Part shown: positions 1 to 64,000 of the stretch, one piece after another
Position numbering within the stretch: the first letter of the stretch is position 1
Layout of the letters: each line of letters starts with the position of its first letter
NCBI GenBank assembly: GCA_002269645.1
Contig: NIVC01000514.1
Span: forward strand, 124,001 to 188,000
DNA from: Macrostomum lignano
Lineage: Eukaryota
DNA: 64,000 nucleotides
Direction of reading: 5' to 3'
Translations under genes and position numbers: made by a program
The notes under the pieces: model-generated
The model's input: the letters and a program-made list of their open reading frames with translations, nothing else
The model's database searches: none
Told to the model about the DNA's origin: nothing

Positions 1-400
1 CACCAACATTGTGTCCTGGTCACGGCACCAACGTGTCTCCTGGTCACGGCACCAACATTGTGTCCTGGTCACGGCACCAACAGTGTGTCCTGGTCACGGC
101 ACCAACGTGTCTCCTGGTCACGGCACCAACAGTGTGTCCTGGTCACGGCACCAACAGTGTGTCCTGGTCACGGCACCAACGTGTCTCCTGGTCACGGCAC
201 CAACAGTGTGTCCTGGTCACGGCACCAACATTGTGTCCTGGTCACGGCACCAACGTGTCTCCTGGTCACGGCACCAACAGTGTGTCCTGGTCACGGCACC
301 AATGTGTGTCCTGGTCACGGCACCAACATTGTGTCCTAGTCACGGCACCAATGTGTGTCCTGGTCCTTGTCACGGCACCAATACAATACCAATACACCAA
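1..400. repeat. Tandem minisatellite, about 22-24 bp unit (caccaac..gtgtcctggtcacgg), truncated by the window start
   Basis: Directly visible tandem units; explains the overlapping ORFs 9..434, 11..424 and 58..339. Confidence 0.95.
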
Positions 401-1063
401 TACGGCACCAGTTCAATACAATAATAATACTTAATATGCTCGTAGCGCGATTTCTGAACTTGTCTAAAATGTAGAAGCAACACGAAGGTAGTACTGTGAT
501 ACAACGAATTTTGATACGCTTTGATACATTTGGATGCAACGAATTACTTGGTTGAACAAAAATTCTGGATGGAGACTGTATATAGGGACGAGCCGGGCTA
601 CAAATGCGGGTGCTCCCATTAAAGGCTCTTGACCATAATCGCCAAAATTGGAGCATTCTCTACGTATCCAATGACGTGACACCCACGAAGCCGAAGAGAA
701 AATTGTACGCAAACCTAATCGAATAAAATCGAACAGATGCAGATGCAGAACATATGAGGGAGTGCAGCCTCGACCACGCTGATGGATGCTGTAAACCATC
801 TTTTCTTCTATATTCAACAACCTTGAAATGTCCTTTGGGTGTTCACCTCTGCCGAGTGATTCGATCACAAGCCAGTGGCATTCGTTCGACGACCTAGCAT
901 GGTTCACAATTATGGAGCTGATCTTGCTCCTCCGCAACAGTTGCAAATAAAGCTATGGACCAAATTGATGCTTGTTGGACAAAATTTAATGCTGCTGTGC
1001 CAGCCTTGCTACCATAGACAAAAGCTCATTTACTTTGGCAAACCTATCTTGGATTAAATTAAA

Positions 1064-1864
1064 TGCACGTAAGCCCAAATGGGCTGCAAAAAGCTATATT
1101 ATTGTGCCATAGACAGTTGTGTCCTTGACAAAGTGGGACAGAATAATCGGGCGTTCAATGTCATTAACTGCCCGCTAATTTGCCTTAACCAATCACACCC
1201 CAACAGCAAATGAGACGAACAGCAGACAGGCAAAGGTCTATGGCCCGAAGCAGCGCGAGAGGTGGGGAAAGCGACCCCGTAGTAACAATAAGTTTATTTT
1301 GCAAGCAAACGAGATTGAAAGAATAAAATGTGTTTAAAAAAAATTGAGCTGCAGAGCCAAAGCGAGCGACGGGCACAGAGGGCAGCGTGCATATAAATAA
1401 GCGGGTGAGCAAACCCCCCACCCCACGGGGGTTAGAGAGGACGGCGCACAAAGGCGGCACAATGTACAGCGCCAGGGGTGGATGGCTAACACCCATTTCA
1501 CTCCAGGCTCACAAAAGAGCCTAAGAGAAATGGAGGCATTAAAGTAAGTTTAAAGCATTAAAGTCCTGCAAGCGGGCTTAAATGTAGTCTATGGCATTAA
1601 AAGGCAAAAATAAGTGCCCAGCGGGCACAAAGGTCATGGTACAATGGGTGTTCACTGCATTGTCTAACTTGTCTGTGTGCAAAAGGAACGATAGATTTTC
1701 GCTGCTTATATAGTTCATAATAATGACGAGGCCAAAGAAAACTATGGCGATAAAGTTTCTGTGGCTCAACCTGAAGGACGGCAGGAGATCGTCGCAGGAG
1801 TCAGGACGAGCAAGATTTGATTTAAAAAATATAGCTTTTTGCAGCCCATTTGGGCTTACGCGCA
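1064..1864. mobile_element. Non-autonomous TIR element (MITE-like), about 800 bp
   Basis: 1064-1100 tgcacgtaagcccaaatgggctgcaaaaagctatatt is the reverse complement of 1828-1864 with 1 mismatch in 37 bp; no clear TSD; no coding interior. Confidence 0.55.
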
Positions 1865-2742
1865 GCGCATTGAGTCCAATATGTTTGCCAATGTAGTGGA
1901 TAGATACCCCGCACAAGACAACCGACAATCAAAGCAATTTCCTATCGATCGTCACTCGTCAGTCGATGTCCCGAGATCTTCAACACTGCATGCATGCAGT
2001 CGAGGATGCCATCTGGATCATAATCGCTGGGTCCTCACGAAATCGTGTCTGATTTACGCTAGTCGGCTGTTCCTAATCTTTAAGAAGTCCGTTCCAAGAA
2101 TCGTTCTTTGGATTGTTGTACAATGAAATTAAACAATTTTACAATTTCAGTCTTAGCACTCGTAGTGAAGACAACTACGAACTCAAAACTGAATATCTGT
2201 TCTTGTGTCTTTCCGTCAATTGCTTTCATTTGCCATGGAAATTTACTATTAATTCTTCTCTCTCATGTATGTCTCTCTACCTTCTCGCTGCCACTCTTAG
2301 GTCGCAAAAAGCCCCACTGCATTCTCCGAACCCTGTTGAACTGCAGTCTATAAAGGGTTTCTATTTTTATGGATGAGACTCAAAGGTTGCAGTTGCAACA
2401 CTCTACTCCAAACTGTGCATACGCTTAACAATAGGAGCTAAAGGAGCCCCAGCACCACAGGCGGTCTTAAGGAAAAGCATACTGACCCGACCCTGCATAC
2501 GCTCAGCAATGAGCGCGAGAGAAGGCAATAAAGTTTCGCTCCGAGCCGAGAACGCCACCAGCGCATTGGCCTGCTTAGAATTTTTGCATTTCGCACTCAG
2601 GTTTCAGCCAGGGTAGAGCAGCAATTGACCCGGCAATCTCAATGGACTCGACACCGTTCGGTCTACGAGTTTCGAAATTCAGTTTGCTGCTACGCCAGGG
2701 TCTACGGCGTCTTTCTAATAGAAAAAACTTGGCCTCGTCTTG

Positions 2743-4122
2743 ATGTTTGTCATCTTGACTGTCCTCGGATTTCTAGTTCCTTTTCTGGCTCTGCAAAGCC
2801 ACATAAAAAAGACAGAAAATCCAAAGCCGAAAGAGACTGAAGAAGCGGACGATAATTTGCCAGAGTTTCAGGAGCCTGAAATTTTTCGGCTGAATTCAAC
2901 GAACGCAACGGATGAACCCCCCGAGCAAAACCAAGGCAGAGACATCGCTGTGGTGGTGCTGGCCTCAAGGAGACCAGAAGTGCATCAGCTGGTCAATCAG
3001 CTGCTTGCTCAGAAGCCGGCGAGCGGGTTCCGCATCCTGATGTCGCTGGATGGTACAGAAAAGCAAACAACTGCTGTGCTGCAGCAGATAAAATCCAATG
3101 AGGTCAAACTGTTACGCTTAGCCGATGACAAAAGTCGCAACTTTACTGCGTCAAGCGATAGCTACGTGAAGATTGCGCGGCATTACCTGCGCGTGTTGGA
3201 CTATTTGATACTGAAGCTGAACTTCTCCTATGTCATACTGATGGAGGACGACATGCTGATTGCGCCGGACTTCTACCAGTATTTTCGCTCACTGCGAAGA
3301 GCGCTCGACTCCGACGACAGCATCTTCTGCGTGTCCGCGTGGAACGACAACGGCCAGATTGACCTCGTGACCGAGGACCCGCAGCTGCTGCACCGGACTA
3401 ACTTCTTCCCTGGACTCGGCTGGATGATCAACCGGCGCCACTGGCTGCAGGTCAGGGAATTCTGGCCGAAAACGCAATACGACGACTTTCTGAGGCACTA
3501 CATGATGAATAACAGCCTCGTCTGCGTGCGTCCCGAGCTGTCCCGTACGTTCAACATCGGCCGGAACGGTGGCCGAAGCAGCGAGCCCGGAAAGAGCTAC
3601 GCGTACAGCGACATGTTCTACCACAACTACCTGAGCCGGATGGCGCTGAACACGTTCAATGTCACTCTGACCAAGAGTGCCATCGACAAAGTGATCGGTC
3701 GCTCAGCTGACCACGACCTGGACAAGTTTGCTCGAAGTCTGCCAGCTATGAACGTGTCGCAGCTGTTGTCGATGCCGGTTCAGGAGTTACCGCCGGCGGT
3801 TCGCCTTCGCTACGCAACAGTGAGTGACTTTATCGAGCTGGCGCTGCGCATCGGCGCCATCCCGGAGGTGTGGTTTGGCGCTCCGCGGGCCTCGATCCTC
3901 GGTATCTCCATGGTGTCAGTGCGCGGCAGCCGAGTGTTCATTGTTCCGGATAAAAGGCTGCCTGTTCGAAAAAAGATCTACATACCGCGGATGAAGCCGA
4001 AGACGAAGCTAGCCGAAGCCGGAGCCAAATCCGGCTCCCTCACGTTGGTTTTGGTTCTTCTGAGCTCCTTTGTTCGATTCTCTCTGGTCTGCGGTTCTGG
4101 CGGACATGCCTTCTGTTTTTGA
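2743..4122 (+). CDS. Glycosyltransferase family 13 (GnT-I/MGAT1-like N-acetylglucosaminyltransferase), single exon
   Basis: First ATG at 2743 (in-frame TAG at 2719) followed by a hydrophobic signal-anchor; GT13 motifs KIARHY, ILMEDDMLIAPDFYQYF (EDD), CVSAWNDNG, HRTNFFPGLGWM, CVRPELSRTFNIG. Confidence 0.9.
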   Translation: MFVILTVLGFLVPFLALQSHIKKTENPKPKETEEADDNLPEFQEPEIFRLNSTNATDEPPEQNQGRDIAVVVLASRRPEVHQLVNQLLAQKPASGFRILMSLDGTEKQTTAVLQQIKSNEVKLLRLADDKSRNFTASSDSYVKIARHYLRVLDYLILKLNFSYVILMEDDMLIAPDFYQYFRSLRRALDSDDSIFCVSAWNDNGQIDLVTEDPQLLHRTNFFPGLGWMINRRHWLQVREFWPKTQYDDFLRHYMMNNSLVCVRPELSRTFNIGRNGGRSSEPGKSYAYSDMFYHNYLSRMALNTFNVTLTKSAIDKVIGRSADHDLDKFARSLPAMNVSQLLSMPVQELPPAVRLRYATVSDFIELALRIGAIPEVWFGAPRASILGISMVSVRGSRVFIVPDKRLPVRKKIYIPRMKPKTKLAEAGAKSGSLTLVLVLLSSFVRFSLVCGSGGHAFCF

Positions 4123-4994
4123 CACCAGCTATCGCAGGTCGAATCTGTGTTGGAGGGCAAAATTTTCTATGGATTAATGTGTGCGAATTAGTTTTTAAGA
4201 CTCTTTCAAACGTGTTTTCAGGAGCAGCCCGCTTTTTCTGTATCGTCTTTTTGATACTTGAGTATATGTTGAACGGTTTCTTTGAAAAGCCTATTTTGAC
4301 GCAGCACTTTCCTGCCAGTTCACTCCATCAGAGTCCCGATCAGATCCCCTGCCAATCTCATTTTTGCTCTCGATCAAAATCTGAAAATTTTACGCATCTG
4401 TGTTTGAGATTGAGCATCTTATTATTAATGGGTAATCCAATTTTACCCACATTCAGGCCGGCCCTGATATTTGTAATCCTGACGGCCTTTTATTACTAAT
4501 AAACCGAATAAAACTGACAAAACTGTTTGTTTACAAACAGGATAAAGTTTTTAATACACTCGTACACCTTTCCGTTCATAATTTTAACAAAACTCTCATT
4601 CTATTTCGGCAATTAGATATTCTATTTCATACCATAGTGAGGGCGCTCATTCTGTCTATGGACAAAACTTGCTCCTGCATGCAAATTTCCCAAGTTCTAT
4701 TTCGACAAAGCTATATTTAAATTCAGAAAAACGTTTTAGCGTTCTGTATCAATCTTTAACATACTCCAGTCTCAAGCTACAAATATACTACAGCCCATGG
4801 CTTTCTACCGCGCCCCTCTCAGAACTGAGGGCCCTCTCCTGAAGTTTGCTTCCAGCAGACGGAAGCTCCGGTGTGCGATGTCAGACGCACTGAGTTCATT
4901 TTTGAAAAGGTAGATACGAAAATAAGAAGAATGAGCGACGAGGAGATGTTCGAAGAAGCAGGGGATAAAGAATTAAGAAGAAGAAGAAGAAGAC

Positions 4995-7900
4995 TTTGCC
5001 AGCGTATGTCGCTCATCATCTGCACGGCCTGTGCACCAATTCACTGACCCATCAGCTCATGAAATAGACAATGAGCCACATGAGAAGACTTCCCTTATGC
5101 ATCTCAGCGACGTGGGCACCGTCCACGCTGTCAACGTGGCCACCGAGCCACTTATTATCGATGGCAAGACCGTCAACATGCAGATCGATACAGGCGCCTC
5201 CGTCTCCGTGCTCTCCAGTTCGCAATGGGAACGACTGGGTCAACCCTCACTGCACAAGTGTTTTCGGCGGCTAGAAGCCTTTGATGGTCACGTGATGAAA
5301 TCACTCGGAAAGCTGGCAACCACGGTTGAACTACGAGGTCATCTGCACCCTGCAGAGCTCATTGTGGTCAACTCGAACAAACCATATGGCTTGCTTGGTC
5401 GCGATCTGTTGGACGCGGAGGACCTCTTTCACACCACAAGTGTGCCCCAGAACAACACCCGCGTAGTTGAGCCACTGCCTACCATAAAAGGCGTAAAAGC
5501 TCGCATGGAGGTTGTTGACGGTGACAGACCCAGATTCTGCCGTGCTCGATCCGTGCCTATTGCAATTGAGGGGCAGATTAACGCCGAACTCGACCGCTTG
5601 CAACAGCTAGGAGTAATTGAACCCATCGAGGGACCCGTGAGCAATGCGTCGCCCGTGGTTTGGGTGAAAAAGAAAGACGGCACTTTGCAAACGTGTGCCG
5701 ATTGCAGTGTACCGTCGACCTCCGCTCGGCCTACTGGCAAATTGAACTGAATGAAGCGGCCAGAGATCTCTCCATCATCAACACGTCGCGTGGACAGTAC
5801 CGAGTAAACAGACTGCAAATGGGGATGAAAAACGCCTCGTTCATCTTCCAGAGAACTATGGAATCGATTTTGTCAGACATCAAAGGACTGCTGATTTATC
5901 AAGACGACATCCTGGTGCACGCACCAGATGCGGCTACTCTAGAAAAGCGTCTTGCCGCGGTGCGCACCCGACTACAGGAAAAGCGCGTCACCATCAACGA
6001 GTCCAAGTGCTTCAGCTACACCGATTCCATCTCTTTTCTTGGATTCAAGATCTCTGCCGCCGGAATCCAGCCAGACGAACGGCTTGTTGAAAAAGTCAGA
6101 CATGTTTCTGCACCGACTAACAAATCTGAGCTCGCGAGCTTTTTGGGACTGGTCAACTTCTTTGGGAGACTGATTCCGAACTTCGCTCGAAAGACCGCTC
6201 CTCTTAACCATCGGCGAAAATCCAACGTCAACTTTGACTGGACCGACGAGTGCTCTCGAGCTTTTAATAATCTCAAAGCTGAAATCGCCTCTGCGCCAAT
6301 AGTGCAGCCCTATAGCCTATCAAAGGAGCTGACTCTAATAACGGATGCCTCAAAGAGCTCAATAGTGACTCAGGAAGGGCATCCCGTAATATTTGTTTCG
6401 AGGACGCTGTCATCCACCGAATCGAATTACTCAAATATTAAGCGCGAGGCCCTCGCCATCTTCTGGGCCGTCGCTCGACTGAAGCACTTCCTTCATGGCC
6501 GTAGCTTCACAATCAAAACAGATCATCAGCCACTGACTCGCCTTTTCCACGGTGGCATCCCTCTGAACACATCGGCGAGAATCGGGCGCTGGGCTATGCA
6601 TCTCATGCAGTTTGATTTCATCATCGAGTACGTGCGAGGCCGCGACATTCCACACGCTGACGCTCTATCTCGGCTCCGCTTTGATAACCCTTCAGCAGAT
6701 GACAAGGAAACGTTTGATGCCATAAACGTCGTGGTATTCGAATCATCGGTGATCGAGGCCGGAAGAATTTTGGCAGAAATGGACGCAGACCCGTTCACCC
6801 AGAAGATTCTAATGAGAGTACGCAATGGAAACTGGCAAGGTTGCTCGCAGGCAGAGTCAAGCTTCAAAGCCGTTTCCGAAAAGCTAACGCTGGAAAACGG
6901 ACTTCTTTACATGCAGAGGAGGGTTTACATCCCCCCACGGTTGCCCCGGGCCTCCTTTCACGCAATCCATGACACCCACTCTGGAATTTAGGCCTCATAC
7001 AACCTGCTTTCAGCGTCTTGCTGGTGGCCTGGGATGCAAACAGGGTGTGTCACAATTTGTCCAACGCTGCCCGGTCTGCAGCCGCCTACGACCGCGTGTC
7101 GGCCACGACAGCGATCGATGGCCCACCCCGGACTATCCATTCCAACGCATTCACATGGACTGGGCGCATGTAAGAGGAGCTGGCGACATAATTATTATCG
7201 CTGACGCTCATTCTGGCTGGATAGAAGCGTTTCCCTGCCAAAACAGAGTGGCCAGCACTGTCCAGCAGTGCCTCTGCGCCGTCTTTGCACGCTTTGGTAT
7301 GGCAGAGCTAGTTGTGTCAGACAATGCACCCGAATTTGTAGCCGATAGCCTCAACGCATGGCTGCGCGCACATGGAGTGAAGAAAATGGAATCACCCGCC
7401 TACTATCCTCAGGCAAACGGCCTCGCAGTGAAGGCAGTGCAGACCGTTAAATCTGCGCTGCGCGCATCGTCGGAAAGAATAACACACATGGAATTCCCAT
7501 TCTACCTACAAAAAGTGCTCATGCACCATCGAAGCTCCTCAAGAAGCCGCGGTCAGTGCCCAGCCGAGTTGGTGCTTGGTAGAAGCCTTCGTGTGCCGGT
7601 CGTCTCACAGTTCGAGCAAGGAGACAACGTCATCTACCAGCCGCAAAAATCAACTCAGGGGAGGCCAGGCTACATTTCTAATGACTGCATGCTGGGCACA
7701 ATACGGCATGGATTCTAGAAGATGAGAGCCTGAAGCTGGCCAGCACCAATCAGTTGGCTCCATCAATGCCACAGCAGGACGCCCTTACAGCGGACGAAGA
7801 GGAAGCGTCTGACAATCTGCCTGTGCAACAGCCCCCACTGTTAATGACGGCCGGAGAAGAGCAGGCACCAACGACCCATGAGCAGGATGCCCCAGAGCAA

Positions 7901-8338
7901 CCGAATGACAACCCGGCGCGCCGAAGCTCGCGAAATCGTCGGGCCCCTGATCGATTTGTGCCGTAATTGCTGAACAGCATGGACGCTGATTCATCCCAAA
8001 CTTTCAACGAATTCGCCGTTAACTTTGTTAAGCACCAAGCTCTCTAAGCTCACCCGTTCATACTCAAACCCACTAATCAATAACCACCAACGCTTTCCGT
8101 TGCAGTTCTCTTTTCCTAGAGGGGGACATGTTGTATACCGGTCCGAATCCAACGTACTTTTATTTTCAGTCGTTGCCTCAGCGTTAATTTATTTGTCTGT
8201 GTCCCAAACAGTTACCGACTGACTCTATAAAGGCTTGCCTTGACTTATATCGTTAAACAAAATATACATTCAACTTGAGCTATGCTTTTTTATTAACAGC
8301 CTTCGGCTCAACGCTAAATTTACGCACAAAACACAACA
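4995..8338 (+). mobile_element. Degenerate 5'-truncated Ty3/Gypsy LTR retrotransposon (end of gag, PR, RT, RNaseH, IN, 3' LTR)
   Basis: End of Zn knuckle (FASVCRS) near 4995; protease IDTGASVS; RT VWVKKKDG, DLRSAYWQI, YQDDILV; RNaseH TDAS, IKREALA; integrase HSG..CPVC, RIHMDW, SDNAPEF, PQANG. Deletion/frameshift near 5700, TAG at 6989, frameshift near 7040. Confidence 0.9.
8129..8338 (+). mobile_element. 3' LTR of the Gypsy element (about 210 bp)
   Basis: Polypurine tract agagggggaca at 8118-8128 immediately followed by TGTTGT; ends ACAACA at 8338 (6-bp inverted termini); no 5' LTR partner seen. Confidence 0.6.
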
Positions 8339-8465
8339 CTGTCACCCTGACTTCACTGCCACCCTGAATTCACTGTCACCCTGACTTCACTGTCACCCTG
8401 ACTTCACTGTCACCCTGACTTCACTGTCACCCTGACTTCACTGTCACCCTGACATCACTGTCACC
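8339..8465. repeat. 17-bp tandem repeat (ctgtcaccctgacttca)
   Basis: Visible tandem units directly after the LTR end. Confidence 0.9.
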
Positions 8466-9091
8466 ATCAAGCCATTGACCTTTCTGCAAACCAGAACTGC
8501 AGGCGGAAGAGCATTCTTGCTGACAGCTTATCAAGTTCAAAAGCATATCTGAGTCAAGTTTACGTGTCCAAGTGACGAGTTGCATGGAGAAAATGTTCAT
8601 AAGCAGCGACCAGTCTGAATTTGAACCATCAGACGATGAGCGATACTTATCAACTTAATTGCACCGGTCCTTAATCTGCATGGCAACTCACATTCTTTAA
8701 GCTGTGCAATGGATTTTTCTTTGCTGTATTAACAGCAAGGTAACAGCAGCAAAATTATTTTGCAGGCAATTGTATCCAGTAGTGAACTTGTGTATGGCAC
8801 AGGTTTCGTTTCAATCTCCATAGCACCAAGTTTAAGCGCTATATTTCCGCTGGCAAAATAGACCGCAGTTTTGGCGCACGAGAACACAAAAAGGTATGTT
8901 AGTTTTGTACTTTCTAAACGTATGTTCCTTACATTTCTACATTTAATAGAGCATCAAATATGTATAATTAAGACTAATTATATTAAGACAGTAGAAAAAT
9001 ATAAACTTTAATGGCTTGTATTTATTGGCGTGCGCGCCGCCCTCCTGTCTCCCGCTGCCCTTTTCGCTTAGAGCGATTCCTAGACCACCAG

Positions 9092-9785
9092 CGTGAAGAA
9101 TCACCCACCCCAAATACAGCCTCTGAGACGCCTAGAGCTCCAGCATGAAGAATCACCCACCCCAAATACAGCCTCTGAGACGCCTAGAGCTCCAGCATGA
9201 AGAATCACCCACCCCAAATACAGCCTCTGAGACGCCTAGAGAGCCAGCATGAAAAATCACCACCCCAAATACAGCCTCTGAGACGCCTAGAGCTCCAGCA
9301 TGAAGAATCCCCACCCCAAATACAGCCTCTGAGACGCCTAGAGCTCCAGCATGAAGAATCACCCACCCCAAATACATTCTCTGAGACGCCTAGAGGGCCA
9401 GCATGAAAAATCACCCACCCCAAATACATTCTCTGAGACGCCTAGAGGGCCAGCATGAAAAATCACTACCCCAAATACATTCTCTGAGACGCCTAGAGGG
9501 CCAGCATGAAAAATCACCCACCCCAAATACATTCTCTGAGACGCCTAGAGGGCCAGCATGAAAAATCACTACCCCAAATACAGCCTCTGAGACGCCTAGA
9601 GCTCCAGCATGAAGAATCCCCACCCCAAATACAGCCTCTGAGACGCTTAGAGCTCCAGCATGAAGAATCCCCACCCCAAATACAGCCTCTGAGACGCCTA
9701 GAGCTCCAGCATGAAGAATCACCCACCCCAAATACAGCCTCTGAGACGCCTAGAGAGCCAGCATGAAAAATCACCACCCCAAATA
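9092..9785. repeat. Tandem minisatellite, about 50-55 bp unit (catgaagaatcacccaccccaaatacagcctctgagacgcctagagctccag)
   Basis: Visible tandem units; source of ORFs 9153-9789. Confidence 0.95.
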
Positions 9786-10375
9786 CCACAGATAATAGAT
9801 ACAGGTATCGTCCTGCCTTCTTTCTTTGTGTTCAGTGCCATTAGGACATCGTCACCAGGGCCTGTGCGTTTGCTGCGACCCTGGTTGCTGACCTATTGTC
9901 TGCGCATTAGCGCGACAGTGGCTTGGCAAGCAACAGGGCTGGGTGCTGAGTCTCCCTTCTCGTATAGACAGGAGACAAAGCCGGCTGGTCAGTCTAGGGA
10001 CACAACAAAATGATTTTGAACTATTCATTCCATGCCTGCTTGTTATGGCTATGGCTTATGTAGAAATTGAATAAGGCTGAGGGCTGTCAATTTCAGATCT
10101 ATTAAATCTGAAATAAGAATTATATGAGCCTTCACTGAGACGCCTGCCATAACTTATATATTTGATTCAAAGTCTCTCTGATGCAATCACAGGCACAGAT
10201 AATAAAACACTAGATATTTCACTCTGCATTGAGTTAAGCCATTTTTGTGTTATTGTCTATGGCTCAAAAAAGTGTCTACTCTTTGGGTGAGCATCAGCGT
10301 GCGCATGGCTAGATAAATTGCTAGTTGCTCCAAAAATGAAATTTGACGCAAGGCACTGCCGTGCCTACGAGTGAC

Positions 10376-10975
10376 GAATACATGAAACTGTTGTCATATT
10401 TTGCTTATACATGAAACTGCTGTCATATTTTGCTGATACATGAAACTGCTGTCATATTTTGCTTATACATGAAACTGTTGTCATATTTTGCTTATACATG
10501 AAACTGCTGTCATATTTGGCTTATACATGAAACTGCTGTCATATTTTGCTTATACATGAAACTGCTGTTATATTTTGCTGATACATGAAACTGCTGTCAT
10601 ATTTTGCTTATACATGAAACTGTTGTCATATTTTGCTTATACATGAAACTGCTGTCATATTTTGCTTATACATGAAACTGCTGTCATATTTTGCTTATAC
10701 ATGAAACTGCTGTCATATTTTGCTTATACATGAAACTGCTGTCATATTTTGCTTATACATGAAACTGCTGTTATATTTTGCTGATACATGAAACTGCTGT
10801 CATATTTTGCTTATACATGAAACTGTTGTCATATTTTGCTTATACATGAAACTGCTGTCATATTTTGCTTATACATGAAACTGCTGTCATATTTTGCTGA
10901 TACATGAAACTGCTGTCATATTTTGCTGATACATGAAACTGCTGTCATATTTTGCTTATACATGAAACTGCTGTC
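10376..10975. repeat. 29-bp tandem repeat (atacatgaaactgctgtcatattttgctt), about 20 copies
   Basis: Visible near-identical units. Confidence 0.95.
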
Positions 10976-13533
10976 AGCAGTCGAATGCTGAGTATGGAGC
11001 TGTTGTCATGCATGTGTTTTGCTTATAAATGAAACAGTTATCAACCTCATATTAAAGCTCCAACTCTTAAGCCCTCAAGTTCCTTCGTTTTGACCATAAA
11101 TGGGAGTGCACTTAACTTTGATGTTTTGAAAGCTAGCCTAAGCTTAGCCTAAGCTTGAAAGCTTAGCGTAAGCTGACACGAAAACGACAATACATCACTT
11201 TTGCTACGTATTTTTAGATCGTTTTACGCATCCATGTTCGTTCACGCTACTAACCAAAGAGTAGTTGCAAAAATCTAAGCAAGAGTGAACTATCTAGGGT
11301 TATAGTATCCGTGACCACAACCCCAGCATGCAACACTGAGGAGGGGTAACGCCAAGCGTACACTTGACGGCGCTACACAAAACAGAGGGTGTAGGCAGGC
11401 ACACAACTAACCATGACAATGGTTAATGCTTAGTGGCGCCCACGAAATGATGAAACAGCACAGTTAGGTTTTAAATTTCTCGAGCGAGTGAATAGAATTC
11501 CTGGCATCACACTTAATCAAGCTTGAAACGCGTGGTGCTAGCTAGTGGTCCTTGCCAAAGATGATTAGTTAGACACTCAGCTACGTTAAACTTTCCACCC
11601 CGAAAGCAGTGGCAAACAATTAACAGCTCAAACTCTCCACTCTCTCCTCACCAGCCTAAGCAGGGGGACCTTTTACTCGAATTGAATCACCAAAGTTAAG
11701 ACAAGAACCGCGGGCGTGTTGTGGGCTGAGATCTGAGACCACTGGTTTAGGAAACGGACATCCAAAGCTGGAGTCCTGGAGTCCTGGAGCTGGAGCTGGG
11801 CCATGGAAAACACGCGAATTTCTTACAGAGAAACTTCACTGGGGACAAGCCAAAATGAAGAGTAGACTTAGGATTGCCTGGATCAGTCTGAAGTGGTCTG
11901 GCGATGCTGCAGTAGCGTAAGCTAGTATACTTTAGCTTCAAAATCACCCAATTAAAGGCGCAGGCGAAGTCGCACCTGACGAAGCCAAGGAACAGCGCAG
12001 ACGCCGCGAGACGCTGACAAAAAAGCAGGGCACGGCGCCTCTACTCGAATTGGATCCCGGAAGGATGAAGATGTTGGGCACTCAAGCCAACAGCCTTGCA
12101 TCACCATGATCGCTAATCGGGGTCAGTGGTCTTTCTTTATATATCAGTCTTTGCATTTGAAGCCACCTCCCTCAGTGCTTAATTGTACAACATTTTACCT
12201 GCATTTTCATTCAAAAGCAGCTCCTCTTTCGACAATGGGAACTTCATCTTCCACACTTCAAGCTTGGCATCTCTGAAACAACATCCACTTCAGACAAACT
12301 CCTTTTCATCATCATCGACAACTGAAAGTGAAGGTCAATTCTAACCTCAAGAAAATGATTCACTGTGGTCAAATTTGTACCAAATCTATACAGTTGTTCA
12401 TTAAAGCAGTGTACAATAAGAATCTCCTTTCTGTACGGATAGCTTCGCACCAAAGCAAACTAAAATGTTGGAAAACGAACTTACACTACAGAGATAGGCA
12501 CATGTCTAAAATATTAAAGACTTCACTTCCACTTTCGACAAAGTCCACTTCATATCAACAGTCTATGGTCCAGACCTACTGAAACCTCGATTCACTCTCG
12601 TCTAAGTGACGTCCATTAGACAGTCAACATGCACTTTAAGACAGGGACAAGACTTTATGCCATAGACAGCATAAAACCATACAATGTTTTGTGCAGACAG
12701 ATTTTCATCAGGAGACTGTATGAGCTCAATCTAGAAACCTTTAATCCCTCCCTGCACCATTTTACGTCTATTTCTACATCGTATCACTCTCTGCGATTCT
12801 GAGCCATGGGAGACAGCGAACTCTCCTTGTTCGAGGAACCTGGAGAAGAGAACGAAGAGAACGAACGAAGAGAATGAAGAGAACTGAAGAGAAGGAGCTG
12901 ATGCGAATTAGTGCTGTTTAACTGCCATTTGAAGATGCGAATGAATTCTTCTTGACTGGAGTTTTAGATGTTCAAGTTTTGACTTCCTTTTTTAATTTTG
13001 ATCCTTATAATAGGATCTGTTACTGTTTTGCTAATTTTTTCTAAATTATTCTTTGCTAGTTGATACTACTGGCCATATACTTCACAACAAAAGTAGTGCG
13101 AACGATTTTTAATTCGGATTCATAAAAAATGCGTGATTGAGCATTCTGTGTACATTCTGTGGTGCCGTAGGGTGCACTCAGCCCCCTGTCTATAATAAAA
13201 AATGGCCAACGATGGGCTCGGTTTACCATCATCAATACCGGGTGAAGAATTCATAGCCATACGATGTTCATTTGAGCGCGTTTTTAAAGAAGCGCAACAA
13301 ACCCGAACCGGACCTCAATCAAATTTGTTGTGAATCCAGGAACAGAAAAAAAGAGAGAAAGTTGGCTACAGCTTTCAGCATAGATTATAAGCTCTCTTCA
13401 CGTCAAGCCGATCTCATTTGGCGTGTCCAAGCAAGGAGGCAGAAGCGAATCAAAGCAAGGGAAAAGTTGAATGGTCAGTGTAACTCGGCCAAAGATATCG
13501 CAAAGGTGCCGTTATTGCATAGCTACTCATTTT

Positions 13534-15324
13534 CTAGTTTTCTGGCATCCCCTTCTTGTCGCCCAGCTCCACCTCGCTGCAGTCCGGCGTGCCCGAGCTG
13601 CTGCCCATCGGTGGCGCGGGCCTCACGCGGATGATGTTGCTGGAGCTTCGCTGCCCCCCGGTCTTGGTGATCAGGTTGTACAGCAGCTCGACGAGCTCGC
13701 ACAGGCTCAGCAGGCTGCAGCCGAGGTAGATGCCCGCAGTGCCGCCAATGTCGGCGATGAACGTCTGCAGAGAGTAGCCGGGCGACAGCCGGATCTGCGA
13801 GCTGCGCGACTGCTGGCTGCGCAGCGTCACCTCCAGGCCCGAGCGGGAGAAGAACTTGCTGGCCAGACCTTCTGCAGCAGAGATGTCAGGCTCTTCTATT
13901 ATAAGGCGGTAAATTATATTGGAATATATTGCACTCCAAGCGGGTCTCGATACATAGGGAGAGCCATCCAATATGGGCTTCATGATGCCCGTAACAACCC
14001 GGATCTGCCCGTTCTCGTTGGGCCAGTTCGCGCTGGAGGTGCTGGTCTCGTACTTCCGTGACACGCACAGCTGCCTGCTCTGGCACAGCTGCTGGAAGTC
14101 GCTCAGCGCGGCCGTGTCAGCTGTGAACGCCTGCAGGAGGTTCGACTCGATCTGAGACTCGTTCAGGCCGCTCGCATTCAGGCAGAAGCGCAGGTGCCTG
14201 AACTGCCACGGCAGCGGGTTCACGTACGGACTGCAGCCGCCGTTCACAGACAGCTGCCGAGCGAACTCTGAGAAGTAGCAGAAGCTGTTGCTGTAGCCGA
14301 ACGCGTACGCCGAGCCGTCGTACGGATTGACGAACTGCACGTCAGGAGCCTCCGTCAGGCAGCGTCCGCCGTACGCCTCGGGCTCCTTCTTGATGCTCTG
14401 CATGCTGAGCCCGATGCTGTAGGACCTGCCGGGAGCGAGTAGGAAGTTGGTCACGAACCTGCTCGGGTACTCGCCTCGAGGAGGCAGGTACAGCCTCATT
14501 CCCATCGGCCTGTCGATCTCGTAGGGCGAGTCCAGGTCCCAGTCGTACACGAGTATTTGTATTTTGTTGTACAGCGGGACGGTCACGCTCATTACATGTG
14601 AATACACGCTGACATTCAATGCGTCATCAAAGTCGGTGAAGTGCGGATCCAGAATGAACTGGAAGCTGATCTCCGAGTTGACCTTGCTCAGCTCAGCGAG
14701 TCTCTGCTCAGTCAGCTCGACCTTGAGACACTTGAGGTGATTCGGGTGGTAGAAGGGTCTGAGGGAGACGCCCGACTTGCTGTCGTTCTTCAGTACCGTC
14801 TGCTGCTCCTTGTGAGCGAGATGGTCCACCAGCAAGCTGTACGACATTGACTGGATGGCGGACTTCAGTCTGTACAGCTTCATCTGCTCGATTTGAGACT
14901 CGGTGGCGTTCGCGAGCGACGAGTTGAGCAGCCGCTGCAGCGCCAAGTCGAAGGTGGCGAGCGAGGCGGTCATCCTTGCGTTGATGTCGGTGACGACCTC
15001 GCTGGCGAGCGTGACGGAGTAGGTGCCCGACACCTGGACATTGTTGCAGAAGTACACGTCAGGAAACTGGAAGTCCACAGCCTCGGCCTCGTAGGAAGTG
15101 CTGACCTCGCCTCTGACGAGCTTGCTTGTGAAGCCGTGCATGCTGAAGGTGAACACAGCGAGCAGGCCCAGGAAGGCCAGCAGCCAGCAGAGCTTGATGT
15201 AGAGCGGCCTCTGGCCCGCCAGCCTGCTGAGCCCGTGGGCTGTGGTCTCGCTGGCAGCCGCGGCCAGGACCTGCGTCAGCAGCGCTCCGGTGCTGGGGGT
15301 CTCGTCCGTTGCGGCAGTTGGCAT
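13534..15324 (-). CDS. DEG/ENaC (ASIC/ENaC family) channel subunit, 596 aa, intronless
   Basis: N-terminal TTAHG (HG motif), TM1 LCWLLAFLGLLAVFTF, FPDVYFCN, Cys-rich thumb, TM2 FIADIGGTAGIYLGCSLLSLCELVELLY with GxS filter (GCS). Confidence 0.92.
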   Translation of the reverse strand: MPTAATDETPSTGALLTQVLAAAASETTAHGLSRLAGQRPLYIKLCWLLAFLGLLAVFTFSMHGFTSKLVRGEVSTSYEAEAVDFQFPDVYFCNNVQVSGTYSVTLASEVVTDINARMTASLATFDLALQRLLNSSLANATESQIEQMKLYRLKSAIQSMSYSLLVDHLAHKEQQTVLKNDSKSGVSLRPFYHPNHLKCLKVELTEQRLAELSKVNSEISFQFILDPHFTDFDDALNVSVYSHVMSVTVPLYNKIQILVYDWDLDSPYEIDRPMGMRLYLPPRGEYPSRFVTNFLLAPGRSYSIGLSMQSIKKEPEAYGGRCLTEAPDVQFVNPYDGSAYAFGYSNSFCYFSEFARQLSVNGGCSPYVNPLPWQFRHLRFCLNASGLNESQIESNLLQAFTADTAALSDFQQLCQSRQLCVSRKYETSTSSANWPNENGQIRVVTGIMKPILDGSPYVSRPAWSAIYSNIIYRLIIEEPDISAAEGLASKFFSRSGLEVTLRSQQSRSSQIRLSPGYSLQTFIADIGGTAGIYLGCSLLSLCELVELLYNLITKTGGQRSSSNIIRVRPAPPMGSSSGTPDCSEVELGDKKGMPEN

Positions 15325-15839
15325 CGCTTGAGCTCAGGCTGAGTTTCTCGCAGAAAGCAGCTGCCTGATGTAGCTTGATGTGGCCTAAATGTAGCAGGAA
15401 AGTTGTATTTGCGTTACCATGGCAACACATTCTCGGCTCAATGCTTCTGGTATAGGCTGGTCGCATCCCGAAATGCAATGTTGACCGATGCATTAGGGAC
15501 AGGACTCCTGGACAGTCAGCGCCAGGCATCAAAGTTCACTTCTCCAGCCCGCACGGCAGTGAGTTCTGAACGAGCAGCCACCTGCAGCAGTTCCTGAGTC
15601 AACACGATATAGTGGTGTTTGCTGACAGAAGAGCTCCTGCAGCTCGTGCCCTGTATATGATGATGAGCTTTTTACTACTGAAACTCGTTACGTATTCATG
15701 GCTAATGTGTGCTCGGGATGGCCACGAAGTTCTCAGTAGATAGCTCAGCCCTTTTTATGTAACTCGTTATCAATGATCCTTCGGTGAACCCGTGACACTC
15801 CAATCAACTCGTGATACTGACAGTGAACCCGTGCGTGAC

Positions 15840-16100
15840 ACTCCAGTGACCCAGTGAGGCTCCAATGACCCAGTGAGGCTCCGGTGACCCAGTGAGACTC
15901 GAATGACCCAGTAAGGCTTCAATGACCCAGTGAGGCTCCGGTGATCCAGTGAGGCTCCGGTGACCCAGTGAGGCTCCGGTGACCCAGTGAGGCTCCGGTG
16001 ACCCAGTGAGACTCCGGTGACCCAGTGAGGCTCCGGTGACCCAGTGAGACTCCAATGACCCAGTGAGACTCCGGTGACCCAGTGAGGCTCTGGCGTCCCA
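15840..16100. repeat. 19-bp tandem repeat (gacccagtgaggctccggt)
   Basis: Visible tandem units between the ENaC and iGluR-A starts. Confidence 0.9.
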
Positions 16101-16501
16101 GTAAAGCCTCAAAACATCCTCTTGTCCCACCAGAGTTATCATTCCCACCCGCAGCTTCCGAATCCCTCCCTACATTGGTATAGGGCTAATTAAGTAATGA
16201 GGTTGACTCTAAAGGTACGAGCGTAGATCATATGCCCAGAGGCACAGTCAAGCAGAGGTTTGAGACTCCGCATCCATAGGGCCATGGACTCAGGAAGCCA
16301 AGCCAAGAAATCAAACTGGCATATTCGAGTGTTCGCCCCGAGCTCCAGACAGCAGTCTACAGCCAGTAGGCAGCAAGTCTGGAAATCCCCACCTCGATTC
16401 CCACTGGGCGCCCCATTGGATCCCCCTGATTCCGGCCTGCATGGCTGCCCCCAGTCGCTCCAGTCCTGTGGAGCGAAATTCCGGGAGCTCCCAGTCCCCC
16501 A

Positions 16502-16502
<1 letters not shown>

Positions 16503-16579
<77 letters not shown>

Positions 16580-16592
16580 CTCTCTCTCTCTC
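16503..16592. repeat. (CT)n microsatellite upstream of the putative iGluR-A promoter
   Basis: About 90 bp of CT dinucleotide. Confidence 0.95.
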
Positions 16593-16852
16593 TCACCTTC
16601 GGGCCCACTTCGCTGCCCTCAGCCGAATAGTTTTCAGGGAAATTTCCCGCATTTTCCGCTCAGTTCCGGAGGTTGGTTGGGCGGGGGGGGGGGGCAAGCG
16701 GCGCCCAGGGAGCAAAAAATCCCCCAGCGCCGGGCGGAAGGGAAGCCGCCACTTCTTGTGCCACTCCTGGCCGGTCGCAAATTCGCTCGCCCACTTTTCT
16801 CCTCCTTGGCCCGGCCTGCGCACTTGCCCGGCCCGCCCGCAACAGGCGCCCG

Positions 16853-16924
16853 TATAAACAAGTGGCTCGGGTCTGGCCCAGGCAGGACCTTCCCCGCTCC
16901 TCACCGCTGCACTGCCAGGTAAGC
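16853..16924 (+). promoter_or_regulatory. Putative TATA box and short non-coding first exon of iGluR-A
   Basis: TATAAA at 16853-16858; strong donor CAG|GTAAGC at 16919; matching acceptor with CTGAC branch point at 17432 just before the ATG at 17434. Confidence 0.45.
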
Positions 16925-17433
16925 CGCCTACTCGTTTCCTAGAAATTGCAGCCAGGCCCCAGCGAATCTGGGCCATAAATCCCTACCGGCTTGGAACAGT
17001 CAGCTGGAGGCTCGGGAGTAACTTTCCGCCCGCTTAGGCTTGTTGCCGATCTGCGCTTGCCCGGGGATCTGGCTGTCGCTGCAGACTCCCCAATCCGGCA
17101 TCATTATCCTCCGGCTGCAGAAATCCCCATGCAGCCACGGGAACCGCGGGGGCCCGGTCCTCTTCTGTTATCTGCATGCACTTTGCCCAGTTGTTGGGAG
17201 CCTTCCGAATCCCCATCATGACTGGTCCCGGGGGCTCTCCTGCCCCCCCGTTCGCCCCCCCGCACAATCAGGCGAAGTCGCTGCGGGCTGCTCGCCCAGG
17301 CCGGCCCGATACTCCGCTGCTGCATTAATCCCCGGCGGGACTTGCCGCCGCACGCGAAAGCAAATCCTCCGATGCCGAATCCTCAGATATCCGGGCCTGA
17401 CGCAAATCCCAACTGACAACCGCTGCGGGCAGG

Positions 17434-28595
<11,162 letters not shown>

Positions 28596-28679
28596 GCGAC
28601 TCAACGGCCAATCCCGCCTGATTTGGACAGTCTTTGACTCCTAGCAACTGACTTTTGGCTCGCTAGGACTCATGAACTT

Positions 28680-29048
28680 TCGGGACTCTTCGGCTCTCAG
28701 TGCGTGACCAGGGAATTCACTGGGACTCTTCGGCTCTCAGTGCGTGACCAGGGAATTCACTGGGACTCTTCGGCTCTCAGTGCGTGACCAGGGAATTCAC
28801 TGGGACTCTTCGGCTCTCAGTGCGTGACCAGGGAATTCACTGGGACTCTTCGGCTCTCAGTGCGTGACCAGGGAATTCACTGGGACTCTTCGGCTCTCAG
28901 TGCGTGACCAGGGAATTCACTGGGACTCTTCGGCTCTCAGTGCGTGACCAGGGAATTCACTGGGACTCTTCGGCTCTCAGTGCGTGACCAGGGAATTCAC
29001 TGGGACTCTTCGGCTCTCAGTGCGTGACCAGGGAATTCACTGGGACTC
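28680..29048. repeat. 40-bp perfect tandem repeat (tgggactcttcggctctcagtgcgtgaccagggaattcac), about 9 copies, downstream of the iGluR-A stop
   Basis: Identical units with no spacers. Confidence 0.95.
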
Positions 29049-29249
29049 TGCTTGAAATGCGTGGCAAAGATTTGTTTAAAACAATCTCGCACATTGTCTG
29101 CCCAGCCATTGAATAATTAACCGCTGCTTTGACTGCGCAGATAAATCTGTAGCTTTGAGAAATCCAGACCCACCGCTGCTGCGTCTGCTCACATTTCTGG
29201 CTGAGAAGCGCGTCAGATGTTGTCTACTCTTTAATAACCAATCAAGGAT

Positions 29250-30990
29250 TTGATGGGAATGGGTGATGAGGAATGGGTGGTGGGGAATGGGTGATGGGAA
29301 TGGGTGATGGGGAATGGGTGGTGGGTGATGGGGAATGGGTGATGGGTGATGGGAATGGGTGATGGGGAATGGGTGGTGGGTGATGGGGAATGGTTGATGG
29401 GTGATGGGAATGGTTGATGGGGAATGGGTGGTGGGAATGGGTGGTGGGGAATGGGTGATGGGAATGGGTGATGGGGAATGGGTGGTGGGTGATGGGGAAT
29501 GGGTGATGGGTGATGGGAATGGGTGATGGGGAATGGGTGGTGGGAATGGGTGGTGGGGAATGGGTGATGGGAATGGGTGATGGGGAATGGGTGGTGGGTG
29601 ATGGGGAATGGGTGATGGGTGATGGGAATGGGTGATGGGGAATGGGTGGTGGGAATGGGTGGTGGGGAATGGGTGATGGGAATGGGTGATGAGGAATGGG
29701 TGGTGGGGAATGGGTGATGGGAATGGGTGATGGGGAATGGGTGGTGGGTGATGGGGAATGGGTGATGGGTGATGGGAATGGGTGATGGGGAATGGGTGGT
29801 GGGAATGGGTGATGGGAATGGGTGATGGGGAATGGGTGGTGGGTGATGGGGAATGGGTGATGGGTGATGGGAATGGGTGATGGGGAATGGGTGGTGGGAA
29901 TGGGTGGTGGGAATGGGTGATGGGGAATGGGTGATGGGGAATGGGTGATGGGGAATGGGTGATGGGGAATGGGTGATGGGGAATGGGTGATGGGGAATGG
30001 GTGGTGGGTGATGGGGAATGGGTGATGGGTGATGGGAATGGGTGATGGGGAATGGGTGGTGGGAATGGGTGATGGGGAATGGGTGATGGGGAATGGGTGA
30101 TGGGGAATGGGTGATGGGGAATGGGTGATGGGTGATGGGTGATGGGAATGGGTGATGGGGAATGGGTGGTGGGAATGGGTGGTGGGAATGGGTGATGGGG
30201 AATGGGTGATGGGGAATGGGTGATGGGGAATGGGTGATGGGGAATGGGTGGTGGGTGATGGGGAATGGGTGATGGGTGATGGGAATGGGTGATGGGGAAT
30301 GGGTGATGGGGAATGGGTGGTGGGGAATTGGTGATGGGGAATGGGTGGTGGGAATGGGTGGTGGGAATGGGTGATGGGGAATGGGTGATGGGGAATGGGT
30401 GGTGGGGAATGGGTGGTGGGGAATGGGTGATGGGGAATGGGTGGTGGGTGATGGGGAATGGGTGATGGGTGATGGGAATGGGTGATGGGGAATGGGTGAT
30501 GGGGAATGGGTGGTGGGGAATGGGTGGTGGGGAATGGGTGATGGGAATGGGTGATGGGAATGGGTGATGGGCGATGGGGAATGGGTGATGGGTGATGGGG
30601 AATGGGTGATGGGTGATGGGAATGGGTGATGGGGAATGGGTGGTGGGTGATGGGGAATGGGTGATGGGTGATGGGAATGGGTGATGGGGAATGGGTGATG
30701 GGGAATGGGTGGTGGGGAATGGGTGATGGGGAATGGGTGATGGGAATGGGTGATGGGAATGGGTGATGGGCGATGGGGAATGGGTGATGGGTGATGGGGA
30801 ATGGGTGATGGGTGATGGGAATGGGTGATGGGGAATGGGTGATGGGGAATCGGTGTTGAGGAATCGGTGATGAGAAATCAGTGATGGGGAATCGGTGATA
30901 GGGAATCGGTGATAGGGAATCAGTGATGGGGAATCAGTGATGGGGAATCAGTGATGGGGAATCAGTGATGGGGAATCAGTGATGGGGAAT
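29250..30990. repeat. G-rich satellite (GGGAATGGGTGATG variants), dense G-quadruplex motif
   Basis: Continuous GGG runs separated by 2-5 nt over about 1.7 kb. Confidence 0.95.
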
Positions 30991-31423
30991 CGGTGATAGG
31001 GATCGCAATAAGTGATGGGGAACGGGTCCTGGTCAATCCATCCGTGGCCCAGAAGCGGCCCGCATTCCCAGTACCTGCCGACTGCCATTAGAGTATTCAA
31101 ACAAAGGGCAGCTCGCGGTCCTCTGAAACTCATTTGTCTCCCCCCATCAGAGCCGTGGAAAATTCCGTCACCGGTTGCTGTCAGCCGGAGAGGCACTCCG
31201 CCGCTCATGCGGGAGTCGGGGCGCCCGCCAGCAATTAACGCAAAATGCATTTGCTCAGGCGCCCGGTGGGCTATAAACATTGGGGAGCGGCTAATGGCTT
31301 CTGGCCAAGGAGTTCTGGGCCTGCAGTCTGGGGTTGGGGAACTCCTGCGAAACCTCATTGCCACTAATTAGGGTAGGGGCAGGAGAGGGCACCTGCCCCC
31401 TGCCATAGCGATCGGCGCTTAAA

Positions 31424-32111
31424 CAAGGACTGCTCAAGTACAAAGGACGAGAAACTACATTTCTGAGAAAAGTTCAGGAGGCCGGTTTTCACCGAGAAAC
31501 GCACTACGGAGATAGGAAGTTTTCATTTTTTCAGCACAAAAATTGTAATTCATTCGATAGGAGGCAGGCTTAACGTTTACATTTTGATATGTTGTTCCTT
31601 TCTTATAGCTCTATTAATATTTGTAAAGCTTTTCGTTCAGAAAATTAAAATTCTGTGTCATTTTTTTATTCTACGTACATCTCCTCTACCTAAAAATCAT
31701 AAAAATGCATGGCACAGAACGAATCTTTGGTTTTTTCAATCTATCTCATCATATTTTGTTACACATATTTGCTACACAGCCAGCTAAAAATGATAAAATC
31801 GACTCATAAAACCAAAGAGCCGAGCCGTGCCATTTTAACGGTTTTTAGGCACAGGACATGGGCAATAAAAAATTAACATAGAATCCTGATTTTTTGAACG
31901 AGAAGCTTTATGAATATTGATAGAGCAATAAGAAAGACACAGAATATCAAGAGATGAACTTTGGGTCTGCCTACTATCAAAAGCAATAACAATTTTTGTG
32001 CTGAAAAAATAAACATGTCCTATCTCCGTGGGGTCTTTTTCGGCGAAAACCAGCCTCCTTAACATTTTCTTAGAAACGTAGTTTCCCGTCTTTCTACTTG
32101 AGCAGTCCTTG
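31424..32111. mobile_element. Foldback/MITE-like element with about 290-bp imperfect inverted arms
   Basis: caaggactgctcaagta at 31424 mirrored by tacttgagcagtccttg ending at 32111; inverted similarity continues inward to about 31715/31822. Confidence 0.65.
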
Positions 32112-32709
32112 CGCCTAAACTGCAGTGGACGAGCCATCCAGGGAAGGTCAAAGGGGGGTCAGTTGCCCCCCAGGTGAAAATGAGTGGTCATGTGGCGCTA
32201 CAGCCAGCCTCCTCCAGCAGAACCGCTCGGCTCCGCTCATCGGCGGCTGAATCGGAGTTTTCAAACTGCTCAGAGGAGTCGGGGCGGATTAGTTTTCCTT
32301 GTGCCAGCCCGCAGTTAAGAAAGCATTGCTGCGCGCCTCCTGCCCAGCCCCTTGATATTCCATATCCCATCCATCCTCCCGTGAGCTCAGGGTGAGTCAA
32401 GAGCCTGCTTGGGTATCTAAGAGGAACTGGCTACCTGAGATCCCAGGGGCTTCCCCCTGAGCCAGGGAGGCCTGAACTAGCATCTGGACTGGAAGCTCCT
32501 CCTCAGTACCCGCATTTCAGGCGCCCTCTGAAATGAGGAATCCGCTGTGGGGCGGAGCGTGTGCTCACCCGGAACATCTTGTGTTTACATTTTTACTATC
32601 AAAATTAAAAACATCGAGATTATTGACTTTTTCGTACAATTGAAAACGGCATTTAACAATTCATGTAAAATGTAATAAATATTGCATCCTGTCGTACATT
32701 CCATTCCAT

Positions 32710-32835
32710 TCCGTGACGCAGAGACTCCGTGACGCAGAGACTCCGTGACGCAGAGACTCCGTGACGCAGAGACTCCGTGACGCAGAGACTCCGTGACGCA
32801 GAGACTCCGTGACGCAGAGACTCCGTGACGCAGAG
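32710..32835. repeat. 16-bp tandem repeat (ccgtgacgcagagact)
   Basis: Visible units. Confidence 0.9.
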
Positions 32836-33068
32836 ACTCGGCCCTCTCGAGTCTGAGGATGAGCTTTTAAGGAGAGCCCTACTCCAGACTCTGCTCCCAG
32901 ATCTCCTTGACCCAGCGCGCTCCCCTATCCGCCAGCATCTCTGCCGGGTGACAGGTGCATCCATAATTTATCCCAATGGGATAATAATCCGCGTCCCAGC
33001 CCCAGTCAATAGGAAAAATTCCCAGATCCCCCCCCCCCGATCTCCAGTCCGGCGCCACCGGCCAGGCC

Positions 33069-33075
33069 TATAAAA
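33069..33075 (+). promoter_or_regulatory. Putative TATA box of iGluR-B
   Basis: TATAAAA about 130 nt upstream of the ATG at 33206. Confidence 0.45.
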
Positions 33076-33205
33076 CTGGCTGCGCTGAGCTGGGGCTCAC
33101 TGACTCTGAGCTCACTGACTCTGTGCTCACCGACTCTGAGCTCACTGACTCTGTGCTCACCGACTCTGAGCTCACTGACTCGCCACCGCCCTGCACCGAG
33201 ACGTC

Positions 33206-36200
33206 ATGAGCTGCCGACTGCTGACGCTGCTGCTGCTCGCCTGCTGCTGCTGCCTGGCCGCATCCCAGGCCGGAGCGGCCGACCTTGAGAACCGAGAGCT
33301 CCGCGTTGTCACCATCACGGTGAGCTGGGAGACCCTCAATGCTGGATTGCGTATTGAGTCTGGGTTAACGGTTGCCAAATCCCAGAGTCCAGAACATCTC
33401 AGAATTATAGTGTCAGGGCGTTTATTCCCCGTAGGCCCATTAACTATTAATACTGAGCCCTGAACCCTGAACCCTGTATGTACCCTAAATCCTTAACCCT
33501 GAACTCTGAACCCTAAACCCTAAACGCTGAAGCCTTGAATCTTGAAATCTGAACCCTGGACCCTAGACCCTAGACCCTAGACCCTAGACCCTGGGCCCTG
33601 GATCCTGAAATCTGAACCCTGGACCCTGAACCCTGAAGTCTGAACACTGAACCCTGGACCTTGAACTCTAAACCCTGAACCCTGAACCCTGGACCCTAGA
33701 CCCTGGACCCTGGACCCTGGACCCTGGACCCTGAACCCTGGACCCTTGGTTTGAAGAGTAAAGGTTTTCAAAGGTTTCAAGGTTTCAAACCAAAGCTGAA
33801 CCCTGAACCCTGTACCCTGAACCCTGAAACCTGTACCCTGGACCCTGTACCTTAAATCCTGAACCCTGAACCCTGTACCCTGTACCCTGAACCCTGGACC
33901 CTGGACCCTGGACCCTGGACCCAACCCTGAACCCTGAACCCTGAACCCTGAATCCTGAAATCCGAACCCTGAACCCTGGACCCTAGACCCTGAGCCCGGG
34001 AACCCTGAACCCGAACCCTGTATCCTGAACTCTAAACCCTGAACCCTGACCTGAGCCTTGAGCCCTTTGTATTGAACCCTGGTCCAGTCCCCAACTGTGA
34101 ACCCTAAAATCTTAATTCGAACACTGTAAACTAAACCTAAGCGCTAGCCACGCCCCATCCGATAAACGCTACGTGCAGCAAAAGCCCTTCGTGATGCGGG
34201 TGGAAGGCTCGGAACCGGTCAGATACGTGGGCTTCTACATCGACCTGCTGAACCTCCTGCAGCGGGAGCTGAAATTTCGCTACCGAATCTACGAGGTAGC
34301 CGACAGCAGGTTCGGATCCCGCTCGCCGAAGGGGGTCTGGAACGGCCTGATGGGCGACATCGTGAACAAGGTGGGTGATGGAAGTAAGAGAAGATGCGAA
34401 CGATGCGAGTCTGTGACCGCAGCGGGGTTCGGTTGGAGTGTTTTATCAAGTTGATCGACTTTGAGTTTAGAGGAAAATTCTGCTCAAGTCTGGCGTGCGA
34501 GTCACTGGGTGACAGTCTGTGTGAGCCACTCGGTGACAGTCTGTGTGAGTCACTCGGTGACAGTCCGTGTGAGTCACTGGGTGACAGTCCGTGTGAGCCA
34601 CTCGGTGACAGTCTGTGTGAGCCACTCGGTGACAGTCTGTGTGAGTCACTCGGTGACAGTCTGTGTGAGTCACTGGGTGACAGTCTGTGTGAGTCACTCG
34701 GTGACAGTCTGTGTGAGTCACTCGGCGACAGTCTGTGTGAGTCACTCGGTGACAGTCCGTGTGAGTCACTGGGTGACAGTCCGTGTGAGCCACTCGGTGA
34801 CAGTCTGTGTGAGCCACTCGGTGACAGTCTGTGTGAGTCACTCGGTGACAGTCTGTGTGAGTCACTGGGTGACAGTCTGTGTGAGTCACTCGGTGACAGT
34901 CTGTGTGAGTCACTCGGTGACAGTCTGTGTGAGTCACTGGGTGACAGTCTGTGTGAGTCACTCGGTGACAGTCTGTGTGAGTCACTGGGTGACAGTCTGT
35001 GTGAGTCACTCGGTGACAGTCTGTGTGAGTCACTCGGTGACAGTCTGTGTGAGTCACTCGGCGACAGTCTGTGTGAGTCACTGGGTGACAGTCCGTGTGA
35101 GCCACTCGGTGACAGTCTGTGTGAGCCACTCGGTGACAGTCTGTGTGGATCACGGGGTGACAGTCTGTGTGAGTCACTCGGTGACAGTCTGTGTGAGCCA
35201 CTCGGTGACAGTCTGTGTGAGCCACTCGGTGACAGTCTGTGTGAGTCACTCGGTGACAGTCTGTGTGAGTCACTGGGTGACAGTCTGTGTGAGTCACTCG
35301 GTGACAGTCTGTGTGAGTCACTGGGTGACAGTCTGTGTGAGTCACTGGGTGACAGTCTGTGTGAGTCACTCGGTGACAGTCTGTGTGAGTCACTCGGCGA
35401 CAGTCTGTGAGTCACTGGGTGACAGTCTGTGTGAGTCACTGGGTCACAGAAGCCAGCCACCTGTCCCGCAGACGGCAGACCTGACCCTGGCCACTCTGCG
35501 CATCATGCCCAAAAGGCTGGAAGCCGTGGACTTCACGCTGCCGGTCTCCTCCTCGGGCCTGTCGCTGCTGTACAAGGAGGCGGCCTCGCAGACCTTGCAG
35601 ACCTCGCAGGCCGCCCTGCTGCTGCAGCCGTTCGCCGCCTCGGTGAGTTCTGCGGTTCACTGGACACTGACCGAATCACTCGGCCCTAGCTAGCTGTGAC
35701 TGGGGCCCCGATCAGCAGACAGGTGCCACCCAAAGGTCCTGCTATCTGGAAGTTTCCAAAGGTCCCGAAGGTCTCCTCACAGGCATTCAACATTGTGCAA
35801 AATCATCTTGTTTAACTTTCCCCATAGACCTGGGTGCTGCTACTGCTGCTGTACATCTTCTTCTTCCACCTTTTTCTCGCCTCCCGGAGTAGGTGGCACC
35901 CAAGTTTCCCGGACCCTTACTCGCCGCAAATTCTCTCATGTCTCGCCATATTCGTCGTTGCCAGCCACCTCTTGCAATATCTGCCCTCTTTCCTCTTGCT
36001 TTTGTACATTCTCGCTACCATCCTCGGTGCTTCCTCATTCGTCGTTGGTCTCTCGCTTATCTGGTCGTTCGTTTCGCATCCCTTTCTGAGTCTTGCATAA
36101 TTTGATTTGCTTATCCATCTCTTGCAGCTGTTGCATTCTCTCCTGGTTCCCTCTACTCTGCCTCCTGTGCACCATTTCTCATGGTTTTTCCTCGTCGCTT

Positions 36201-39200
36201 CCGTCTTAAAAACGCTATCACACCTCTTGCAGTCCATTCTTATTCCGGTCTCTTGTCTGTGCATACGTTCCTGTGGATGGCTAGTCCTTCTCTTGATCTG
36301 CATATTTTCTCGCATCCGTCCTCCCAGCACCTGAAGCCAATGAGTTCGTTTTCCTCCATTGGTAGTTCTCTTTGTCCGTTCTGGTTTTCTGGTTCTTCTT
36401 CGGCTCTTCCCTTGGTTTTACTTCTCTCTTGTTCAATCGTATCCCACTCGGCGTCCCGATCTTTGATGATTTCCCTCCACTTCTCTTTTGTCCGCGAGCT
36501 GTCCGACTCTGAGTGGGTCGAGTTTCTAATGAGTTTTCTCCAGTACGTAATTATCGTAGTCATCCTTTTCTTTGGTCTTTTCATTGATTCTAATCTCTTG
36601 TTCCATCCCATGACACAGATTTTCGTTATGCTGGAGTCTGGCAATCTCCACGTGGCCTAGTCTCCTCCAGTGTGCCGTTTCGATTTTTCTTTGAATGCTT
36701 TTTATCCCGATTTCTCGTCTCACGTCCCACATATTAACCTGTCTTTCTTCCATCTCCCGCAGAGGTTCTTTAGTTTTTCTGCTCCAAATATATCTGTAGT
36801 ACTTACCCATAATTCTTTGGAGTTGATTGATCTAGCTTTTTTTGAAGTGTCTAGCTCCTGCGTTGAACGTGAGCGTGCTTTCGACGCAGGCTTCGATCTC
36901 TCTCGCTTGAGTGCGTTCGTTAGTCTGGTTCTTCTGAGTCGCTTCTTAACTTTTGCCCCGGATGTCTTCTTTGTCTCCGAGCCACAGCCCCAGCATTCGG
37001 ATTCTATTGCTCTCTGCTGTTCCTACTGTTGCTGTCTCTTCTTTCGCGTCGTTCGTTCTTTCTTGTAGCCATCCCAAGACTGTCTTCACCGTCGTTTCTT
37101 CTTCGATTTCTTTCTTTCCGCCAATCACCGCGGTATCATCCGCGAACAGGGAGCAGGTGATCCGCGTGGTGGTTGATTCTTCCGTGAACTTATAGTTTCT
37201 CTGTGGTGGTCAGTGTTTTCCTGGCAGATAGGTCCATTCGATCCCAACTTCTTCGCCTCTGTTTGCTGCTGTGGTCTTTCTAGCTGTTTCTGCCGCTCTC
37301 ATGACCGCCTGATGGTAGATGTTAAAAAGTACGGGTGAGGTCGCGCATCCTTCATGTAATCCCCTTTGTGAGAAAATATGTGACTATCCTCATCCTCCGT
37401 GTGTACTTTGTATGCGGTGTGCTCATGTAGGCCCTTTAGTTTCTCGATCATTTTGTCTGGCATCTCGTGGTGTGCGAGTAGTCGCCAGAGTGCTGGCTTG
37501 TTTACTCTCGGATATTGAAGTACTTATGGTTTTCTCGGGGTGGCCTGTTAGGTCTTTGAAACCCACCGCTGCCACCAGTGAAGTACTTATGGTTGTCTCG
37601 GGGTTTCTCCTGCTGTCCAGCGCAGTGACTTGGGCTCTCCGTCTTCTCACTCGGAAGCCTTCTTAACTCTTAGTAGCGTAGGTAGTGCTGCCACCAGTTC
37701 CTTCAGGTCTCGGCCTTCGATGAGGTGAGCTTCCCGTCGGAACGAAATAACGAAGTCAACGAACTCGAAGGCGTCTCGTCAGCAGCACCTGCCGGGCTTG
37801 GTTGGTATGGGAGGGTTGAGTTAGCCTCTCGTAGGCTTGGGGTTTGCTTTAGTAGGGTCTCAGTCAGACCAGCACAAGCAGATTTAGTGTACGCAAAGAG
37901 GGGACTTAGTTCAGTCAATAGCGCACGCGGGCTCTTAGAAGTTTAGAGGCAAGCAAAGACTCCGGCAAAGACTCCTTGACGGAAACAAGGAGGAGAGGGG
38001 TCCTATTTATAGCCGGGATTCTCCCGCGCACAAGACCTCGTGACTTGTTCTATTTTTAGAACTGACGTCACTTGAGGTCTCGGGGCAGGGTCTCAGTGCG
38101 CGCAAGACCTCGTGACTCGTTCTATTTTTAGAACTGACGTAACTTGAGGTCTCCGGCCAGAGTACACGCGGCTGTGACTCAGTTGCTATTTTTAGCAACA
38201 TGAGTCACTCCTCTCCTTAGAGAAAGGAGGGGTCCGAAAGCACGTGATTCTCCCGGTAAACAGGGCCAACGAGTGCAGTAAACATGTTTACTGCACTTTA
38301 AGACTCCAAGAACGCAAGATCTGTCATGTGACTTGCTCACAAGACAGAGGAAAACGGGACGGGAACGAAACAGAGACAGCCCACAGCAGAGAAGCCGAGT
38401 GCTGAGAACAGAGACGCAGAAGGGCAGAACAGGCCAAGGGCAGCAACAGACAGCCAGGGGGGCGGGAAGCTGACCAGCGGCAGACAGCAACCCTGGGCGA
38501 GGGCGAGGGAGACTGCTGACAAAGGGGGACGCCAAACACTAAACTAGCGGCTCACTACAATATGCTTTTTTTAGATCCAGCAATTTAGCCACGGTATCGC
38601 TGTCTCCGCTAACTTCATCTTTCCCATTCTCTGCATTTCCGCTGATCTTTTGGTCAGTTTCGCGTCTTCCTGTAGTCTGAGGATGATCTGAGTGGCGTCC
38701 ATCGTCGACCTGTCCCGCCTGAAACCCGCTTGATTCTCGTCCAGGCAGTTGATCCCTTCCGCCCACCTGTTGATTCGGGTTGCGATAATCTTGCCAAGAA
38801 CCTACTTGTCATCGGTAGTAGGCAGACACCCCGATAATTGTTTAGGTCTTTTTTGTCTCCTTTTTTGTGTAACGGGATGATGAGTCCTAGCTTTTGTCCT
38901 TCTCCCCATTTCGTCGCCGATTCCGTCCACAGTCTGGTTATTTCAATGAGACATTCTTCTCTTACTGTTTCACACGCTGTCTTGATGTAGATCAGTCTTA
39001 ATTCGTCTTCTCCTGGTGCGCCGTTTTTCATTTTGTTCAGTTCTGTCGTGCCGTGCAGTTGGCATAAAGAAACTCAGGGTTTATTTTAACTAGCAAGTAG
39101 CCTATTTAATAATAATGACTCGAGCAGTGGCTGAGAGAACACCAAAATAGAGTCACGTGATGACAATCAACTACGTACAACTACATGGAAGCTTAGGGGT

Positions 39201-41944
39201 ATGGCCAGTCAGAGCGAAGGGAGAGGAAAGAATGGTGTGCACGTACGATGCACGTACATAGCATAAGTTAGTTAGTTAGCCAGTGCCTAGAGCTCAGCGC
39301 TCCGGAACCACAAGTTCTCTTTCGAATTCCTTCCAGGTGATTGGATCCATTAAGGCCTGGTTTGCTTGCTCTCTAAGTTTCAACATTCAGCATTGTGCAA
39401 AATTATCTTGTTTTACTCTCCCCATAGACCTGGGTGCTGCTACTGCTGGTGTACATTATCTACCTCGGCCTGGCCTTCGTCCTCTTCCTGCTGTCCCCCT
39501 ACGAACTGGGCGGTAGCGCCGGCAGCGCCTCCTCGACCGTCGCCAAAGCGAGGAAAGCCGGCTGCGGAGCCTTCGCGTTCATCACTGGCGGCCTCTTCAT
39601 CCAGGGTGAGTATGCAGTCGTGGATTTTTAACCTGTGATGCTAAATTTGTGATGTTTAATCTGTGGTGTTTAATCTGTGATGTTTAATCTGTGATGTTTA
39701 TCTGTGATGTTTAATCTGTGATGTTTAATCTGTGATGTTTATCTGTGATGTTTATCTGTGATGTTTATCTGTGATGTTTAATCTGTGATGTTTAATCTGT
39801 GATGTTTAATCTGTGATGTTTATCTGTGATGTTTAATCTGTGGTGTTTAATCTGTGATGTTTATCTGTGATGTTTAATCTGTGATGTTTAATCTGTGATG
39901 TTTAATCTGTGATGTTTATCTGTGATGTTTATCTGTGATGTTTATCTGTGATGTTTAATCTGTGATGTTTAATCTGTGATGTTTAATCTGTGATGTTTAT
40001 CTGTGGTGTTTAATCTGTGATGTTTATCTGTGATGTTTAATCTGTGATGTTTAATCTGTGATGTTTATCTGTGATGTTTATCTGTGATGTTTATCTGTGA
40101 TGTTTATCTGTGATGTTTATCTGTGATGTTTAATCTGTGATGTTTAATCTGTGATGTTTAATCTGTGATGTTTAATCCGTGTTCTGCGAATTCCCGAAAC
40201 ACTCAGGCTTCGCGCGCACCCCGAAGGCCCCCTCGGCCCGCGCCTTGGCCTTCGCCTGGTGGCTGTTCGCCCTGGCCACCGCCTGCTGCTACACGGCCGG
40301 CCTGGCGACCCGCCTGATGGCCGGCCGCCCGACGGCTTCCGCCAAGTTCGGCAGCCTGCAGGAGCTGATGGCGCAGTCAAAAGTGCCTTACGGAGTGCTG
40401 GCCGGCGGCTCCACCGCCACCATGCTGGCTGTGAGTAACCTGGCGGGCCCTGGACCTGATATCCTGAATCTGACACCCTGGATCTGACACCCTGGATCTG
40501 ACACCCTGGATCTGACACCCTGGATCTGACACCCTGGATCTGACACCCTGGATCTGACACCCTGGATCTGACACCCTGGATCTGACACCCTGGATCTGAC
40601 ACCCTGGATCTGACACCCTGGATCTGACACCCTGGATCTGACACCCTGGATCTGACACCCTGGATCTGACACCCTGGATCTGACACCCTGGATCTGACAC
40701 CCTGGATCTGACACCCTGGATCTGACACCCTGGATCTGACACCCTGGATCTGACACCCTGGATCTGACACCCTGGATCTGACACCCTGGATCTGACACCC
40801 TGGATCTGACACCCTGGATCTGACACCCTGGATCTGACACCCTGGATCTGACACCCTGGATCTGACACCCTCGATAGTGCTCTAAAACTATTAAGCACGG
40901 ACGTCCTGCCCGGAAAATTTCAGAACTCCAACATTCCCGAGTTCCTGGCCGTCAACGCCTTCCTGAGCCGCAATCCGAGCTGGAACGTCAAGAGCACTGA
41001 GGACGGACTGCAGCGCGTGAGGAAGGGCGGCTACGTCTGGATTGCCGAGGGCATCACCGCCGACTACCACGGCATGACCGAGTGTGAGCTGGTGTCCTCG
41101 CCCACCGGCCTCGCCACCGTGGACATCGGCCTGGCCATTGCCAAGGGTACGTCAGCGGGAGCTTAGACACCTGCAGACACCTGCAGACACCCTCAGACAC
41201 CTGCAGACACCCTCAGACACCTGCAGACACCCTCAGACACCTGCAGACACCCTCAGACACCTGCAGACACCCTCAGACACCTGCAGACACCCTCAGACAC
41301 CTGCAGACACCCTCAGACACCTGCAGACACCCTCAGACACCTGCAGACACCCTCAGACACCTGCAGACACCCTCACACACCTGCAGACACCCTCAGACAC
41401 CTGCAGACACCCTAAAACACCTTCGCAAATACCCTAGCAGGCACCCTGACAGACATCCTCCCCGATGCGATCCCGCAGGCTCCAACCTGAAGCAGGCATT
41501 CGACGCGGCCATCCTGAAGGTCAAGGCCAACGGCGAGCTGGACAGCATGAAGAGCCGCTGGTGGCAGAAAAACGACGACCAGTGCGCCGCCAAGGCCTCC
41601 GACTGGCCCAGCCCGCTGGCCCCTGGCGACCTGCTCGGCCTCTACCTGGTGCTGCTGCTCGGCTGCCTCGCCGCCTTCGTTGCCCTGCCCTTGGAATTTA
41701 TGCTGAAGGCTGCCGGACTGCCCTTTTGCGGGCGAGGCCAGCAGGTCTGAGAGCTCTGCTTGGCAATTCCGTCCCTTGCATTCAATTTCAAGTTTTCTCC
41801 GCCACTCCAAATGCCCCGCAGGCCGAGCAGCCGGCCGCCGCCGCCGCCGCTGCCCAGGATAAGCCAGGCAAAGACGCCGGTGCCGTTGCCACAGCCGGAT
41901 CGGAGGAGAAGCAGCCGGAGCCGGAGTCCAAACCTCTGGTTTAA
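33206..41944 (+). CDS. Divergent ATD-less ionotropic glutamate receptor-like subunit (iGluR-B), 8 exons, about 496 aa
   Basis: Exons 33206-33319, 34179-34370, 35472-35642, 39428-39605, 40207-40430, 40924-41146, 41479-41744, 41822-41944 (1491 nt, all GT-AG, phases compatible). Signal peptide then LENRELRVVTI, GFYIDLL, WNGLMGDIV, ADLTLATLRIMPKRLEAVDFT, M1, FITGGLFIQG, WWLFAL..CYTAGLATRLM, GGST, WIAEG, RWW..C, M4. Confidence 0.88.
33450..34060. repeat. Heptamer minisatellite (gaaccct/ggaccct), telomere-like
   Basis: Visible CCCTGAA/CCCTAAA/CCCTGGA units in iGluR-B intron 1. Confidence 0.85.
34495..35440. repeat. 24-bp intronic tandem repeat (gtgacagtctgtgtgagtcactcg)
   Basis: Visible units; source of four long ORFs. 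Confidence 0.95.
35784..35856 (+). repeat. Left copy of a 73-bp direct repeat (LINE target-site duplication) containing the 3' splice site and start of the iGluR-B M1 exon
   Basis: Matches 39384-39456 with 5 mismatches (offset exactly 3600). Confidence 0.85.
37471..38559 (-). mobile_element. Solo LTR (about 1.09 kb) inserted in the LINE RT
   Basis: TG...CA termini; splits RT between DLKKAY and MPDKM; TATAAATA on the minus strand at 38004-38011; duplicated enhancer-like block; no TSD visible. Confidence 0.65.
39044..39312 (-). mobile_element. Solo LTR (269 bp) of the Gypsy family at 61675-64000
   Basis: TGTCGTG...ACCACA flanked by a perfect 5-bp TSD AGTTC (39039-39043, 39313-39317); aligns to 61675-61939. 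Confidence 0.92.
39384..39456 (+). repeat. Right copy of the 73-bp target-site duplication, continuing into the intact M1/pore exon
   Basis: Acceptor CCATAG|ACC at 39427/39428; exon open to the donor at 39606. Confidence 0.85.
39630..40175. repeat. 13-14 bp intronic tandem repeat (ctgtgatgtttaat)
   Basis: Visible units. Confidence 0.95.
40470..40870. repeat. 14-bp perfect intronic tandem repeat (tggatctgacaccc)
   Basis: Visible units. Confidence 0.95.
41165..41410. repeat. Intronic tandem repeat (cagacacctgcagacaccct)
   Basis: Visible units. Confidence 0.9.
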
Positions 41945-41984
41945 CTTTGCTAGCACTAGACTGTTGCTATAACAGCCTAGCAAC

Positions 41985-42240
41985 ACCAGAGCACCAAGGA
42001 GCATAGCAACACCAGAGCACCATGAGCACAGCAACACCAGAGAATCATAAGCACAGCAACACCAGAGAATCATGAGCACCGCAACACCAGGGCACCATGA
42101 GCACAGCAACACCAGAGCACCATGAGCACAGCAACACCAGAACACCATGCATGAGCACAGCAACACAAGAGCACTATGAGCACAGCAACACCAGAGCACC
42201 ATGAGTACCGCAACACAAGAGCACCATGAGCACAGCAACA
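41985..42240. repeat. Tandem repeat downstream of the iGluR-B stop (agcaacaccagagcaccatgagcac)
   Basis: Visible units. Confidence 0.85.
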
Positions 42241-44366
42241 GAACAAAAACGCAGAAAAAACACCAGCCAGTAGTTAAAGTACATGTACCCTTATTTTTGA
42301 CAGCCAAACACAACACCATCGCAACAGCCTAACAACACCATAACAACAGCTTACCAACACCTAAAAGCGCGATTACAAACATCGCACCTTGGTGTATTTG
42401 TTTTAACTCTGCTGCATATTTTACATTTAAGCACCCGCGTAATCATCCACGAGTCTCTATAAACCGTCCACATACTCAGCACTGCAATATTAAGTGCAAT
42501 TTATATAGTCGATAATAATAATTAAACTCAGAATTTCTTATTCAGGCTTTATATTCGCTTCTTCTTATAGTTCTAGAGTCAAATTTTACCGAATGAACCC
42601 ATCTGTATTTGTACTTAAATTCTGCACTTCTGCTTAAGCATAGCTTTTAATTACTGAACTGCATGTCAAACTACATGCTACATTATTACTGTCATACTGT
42701 GCACAAATCATATAGGATTTTCTCTTATTCCTAAGTTTAAAAAGAGCAGTGGCTTGTACCCAATATTCGAAAATGTAATTAAATAAAAAACAAATGGCTT
42801 AAACATTTTTAGATTTTCCTAGAACTCCTATGATTAAACCAAATTGCTATTATTAGCTCTAGTAAAAATCAGCCGCAGCATTCTTTTTTATCCCAACCTG
42901 CTAAACTTTATTTCTCAGAGAGTGCATGTACGTCCTCTCATGTACGTCCATGCATTTTGTCTAATTTCTGGTCTGGTTTCCTTTAGTTATACGCTTTTAA
43001 TCCATTGTTTCATACTAAATAAATAAGCTCCTTTGTGTTTAACAGGATCAATATATCCCAGAAAGTGGTTGGAATCTTTAAATTTGGTCCGTTTGTGATT
43101 ATATACGGTTTTATTGTTGATGCAAGATGTGTAAATTTACGAATCGAAAAAAACTGTATGCAAATTGGGTCGAAGAGAATTAGAACGTTAGTTACTTCAG
43201 CTGTTTATGCATGGATAATTCGCATCGCAAGGGATATCGAAGTGGCCTGGTAGCCAAACATGGACGAGGCAAAGCAGTTATCTCCATGGCCGCTGTCTCC
43301 GAGCTCGCGCACGAATGCATCCATACATGTACACTTACAAATCCTCGCGCACTCACAAGTGAACATGTACATGTACTTTGTGCCTATTGGGGTTGGCCCT
43401 TTGGTTGTACATTTCACGACAAGCCCAATTGGGATTTTTTGTGTAAACGATCGAGCCACAAGTTAATTTCAAGGACTAATAGACTAGACTATATCGAATT
43501 TATCAGGTTATAGACTATCGAAGTGTTCATAGGGGTCCTTGCTGTAAATTGTGTCTGAATCCATGAAAATATTGTAATTTAATGCGAGAAATATGCTGAA
43601 GCGGTGCCGCAAACTTATTTAACTCCGTACGTTACCTCAGCACTCTCTGTGTGCAGACGCCAGGTCATGGTTCATGCTCATGTACATGGTACTTGGCCAC
43701 ACAAATTCATACTGCCAACACAGCTGGTGCAACCTACATATTAGGTAAATTTTCAAGTACATTAGTACTAAGATTGCTATGGTTTTATTTTACCTAAAAG
43801 TTTTCCAAACACAACACCAGTAAAAAGGAATCGTCCGAGTCGAGGCACAAAGCTCCCTGCTTCAACTATAGCAATGGCAACAGTATCGTTACCCATCAGT
43901 CGTTATTTTTTTTCGGCATTTTTAACTAATGCAGTTTCTTCGAACACAAACGGAAAAAATCATCATCATCCCTAGTGTTCTCTGTCCCGAGTCCAAAACA
44001 GTCAGACTTCTCATAGCGTTATATTTTATCAAAAATGAATATCAGCTTGCAGCAACTTGGAATACAGGGCACAGAAGAGTGAGTAATAATTTACTTTTTG
44101 AACTTAGTCATTTGTAAATTCAGGCGCGTAGCTAGCCAGGATTCACGTCAGGGGGGACAGAGCCATAAAACCGTCTCCGATGTTAGCGATGGAAGCAAAA
44201 TACAAAGGCAACAAAAAAATTCGTCCTGTTTGTCATATACTCATTTATACAGCATAGTTATTTCGACATAGATAGTATTATTGGGCATATGGATTATGGT
44301 TAGGCCTACATGTTTAAAGATATTTTGCTTAAAGTTTTGTGAATGTAATGTAATTATATAAAATTA

Positions 44367-44830
44367 GGCAGTTGTTATTTGTCCGGTGACCAGACGAATA
44401 GCGATGTGGTTATTTGTCCGGTTACTGGATAATGGCCATGCATTCCCGTTCACCTGGTTAATACTAGACAAATAGGCTTATTTATTATTTGACCAGTTAA
44501 ATTGATAATGCTAAAATATCTATTTTATAGAAACTACAAGGGTGTTTCTTAGAAGAATAATTCCTAAACTTCAAAGACTTCTTACTTGTATCTTGATTAT
44601 TATGTTGTTATACTAGTGTGTCTTATATACCAAATTATGCCAAATTGAATACACTGACTTTCTTATATGTATACTAGTATACAACAAAATATTAATCAGA
44701 TACACATGAAAAAGTCTAAAAAATCTAGAATATTCATCAAGAAACAAATAGCAATTTAAACAGTTTGCAATTTAACTGGACAAATAGTAAAAATGCTATT
44801 TGTCTAGTCACCGGACAAATAACAACTGCC
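44367..44830. mobile_element. Non-autonomous Mutator-like element (MULE-MITE), 464 bp
   Basis: About 36-bp TIRs (ggcagttgttatttgtccggtgac...) and a perfect 9-bp TSD ATAAAATTA at 44358-44366 and 44831-44839. Confidence 0.85.
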
Positions 44831-45059
44831 ATAAAATTAAGGTAAGCTAGCAGAATAGGTGCTATGCCTCCTGCTGAATGCCTATGGGAATCTACGGAAT
44901 ATGACAGCAACTACCATATTTCCGTAGTCATAGCCATAAGAGCAGCTAGCTACCGTAGGCGTATCCGTAGCTGCTGTAGGCACCTATTTTACCGTATTTG
45001 CCATAGGATCCCGTAGCTATAGCTACGGCTACGGCGGAACACTATTTATATACTAAAAT

Positions 45060-45320
45060 ACTTCTTCCCTATTCTCTCCCCTTTCCTTTTTCTCTTTCTT
45101 CTTTCCCTCTTCTTTCTTTCTTCTCTCTTTCCTCTATTCTCTCTTTTTTCTCTCTTGTCTCTTTCCTCTCTTTTTTACCTTTGCCTTTTCTCTTCTCTGT
45201 CCCCTGCCCTATCTTCCTCTTTTCTCTTTTATTTCTTCTTTTCTTTCCTCCTTTTTCCTCCCCTCTCTTTTCTTTCTTTTTACCTTTTTCTCTCCCTTTT
45301 CTCCTTCCCTTCTTTTTCAC
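45060..45320. repeat. Pyrimidine-rich low-complexity tract
   Basis: Almost only C/T on the plus strand. Confidence 0.9.
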
Positions 45321-45850
45321 ATATTTTCTTGCAATGTTTAGGTAACTATAAAGTAACAAAATATCCAGTGCTTGCTAAGATCTATGAGAGCAATGACCTA
45401 TTTGTTAGTTGGTTTGCAAGATAATTGGGCAGCAAGTCTCATAAATTGTTTTCATTCTAGCTTTCATAGGCTTCATATATCTTTTTGTGTAAGTATACCC
45501 CTAGATACTTAAAAGCTCTCCTTGCATTGAAAATAAAAAAATTAACTTTAACCCCTACTATCCTTACCACAATATGCATATGGAATCAAACATCTATTGT
45601 TTGAGCCCCTAAACCCAGGGACTTAAGAGCTCCCTTCATATTGAAAGTTTTTAATATTTTACCCTTATACATATATTTTTCATGTCTAGTTCCTATATTT
45701 AGGCTATTCAATAACTTCAAATACTTAAGACTTAAAAGACCATTGGAATGATTGCTTTAATGTATATGTTTCCATAACCATATTGTTATCCACATGTTCT
45801 GCCTAAAAACTTTTATCTACAATTTCCCATATCTATATCTATAGCTATGG

Positions 45851-46131
45851 TAGAACTCTCATACATGTGCAACAGTCGGCCGAGTTGGCCGATCTGGCCG
45901 ACCAATCTGGCGGCCAACCTAGGAAGTCGCAAAAATGCCCACCCAGAAAACCCCCCCAAGTAATAGTACTAAGTAGCTGGCGAGGCATTTTGAATTAATA
46001 AGACTCCTGCTGTTTACCTAAAGTTGCGTTAATTTTGCTTTAGGGTTTTTACATGTAAGTCGCATTTTTGGCCAAAAACTAAGTCGCACGGCTGACTGAA
46101 TTTTGGAGGTTGCGCATGTATGAGAACTCTA
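45851..46131. mobile_element. Small TA-bounded TIR element (MITE-like)
   Basis: 45851-45873 and 46109-46131 are inverted repeats (20/23 identical). Confidence 0.55.
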
Positions 46132-47424
46132 TTAAAATTCTTGCATGTTTTTGTATTTATGAAAATGTAAAAAGGCAATGTATAGAAAAATAAGCTAAAA
46201 TGTAACTTATAAAGATGCAAAAATGATTTGTTCTTCATATTTTATTGAAAAAGCTTTTTTAAGTTACCTTTGATAGTTAAAAATTCTAACTATTTAATCT
46301 AGTATGAAAAACACCCAATAATTATATAAACAACAAGGAAAGGAACAAATTAAAAAGAATTCCTGAACTATCTAGCCCTAAAGGTACCCTTCATACTTAG
46401 TATAAATAACCATAAGATATAATAGAATTTTGCATGATTTTTTGCAAATAATTATATATACAATAAATAGATTTTTAACTAATTATAAGACTAAACAACT
46501 AAATATATATATATATATATAAATATATGCATATTCTACTATACCTGTATATACTATATCTAAAATTCTACAATATTTTTAATGTTGTAATGCACTATAA
46601 ATCAATTATACTAAAAAGAGTTGTCTATTAATCAGGTATATAGAATGCAAAAGGAATTTCATATTCAAAAAACATGTCTTTACAAAGGTCAATTTGAATT
46701 TTTTATTATAAATGAATTGTGATCATTGTAATGCAAAAAATGACTGAGTACAAGCATAAATGAATCTCAATTCTTAGATTGTATCATAATAGACTTTTTA
46801 TTATTAGTTGATTGGCTGAATTATGACTTTGACTTGAATTGCATCACTGTAAAATAAAATATATTAGCATTGCACAGGACTTCATTGCAGCAGAGATTGC
46901 AATGTAGACTGTTCATAATACAGACTGATATTGACTCTAAAGAAATAACTGGATATAACTGACTTGATATGAGTATTGAGTAGTAGTGACAATTCAAAAA
47001 TAAAAGAATTGCATCAACAATATAATAACTATCATGTTAATTATAAAAGAAGCACAATGTTCACCACAAATGAAGTGCTATGTTAACCATTAAATAATTG
47101 TCATGTCAATCAACTATAAAAGGGCCCATGGGGGATTGCTAAAATATCAAAGCTTATGGGGGATTACCACAATGTCAAGGCAGGCATTGTTGAAGTTCTG
47201 TGGCTCAAGGCTCAGGGAATTGTTGAGATGCGAACAGTCATTGCTGAAGTACTATGGCTCATGAGGGAATGGCTGAGATGTCAATGCTCATTGGTGGGAT
47301 TGTTAGGGATTGCTGTGGCTTTCAGTAGGGTTTGGGTTAGGGTTTAACCATAAAAATAATAGCCCTGTCAACCATTAAAGATTCATGGGGGAATCCCTAA
47401 GATGTTATGGTTCATGGGAGGAAT

Positions 47425-47880
47425 TACTGAAATGCTTTGGTACATGGATGAGTTGCTGAGATGTAGGGACTCGTGTGCATTGCTGAAATGCTTTGGTACA
47501 TGGATGAGTTGCTGAGATGTAGGGACTCGTGTGCATTACTGAAATGCTTTGGTACATGGATGAGTTGCTGAGATGTAGGGACTCGTGTGCATTACTGAAA
47601 TACTTTGGTACATGGATGAGTTGCTGAGATGTAGGGACTCGTGTGCATTACTGAAATGCTTTGGTACATGAATGAGTTGCTGAGATGTAGGGACTCGTGT
47701 GCATTGCTGAAATGATTTGGTACATGGATGAGTTGCTGAGATGTAGGGACTCGTGTGCATTGCTGAAATGCTTTGGTACATGGATGAGTTGCTGAGATGT
47801 AGGGACTCGTGTGCATTACTGAAATACTTTGGTACATGGATGAGTTGCTGAGATGTAGGGACTCGTGTGCATTGCTGAAA
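47425..47880. repeat. 56-bp tandem repeat (gaaatgctttggtacatggatgagttgctgagatgtagggactcgtgtgcattgct), about 8 copies
   Basis: Visible units. Confidence 0.95.
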
Positions 47881-48297
47881 TGTTTCCCTCATGGAAAAAT
47901 GACTGGTGTCAAGGATTATAGAAAAGGGGAATTTCTGAAATCCTGTTTGCATTAACAAGCTTTAGGAAATTATTAAAACCAGCGTCCATTCAAGGTCAAA
48001 TCCTACATAGTTTATTAACAAAATTTTTCTTTGTTGCTCCCCGATGCTGGTATTCACTTCACTATGTGTTTGAACTTAAAAGGTTTTTTAAACTCTTTTT
48101 TTCAAAAACTATAAATAATAATTCATAAAGTTTAATCTGCAGTATATTTAAAATTCTAAACTGGTTCATCTCTGGACGTAATTATAATTCCATAAAAAAT
48201 TCTTCATAATTTCATGGCTAGCTTAAATTAGTAGTATTATTAGTAGTATTATTAGTATTTTCTAACTGTAAAACCTGCATTTCTCTTGAAAAACCAG

Positions 48298-51200
48298 CTG
48301 GTTTTTTGGCTCCATGTCTCGCGACCGGGCAAATGAAATCCTCCTCAAGGAGTCTGTCGGCGTCTTCCTCATCCGGGCCAGCCTGTCTCAGCCCGGCGGA
48401 TTCGCTCTCAGCGTTCGGTGAGCTGCTCTGGGACTGCATGGGTCAGGGTGGGTCAAACACTTACGCTTTTGTAAGTCAGAGACACTGTCTAGTGGGTCAG
48501 AGACCCTCTGTCTAGTGGGTCAGAGACTCACTGTCTAGTGGGTCAGAGACTCACTGTCTAGTGGGTCAGAGCCTCACCGTCCAGTGGGTCAGAGACTCAC
48601 TGTCTAGTGGGTCAGAGACTCACTGTCTAGTGGGTCAGAGACTCACTGTCTAGTGGGTCAGAGACTCACCGTCCAGTGGGTCAGAGACCCTCTGTCTAGT
48701 GGGTCAGAGACTCACTGTCTAGTGGGTCAGAGACTCGCGGTCAAGTGGGTCATGGTACCTAGAGGTCTAGTGGGTCAGACTCCCAGTCAAGTGGGTCATG
48801 GTACTACAAGGTGAGGTATCTGATAAACTCAAAGTTCTGGGTCTTAGTACTGCTATTTGGCTGTCATCAGGAGCGATCAGTGTTCCAAGCAGGAGGCCCT
48901 GTGATGCCAGACCCCAGCTCACAGGCAGCCCAACCGCCCCGCAGTGACAAGGACAAGACCAACCACTACAAAATCGTGGCCTCAAAGCGGGTGGCCCACG
49001 ACGGCTACAAGCTCAAGATCGGCTCCAACGAGTTCTACTCAATGACTCAGCTGATCGATTTCTATAAAAACACCAAGCTGGCCGACTCAGTGCTCACCGT
49101 GCCCGTGAGTTACGAGTATGCTCTGTCTGCTCATTTACAGTACAGTGTACGCTCGTACTTCATAGTACTTCAGCTCATCATCCTGACTCTGGGCGAGGGC
49201 TGGCATAGCGCGCATAATCATTTTTTGGAAACATTTAGAAGTCGGCTGTTATCCATTTGTATCAACTTGGCCTGTCTGCAGATAGTAAAGATAGGGGAGA
49301 TAAGAGGAGGATAGAGGATATAGCAGAGGCGAGATAGTGAGAGCGGGATAGTAGAAGAAGGGGATAGTGGTATAGTAGAGGGGAATAGTGAGATAGTAGA
49401 GGGATAGAGGGGAATAGTGGGATAGTATAGTAGAGGGGGAGGGGGATAGTGGGATAGTAGATAGAGTGGGGGAGGGGGAGGGGGATAGTGGATAGTAGAT
49501 AGAGTGGGGAGGGGGAGGGGATAGTGGGATAGTAGATAGAGTGGGGGAGGGGGAGGGGGATAGTGGGATAGTGGGATAGAGTGGGGAGGGGGAGGGGGAT
49601 AGTGGGATAGTGGGATAGAGTGGGGGAGGGGGAGGGGGATAGTGGGATAGTAGATAGAGTGGGGGAGGGGGAGGGGGATAGTGGGATAGTGGGATAGAGT
49701 GGGGGAGGGGGAGGGGATAGTGGGATAGTAGATAGAGTGGGGGAGGGGGAGGGGATAGTGGGATAGTGGGATAGAGTGGGGGAGGGGGAGGGGATAGTGG
49801 GATAGTAGATAGAGTGGGGGAGGGGGAGGGGGATAGTGGGATAGTGGGATAGAGTGGGGGAGGGGGAGGGGGATAGTGGGATAGTAGATAGAGTGGGGGA
49901 GGGGAGGGGATAGTGGGATAGTAGATAGAGTGGGGGAGGGGATAGTGGGATAGTAGATAGGGTGGGGGAGGGGGAGGGGGATAGTGGGATAGTAGATAGA
50001 GTGGGGGAGGGGGAGGGGGATAGTGGGATAGTAGATAGAGTGGGGGAGGGGAGGGGGATAGTGGGATAGTGGGATAGAGTGGGGGAGGGGGAGGGGGATA
50101 GTGGGATAGTGGGATAGAGTGGGGGAGGGGGAGGGGGATAGTGGGATAGTAGATAGAGTGGGGGAGGGGGAGGGGATAGTGGGATAGTGGGATAGAGTGG
50201 GGGAGGGGGAGGGGATAGTGGGATAGTAGATAGAGTGGGGAGGGGGAGGGGATAGTGGGATAGTAGATAGAGTGGGGGAGGGGATAGTGGGATAGTAGAT
50301 AGGGTGGGGGAGGGGGAGGGGATAGTGGGATAGTAGATAGAGTGGGGGAGGGGGAGGGGATAGTGGGATAGTAGATAGAGGGGGGAAGGGGATAGTGGGA
50401 TAGTAGATAGAGGGGGGAGGGGGATAGTGGGATAGTATAGTAGAGGGGAAGATAGTATATAGTAGAGGGGGAGATAGTATATAGTAGAGGGGGAGATAGT
50501 ATATAGTAGAGGGGGAGATAGTATATAGTAGAGGGGGAGATAGTATATAGTAGAGGGGGAGATAGTATATAGTAGAGGGGGAGATAGTATATAGTAGAGG
50601 GGGAGATAGTATATAGTAGAGGGGGAAATAGTATATAGTAGAGGGGGAAATAGTATATAGTAGAGGGGGAGATAGTATATAGTAGAGGGGGAGATAGTAT
50701 ATAGTAGAGGGGGAGATAGTATATAGTAGAGGGGGAGATAGTATATAGTAGAGGGGGAGATAGTATATAGTAGAGGGGGAGATAGTATATAGTAGAGGGG
50801 GAGATAGTATATAGTAGAGGGGGAGATAGTATATAATAGCCGGTTTGAATTCAGTGGCCAGCTTCACTGCCAAGGCCAGTCGAAGGACAAATGCCTGAGA
50901 ACAGATTCACAGAATTGGCGGCTTGTGTGTTTTGTCCGCGCTATTCAGGCCAGATTGCAGTAGCCAAATGCCAACCAGCCACCTGCCCGTTTCTCTTACG
51001 GTTTCTGATAATTTTGCACCTCTCAGGCTGCCAAGCCCATGTACCGAGCCAAGTTCGACTTTAAAGTGGACCCGAGCGATCCCGTGAGTTGAAGCTATAC
51101 TGTGCAGGGCGGGCTGAGTTCTGTGTGAATGAGGTGAGTTCTGTGTGATTGGGGTGAGTTTTGTGAATGATTGAGTGCTGTGTGAATGATTGAGTTCTGT

Positions 51201-53282
51201 GTGAATAATTGAGTTCTGTGTGAATGGGGTGAGTTCTGTGTGAATGGGGTGAGTTCTGCGTGAATGGGGTGAGTTCTATGTGAATGGGGTGAGTTCTGCG
51301 TGAATGGGGTGAGTTCTGTGTGAATGAGGTGAGTTCTGTGTGAATGGGGTGAGTTCTGTGTGGATGATTGAGTTCTGTGTGAATGGGTTGAGTTCTGTGT
51401 GAATGGGGTAAGTTCTGTGTGGATGGGGTGAGTTCTGTGTGAATCGGGTGAGTTCTGTGTGAATTAGTTGAGTTCTGTGTGGATGGGGTGAGTTCTGTGT
51501 GAATGGGGTGAGTTCTGTGTAAATGGGGTGAGTTCTGTGTGAATGGGGGTGAGTTCTGTGTGATTGGGGTGAGTTTTGTGTGAATGAGTTGAGTTCTGTG
51601 TGAATTGGGTGAGTTTTGTGTGAATGGGGTGAGTTCTGTGTGAATGGGGTGAGTTCTGTGTGAATGATGTGAGTTCTGTGTGAATGGGGTGAGTTCTTTG
51701 TGAATGGGGTAAATTCCCTGTGAATGAAATAAATGCTGTTTGAATGGGGTGTCTGTTTGAACTGGTGAATTCTGTGTGAATAAGGGCACTGTGAGGTGGG
51801 CCAATTTGTGAGTAGTTTTTTTATAATGTTCGTGATTAGTTACGCGTTTGCAAGTTGCTACGAAAATGCAGTAAATATGAATTCAGAATTTGTTATGAAT
51901 GACGCTTGTTATGAATGAGTGCAATGAACTTTGCGACTGACTATTATTATATGTGAATGGACTGCTTAGAATGTGTGAATCACGATAGCTATTAGAATGT
52001 GTGAATAGCTGTGTAAAATGCGTGAATGCATGTTTAGAATGTGTGAATAGCAGTGTAAAGTGCGTGAATGCGTGTTTAGAATGTGTGAATGCATGTTTAG
52101 AATGTGTGAATAACAGTGTAAAGTGCGTGAATGCGTGTTTAGAATGTGTGAATGCATGTTTAGAATGTGTGAATAGCAGTGTAAAGTGCGTGAATGCGTG
52201 TTTAGAATGTGTGAATGCATGTTTAGAATGTGTGAATAGCAGTGTAAAATGTGTGAATGCATGTTTAGAATGTGTGCATAGCAGTGTAAAGTGCGTGAAT
52301 GCGTGTTTAAAATGTGTGAATGCATGTTAAGAATGTGAGAATAGCAGTGTAAAATGCGTGAATGCGTGTTTAGAATGTGTGAATAGCAGTTTAAAATGCG
52401 TGAATCGGTGAATGCATGTTTAGACTGCTCTCCCAGCTGCCTCGCCCCCCCCCCCGCCCGCTCGCCAGGACGCCGAGGAGAATCTGCCGCTGAGGCGCGG
52501 CGACTGCGTCTATTATCTAAGAACTCTGCGGGATGCTGACGGCACCGAGGTGCCCGACTGGTGGCACGTGGTGAAGCGGCGCGGTGGCGAGTCGGGACTC
52601 GTACCGGCCATCTACCTGTCGCTGGTGACCGTCAGCGAGTCGGACGAGAGCAAGTTTCAGGTGAGCCGCAAGTCTTGAAGATAAATTCAAGAACTAATTA
52701 GCTGACGAGGCACTTCGGTTAGATGCTCCTACCTTTTACCTGCATGCTGTCGTGCGATTCACACCCTGAGGGCCGAGGGCGTGCCTGCGTGCAGTATATT
52801 GGCGCGCTTGCATGCGCTCAGTAGTCCGTGCAATGGGCAGAGTAGCCTCAGCACTGGTTGTGAGACACCGCGCCTAAAACAATACGCCAGGGTGCTCACA
52901 GCGCTCTTGCGAGTATTAATAAGCTCCCTAAATTGAGGATAATTGTCCCAACTCATTCCAGGCTCTTCGCCAGCTATCTTTCCCATTCGAGGTGCGGGTG
53001 GCTCGCGAGCGAAATCCCAACATATTTGACCCCAACCAGCTGCGCCTGGAGACCGGCGACATCGTGGAGGTCCAGCATCCTGACGAGCAGCAGCCGGAGA
53101 TCTGGTTCGGCTTCAACCAGAGATCGAAGCGGCAGGGATATTTTCCCTTCAACTATGTCTGCCCGCTCTCCGCGCCATCGAAGCGCCTGACCAGCCACAG
53201 CTTCTCCTCCATGTCAACGATGGTCACGCAGACCGCCAACAGCAGCGGCGACCTCATCGACAAATTCGTCTCGCAGCATTGA
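48298..53282 (+). CDS. crk: Crk/CrkL-like adaptor (SH2-SH3-SH3); first (ATG) exon not located
   Basis: Exons 48298-48417, 48945-49104, 51027-51083, 52469-52660, 52962-53282 with compatible phases. SH2 WFFGSMSRDRA..VFLIRAS..FALSV..HYKI..LKIGSNEF..LIDFYK; nSH3 AKFDF..LPLRRGD..DWW..GLVPAIYL; Crk-type cSH3 RVARERNPNIFDPNQLRLETGDIVEV..GYFPFNYV. Confidence 0.85.
48485..48730. repeat. 23-bp intronic tandem repeat (tctagtgggtcagagactcactg)
   Basis: Visible units. Confidence 0.9.
49300..50835. repeat. Purine-rich, G-run intronic satellite (two sub-arrays)
   Basis: gatagtgggatagtagatagagtgggggagggggagggg units then gatagtatatagtagaggggga units; source of ORF 49218..50873. Confidence 0.95.
51084..51780. 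repeat. 20-bp intronic repeat (gtgaatggggtgagttctgt) containing GGTGAGT in most units
   Basis: Visible units beginning just after the donor at 51084. Confidence 0.9.
51960..52420. repeat. Intronic tandem repeat (tttagaatgtgtgaatagcagtgtaaa variants)
   Basis: Visible units. Confidence 0.9.
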
Positions 53283-55207
53283 ATGAATTTGGGCTGTTCT
53301 TGTGAACAAGTGAATAGACCTTGTGAATGAGTTTGGGCTGTTCTTGTGAACAAGTGAATAGACCTTGTGAATGAGTTTGGGCTGTTCTTGTGAACAAGTG
53401 AATAGACCTTGTGAATGAGTTTGAGCTGATCTTGTGAACAAGTGAATAACCTTGTGAATGAGTTTGAGCTGATCTTGTGAACAAGTGAATAACCTTGTGA
53501 ATGAGTTTGGGCTGCTCTTGTGAACAAGTGAATAGACCTTGTGAATGAGTTTGGGCTGCTCTTGTGAACAAGTGAATAGACCTTGTGAATGAGTTTGAGC
53601 TGCTCTTGTGAACAAGTGAATAGACCTTGTGAATGAGTTTGGGCTGTTCTTGTGAACAAGTGAATATACCTTGTGAATGAGTTTGAGTTGCTCTTGTGAA
53701 CATGTAAATAGACCTTGTGAATGAGTTTGGGCTGTTCTTGTGAACAAGTGAATAGACCTTGTGGATGAGTTTGGGCTGATCTTGTGAACAAGTGAATAGA
53801 CCTTGTGAATGGGTTTGAGCTGATCTTGTGAACAAGTGAATAGACCTTGTGAATGGGTTTGAGCTGTTCTTGTGAACAAGTGAATAGACCTTGTGAATGA
53901 GTTTGGGCTGCTCTTGTGAACAAGTGAATAGACCTTGTGAATGAGTTTGGGCTGATATTGTGAACAAGTGAATAGACCTTGTGAATGAGTTTGGGCTGCT
54001 CTTGTGAACAAGTGAATAGACCTTGTGAATGGGTTTGAGCTGTTCTTGTGAACAAGTGAATAGACCTTGTGAATAAGTTTGAGCTGCTCTTGTGAACATG
54101 TAAATAGACCTTGTGAATGGGTTTGGGCTGCTCTTGTGAACAAGTGAATAGACCTTGTGAATGGGTTTGAGCTGCTCTTGTGAACAAGTGAATAGACCTT
54201 GTGAATGGGTTTGGGCTGTTCTTGTGAACAAGTGAATATACCTTGTTAATGGGTTTGAGCTGTTCTTGTGAACAAGTGAATAGGCCTTGTGAATGAGTTT
54301 GAGCTGCTCTTGTGAACAAGTGAATAGACCTTGTGAATGGGTTTGGGCTGCTCTTGTGAACAAGTGAATAGGCCTTGTGAATGGATTTGAGCTGCTCTTG
54401 TGAACAAGTGAATAGACCTTGTGAATGGGTTTGAGCTGTTCTTGTGAACAAGTGAATAGACCTTGTGAATGGGTTTGAGCTGTTCTTGTGAACAAGTGAA
54501 TAGACCTTTTGAATGGATTTGAGCTGTTCTTGTGAACAAGTGAATAGACCTTGTTAATGGGTTTGAGCTGTTCTTGTGAACAAGTGAATAGACCTTGTGA
54601 ATGAGTTTGGGCTGCTCTTGTGAACAAGTGAATAGACCTTGTGAATGGGTTTGAGCTGTTCTTGTGAACAAGTGAATAGACCTTTTGAATGGATTTGAGC
54701 TGTTCTTGTGAACAAGTGAATAGACCTTGTGAATGGGTTTGAGCTGTTCTTGTGAACAAGTGAATAGACCTTGTGAATGGGTTTGGGCTGTTCTTGTAAA
54801 CAAGTGAATAGACCTTGTGAATGGGTTTGAGTTGTTCTTGTGAACAAGTGAATAGACCTTGTGAATGGGTTTGAGCTGTTCTTGTGAACAAGTGAATAGA
54901 CCTTGTGAATGGGTTTGAGCTGATCTTGTGAACAAGTGAATAGACCTTGTGAATGGGTTTGGGCTGTTCTTGTGAACAAGTGAATAGACCTTGTGAATGG
55001 GTTTGGGCTGTTCTTGTAAACAAGTGAATAGACCTTGTGAATGGGTTTGAGTTGTTCTTGTGAACAAGTGAATAGACCTTGTGAATGGGTTTGAGCTGTT
55101 CTTGTGAACAAGTGAATAGACCTTGTGAATGGGTTTGAGCTGATCTTGTGAACAAGTGAATAGACCTTGTGAATGGGTTTGGGCTGTTCTTGTGAACAAG
55201 TGAATAG
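53283..55207. repeat. 44-bp tandem repeat, about 44 copies, starting at the crk stop codon
   Basis: tgtgaacaagtgaatagaccttgtgaatgagtttgggctgttct units; 44-aa periodicity in minus-strand ORFs. Confidence 0.97.
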
Positions 55208-55759
55208 ACTCACCGTATTGAGTGAATTATATAAAAATTAAAGTGAATCAATTTTTAATTTTTTGAATTGCTGGCAAAACTTTTCCATAACACAGGTAAA
55301 TAGTTGAGTTTCCGCGATATCAAAACAATTAATTAATGAGAGTTGAACTCCGCTGTCTAGTTTTTATTAATCCCATTGTGCTGCTTTACTCGCTCGCCTG
55401 CTCGCTCTGCTTAACGCATGCCTTGCTGTACACAAGCTGTAATTCCCTCATTATTTGTTTTATCTTTTTATACCGCCTGCGGATTTGTATGCACTTCCCA
55501 CCCCACCGGTTCCGTGTGTCTTCCTAATTGGCGAAGCTCACCTGGAAACCGCAGCCCCCGCCTGCGCATCCGGAGGCCATGACACTCGCGACCAAATTTT
55601 AACCCAGCTTGGCACAAATTCTAACTTTTATGAATTTTGAACTGGAAAATATACTTGCTATTCTATACATTCTGAGTGTTTTCACTGCTCAAATCGTAAA
55701 CATTTATTGAAATTGCAGCGTCTTTGGCTCTTCTGCACCGCTCAACAAACCATGAGCTT

Positions 55760-56170
55760 AATAATAGTCACGTGACTGCTAGCAGCCAATCTTAGTCAGC
55801 TTATTACAATAGAGTCACGTGACTGCTAGCAGCCAATCTTAGTCAGCTTATTACAATAGAGTCACGTGACTGCTAGCAGCCAATCTTAGTCAGCTTATTA
55901 CAATAGAGTCACGTGACTGCTAGCAGCCAATCTTAGTCAGCTTAAAAATTTCCAATTCCAGTTTTGGCTGCTAGCAGTTGCGTGATCCCGGTTTAACTGT
56001 GGAATGGCTTGTAGGAGTCACGTGAGTCTGATTTGACTCTGAACCGAGAGATAGCAGTCACGTGACTTTATTATAATAAGTCAGCTAAGATTGAATGTTA
56101 GAAGTCACGTGACTTCATTGAAAGTTGACTAGTTTGGCTGCTAGTAGGCACGTGACTTTATTGGAATAAT
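55760..56170. repeat. 47-bp tandem array (about 4 copies) plus inverted degenerate copies (foldback), rich in GTCACGTGAC and CCAAT
   Basis: GTCACGTGAC at 55767, 55814, 55861, 55908, 56057, 56104; reverse-oriented units at 56040-56170. Confidence 0.8.
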
Positions 56171-56199
56171 AAATTTTCACATTTTTTACTGCAAGTAGT

Positions 56200-58294
56200 T
56201 TGTTAGGCACAGGAATTTTTATTGTTGGTTTAATCGCTACCCGGCCCTCAGCCCGTAAGCTGGCCTCGCCTGCCGCATCAGCGCCAGCAGCGGCGGCTGC
56301 GGCTGCCGCTGTTTTCCGCGGCCTCCGCGACTCTCGCTGGCGCTTTGTTCGGCGAGTCAGCGGCCGGCCGCAGTCGGTGGAGACCGAAGGCGAGGCCGCC
56401 TTTCAGAGCTTCGAAGCTTCCGCCAGTCGGTGGAGCTGCCTGACCTATCGGGAGTCCGGGCGGATGCGGTCGCTGACTGCTGGGGATGCCGCTGCTGACT
56501 GGCTGCCCGTGAGCGCCAGGTGGGTGAGGGCTGATGATCCAAGTTTATTCTCTTAGGTTCTCTTAGGTCAGGTAGTCATCTTGTGTGTCCCTGAGTCATC
56601 TCTTAGGTCAGGTAGTCATCTTGTGTGTCCCTGAGTCATCTCTTAGGTCAGGTAGTCATCTTGTGTGTCCCTGAGTGATCTCTTAGGTCAGGTAGTCATC
56701 TTGTTTATCCCTGAGTCATCTCTTAGGTCAGGTAGTCATCTTGTGTGTCCCTGAGTGATCTCTTAGGTCAGGTAGTCATGTTAGTCATGTTGTTTGTTCC
56801 TGAGTCATCTCTTAGGTCAGTGAGTCATCTTGTGGTCACTTAGTCATCACATGGTGCGGCTCAGTCAGCAGTGAGGTCAGGCTTAGTCAACAGTGAGGTC
56901 AGGTGAGGCTCAGTCAGCGGTGAGGTCAGCAGGTGAGGCTCAGTCAGCGGTGAGGTCAGGAGGTGAGGCTCAGTCAGCGGTGAGGTCAGGAGGTGAGGCT
57001 CAGTCAGCGGTGAGGTCAGGAGGTGAGGCTCAGTCAGCAGCTCAGTCAGCGGTGAGGTCAGGAGGTAAGGCTCAGTCAGCGGTGAGGTCAGCAGGTGAGG
57101 CTCAGTCAGCGGTGAGGTCAGGAGATGAGGTGAGGTCAGCGGTGAGGTCAGGAGGTGAGGTCAGCAGGTGAGGCTCAGTCAGCGGTGAGGTCAGGAGGTG
57201 AGGTCAGCAGGTGAGGCTCAGTCAGCGGTGACGTCAGGAGGTGAGGCTCAGTCAGCAGTGAGGTCAGGCTTAGTCAGCAGTGAGGTCAGGCTCAGTCAGC
57301 AGTGAGGTCAGGAGGTGAGGCTCAGTCAGCAGTGAGGTCAGGAGGTGAGGTCAGGAGGTGAGGCTCAGTCAGCGGTGAGGTCAGGAGGTGAGGCTCAGTC
57401 AGCGGTGAGGTCAGGAGATGAGGCTCAGTCAGCGGTGAGGTCAGCAGGTGAGGCTCAGTCAGCGGTGAGGTCAGGTGAGGCTCAGTCAGCGGTGAGGTCA
57501 GCAGGTGAGGCTCAGTCAGCGGTAAGGTCAGGAGGTGAGGCTCAGTCAGAAGTCAGCGGTGAGGTCAGGAGGTGAGGCTCAGTCAGCAGTGAGGTCAGGA
57601 GGTGAGGCTCAGTCAGCAGTGAGGTCAGGAGGTGAGGCTCAGTCAGCAGTGAGGTCAGGAGATGAGGCTCAGTCAGCAGTGAGGTCAGGAGGTGAGGCTC
57701 AGTCAGCAGTGAGGTCAGGAGATGAGGCTCAGTCAGCAGTGAGGTCAGGAGGTGAGGCTCAGTCAGCAGTGAGGTCAGGAGGTGAGGCTCAGTCAGGTCA
57801 GCGGTGAGGTCAGGAGGTGAGGCTCAGTCAGCGGTGAGGTCAGGAGGTGAGGCTCAGTCAGGTCAGCGGTGAGGTCAGGAGGTGAGGCTCAGTCAGCGGT
57901 GAGGTCAGGAGGTGAGGCTCAGTCAGCGGTGAGGTCAGGAGGTGAGGCTCAGTCAGCGCTCTGTCCCTGCAGCTACCGCTACGTGCTGGACGGCGGCGCA
58001 GGCGGCGGCCTGTCGGTGCATTTTGCCGACCCGGACTCGAGCGACGCGGACCCGCCGGACACCTGGCGGCTTTTCCACCGGGTGGAGTTCAGCGATGAGG
58101 CGGCGGCGGCGGCAGCTGCTGGCAGTCCGGTCGAGCTGACTGCCGGCGGGCGGCACCTGTGCTCGGCGGATCTCTACCTGGCCGACTACCGCTTCCGTTT
58201 CCATGGTGACCGGCTGACCGAATTTTTCATAGCCTATACAGTCTGAGGCCCGGCCAAGGACTACGTATCCAGCACGAAGTTCCAGCCGGCCTGA
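56200..58294 (+). CDS. DUF6314-like protein, two exons, in-frame TGA at 58244; start codon not located
   Basis: Exon 1 ends 56519 (phase 2), exon 2 starts 57973. Spliced product ..RWRFVRRV..GEAAF..LTYRESG..SYRYVL..LSVHF..LFHRV..HLCSADLYLADYRF..YTV*GPAKDYVSST matches the HxCxxDxY / VxGPxKDY pattern I recall for DUF6314; not HMM-verified. Confidence 0.65.
56560..56810. repeat. About 41-bp intronic tandem repeat (tcttaggtcaggtagtcatcttgtgtgtccctgagtcatc)
   Basis: Visible units. Confidence 0.9.
56860..57955. repeat. Intronic repeat, about 30 bp (ggtgaggtcaggaggtgaggctcagtcagc)
   Basis: Visible units; source of the SAVRSGGEAQ ORFs. Confidence 0.95.
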
Positions 58295-58664
58295 GTGCAC
58301 TTTTGTTGTGACACCTAAAGTACATGTAGCCCTTTTAGCCCCACTGTGACAGACACACCTTTCAATGTGACTATCGCTTCTGTCTCTACAACCTAATTTC
58401 CTATGCAACCAACATAACAAAAATAGCCTGCGTACGTGTCCATAGACATGTGCGTTCACCGCATGTGTCACCTGGTAACAGCTGCTGCTGTGCCTGTACA
58501 TGTGCATGTACTTTTTATCTCATCCCTGTTGCTATGCTTTGGTCCATCGACATACTGCAACATTTCATTGAAAACACTGGGAGCAGCTGATGATGGAGTT
58601 GTGAATGTAGGAAAGTGGTGAAGCTTCATGGGGTGGTGGCGATGGCGGAGCTGTGGATGTCGAG

Positions 58665-59055
58665 AAATGTTGGAGCTCATGGGGTGGTAGCGGAGCCTCT
58701 GGATGTCGAGAAGTGGTGAAGCTCATGGGGTGGTAGCGGAGCCTCTGGATGTCGAGAAGTGGTGAAGCTCATGGGGTGGTAGCGGAGCCTCTGGATGTCG
58801 AGAAGTGGTGAAGCTCATGGGGTGGTAGCGGAGCCTCTGGATGTCGAGAAGTGGTGAAGCTCATGGGGTGGTAGCGGAGCCTCTGGATGTCGAGAAGTGG
58901 TGAAGCTCATGGGGTGGTAGCGGAGCCTCTGGATGTCGAGAAGTGGTGAAGCTCATGGGGTGGTAGCGGAGCCTCTGGATGTCGAGAAGTGGTGAAGCTC
59001 ATGGGGTGGTAGCGGAGCCTCTGGATGTCGAGAAGTGGTGGAGCTCATGGGGTGG
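58665..59055. repeat. 46-bp tandem repeat (gtcgagaagtggtgaagctcatggggtggtagcggagcctctggat)
   Basis: Visible units. Confidence 0.95.
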
Positions 59056-59060
59056 TGGCG

Positions 59061-59455
59061 CCAGTGTGTCAGATAGGGTCCAGTGTGTCAGCTAGGGTCC
59101 AGTGTGTCAGATAGGGTCCAGTGTGTCAGATAGGGTCCAGTGTGTCAGATAGGGTCCAGTGTGTCAGATAGGGTCCAGTGTGTCAGATAGGGTCCAATGT
59201 GTCAGAAAGGGTCCAGTGTGTCAGATAGGGTCCAGTGTGTCAGATAGGGTCCAGTGTGTCAGATAGGGTCCAATGTGTCAGAAAGGGTCCAGTGTGTCAG
59301 ATAGGGTCCAGTGTGTCAGATAGGGTCCAGTGTGTCAGAAAGGGTCCAGTGTGTCAGATAGGGTCCAGTGTGTCAGATAGGGTCCAGTGTGTCAGATAGG
59401 GTCCAGTGTGTCAGATAGGGTCCAGTGTGTCAGATAGAGTCCAGTGTGTCAGATA
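59061..59455. repeat. 19-bp tandem repeat (ccagtgtgtcagatagggt)
   Basis: Visible units. Confidence 0.95.
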
Positions 59456-60360
59456 GGGAGATGTGACAAGAAACCACAGCACACAGCAGAGGGTCCATGA
59501 ACATCCCTCTGTCTAAAACAAGCTCACATCTTTGAGTCGAGCCGGAAGTCGCAGGTGGATTCGATGCTGAATTGCAGAGCTCAGGCCGTCAGTGAATGTT
59601 TGCTGCAGGCGGTCGGCATGGGAGGCAGTGGAGGCGGCCGGTGCGGTTCCTTCATATTGTGCCGGAGCCACGGCCGAGTGGCCGGGTGGGATGGGGATAC
59701 CAAATTAATGAGCAAGCCATGAATTCAGTTTTCAATGCAGAAATTACAGGTGGCTGGGGCTGATTCTTGAGATCTGCAGAAGCCGGTGCGAGACAGGCTG
59801 TGATTGGCAGATTGGACTGATCAGTGGGCGGAAGGTCCTGAAATCGAGCGCTTTTGTCTGCGCCAGCCCAGCGGAGAGAGAATGAAAGAGCGCTGGCGGG
59901 CAGCGGGTGGTGGGGCTGCTGCGCCATGGCTTCAGAGTGCGCGGGGGTCCGCCGCGTACGGGGCTACCAGTAAACCTCCCCGCGCACACGGCAGGCTGGG
60001 GCTGTAGATAATGGGGTGGTGGGGAGGGGGTTGTCGCGTGAAACAGCGAGCGCTGCCAGCAAGTACAGTCGGCGGCTGTTGTGTCCCCCCAGGGCGCATT
60101 CAATTCTGCCTCGCAATTTCACAAGAGCGATTGTACTTGCGATCGTTGTGGCGGCCGGAGCAGTGGAAGGAGAGACAAGCCGGCCCCAAATGCTATTTAG
60201 CGAACTTCTTCCATTCTCTCCGCCTGTCGCTTGCAGTTTTGAGGTTGGCAGAAGAAGAAGAGCGCTCGGTTCTGCTTGCCGCTAATTCCTTCCGGAAGAG
60301 AATTGAATTGTAGCAACTGGTCTCTGCCAGGCAAATTAATGACCTGCACCGGCCAGGAGC

Positions 60361-61618
60361 ATGTCACTGCCGCCACGGAATGCGGTGAGTTCATGGCCGA
60401 TGACCCAGTGTCTGCATGACCCAATGTCTGCATGACCCAATGTCTGCATGACCCAATATCTGCATGACCCAATGTCTGCATGACCCAATGTCTGCATGAC
60501 CCAATGTCTGCATGACCCAATGTCTGCATGACCCAATGTCTGCATGACCCAATGTCTGCATGACCCAATGTCTGCATGACCCAATGTCTGCATGACCCAA
60601 TGTCTGCATGACCCAATGTCTGCATGACCCAATGTCTGCATGACCCAATGTCTGCATGACCCAATGTCTGCATGACTCAATGTCTGCATGACCCAATGTC
60701 TGCATGACCCAATGTCTGCATGACCCAATGTCTGCATGACCCAATGTCTGCATGACCCTATATCTACATGACCCAATGTCTGCATGACCCAATATCTGCA
60801 TGACCCAATGTCTGCATGACCCAATATCTGCATGACCCAATGTCTGCATGACCCAATGTCTGCATGACTCAATGTCTGCATGACCCAATGTCTGCATGAC
60901 CCAATGTCTGCATGACCCAATGTCTGCATGACCCAATGTCTGCATGACCCCATGTCTGCATCACCCAATGTCTGCATGACCCCATGTCTGCATGACCCAA
61001 TGTCTGCATGACTTAATGTCTGCATGACCCAATGTCTGCATCACCCAATGTCTGCATGACTTAATGTCTGCATCACCCAATGTCTGCATCACCCAATGTC
61101 TGCATCACCCAATGTCTGCATCACCCAATGTCTGCATCACCCAATGTCTGCATCACCCAATGTCTGCATGACCCAATGTCTGCATGACAATGTCGAATGT
61201 CAGCCAGTACTCCCATGAATCACCCACTCAACCTCCCATGACGAAATTGCTTTCAGGTGCCAGGAGGCGCACCGCAGCCTCACCTGGATGAAGATGAGGA
61301 AGATGAAGAGGAGCCCGACATCGGGATGGGATCTTTCATGTCGGGAGATCCCAACTTTAATCGCGAAACCTCGGACTCACAGAGCATGACCAAGGCGCTC
61401 AGCGTGAGTCCCTTCATTCAAGAGAGAATTTGTGGAAGCGGTAAGGCAGTGTGGTGTGGCAGCCCAATACCAGTGAATCCCCGCCTTCTCTGCAGACTCT
61501 GAAGACCTACCTGTCCCAGTACTCGGAGATGAAGCGGTTCCGGCCGGCCATGCTGGTGTTCTTGCACAGCCTCCTGGCCAGGAAGGAGGCAAAGTGGTAC
61601 AAGGCGCTCAACTTTGTG
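60361..61618 (+). CDS. 5' coding exons of an unidentified gene (continues past the Gypsy insertion)
   Basis: Exons 60361-60384, 61257-61403, 61496-61618, all phase 0 GT-AG, giving MSLPPRNAVPGGAPQPHLDEDEEDEEEPDIG...TLKTYLSQYSEMKRFRPAMLVFLHSLLARKEAKWYKALNFV; exon-like GC/codon usage. Confidence 0.55.
60405..61190. repeat. 16-bp intronic tandem repeat (atgacccaatgtctgc)
   Basis: Visible units; source of the MQTLGHADIG ORFs. Confidence 0.97.
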
Positions 61619-61674
61619 GTGAGTCCGAGCTGCAAGGCCGGGCGGGCTTCTGGAACAGCCAGTTTGTTTACCTG

Positions 61675-61939
61675 TGTCGTGCCGTGAATTTGGCATAAAG
61701 AAACTCAAGGTTTATTTTAACTAGCAAGTAGCTTATTAAATAATGACACGAGCAAGGGCCGAGAGAACACCGAAATAAAGTCACGTGATGATAAATAACT
61801 ACGTACAAGTACATGGCGGCTTAGGGGATGGCCAGTCAGAGCGAAGGGAGAGGAAAGAATGGTGTGCACGTACGATGCACGTACATAGCATAAGCTAGTT
61901 AGTTAGCCAGTGCCTAGAGCTCAGCGCTCCGGCACCACA
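61675..61939 (-). mobile_element. 3' LTR (265 bp) of the Gypsy element
   Basis: TG...CA termini next to the PPT; homologous to the solo LTR at 39044-39312. Confidence 0.9.
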
Positions 61940-64000
61940 TCCCGTCATCACCAACGAGCTGTCAAGCGGTCAGGAGGAACGCCCTTGTTGCCGCGCTGGC
62001 TCCTCCTGAGCCCCGTATCAGCCGTATCGAGCTCACCGGCTTGAGGATGCTCAACAGTCGCTGACTCTCCCGAATCGTTGGTCGGCGCCTCCGATACGTT
62101 GAGCTCCGGACGGCCTCCTTCGGCCTCCGACCCGGCCGCGGCCAGCAGTGGGCGAAGCTGGTCCCTGTGCGCCAGGACGGGCCGGTCCGACTCGGTCCGG
62201 GTGACGATCGCCGTGTTGTGCCCGGCCTGCACGACGAACTCAGCAAGCTCGGGCTGTGCGCTTTGGCGAGCTTGGTAAACGACCGGGGCGTCCGTCTCGA
62301 AGGTCAGCGTCAACGGGCTTCTCAGCTGCCGACCCATCAGCGCTGAGGGGCTGCCTCGGCCGTCACTACGTGGAGTCGCTCGGTAGTTCAGCAGGAGCTT
62401 GGCCAGGTATGCGTCAAATGGTCCTTGATGAGCTGCAAACGCCTTGAGTCCTCGCTTGACAGTCTGCACCATCCGCTCGGCGCAGCCATTGGACTGCGGG
62501 TGGTACGGCGGCGTGAAGAGCTGATTGCAGCCGATCCGCTCCAGCCAGCCTTGAAGCTCCTGATCGTGGAACTCTGGTGCGTTGTCAGACACCAGAGTGT
62601 GCGGCACGCCTTGCCTCGCGAAGATGGCCCGTAGAACTCGAATCACCGTCCTCGCGCTCTTGTCTGCCACGTGCACGGCTTCCGGCCAGCCAGAGAAAGC
62701 ATCAACCAGCACCAGAATCAGGCCGACTCCCGACACGTGAGCATGGTCCATGTGCACCCGCTTCCAAGGCGTCTCCTCGGTAGGTCACGTGTGCACCGTG
62801 CGATTGGGCAGTGGTCGGATCCTCATACATGTCGCGCACTGCTTCACAAACCGCTCAACATCATTGCAGTGCCCCGGCCACCATGCTTCGCGTTTGAGTC
62901 GATTTCGCGTCGCCAGCGCTCCGCTGTGGGTCACTCCGTGAGCCGCTTGCAGCATTTTACTACGGACCGCGGCAGGCGGGACCAGCAGGTCTCCGCAGCA
63001 TACGACGCCGTCTTCGATCGTCAACTGATAACGGACAGCCTTGAACGGACGCTCTGCAGCCGAGCAGTTGGACCAGACATTCTTCTGGATCCGGCGCTTG
63101 ATGCTCTTGAGCACTGGGTCGATGTCTGTTCCCTGGCGGATTTCCTCAAGCCTCAACAGGTCAGTCTCGGTCCAGTGGATGAAGCCACCATCGCCACTAG
63201 AATCGCCGTCATCGTTGCTCTCGAATGGCATCCGGGACATGGCATCCACGTGAGGGATGCTGTTGCCCTTGACGTAGGCGATGTCGAAGTCGAACGCGGC
63301 AAGCTGAATGGCCCACCGCATGATCCGCGCCGAAGTCACCTTGGGAAGCTCCCGACTGGGTCCGAAGATGAATTCCAGTGGCTGGTGGTCGCACTGAAGC
63401 AGGAATTTCTTGCCCAATAGAAAGTGCTTTGCTCGCTGAGTTGCCCAGACGACCGCCAGAGCCTCCCGCTCGATGTTGGAATAGTTGCGCTCGGCGGGTG
63501 AGAGGCGCCTTGACAGGTACAGCACCGGGTGGCCGTCTTGGCTGAGGATTCCCGATACTGCGGACTCGCTGGCATCTGTCGTCAGGGTGGTCAGCTTCCT
63601 GGGATCGAATATGCGGATAACCGGGTACACCGCCAAGGCTCGCTTGAGGTCTTCGAAAGCTTTTTGCTGCTCCAGGCCCCACACAAAGCTGGACTTCTGA
63701 CTCCTCAAAGCAGTCAAGGGCTCAATCTTCTCCGAGTAGGCCTGGATGTAGCGCGCATAATAGTTGGTGAGCCCCAGAAACGACTCCAGCTCCTTCCTCG
63801 TCGTGGGCGGCTTGACCTTCTGGATCTTCTCCACCAGCTTCTTGTCTGGCCGAACTCCATCCGCTGAGATGCGATACCCCAGGAAGCAGATCTCGGTGCT
63901 TCGAAAGACGCACTTCTCATGGTTAATCTCCATGCCAGCCTCTTTGAGGGTGCTCAGCAAGTGCTTCACTTTGGCATCCAGCTCACCTTCTGTCGGAGCG
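61675..64000 (-). mobile_element. Ty3/Gypsy LTR retrotransposon, 3' part (RT end, RNaseH, integrase, PPT, 3' LTR), runs off the window
   Basis: ORFs 62785..63969 and 61948..62757 are in the same frame, separated by one TGA (62785-62787, expected Trp). TDAS, IEREALA, HSG..CATC, VHMDHA, SDNAPEF, PQSNG; PPT ggtgatgacggga abuts the LTR. Confidence 0.93.

Follow-up and report, generated by a model that had tools for sequence, protein, structure and literature searches.

Glutamate receptors without an amino-terminal domain (ATD) have been described from several sources. The kainate-binding proteins (KBPs) of frog, chick and goldfish bind kainate and are not known to give homomeric currents. The bacterial receptor GluR0 has no M4 and carries a selectivity filter of the K+-channel type. 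In typical protostome ionotropic receptors (IRs), S1 is preceded by about 200 aa of N-terminal sequence without known homologues (Croset et al. 2010, PMC2924276). ATD-less subunits such as KBPs and IRs are natural experiments on assembly and gating without the assembly-directing domain. In the 64,000-nucleotide stretch of Macrostomum lignano DNA that we analysed (hereafter the window), a gene for such a subunit, iGluR-B, was located at 33206-41944 on the plus strand, in tandem and on the same strand with the full-length kainate-type gene iGluR-A (18482-28600). The best explanation of the locus, which we consider likely, is that iGluR-B is an ATD-less AKDF subunit with its own promoter, one of at least two old paralogues and a predicted amino-acid-binding channel subunit.

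The gene model of iGluR-B was rebuilt from the sequence. It comprised eight exons on the plus strand and a CDS of 1491 nt with a single terminal stop, confirming the intact frame of about 496 aa claimed in the original prediction. All seven introns were of the GT-AG type and all 14 splice sites were intact. Exon 1 (33206-33319, 38 codons, phase-0 donor) encodes the product MSCRLLTLLLLACCCCLAASQAGA-A-DLENRELRVVTIT, consisting of a signal peptide and the first S1 strand (DLENRELRVVTIT). Only 25 of the 496 residues precede S1, so the signal peptide does run directly into S1 as had been claimed; the earlier exon 1 peptide lacked one Ala and was otherwise exact. At its 3' end, exon 1 showed homology with the end of the linker exon in iGluR-A. 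Exon 2 (34179-34370; QKPFVMRVEG...GDIVNK) and exon 3 (35472-35642) encode further parts of S1; in exon 3, which contains LATLRIMPKRLEAVDF, the equivalent of GluA2 Thr480 is changed to Arg and that of Arg485 is retained. M1 and the M2 pore loop (…GGLFIQ/G, with Ile at the Q/R site) are encoded by exon 4 (39428-39605, phase-1 donor). Exon 5 (40207-40430) continues with FARTPK, encodes M3, in which CYTAGLATR forms the gate motif, and reaches the beginning of S2 (GGST). The part of S2 in exon 6 (40924-41146) includes the conserved Glu that corresponds to GluA2 E705, together with the first of the two Cys residues of the LBD disulfide. Exon 7 (41479-41744) completes S2, including the second Cys, and continues through M4 into the cytoplasmic tail. 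An Ala/Glu/Pro-rich tail, the C-terminal KPLV and the stop codon make up exon 8 (41822-41944). Use of the last intron, which is only 77 nt long, was supported because the C-terminal (K/R)PLV is conserved in the M. lignano paralogue B2 and in the protein P0122.

The proximal promoter, read directly, was located at 32972-33075 on the plus strand, with a CCAAT box at 32972-32976 and a TATAAAA element at 33069-33075. The latter lies 131-137 nt 5' of the ATG, in agreement with the predicted TATA box about 130 nt above the start. Between the TATA box and the ATG, TRF identified 2.9 copies of a 30-nt tandem repeat (33095-33181, plus strand) that probably falls within the 5'UTR.

The proposed HMM scan for ANF_receptor versus Lig_chan domains was carried out with Pfam. 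The iGluR-B protein matched Lig_chan-Glu_bd (PF10613, residues 31-138, E = 1.2e-28) and Lig_chan (PF00060, residues 159-430, E = 9.8e-16), and no match was obtained for ANF_receptor (PF01094), the ATD family. PDB matches to GluK5, GluK3 and GluK2 began at their residue ~400-410, which is the start of S1, and the GluK5 alignment (E ~1e-60) extended through M4. Using the AF2 model (pLDDT 82.6), Foldseek matched LBD-TMD chains of GluD2, GluA and GluK with E ~1e-28, and the helices 155-178, 193-212, 224-254 and 413-442 corresponded to M1, re-entrant M2, M3 and M4, respectively. The protein was shown to belong to the eukaryotic AKDF-type iGluRs, with an S1/S2 LBD, an M1-M3 pore and M4. In GluA2 numbering, the contact residues R485, S654-T655 and E705 were kept, as were the LBD cysteines, and R117 and E332 were invariant in alignment A2. 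The Thr480 equivalent was Arg in iGluR-B (residue 112 in the window protein and in its 493-aa homeologue; TLRIM in place of PLTIT), B2 and P0122, and Tyr450 was Phe in iGluR-B; an Arg in place of a ligand-contacting Thr is unusual. At the Q/R site the canonical Gln was lost to Ile (LFIQG). The gate motif SYTANLAAF was represented by CYTAGLATR in iGluR-B (5/9 identical) and by CYIGNMGSV in B2.

In iGluR-A, the ATD is spread over about eight exons at ~18.5-23.6 kb, as originally predicted, after which the LBD/TM exons occupy 23.69-27.37 kb and the tail exons extend to ~28.6 kb. In the annotation of the homeologous iGluR-A locus, the product has 988 aa and contains both ANF_receptor and Lig_chan. 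A word-indexed protein search with the concatenated iGluR-A LBD returned only models of up to ~590 aa and not the 988-aa M. lignano protein, and the iGluR-A sequence used in comparisons was taken from the fused model P0270. Within the 4.6 kb that separate the two genes, tblastn with the ATD exons of iGluR-A detected no ATD relic, and none was detected upstream of iGluR-B by tblastn with three full-length homologues or by Pfam on X-masked three-frame translations; in the positive control of the relic search, 2/5 iGluR-A ATD exons were detected singly. The ATD was absent from the protein, as the original prediction had stated, and no relic of it was detected in the upstream DNA.

A public M. lignano model, P0270, links iGluR-A to iGluR-B, which raises the alternative that iGluR-B is the 3' part of an iGluR-A/B read-through or fusion whose mature protein has an ATD (cf. 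UniProt A0A1I8G9G6, 1271 aa). Such a fusion is compatible with the finding that polycistronic precursors make up about 7% of the transcriptional units of M. lignano (PMC5730564). However, the joined model translates across the tandem repeats and the TATA box of iGluR-B (…GQAYKTG…), drops the ATG by a tiny artificial intron and omits half of exon 2, and the whole LBD-TMD would be present twice. The RNA-seq-based GenBank annotation has two separate genes. A separate start was also favoured by the conserved promoter, the in-frame signal peptide and an mRNA from another sample, the transcript contig L002, an orthologue of B2 in which an in-frame TAA upstream of the ATG is followed by a signal peptide and S1. 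At the mRNA level the ATD-less 5' end is known from L002 and from the homeologue annotation rather than from the window copy. We therefore regard the fusion as extremely improbable. For its translated repeats and TATA box, its artificial intron and the skipped half of exon 2, A0A1I8G9G6 was rejected as proof of an ATD-bearing isoform.

The homeologous locus L001 contained the same tandem pair of an iGluR-A-type and a B-type gene. The homeologue of iGluR-B, BOX15_Mlig007793g1, encodes 493 aa in exactly the same eight exons (RNA-seq-guided GenBank model; PMC5730564). The ~230 nt 5' of the ATG were about 99% identical to L001 except for an indel of one 30-nt repeat unit, the homeologue having one unit less, and the other non-coding sequence was 87-93% identical. 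Intron 3 contained a degenerate antisense non-LTR retrotransposon with a reverse-transcriptase remnant (35916-39100, minus strand), which was colinear with L001. Its RVT_1 match (E = 7.8e-19) was obtained with a frame-stitched translation and was seen only in that composite, as the single minus-strand ORFs of intron 3 gave no Pfam match. A 1044-bp solo-LTR-like insertion (37516-38559, no strand assigned) with TG...CA ends and a 4-bp ATAT target duplication was present in the window copy and absent from L001. Alignment A1 further revealed a ~77-nt duplication, the upstream copy of which (35782-35858, plus strand) carries an ag at 35826-35827, a decoy acceptor for intron 3, together with the initial ~30 nt of exon 4. 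In the window copy the decoy lies 185 nt from the exon-3 donor, and splicing at this site would run into a stop at 36098. The decoy acceptor and the extra solo LTR could reduce productive splicing of the window copy. Rfam and tRNA scans of 27-43 kb gave no matches.

The longer decoy acceptor/exon-4 duplicate and the private solo-LTR insertion, in a species of recent polyploid origin and high redundancy (PMC5730564), are what would be expected if the window copy were a decaying duplicate or incipient pseudogene with a frame kept open only through recent duplication. We judge this highly unlikely. The frame was intact over 496 codons, 14/14 splice sites were intact, the promoter was conserved, and a single coding indel, 3 codons long and in frame, distinguished the two copies. 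The dN/dS check proposed earlier gave 0.26 between the window copy and its homeologue, not near 1, with a significant shortage of non-synonymous changes (13 non-synonymous, 17 synonymous; binomial p = 3.7e-4). The homeologue, which is expressed, also contains the retroelement with its decoy acceptor. The iGluR-B gene is intact and under purifying selection.

A second ATD-less M. lignano paralogue, B2 (Mlig028300g1), was found at an unlinked locus with no iGluR beside it. It was 40% identical to iGluR-B, had the same exon-1 design with a signal peptide leading into S1, and shared the first six intron positions and phases. The orthologue L002 was 72-75% identical to B2, and dN/dS between B2 and P0122 was 0.21. 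The B clade was monophyletic in 100/100 NJ bootstraps. These results showed that the Macrostomum ATD-less subfamily has at least two paralogues, Mlig007793 (iGluR-B) and Mlig028300 (B2). Since B2 is unlinked, has the same exon-1 design and introns and has an orthologue elsewhere, the loss of the ATD predates the B/B2 split. The loss took place long before the recent genome duplication that gave rise to the window and its homeologue and was not a recent event at the tandem locus. An independent ATD loss following duplication of the neighbouring gene, as originally proposed, was not upheld, for B2 points to an older loss that was neither recent nor locus-specific.

Over LBD+TMD, iGluR-B was 33.1% identical to iGluR-A, whereas iGluR-A was 46-60% identical to canonical kainate-type receptors, which bears out the strong divergence noted earlier. 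It had also been claimed that all seven introns match those of iGluR-A. Six of them did occur at the same residue and in the same phase (0, 0, 0, 1, 0, 1); the seventh, after M4, agreed in phase and was shifted by ~3 residues in an unalignable part of the tail. One possible origin, a relaxed form of the original proposal that we rate as less likely than not, is that the B lineage arose as a flatworm tandem duplicate of the iGluR-A ancestor, lost its ATD exons and evolved rapidly, B2 being a later dispersed copy. The same-strand tandem adjacency is kept at both homeologous loci, iGluR-A is the most similar non-B sequence by raw identity, the intron agreement points the same way, and no member of the B clade was found outside Macrostomum-related samples among 1.84 billion representatives. 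However, the common intron positions may be inherited from the ancestor of all AKDF genes, B2 adjoins no iGluR, and iGluR-B showed no excess of iGluR-A-specific residues. Because iGluR-A ranked only 17/105 for shared rare residues, its high raw identity to iGluR-B reflects the near-consensus sequence of iGluR-A. The suggested LBD+TM phylogeny was run as NJ trees of phmmer-trimmed LBD-TMD segments, on a data set without IR reference sequences (IR25a, IR8a, tuning IRs). In the bootstraps iGluR-B was never sister to iGluR-A and formed a separate long branch not nested among kainate receptors; it grouped with ATD-less receptors in 79/100. Its neighbours in the NJ trees were ATD-less receptors from nemerteans, molluscs, an annelid and hemichordates and a KBP-like protein from a frog.

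That grouping leads to another origin, which can likewise be entertained without being the expected outcome: the B clade may be part of an old, bilaterian-wide, ATD-less, KBP-like AKDF lineage, with no flatworm-specific loss and with an adjacency to iGluR-A that is incidental or very ancient. Complete receptors of 425-530 aa running from a signal peptide into S1 were found in Tubulanus (XP_074659201.1), Lineus (XP_064648822.1), Sepia (CAE1143465.1 cluster), Haliotis (XP_046377034.2), Gigantopelta (XP_041347567.1), Owenia (CAH1792027.1), Ptychodera (XP_070563525.1), Glandiceps (XP_077981297.1), Branchiostoma and Ascaphus ('glutamate receptor U1-like'). In the 79 bootstraps, ATD-less sequences of other phyla made up at least 75% of the first clade that enclosed iGluR-B. 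They share with iGluR-B a pore signature in which QG[FY]xxxP[KR] comes after a hydrophobic Q/R site (LFIQGFARTPK in iGluR-B, LTWQGFERTPR in Sepia, LCWQGFDRTPK in P0235), and also degenerate SYTANLAAF motifs. On the other hand, all ATD-less sequences are long branches, and their grouping may be long-branch attraction; no specific sister received more than 35% support. Off-consensus residues of ATD-less sequences matched iGluR-B no more often than those of canonical sequences (0.14 vs 0.18), and the mean identity of iGluR-B was 28.4% to ATD-less and 29.6% to ATD-bearing receptors.

The ATD-less subunit would be expected to act as follows. After cleavage of the signal peptide, iGluR-B would join a tetrameric cation channel, where LBD/TMD contacts would have to mediate assembly, as they do for kainate-binding proteins and tuning IRs. 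Its pocket would be altered by the Arg that replaces the ligand-contacting Thr throughout the clade and by Phe in place of Tyr450, and its pore and gate by Ile at the Q/R site and CYTAGLATR in place of SYTANLAAF. Retention of the carboxylate-binding Arg, the Ser-Thr pair and the amino-binding Glu makes binding of an alpha-amino acid still probable. A heteromeric or modulatory role is a candidate function and speculative, and the co-assembly with iGluR-A and the sensory role suggested originally are candidates of the same kind. It seems rather doubtful that the Mlig007793/Mlig028300 clade is a flatworm-specific, independent analogue of insect IRs, in which Thr480->Arg, the hydrophobic Q/R site and, in iGluR-B, a Lurcher-like gate Thr would mean a non-glutamate ligand or constitutive/leak gating, and whose members would be chemosensory or modulatory partners of ATD-bearing receptors, e.g. 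iGluR-A.

To our knowledge, routine transgenesis is available in no flatworm other than M. lignano. Its small ATD-less subfamily, with two paralogues each doubled by polyploidy, would be a tractable functional test bed, and the clade-conserved Arg at the Thr480 position together with the altered pore and gate offer concrete, mutable hypotheses. GenBank and UniProt already list the iGluR-B protein as uncharacterised. Literature searches for the M. lignano gene IDs of iGluR-B and B2, for the SRA run of P0122 and for flatworm iGluRs or ATDs returned nothing, and PMC6307864 and PMC12226733 are both silent on flatworms and on the ATD. AKDF-like receptors running from a signal peptide into S1 are scattered over at least seven phyla, a distribution that goes unmentioned in current iGluR classifications, e.g. 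PMC6307864.

Compared with iGluR-A and GluK1-5, iGluR-B has the same LBD-TMD fold, its best PDB matches being GluK5, GluK3 and GluK2, but it lacks the ATD and differs in the Q/R site (Gln to Ile), the gate motif (SYTANLAAF to CYTAGLATR) and the pocket (PLTIT to TLRIM). The original prediction named KBPs and GluR0 as ATD-less cases; both belong there, and protostome IRs and unnamed ATD-less AKDF-like receptors have to be added. GluR0 is without an ATD, like iGluR-B, whereas iGluR-B has M4 (AF2 helix 413-442) and a eukaryotic AKDF-type pore loop. Divergent IRs are usually much farther than iGluR-B from kainate and AMPA receptors. Protostome IRs have no recognisable ATD and have lost at least one canonical glutamate-contacting residue (PMC2924276). 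Similarly, iGluR-B has no Pfam ATD, a substitution at one of the three canonical glutamate-contacting positions (Thr to Arg) and a divergent gate motif. Unlike typical IRs, iGluR-B has only the signal peptide and no ~200-aa region before S1. By analogy with IRs, iGluR-B would be expected to require an ATD-bearing co-receptor.

The unnamed invertebrate receptors of the ATD-less AKDF-like type, from nemerteans, molluscs, an annelid, hemichordates and amphioxus, also lead from a signal peptide into S1, within 425-520 aa. They were 28-31% identical to iGluR-B and, unlike it, retain the canonical Thr480 equivalent; no derived residues were shared with iGluR-B beyond chance. The vertebrate KBPs or 'glutamate receptor U1' type (Ascaphus truei XP_075460993.1, P0151/P0271) are, like iGluR-B, without an ATD and ~460-490 aa long, and iGluR-B has the KBP-type architecture of signal peptide, S1, M1-M3, S2, M4 and short tail. 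The frog KBP-like sequence was ~31% identical to iGluR-B and joined the B clade's sister group in only 11/100 bootstraps. The Q/R site is non-canonical and hydrophobic in both (VTLQG in frog, LFIQG in iGluR-B), whereas KBPs retain the canonical Thr in xLTIT and the B clade has Arg. ATD-less receptors occur in many animals, and iGluR-B adds to that known kind without changing any established view.

The receptor gene B (window 33206-41944, plus strand) was rebuilt from open frames and splice signals by reading window positions 32800-42400. Its coding sequence of 1491 nt (496 codons plus stop) is carried by eight plus-strand exons at 33206-33319, 34179-34370, 35472-35642, 39428-39605, 40207-40430, 40924-41146, 41479-41744 and 41822-41944, and all seven introns are GT-AG. 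The promoter motifs CCAAT and TATAAAA lie at 32972-32976 and 33069-33075. Exon 1 encodes MSCRLLTLLLLACCCCLAASQAGAADLENRELRVVTIT, a signal peptide with a basic n-region, a Leu/Cys-rich core and small residues at SQA|G, which we take to be the cleavage motif by the von Heijne rule; the first beta-strand of S1 follows directly. The original prediction had described this signal peptide running into S1, the TATA box, an intact frame and no amino-terminal domain (ATD), all of which held, although it had dropped one Ala. In the Pfam search of the B protein, Lig_chan-Glu_bd was found at residues 31-138 and Lig_chan at 159-430, and ANF_receptor was absent. Among PDB sequences the best match was GluK5 (E = 3.9e-60), followed by GluK3, GluK2 and GluA1/2, and every alignment entered the solved chain near residue 400, where S1 starts. 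The AlphaFold2 model of the homeologous protein, 97% identical to B, had a mean pLDDT of 82.6 and superposed on chains of the ligand-binding domain (LBD) and membrane segments (TMD) of GluD2, GluA1-3 and GluK2 (Foldseek E ~1e-28).

In the upstream kainate-type receptor gene iGluR-A, about eight ATD exons occupy 18.5-23.6 kb, the LBD/TM exons 23.69-27.37 kb and the tail exons extend to ~28.6 kb. It is separated from B by a spacer of 4.6 kb, for the most part minisatellite. When the plus strand of 27.4-33.2 kb was searched by tblastn, no ATD-like match was obtained with either the iGluR-A ATD exons or three full-length ATD-bearing homologues as queries. A Pfam scan of the non-repetitive intergenic DNA in three plus frames gave nothing at E ≤ 10; as a positive control, the same scan detected two of five iGluR-A ATD exons singly (E = 1.3e-10 and 0.004). 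The profile comparison suggested originally found Lig_chan domains in B, with ANF_receptor neither in B nor in the DNA between the two genes.

A public M. lignano model, UniProt A0A1I8G9G6 (1271 aa, window ~21.7-41.9 kb), joins iGluR-A and B. We rejected it as an ATD-bearing form of B: it reads through the intergenic repeats and the TATA box of B, loses the ATG to a tiny artificial intron and leaves out half of B exon 2. The fusion is likely a prediction artefact, and it could mislead surveys of domain architecture.

The protein 97% identical to B is M. lignano BOX15_Mlig007793g1, encoded at the homeologous locus NIVC01000151.1, which aligns colinearly to window 20-46 kb with 87-96% of nucleotides identical. 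There too a 988-aa ANF_receptor+Lig_chan gene is followed ~3.5 kb downstream by a 493-aa ATD-less gene, whose GenBank model has exactly the exon structure derived for B. Since the Mlig_3_7 GenBank annotation is an RNA-seq-guided transcriptome assembly (PMC5730564), this agreement provides transcript support for the ATD-less structure in the homeologue. The two B copies differ by 13 non-synonymous and 17 synonymous changes, a significant non-synonymous deficit (binomial p = 3.7e-4); dN/dS, a check put forward in the original prediction, was 0.26 at dS 0.046, well short of the neutral value of ~1. The 230 nt upstream of the B ATG, including CCAAT and TATAAAA, are ~99% identical between homeologues apart from one repeat-unit indel, well above the 87-93% of the surrounding non-coding DNA.

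When 1.84 billion representative proteins were searched exhaustively with HMMER, only one close relative of B was returned, P0122 (40-43% identical); all other matches were ≤35% identical. P0122 derives from a 1625-nt transcript contig of another sample, in which the frame can be extended to an ATG lying 99 nt before the called start, so that the product gains the signal peptide MARSILTSPAMGLLLLLILLDSTALLVQADGSR; still further 5' the frame is closed by a TAA. An upstream stop followed by a signal peptide on one transcript proves at the mRNA level that P0122 is ATD-less. M. lignano has a second gene of this kind, B2 (BOX15_Mlig028300g1, 519 aa), whose identity to P0122 is 75% and whose dN/dS against it is ~0.21; B2 is located on another scaffold (NIVC01001072.1, 10001-14831) beside an acetyltransferase gene and with no iGluR neighbour. 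As in B, exon 1 of B2 encodes a signal peptide and the S1 start, and its six introns equal the first six of B in position and phase. A polypyrimidine-AG acceptor is present 4 nt upstream of the B2 ATG and points to SL trans-splicing or to an intron in the 5'UTR. In neighbour-joining (NJ) analysis of LBD+TM sequences, B, its homeologue, B2 and P0122 formed one clade in 100/100 bootstraps. As the whole clade is ATD-less, the ATD was already gone before B and B2 diverged. Judged from 40% identity, this split is far older than the polyploidisation.

Intron positions had been predicted to match iGluR-A throughout. Six of the seven do so at identical residue and phase (B vs iGluR-A: VVTIT|QKPF vs VTTVE|DAPF, VNK|TADL vs IDK|KADL, AAS|TWV vs SPT|VWS, IQ(G)|FAR vs QQ(G)|SEI, TMLA|NSN vs QFFK|MAK and AK(G)|SNL vs TT(G)|SPY for introns 1 to 6), whereas the one after M4, intron 7, agrees in phase and is displaced by ~3 residues. 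The final 13 codons of B exon 1 are the counterpart of the last part of an iGluR-A exon that also holds the ATD end. The iGluR-A intron matching B intron 5 has an apparent GC donor at 25595/25596 (TTCAAG|gcgagg, GC-AG); no in-frame GT precedes the stop, and the old UniProt model has a different junction there.

The original prediction had ATD loss follow a duplication. A tandem origin from the ancestor of iGluR-A is kept as possible, but the loss predates the B/B2 split. A flatworm-specific loss, possibly in an old tandem duplicate of that ancestor, is consistent with iGluR-A being the best raw match of B (33%). However, iGluR-A comes only 17th among 105 when ranked by the rare residues it has in common with B, so the raw identity reflects its near-consensus sequence (46% mean and up to 60% identity to canonical sequences, typical of a kainate-type receptor; B, 30% mean), and B was its sister in no NJ bootstrap. 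The B clade may instead belong to an old lineage of ATD-less receptors. Complete signal-peptide-to-S1 receptors were found in nemerteans (Tubulanus, Lineus), molluscs (Sepia, Haliotis, Gigantopelta), an annelid (Owenia), hemichordates (Ptychodera, Glandiceps) and a frog ('glutamate receptor U1-like', of kainate-binding protein (KBP) type). The first clade enclosing B consisted to ≥75% of other ATD-less receptors in 79/100 NJ replicates, and B has in common with them a hydrophobic Q/R site, the pore signature QG[FY]xxxP[KR] and a degenerate SYTANLAAF. Yet they share derived residues with B no more than by chance, and those grouping with B are all long branches, so both origins are kept; no single sister of B exceeded 35% bootstrap support. 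In the RefSeq protein XP_064648822.1 (989 aa) of Lineus longissimus, one complete ATD-less iGluR follows another in head-to-tail order and both have a signal peptide of their own, which implies tandem ATD-less genes merged by annotation in this nemertean.

Intron 3 of B contains a degenerate, frame-shifted antisense non-LTR retrotransposon (35916-39100, minus strand; RVT_1 E = 7.8e-19 in stitched translation), also present in the homeologue. An imperfect direct duplication of ~77 nt (35782-35858 and 39382-39458) borders it on both sides. The duplicated segment spans the acceptor of intron 3 together with ~30 nt from the start of exon 4, so that a decoy acceptor has arisen at 35827/35828, 185 nt beyond the exon-3 donor; at the homeologous locus the upstream copy is shorter by 88 nt. 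Apparently the element inserted where intron and exon meet, and the insertion was made harmless when its long target duplication restored an intact acceptor on the downstream side. Nested in the older LINE fragment is a 1044-bp insertion (37516-38559) with TG...CA termini and a 4-bp ATAT target-site duplication, found in the window and not in the homeologue, probably a solo LTR gained after genome duplication. Almost every B intron has its own minisatellite: intron 1 (33453-34049, period 7), intron 2 (34495-35449, period 24), intron 4 (39623-40181, period 14), intron 5 (40448-40875, period 14) and intron 6 (41165-41422, period 20). Others lie in the probable 5'UTR (33095-33181, period 30), the 3' flank (41979-42240, period 25) and the intergenic spacer (27370-27998, period 18; 28682-29049, period 40; 29251-31002, period 14; 32710-32839, period 16). 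Each is private, and copy numbers differ between the homeologous loci.

B retains the carboxylate-binding Arg (R117, homeologue numbering), the Ser-Thr of GGST, the amino-binding Glu and both LBD cysteines. B, B2 and P0122 all have Arg at the Thr480 equivalent (xLRIx vs xLTIT), Tyr450 is Phe in B, and the Q/R site is Ile in B and Val in B2. The M3 gate of B (exon 5, 40207-40430) reads CYTAGLATR, with Thr at the third Ala of SYTANLAAF, the position changed in the mouse GluD2 Lurcher mutant. This Thr is specific to B, being Ser in B2 and Pro in P0122; a C-terminal (K/R)PLV is present in every clade member. From these residues we infer that B is a ligand-gated channel subunit whose amino-acid pocket and gate are both altered. 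Because it has no ATD, its assembly would have to proceed through LBD/TMD contacts, by analogy with KBPs and tuning Ionotropic Receptors (IRs).

The B gene already stands in the databases as a hypothetical protein, and our literature search found no paper mentioning it. ATD-less iGluRs are well known from vertebrates (KBPs), bacteria (GluR0) and protostomes (most IRs). With KBPs, B has in common an architecture in which nothing lies between signal peptide and S1. In contrast, most IRs have a short N-terminal region of ~200 aa without ATD homology (Croset et al., PMC2924276), and its absence sets B apart from them.

Follow-up and report, generated by a model that had tools for sequence, protein, structure and literature searches.

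How an ionotropic glutamate receptor (iGluR) gene of Macrostomum lignano could stay open after a LINE had entered the exon for its M1 transmembrane segment is the question raised by the locus described here, which lies in a continuous stretch of 64 kb that was analyzed at its full length (hereafter, the window). The structure of the gene, the repeat found to either side of this insertion, the element itself, and the splice signals are considered in turn, before the possible origins of the arrangement are weighed against one another.

Host gene and its third intron

The host gene occupies positions 33206 to 41750 of the plus strand and codes for a compact iGluR with no amino-terminal domain. 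It is composed of seven exons (33206-33319, 34263-34370, 35472-35642, 39428-39605, 40207-40430, 40924-41146, and 41479-41750), and in the model that takes 39428 as the acceptor of exon 4, all borders are of the GT-AG type and the coding sequence of 1290 nt specifies a protein of 429 aa with a single terminal stop. The start of this protein is signal-peptide-like, and Pfam assigns to the 429-aa model the domains Lig_chan-Glu_bd (1e-18), Lig_chan (7e-16), and SBP_bac_3 (4e-10). Its layout is that of an iGluR, in which the S1 and S2 ligand-binding lobes are split by the M1-pore-M3 channel and M4 comes last. The motif lining the pore, usually SYTANLAAF in iGluRs, is divergent in this protein and reads YTAGLATRL.

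Exon 3 (35472-35642, plus strand) terminates in phase 0 at the end of the S1 lobe (...PFAAS) and is followed by the donor GTGAGT at 35643. Exon 4 (39428-39605, plus strand) encodes the M1 transmembrane segment (TWVLLLLVYIIYLGLAFVLFLLSPYE...) and is followed by the consensus donor CAGG/GTGAGT at 39606, where the slash, as in all sequences below, marks a border. The intron between them, intron 3, spans 35643-39427 on the plus strand and is 3785 nt long today; before the insertion it would have been 185 nt long, consisting of 35643-35783 joined to 39384-39427. A paralogous iGluR gene, which is located at approximately 24 to 27.5 kb of the window, has an intron at the same codon and in the same phase (SPLSPT/VW compared with PFAAS/TW), and this intron has a single acceptor at approximately 24984. 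Because the paralog shares both codon and phase and has a single acceptor, the intron and its acceptor can be considered ancestral, and the LINE therefore landed in a pre-existing exon.

A direct repeat of 73 nt containing the splice acceptor

Ungapped alignment of 35784-35856 with 39384-39456 gave a direct repeat of 73 nt in which 68 of the 73 positions are identical. The mismatches are at -38, -24, -14, -10, and +21, numbered from the first exon base, and the resulting divergence is 6.8% (95% CI, 2.2-16%). In each copy, 44 nt are intronic, with the AG and the polypyrimidine tract among them, and 29 nt are exonic. According to the alignment and the gene model, the downstream copy (39384-39456, plus strand) provides the working 3' end of intron 3 (39384-39427) together with the opening 29 nt of exon 4, and the upstream copy (35784-35856, plus strand) aligns as a decoy acceptor with an intact AG, after which a pseudo-exon starts at 35828. 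The CTG at +19 to +21 of the upstream copy can be regarded as the derived state, because at this position, the sole exonic mismatch, the second gene copy P0002 (see below) carries the state of the downstream copy.

The homology breaks off sharply at both edges, where ...CACAGG/CATTCAAC is opposed to ...GTTTCAA/CATTCAGC on the left and ...GTACAT/CTTCTT to ...GTACAT/TATCTA on the right, and the outer sides of the copies are unique gene sequence, i.e., intron 3 and exon 3 upstream and exon 4 downstream. When either copy was used as the BLAST query against the 64-kb window, the other copy was the sole match (E = 4e-27). Self-comparison of the whole window showed all other direct-repeat pairs to be tandem minisatellites, and BLAST added one more dispersed repeat, the LTR designated B below. 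The window contains no N gaps. The original prediction had described a 73-bp repeat with five mismatches at these positions, the presence of the polypyrimidine tract, the AG, and 29 exon nt in each copy, an open exon continuing from the downstream copy, and a LINE tail cutting the M1 exon after 35856; all of these were borne out, by the ungapped alignment, by the open exon at 39428-39605, and by the finding that a LINE 3' end, in reverse complement, follows 35856.

The LINE between the copies

On the minus strand between the two copies, reverse-transcriptase (RT) motifs are found in broken frames. Everything between the copies is accounted for by one 5'-truncated non-LTR retrotransposon, which lies on the minus strand and is thus antisense to the gene, and by two later insertions nested in it. 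The 3' part of the LINE (35857-37515, minus strand) comprises the tail GGAAGAAGAAG, which is the reverse complement of 35857-35867, a 3' UTR of approximately 65 nt, C-terminal C2H2/C2HC fingers, and the RT from the region of the YxDD box (FADD) to its end. The middle part (38560-39044, minus strand) encodes the N-terminal RT region, from LNKMKNGAPGEDE... to LDLKKAY, and the 5'-most surviving piece (39313-39383, minus strand; LKLREQANQALMDPITWKEFERE...) ends in the 5' truncation point and adjoins the downstream 73-nt copy.

Nested insertion B (39045-39312, minus strand) has a length of 268 bp and is bordered by a 6-bp duplication, AGTTCT (39039-39044 and 39313-39318); its removal yields one open frame, LKLREQANQALMDPITWKEFERELNKMKNGAPGEDE..., from base 39383. 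It can be identified as the solo LTR of a Ty3/gypsy-like element because a second copy, which is 90% identical and located at 61660-61939, lies immediately 3' of minus-strand ORFs for RNase H and integrase. Nested insertion C (37516-38559, minus strand), with a length of 1044 bp, sits in the RT between LDLKKAY and PRVNKPALW and is bordered by a 4-bp duplication, ATAT (37512-37515 and 38560-38563). Its termini are TG...CA on the minus strand, a 72-bp direct repeat is present inside it at 38026-38163, and its removal joins LDLKKAY to PRVNKPALWRLL, restoring ...LLDLKKAYPRVNKPALWRLL... in the RT. Insertion C is probably also a solo LTR, from a family other than that of B.

After removal of the nested insertions and of one copy of each of their duplications, the LINE pieces (35857-37515, 38564-39044, and 39319-39383) were stitched to a total of 2205 nt. 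The frame-stitched protein of 719 aa matched RVT_1 in Pfam with E = 1.8e-19, whereas the single broken ORFs of the LINE gave no Pfam match. The 2205 nt contain at least eight disabling lesions, of which no fewer than five are frameshifts and three are in-frame stops. In alignments with 25 relatives of approximately 1150-1250 aa, the query matched from its residues 2-6 on, beginning at residues ~453-515 of the relatives and reaching their C-termini, which means that this copy is without the first ~450-515 codons of the relatives. No M. lignano copy was present among the protein matches to the LINE, the best of which showed 42-51% identity.

With the nested insertions set aside, the (GAA)n tail directly abuts the upstream 73-mer, and the open frame of the LINE extends as far as base 39383, which borders the downstream 73-mer. 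The element thus has the attributes of a non-LTR retrotransposon, namely RVT_1, a 3' tail at one junction, and a 5' truncation at the other, and is bounded by direct repeats at both its tail (35857) and its truncation point (39383). The flush position of both LINE ends, together with the continuation of the copies outward into unique gene sequence, constitutes the signature of a target-site duplication (TSD).

Affiliation of the LINE and length of its target-site duplication

The relatives of the LINE contain an AP endonuclease, RVT_1, and C-terminal C2H2 fingers in 1150-1250 aa, and their fingers fall within the region aligned to the LINE of the window; an RNase H domain was not detected in them. 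Vingi LINEs have a layout of AP endonuclease, RT, and C-terminal C2H2 fingers, and RTE elements possess a single ORF of approximately 1000 aa with only AP endonuclease and RT. Affiliation of this LINE to the RTE clade is not supported by the layout, given that the relatives carry C-terminal zf-C2H2. A likeness to RTE elements does exist in the short 3' UTR with a trinucleotide microsatellite tail, the tail of Heliconius HmRTE-e01 being (GAA)2GA (PMC2887409). In architecture only, the LINE also resembles the L1Tc/Ingi group, in which AP endonuclease, RT, and C-terminal C2H2 are joined in one protein, with two C2H2 motifs in C2-L1Tc (PMC2805920). Ingi proper, however, has RNase H, and none was detected in the relatives of this LINE.

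The length of a TSD is set by how far apart the nicks in the two strands lie (PMC9977147, PMC1291365), and the range known among LINEs is wide. The majority of TSDs in the RTE clade measure 7-15 bp (PMC6007223), and lengths of 10-12 bp were reported for the RTE-like SR3 of schistosomes (PMC1291365), 10-20 bp for lepidopteran RTE (PMC2887409), and 8-20 bp for plant RTE (PMC5850137). TSDs of L1 are described as "several to several hundred" nt, long ones being rare (PMC1291365), and documented long examples are the 126-bp TSD of rotifer R9 and those of Chlamydomonas Dualen-4b, whose median is approximately 900 bp (PMC9977147). The copy studied here is similar to such long-TSD LINEs in having direct target repeats flush with the 3' tail and with a variably 5'-truncated end, but its architecture is not that of R9 or of Dualen, and its TSD also spans a splice acceptor. 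The appeal to the RTE clade by which the original prediction had rationalized the long TSD is not supported, in view of the finger-bearing layout and of RTE TSDs of 7-20 bp in the literature (PMC6007223, PMC2887409, PMC5850137).

A comparison of TSD lengths within the same LINE family, which had also been proposed, could not be made inside the 64-kb window, where no second copy of this LINE was found, and relatives were used instead. The only one that could be measured cleanly, L004 from amphioxus, has a clean TSD of 13 bp. L001, L002, and L003 have (GAT)n arrays on both flanks, so that their TSD lengths are unreadable; the tail of L001 is also (GAA)n, and those of L002 and L003 are other short microsatellites. 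No flanking repeat was detected for L006, and L005, located at a contig end, was left out of the measurement. Because the sole measurable relative has 13 bp, TSDs as long as 73 bp do not seem to be usual in the clade, and on present evidence this one appears to represent an outlier event rather than a habit of the family.

Splicing and survival of the gene

The gene models catalogued for M. lignano are informative as to which acceptor is used. An entry in UniRef/UniProt (P0001) is ~100% identical to 33048-33319, 34263-34379, 35469-35642, and 39428-39499 and, judging from this identity, is a model of the gene at this same locus. Its sequence, ...LQPFAAS/TWVLLLLVYIIYLGLAF..., passes from 35642 to 39428 and includes a valine specific to the downstream copy. 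P0001 leaves the frame at a C-run after the junction, which is probably attributable to an indel in an older assembly. P0002 represents a second, diverged gene copy of M. lignano and has the same junction in a shifted frame. The junction 35642-39428 that had been predicted from the window (PFAAS/TWVLLLL) is thus the one used by both catalogued models.

The decoy acceptor in the upstream copy is intact and is the acceptor nearest to the donor of exon 3, and its pyrimidine content (13/17) is close to that of the real acceptor (14/17), both being richer in pyrimidines than the other acceptors of the host gene. Reading on from the decoy at 35828 leads to a premature stop at 36098-36100. The donors available to the pseudo-exon, GGA/GTAGGT at 35889 and TAG/GTGGCA at 35893, are poor, whereas exon 4 keeps its CAGG/GTGAGT, and exon definition would probably favor the downstream copy over the decoy. 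Some transcripts may be lost to the decoy and then subjected to nonsense-mediated decay. Among catalogued proteins, none corresponds to a read-through product of the decoy, which is a weak negative since not even the shared N-terminal part gave a scoring match.

The coding sequence carries no disabling lesion in its 1290 nt, compared with at least eight in the 2205 nt of the LINE. If lesions arose at the rate of the LINE, the coding sequence should have approximately 4.7 of them, and the probability of finding none is approximately 0.009, on the assumption that the lesions post-date the insertion; some of them may predate it, which makes the argument for selection weaker. The homeologs of M. 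lignano are redundant, and damage to one copy could therefore be tolerated (PMC10733133).

Homeologs of M. lignano differ by approximately 1.9-2.4% (PMC10733133). Because the 73-nt copies diverge by 6.8%, compared with approximately 2% between homeologs, the insertion probably predates the genome duplication, in which case the gene would have stayed open for that long, and all homeologs may carry the insertion. A scan for the empty site using the acceptor and exon-start sequence gave no match in metagenome contigs. Taken at the level of sequence, functional rescue of the gene seems likely.

Discussion

Rather than by a TSD, the repeat might have been generated before the arrival of the LINE, by tandem duplication of the 73-bp segment, followed by insertion of the LINE between the copies. 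The introns of this genome are extremely rich in tandem minisatellites, a feature that would suit such an origin, but the LINE would then have had to enter exactly at the junction of the copies with both ends flush and without a TSD of its own. Moreover, such a duplication, by spanning the acceptor, would on its own have produced either a frameshifting insert of 73 nt or a decoy, and only one acceptor and one exon start are seen in the paralog and in both gene models; we consider this order of events highly improbable. The repeat might also be an artifact, if a chimeric join of homeologous or allelic sequences in the assembly had created a false duplication. Chimeric scaffolds are reported to make up 36% of the length of the Mlig_3_7 assembly (PMC10733133), and a difference of a few percent, such as that between the copies, is what diverged homeologs would show. 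The divergence of 6.8%, however, is about three times the SNP rate between homeologs (PMC10733133), no gaps are present in the window, and the UniProt gene model is a 100% match to exons upstream and downstream of the insert. Joins through shared sequence would not, in addition, have set both the LINE tail and the truncation point flush with the copies, and an artifact is hardly credible. The pre-existing duplication and the assembly artifact are rejected here in favor of a TSD on the ground that the LINE is flush with a repeat copy at each of its ends.

Even when the long TSD is accepted as genuine, the gene need not have been rescued by it. The decoy at 35828 might take most of the transcripts, which would be degraded, and the homeologs might supply the function. 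The decoy acceptor is indeed intact, lies nearest to the donor of exon 3, and is slightly closer to the consensus than most acceptors of the host gene, but the pseudo-exon that it opens is without a good donor, and exon 4 has CAGG/GTGAGT. M. lignano has three homeologous subgenomes (PMC10733133), and a second gene copy, P0002, does exist; all seven exons, nevertheless, remain open with consensus splice sites despite an insertion whose age is apparent from the 6.8% divergence of the copies, from the two nested insertions, and from the eight or more lesions of the LINE. P0001 and P0002, being frame-disturbed partial models, are no proof of a productive mRNA, but both use the distal junction, and a catalogued read-through protein was not found. 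Failure of the rescue thus seems unlikely.

The reading preferred here, that an exonic insertion was made intronic by its own TSD, is held with high confidence as far as the structure is concerned. This conversion, which the original prediction had put forward, is supported structurally by the flush position of both LINE ends at the copies and by the intact 429-aa ORF. The fuller proposal, in which a long-TSD insertion into exon 4 left the gene functional through splicing from 35642 to 39428, can be regarded as quite probable from the same evidence. The mechanism itself is known; what the sequence points to is an ordinary insertion through target-primed reverse transcription (TPRT) with an unusually wide stagger between the nicks. 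A non-LTR retrotransposon with AP endonuclease, RT, and C-terminal C2H2 fingers would have been inserted by TPRT into exon 4, which encodes M1, in antisense orientation. The first nick would have been made on the plus strand of the window between 35856 and what is today base 39457 (GTACAT/TATCTA), priming cDNA synthesis from the (GAA)n tail, and an early stop of reverse transcription would have left a 5'-truncated copy of 2.2 kb. If the second strand was nicked 73 nt away, inside intron 3, the fill-in between the nicks would have duplicated 44 nt from the 3' end of the intron and 29 nt from the start of the exon. The sequence shows the outcome: the downstream copy runs on into the remainder of exon 4 and forms with it a complete exon that has an acceptor of its own, and the LINE and the upstream copy have been absorbed into intron 3, extending it from an inferred 185 nt to approximately 2.5 kb. 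Two LTR retrotransposons would later have entered the LINE and collapsed to solo LTRs, giving intron 3 its present 3785 nt. Throughout, gene function would have been kept by the splicing of 35642 to 39428, with the decoy disfavored for want of a good donor.

The arrangement has a counterpart in introners, which are mostly short DNA transposons with TSDs of 3-8 bp that supply one splice site (PMC11282704, PMC9860276). What the two systems have in common is that the copied target provides a signal for splicing, by virtue of which an insertion in coding sequence is tolerated and the element leaves with the intron (PMC11282704, PMC9860276). Introners, however, make new introns at many loci, whereas in the case described here a whole existing acceptor was duplicated by the 73-bp TSD and an existing intron was extended at one locus. 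Intron gain of the introner type does not apply to this gene, in which the intron pre-existed, as indicated by the paralog. A targeted search of the literature, made mostly at the level of titles and abstracts, found no published case of this exact configuration.

Long TSDs from staggered nicks could be recurrent in the finger-bearing LINE lineage of Macrostomum and could represent a general, overlooked route from exonic to intronic insertion, which we put forward as a rather unlikely generalization. If it were true, the route would lengthen introns and leave behind decoy splice sites and pseudo-exons, which are potential alternative exons of later times. As a single locus and a variant of known mechanisms, the present case is of value as a clean example and as a template for searches, not as a new principle. 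Insertions of retrotransposons into exons normally kill genes, and the case of this iGluR gene suggests that the mechanism of insertion can undo its own damage, as the LINE-based, intron-extending counterpart of TSD-assisted splicing in introners. It also suggests one source from which sudden intron growth, decoy acceptors, and pseudo-exons may arise.

Insertion sites and classification of the LINE

Three intact relatives of the LINE found in the window, each of ~4.0 kb and all located in one ENA assembly, each lie between two (GAT)n microsatellite arrays. In the coordinates of their own sequences, these flanks lie at 4191-4617 and 8675-8800 in L001, at 4667-4777 and 8734-8768 in L002, and at 3943-4395 and 8428-8569 in L003, and the element tails, (GAA)n, (GATA)n, and (GATGC)n, are each placed immediately ahead of the downstream (GAT)n array. 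Such flanks could reflect insertion targeted to microsatellites, or insertion of one tail into another, or they could be long target-site duplications made of microsatellite. The target of the copy in the window is likewise a trinucleotide-like run, formed by the CTG Leu codons of M1.

The C-terminal region of the LINE (35917-36330, minus strand) encodes approximately four Cys/His finger-like motifs, such as FRCWEDGCEKICRSREGLAIHRNVC and CKRCDSVFKTEATRKNHEKWC. These motifs are kept in the relatives, where they appear as zf-C2H2, and suggest that the element is of an Ingi/Vingi-like, not an RTE-like, type.

LTR elements and minisatellites

A partial Ty3/gypsy-like LTR retrotransposon occupies 61660-64000 on the minus strand and extends past the end of the window, with RNase H and integrase ORFs (61948-63969) followed by a 3' LTR (61660-61939) that shares 90% identity with the solo LTR inserted into the LINE at 39045-39312. 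This retrotransposon probably resides within an intron of another gene, because an exon-like sequence ending in ...KWYKALNFV/gtgagt (~61620) immediately precedes it. The other element nested in the LINE, C, contains an internal 72-bp tandem duplication (38026-38163), the copies of which are 91% identical, and a 26-nt motif that recurs at 63-nt spacing (37516-37604); a second copy of C was not found within the 64-kb window.

Minisatellite arrays fill nearly every intron of the compact iGluR gene, at 34494-35449 (~40 repeats of a 24-nt unit), 39640-40200 (13/14-nt units), 40440-40860, and 41170-41420, and give rise to long spurious ORFs on both strands. Many further arrays are scattered through the window.

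The compact iGluR gene and its neighbor

The UniProt models of the compact iGluR, P0001 and P0002 (the latter for the second gene copy), appear to be mis-framed when compared with the genomic sequence. The start of P0001 falls in the 5' UTR in another frame (33048-33205), while the true start is the ATG at 33206, from which the protein begins MSCRLLTLLLLA...; P0001 then goes out of frame at a run of C in exon 4 (within 39489-39572), and in P0002 the frame is lost where exon 3 ends and is wrong in all that follows. These errors are probably homopolymer indels of an older assembly.

Upstream lies a second, more canonical iGluR gene (~23790-27500, plus strand), which carries a 20-residue stretch and WWR as motifs. 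The two genes are tandem neighbors in the same orientation and have in common an intron position ahead of M1. The compact protein is without the amino-terminal domain, its S1 is shortened, and its pore/M3 motif, CCYTAGLATRLM (within 40207-40430), is unusually divergent from the different 11-residue motif that iGluRs normally carry. The compact iGluR may be a divergent, lineage-specific receptor.

Follow-up and report, generated by a model that had tools for sequence, protein, structure and literature searches.

The Lurcher site of iGluRs is A654 of GluD2, a hinge used in gate opening, and a further hinge at the sixth residue of the M3 gate motif (Leu6) was reported for the same receptor (PMC12520249). 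GluD2 Lurcher (A654T) and the engineered AMPA, kainate and GLR-1 mutants all carry Ala to Thr at an identical position of this helix, as single changes in canonical SYTANLAAF gates of ATD-bearing receptors. Natural leak-type relatives have also been described. According to a review (PMC7882480), Drosophila IR76b has no typical ATD and carries Thr at the Lurcher site; in HEK293T cells it passes a Na+ current constitutively, and replacing the Thr by Ala weakens this current. A further natural case is AKDF1 of Trichoplax, a leak iGluR that ligands block (PMC12226733). Variant IRs are characteristically without canonical glutamate-binding residues (PMC13293861).

The initial annotation of the locus examined here proposed that a Macrostomum lignano gene, iGluR-B, carries CYTAGLATR in place of SYTANLAAF, with Thr at the Lurcher position, and may encode a constitutively open, very low-threshold or ligand-closed channel, or a subunit that alters gating in heteromers. 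Since natural leak-type relatives (IR76b, AKDF1) were already known, this idea is less novel than it was presented. In the following sections, coordinates refer to the window, i.e. the whole 64,000-nt stretch of DNA analysed.

Gene structure and integrity of iGluR-B

iGluR-B is an intact gene of eight exons encoding 496 aa (window 33206–41944, + strand). All introns are GT-AG and exon phases are consistent. The nearest database match is M. lignano BOX15_Mlig007793g1 (P0001; 97–98% identity), and the gene model reproduces the NCBI protein. A seven-exon model ending GQQV* was dropped and replaced by the eight-exon model ending KPLV, because this C-terminus is common to P0001, P0176, P0177 and P0002. 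The features are as follows:

33206..33319 (+), exon 1: start codon, signal peptide and first S1 strand (LRVVTIT); no ATD
34179..34370 (+), exon 2: S1 ligand-binding lobe, supported by Pfam
35472..35642 (+), exon 3: end of S1 including Arg117 (35514–35516), pre-M1
35916..39300 (−), decayed reverse-transcriptase (RT) element: inside intron 3, outside the CDS
39428..39605 (+), exon 4: M1 and M2 pore loop (...ITGGLFIQG), Ile217 at the Q/R site (39599–39601)
40207..40430 (+), exon 5: end of pore loop (FARTPK), M3 and gate motif, M3-S2 linker, start of S2 including Thr288 (40413–40415)
40924..41146 (+), exon 6: S2 including Glu335 (41047–41049)
41479..41744 (+), exon 7: end of S2 and M4
41822..41944 (+), exon 8: Ala-rich C-terminal tail ending KPLV, then the stop codon

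The intron 3 element was recognized by consistent weak RVT_1 pieces in Pfam at lax thresholds; its single ORF fragments gave no Pfam match at strict thresholds. A decoy acceptor lies at 35828. Such an element, together with a duplicated acceptor site in the same intron, a locus rich in tandem repeats and the many duplicated genes of M. lignano, could suggest that the unusual motif is a sequencing or assembly artefact, or that it belongs to a decaying pseudogene copy. However, CYTAGLATR is identical in two further M. lignano records, L001 (assembly GCA_002269645.1) and UniRef A0A1I8G9G6. These three records are independent, and L001 carries a synonymous change (GCC to GCT at Ala249) within the motif itself. 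Both genomic copies (window and L001) have an uninterrupted ORF and canonical splice sites, and the RT element is intronic and common to both. The two CDSs are 98% identical (introns, 81–96%) and differ by 16 synonymous and 11 non-synonymous changes, with a dN/dS of 0.24 (Fisher p=2.4e-4). No amino-acid change occurs from Ala157 to Tyr341, a stretch that covers M1, the pore loop and M3. The iGluR-B coding sequence is thus under purifying selection. Because the motif is repeated across M. lignano records and the gene is constrained, sequence error and pseudogene decay are excluded, and we consider the artefact explanation as essentially refuted.

Another record, P0010, was dropped as evidence of expression: it is not recorded as a contig and corresponds to a mis-spliced UniRef model. 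A literature search for Mlig007793 gave no matches. No iGluR-B orthologue outside M. lignano was retrieved by a word-indexed protein search with the full-length query, which returned P0001 alone, and a profile search with the M3-S2 region returned two uninformative fragments only.

Domain architecture, ligand site and family placement

Two Pfam domains were detected in iGluR-B, Lig_chan-Glu_bd (PF10613, 1.1e-28) and Lig_chan (PF00060, 7.9e-16). Pfam found no ANF_receptor domain in the protein and tblastn with ATD queries over 28000–33206 found no ATD exons upstream of exon 1. The signal peptide directly precedes S1, followed by the S1/S2 clamshell, the membrane segments M1-M2-M3-M4 and a short tail, for about 50 kDa in total. 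The S1-M1-M2(pore loop)-M3-S2-M4 topology of the iGluR superfamily was recovered by Pfam, AF2 and Foldseek. In the AF2 model (mean pLDDT 80) helices and clamshell are present and all four membrane segments are confidently modelled. Foldseek matched this model to LBD-TMD chains from GluA, GluK and GluD receptors (E about 1e-29). The best of these matches are open or active-state structures with rmsd of 10–17 Å; this was left uninterpreted, given such rmsd values and a query modelled as a monomer.

In this family, an Arg/Thr/Glu triad binds amino-acid ligands by their alpha-carboxyl and alpha-amino groups. It is kept in iGluR-B as R117/T288/E335, at aligned columns where R is found in 149/150, T in 120/150 and E or D in 148/150 sequences, and would predict a ligand of the alpha-amino-acid type. 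The pore loop is non-canonical, with Ile at the Q/R site and without the acidic +4 residue.

HMMER searches against solved structures placed GluK5, GluK3 and GluK2 as best matches, with E-values from 1e-55 to 4e-60, then GluA1/2. The best 60 PDB sequence matches are all GluK or GluA, and a GluD2 chain is present among the fold matches. GluK2/3/5 and iGluR-A, an ATD-bearing kainate-like neighbour located 15 kb upstream, share with iGluR-B the LBD-TMD fold and topology, and exon boundaries of iGluR-A in the LBD/TMD coincide with those of iGluR-B. They differ by the presence of an ATD, a canonical SYTANLAAF and a Gln at the Q/R site with an acidic +4 residue.

Named matches of iGluR-B carry generic labels, 'kainate 2-like' or 'U1-like'. 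In a neighbour-joining (NJ) tree, iGluR-B was placed in a clade whose 18 divergent relatives are mostly ATD-less and, as far as they carry a name, largely spiralian. The grouping of iGluR-B with P0002 had 100% bootstrap, deep nodes were unstable, and with a different distance the clade with the 18 relatives came back in 34% of NJ replicates; because of this low recovery, membership in this clade is not claimed. Compared with variant IRs, iGluR-B shares the protostome origin and the absence of a typical ATD. The loss of the S1 Arg, the S2 Thr or the S2 Asp/Glu was not found, all three being kept. This is also a difference from Drosophila IR76b, likewise a protostome iGluR-family subunit with no typical ATD and a natural Thr at the M3 Lurcher position. 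In addition, C1, G5 and R9 of the motif and the pore loop are specific to the iGluR-B lineage. We class iGluR-B as a divergent IR/KBP-like iGluR subunit, of a fast-evolving ATD-less group with a generally degenerate gate motif.

The M3 gate motif and its variation among relatives

The codons tgc tac acg gcc ggc ctg gcg acc cgc, translated C-Y-T-A-G-L-A-T-R, were confirmed in frame in exon 5, as was the canonical motif announced for the neighbouring gene:

40287..40313 (+), M3 gate motif CYTAGLATR, residues 246–254, counterpart of SYTANLAAF
40308..40310 (+), Thr253, codon ACC, penultimate motif residue and Lurcher position
25467..25493 (+), canonical SYTANLAAF of iGluR-A, used as comparator

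The segment 'accytaglatrlmagrp' of iGluR-B aligned by HMMER with the corresponding 17 residues of GluK5 and GluK3 without gap. Thr253 is thus homologous to the penultimate Ala of SYTANLAAF, and its assignment to the Lurcher position holds; a non-Ala residue, here Thr, at this position is one feature of natural Lurcher-type leak channels such as IR76b. The motif lies within the M3 helix predicted by AF2 (residues 227–257). Five of the nine SYTANLAAF residues are kept (Y2, T3, A4, L6, A7) while S1C, N5G, A8T and F9R differ, above the inclusion threshold of at least 4/9 conserved (Ramos-Vicente et al. 2018, as quoted), the motif being still not canonical. Beyond the motif, the gate-top Thr is replaced by Met256 and the M3-S2 linker is 2 residues longer than in iGluR-A. 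Unlike the Thr of GluD2 Lurcher and of the engineered mutants, Thr253 is the native residue of a gene held by purifying selection. In a MAFFT alignment of iGluR-B with its own paralogue, a 4-residue indel directly follows position 8, so that the homology of Arg254 with Phe9 is less certain than that of Thr253 with Ala8. As for the charge of Arg254, the side chain at position 9 in GluA2 (F623) is directed at the pre-M1/M4 collar, not at the pore mouth.

This paralogue, Mlig028300g1 (P0177), is an ATD-less M. lignano protein 43–44% identical to iGluR-B, found by searching with P0002. The latter (transcriptome run SRR28338165; 43% identity to iGluR-B) was at first taken as the closest iGluR-B orthologue. 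It was rejected since, with 75% identity to P0177, it is an orthologue of the paralogue. Mlig028300g1 and P0002 share with iGluR-B the pore-loop core, the C-terminal [KR]PLV and the Cys-Tyr start of the motif. They differ by the gate sequence, CYIGNMG[S/P]V or CYIANMVPV, followed by the 4-residue insertion (VLND). Copies of Mlig028300g1 have Ser or Pro at position 8, no Thr, and no adjoining iGluR-A-like gene. Between iGluR-B and the paralogue, 15/22 residues of the pore loop are identical (14/15 in the core TGGLF[IV]QGFARTPK), against 3/9 in the gate motif and 4/14 in the linker. On sequence comparison, gate motif and M3-S2 linker are therefore among the least conserved parts of iGluR-B, and the pore loop is strongly conserved with the paralogue.

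This poor conservation raises the question of a protein that is no longer an ion channel, with a ligand-binding or scaffolding role and a gate degenerated without selection on gating. Vertebrate ATD-less kainate-binding proteins and the non-ionotropic roles of GluD are models for this. The ATD-less layout indeed resembles 'glutamate receptor U1-like' or KBP-type matches, Q/R and +4 sites are non-canonical, and the conserved [KR]PLV end suggests anchoring. However, the near-identity of the pore-loop core in paralogues only 43% identical overall, the absence of non-synonymous differences in M1, M2 and M3 between M. lignano copies and the four intact, confidently modelled membrane segments make a loss of channel function improbable.

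A broader comparison points to a general relaxation of the motif in ATD-less relatives. The exact canonical motif was found in 67/103 ATD-bearing matches vs 12/46 with a short N-terminus, and Ala at position 8 in 94/103 vs 29/46, respectively. Besides Ala, the short-N-terminus relatives carry N, P, S, V, R, K, G or E at this position. ATD-less proteins of the U1-like or kainate-binding-protein type and short spiralian iGluRs (Tubulanus, Owenia, Lingula, Liolophura, Sepia; frog U1-like) are, as iGluR-B, about 420–540 aa long and without ATD; they mostly keep the R/T/E triad and have a hydrophobic Q/R site followed by QG[FY]..P[RK] and a degenerate M3 motif. They differ by their low identity to iGluR-B (25–31%), and none has Thr at position 8. 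Thr was found there in only 1/149 homologues, a Pieris receptor, and in 0/46 with a short N-terminus. Given this rarity, simple drift is only one candidate explanation for Thr253, and selection for a Lurcher-like state is conceivable.

Possible gating of iGluR-B and its significance

Taken together, we favour, with a probability of about 0.5, that iGluR-B is an intact and constrained non-NMDA (AMPA/kainate/delta-like) subunit with a relaxed gate, of low barrier but still gated by amino acids. CYTAGLATR represents the current state of this relaxed gate, and not a canonical gate with three targeted mutations: the codons read in the initial annotation are real, but a protein without ATD and with a non-canonical pore is not a canonical iGluR with three point changes. 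The M3 gate motif and M3-S2 linker evolve fast and tolerate indels. The subunit would still contribute to a cation pore gated by amino acids, most likely in a specialised (sensory or modulatory) and possibly heteromeric role. For GluA2, Ala4 is reported as a hinge in gating. Two residues would reduce the energy barrier that keeps the gate closed, Thr at the Lurcher hinge and Gly at position 5, between the Ala4 and Leu6 hinges. One would therefore expect a receptor that is highly sensitive to agonist, deactivates slowly or carries some basal current. Met256, Arg254 and the longer linker would probably compensate in part.

A stronger effect was also considered, by analogy with GluD2-Lurcher and IR76b: Thr253, together with Gly250 and Arg254, would turn iGluR-B into a natural leak channel, either open constitutively or inhibited by ligand, or would provide heteromers with a tonic conductance. 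The Thr is exactly at the Lurcher position, which as A654 is the gate-opening hinge, and this rare residue is unchanged across the three M. lignano records, of which one differs synonymously within the motif. IR76b, with its Thr-dependent constitutive current, and AKDF1 are precedents, and the conserved pore loop suggests that a conducting pore matters. Nevertheless, the Lurcher effect was established on canonical gates, and that of iGluR-B departs from these at four of the nine motif positions, at the gate top and in linker length. Moreover, the Ser or Pro of the paralogue and the many residues of other short-N-terminus relatives at position 8 suggest that the usual packing constraint is absent in this group. 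The results of transplanting the Lurcher change into AMPA, kainate and delta receptors, invoked in the initial annotation, match iGluR-B as to the site. They are not simply transferable to an ATD-less subunit with a non-canonical pore, a variable gate and relatives variable at position 8. We thus regard such a leak channel as rather unlikely. A fully constitutive Lurcher-type leak is possible and not the default expectation; constitutive or low-threshold gating, taken broadly, is a reasonable and plausible hypothesis.

With respect to the preferred reading of a relaxed, amino-acid-gated subunit, the finding chiefly shows that the most conserved motif of canonical receptors is relaxed in ATD-less iGluR relatives, which keep the pore loop. 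It opens no long-standing question; it is useful for annotation and calls for caution in extending point-mutation phenotypes to divergent paralogues. If the closed gate were destabilised, iGluR-B would add to the iGluR family a second natural "Lurcher" that arose independently. It would then also offer a compact ATD-less subunit for studying hinge residue and linker length against gating energetics, in an animal which supports RNAi and transgenesis. One could go further and imagine that the ATD-less pair Mlig007793/Mlig028300 forms a lineage with a conserved pore in which the M3 hinge (Thr/Ser/Pro) and linker length evolve, giving tonic or ligand-inhibited channels whose basal conductance would be set at the Lurcher site, an independent flatworm counterpart of IR76b or AKDF1. 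This is a distinctly improbable scenario.

Gene model and locus of iGluR-B

The window sequence is eukaryotic, with short GC-rich exons and introns full of micro- and minisatellites. By tracing reading frames and splice signals, we built a model of iGluR-B, a short glutamate-receptor-like gene of 8 exons encoding 496 aa, with introns all GT-AG and phases all compatible.

Exons of iGluR-B (window positions)
33206-33319, exon 1
34179-34370, exon 2
35472-35642, exon 3
39428-39605, exon 4
40207-40430, exon 5
40924-41146, exon 6
41479-41744, exon 7
41822-41944, exon 8

A database search retrieved BOX15_Mlig007793g1 (Macrostomum lignano), 97-98% identical to iGluR-B with identical exon structure. 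Gene order at its genomic copy in assembly GCA_002269645.1, L001, matches the window: an iGluR bearing an amino-terminal domain (ATD), the iGluR-B copy, then an SH2/SH3 gene. An earlier model with a stop at GQQV* was dropped for the 8-exon form, since its KPLV end recurs in the NCBI and UniRef models, in the paralogue and in a transcript of a different sample. iGluR-B, its paralogue Mlig028300g1 and P0002, the transcript orthologue of that paralogue, share a conserved C-terminal [KR]PLV (in iGluR-B the final four codons, KPLV, with the stop, 41933-41944), which may serve in trafficking or anchoring. The Ala-rich tails ahead of it are not alignable among the three.

The upstream neighbour iGluR-A (~18500-28600, +) is ATD-bearing, canonical and kainate-like; across the LBD/TMD region it has the same exon boundaries as iGluR-B. 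UniRef A0A1I8G9G6 joins both genes in one 1271-aa read-through protein, probably an annotation artefact. Downstream, at approximately 48763-49311 (+), lies an exon-like ORF (…YKIVASKRVAHDGYKLKIGSNEFYSMTQLIDFYKN…); Pfam gave no match for this fragment alone. It may be the same SH2/SH3-domain neighbour as found downstream of the L001 copy.

Tandem arrays fill most of five of the seven iGluR-B introns, a different one in each (33453-34049, 34495-35449, 39623-40181, 40448-40875 and 41165-41422; units: 7-mer CTGAACC, a 24-mer, 14-mer GATGTTTAATCTGT, 14-mer CCCTGGATCTGACA and a 20-mer). Array lengths are unequal between window and L001, and iGluR-A introns resemble these array introns. Intron 3 (35643-39427) holds a decayed, frameshifted reverse-transcriptase element (~35916-39300, minus strand), whose RVT_1 pieces occupy three frames at consecutive profile positions. 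On either side of the element lies one copy of a 73-bp direct duplication (35784-35856 and 39384-39456, 93% identical). The duplicated stretch includes the exon 4 splice acceptor and the first 29 nt of that exon, so that a decoy acceptor arises at ~35828. As L001 also carries the element, with a ~1 kb deletion, the insertion is older than the divergence of the two copies.

Protein architecture and constraint

Pfam identified Lig_chan-Glu_bd (1.1e-28), Lig_chan (7.9e-16) and SBP_bac_3 in iGluR-B, and no ANF_receptor. The signal peptide leads straight to the first strand of ligand-binding lobe S1 (LRVVTIT-QKPFVM). In tblastn with ATD sequences, ATD exons were found in iGluR-A only (20858-23589) and none upstream of iGluR-B (28000-33206), which therefore lacks this domain. 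The nearest solved structures by HMMER were GluK5, GluK3 and GluK2 (E 4e-60 to 1e-55), then GluA1/2. An AlphaFold2 monomer model (mean pLDDT 80.4) contains the clamshell, M1, pore helix and M4, with M3 as a continuous helix (227-257); Foldseek matched it to AMPA, kainate and delta LBD-TMD chains (E about 1e-29). The ligand-contacting Arg/Thr/Glu are retained (R117, T288, E335).

In the pore loop (...LFIQG/FARTPK, 39599-39605 and 40207-40226), the Q/R site is occupied by Ile, and Ala-Arg replaces the acidic +4 residue of canonical receptors. The pattern [IV]QGFARTPK is kept in the paralogue; this filter is predicted to give unusual ion selectivity and polyamine sensitivity.

The extended motif CCYTAGLATRL is present in three independent M. 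lignano records (window, L001/P0001 and UniRef A0A1I8G9G6). Window and L001 coding sequences differ by 16 synonymous and 11 non-synonymous changes and one 9-bp indel (dS 0.046, dN 0.011, dN/dS 0.24, Fisher p=2.4e-4), a mark of purifying selection. One synonymous difference (GCC/GCT, Ala249) is located within the gate motif. From Ala157 to Tyr341 (window numbering) the two proteins show no amino-acid difference, which leaves M1, pore loop and M3 unchanged. Identity is 98% in the CDS against 81-96% in introns. Given the matching records, the synonymous change inside the motif, the dN/dS ratio and the CDS/intron contrast, sequencing error and pseudogene decay were rejected.

The gate motif and its variability

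At 40287-40313 (+), the codons tgc tac acg gcc ggc ctg gcg acc cgc, exactly as described initially, encode CYTAGLATR. The canonical SYTANLAAF occurs once in the six-frame translation, in iGluR-A (25467-25493, +). HMMER aligns the two motifs without gaps, using solved-structure relatives, and Thr253 is thus the counterpart of the penultimate residue, in line with the proposed threonine at the Lurcher position. We doubt the suggestion that Arg254 brings a charge to the outer mouth: its GluA2 equivalent, Phe623, presumably faces the pre-M1/M4 collar, and the alignment past position 8 is ambiguous because of an indel. GluD2 A654 defines the Lurcher site and 'Lurcher hinge' (PMC12520249), and with A654T the GluD2 channel is open constitutively (PMC7679134).

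Correspondence of GluD2 and iGluR-B gate residues
T649, T248
N651, G250
L652 (L-hinge), L251
A653, A252
A654, T253
F655, R254
T657 (gate top), M256

An exhaustive HMMER search gave 5248 relatives, of which the best 150 were examined; hits with at least 150 residues preceding S1 were taken as ATD-bearing. Among these 150, exact SYTANLAAF occurs in 67 of 103 ATD-bearing hits and 12 of 46 with a short N-terminus. Position 8 is Ala in 94/103 and Thr in 1/103 of the former; in the latter it is Ala in 29/46, the rest being N, P, S, V, E, R, K or G, and never Thr (0/46). The lone Thr is found in a Pieris 'kainate 2' receptor (SYTANLATL), kept in four species (P0073 and P0163-P0166; Pieris rapae, brassicae, napi and macdunnoughi); in a relative from Tuta absoluta this residue is Ser (SYTANLASL).

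Named divergent short members come from nemerteans, an annelid, a brachiopod, a chiton, a cephalopod and a frog ('glutamate receptor U1-like'). Like iGluR-B, many have a hydrophobic Q/R site followed by QG[FY]xxxP[RK], without the acidic +4, and most keep the ligand-contacting Arg/Thr/Glu. A NJ tree placed iGluR-B with them, though with support from just 34% of bootstrap replicates, which makes its deep placement tentative. Protein database searches returned no orthologue in another species.

The nearest non-identical relative is P0002 (run SRR28338165; 43% identity), itself 75% identical to Mlig028300g1 (P0177), an ATD-less M. lignano protein of 519 aa encoded at L003 10001-14831 (NIVC01001072.1). 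The neighbour of that locus is an acetyltransferase, with no adjoining iGluR-A-like gene. Its gate reads CYIGNMGSV or CYIGNMGPV depending on the record (Lurcher-position Ser in P0177/P0178, Pro in P0179/P0180), directly followed by a four-residue insertion, VLND; that of P0002 reads CYIANMVPV. Between iGluR-B and the paralogue, identity is 15/22 for the pore loop, whose core TGGLF[IV]QGFARTPK matches at 14/15, 22/35 for pre-M1 plus M1 and 9/17 for lower M3, but drops to 3/9 for the gate motif and 4/14 for the M3-S2 linker. At sequence level, this lineage has a conserved pore and a variable gate, the opposite of canonical iGluRs.

Possible gating behaviour

We favour, with a probability of about 0.5, an amino-acid-binding channel subunit with a partly compensated low-barrier gate. 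Thr253 would confer the low barrier and Gly250, between two reported hinges, would likewise lower it; co-evolved changes would offset part of both effects. The first hinge, motif Ala4, we take to be that of GluA2 gating. The second, Leu6, is the GluD2 L-hinge (PMC12520249).

A true constitutive leak channel is a minority possibility. Its direct precedent is Drosophila IR76b, a variant ionotropic receptor (IR) which shares with iGluR-B the lack of a typical ATD and the Thr at the Lurcher site. According to a review, IR76b expressed in HEK293T cells conducts constitutively, and replacing this Thr by Ala weakens the current (PMC7882480). However, four of nine motif residues, the gate-top residue and linker length of iGluR-B differ from the canonical gate, and position 8 takes many residues among relatives. 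Transfer of the Lurcher phenotype is uncertain because of this divergent surrounding and tolerance. Trichoplax has a natural leak iGluR, blocked by ligands, in which an LBD change is the cause (PMC12226733). Less likely than a leak channel is a binding or scaffold protein that does not conduct, since pore conservation counts against it.

A natural Lurcher-site Thr is already known from IR76b, as are ATD-less relatives with degenerate gates, such as tuning IRs, C. elegans IR-like genes (PMC13293861) and a 513-aa S. mansoni 'IR' (PMC5080760). A literature search found no published mention of the M. lignano iGluR-B gene, which offers a clean, testable gating hypothesis.
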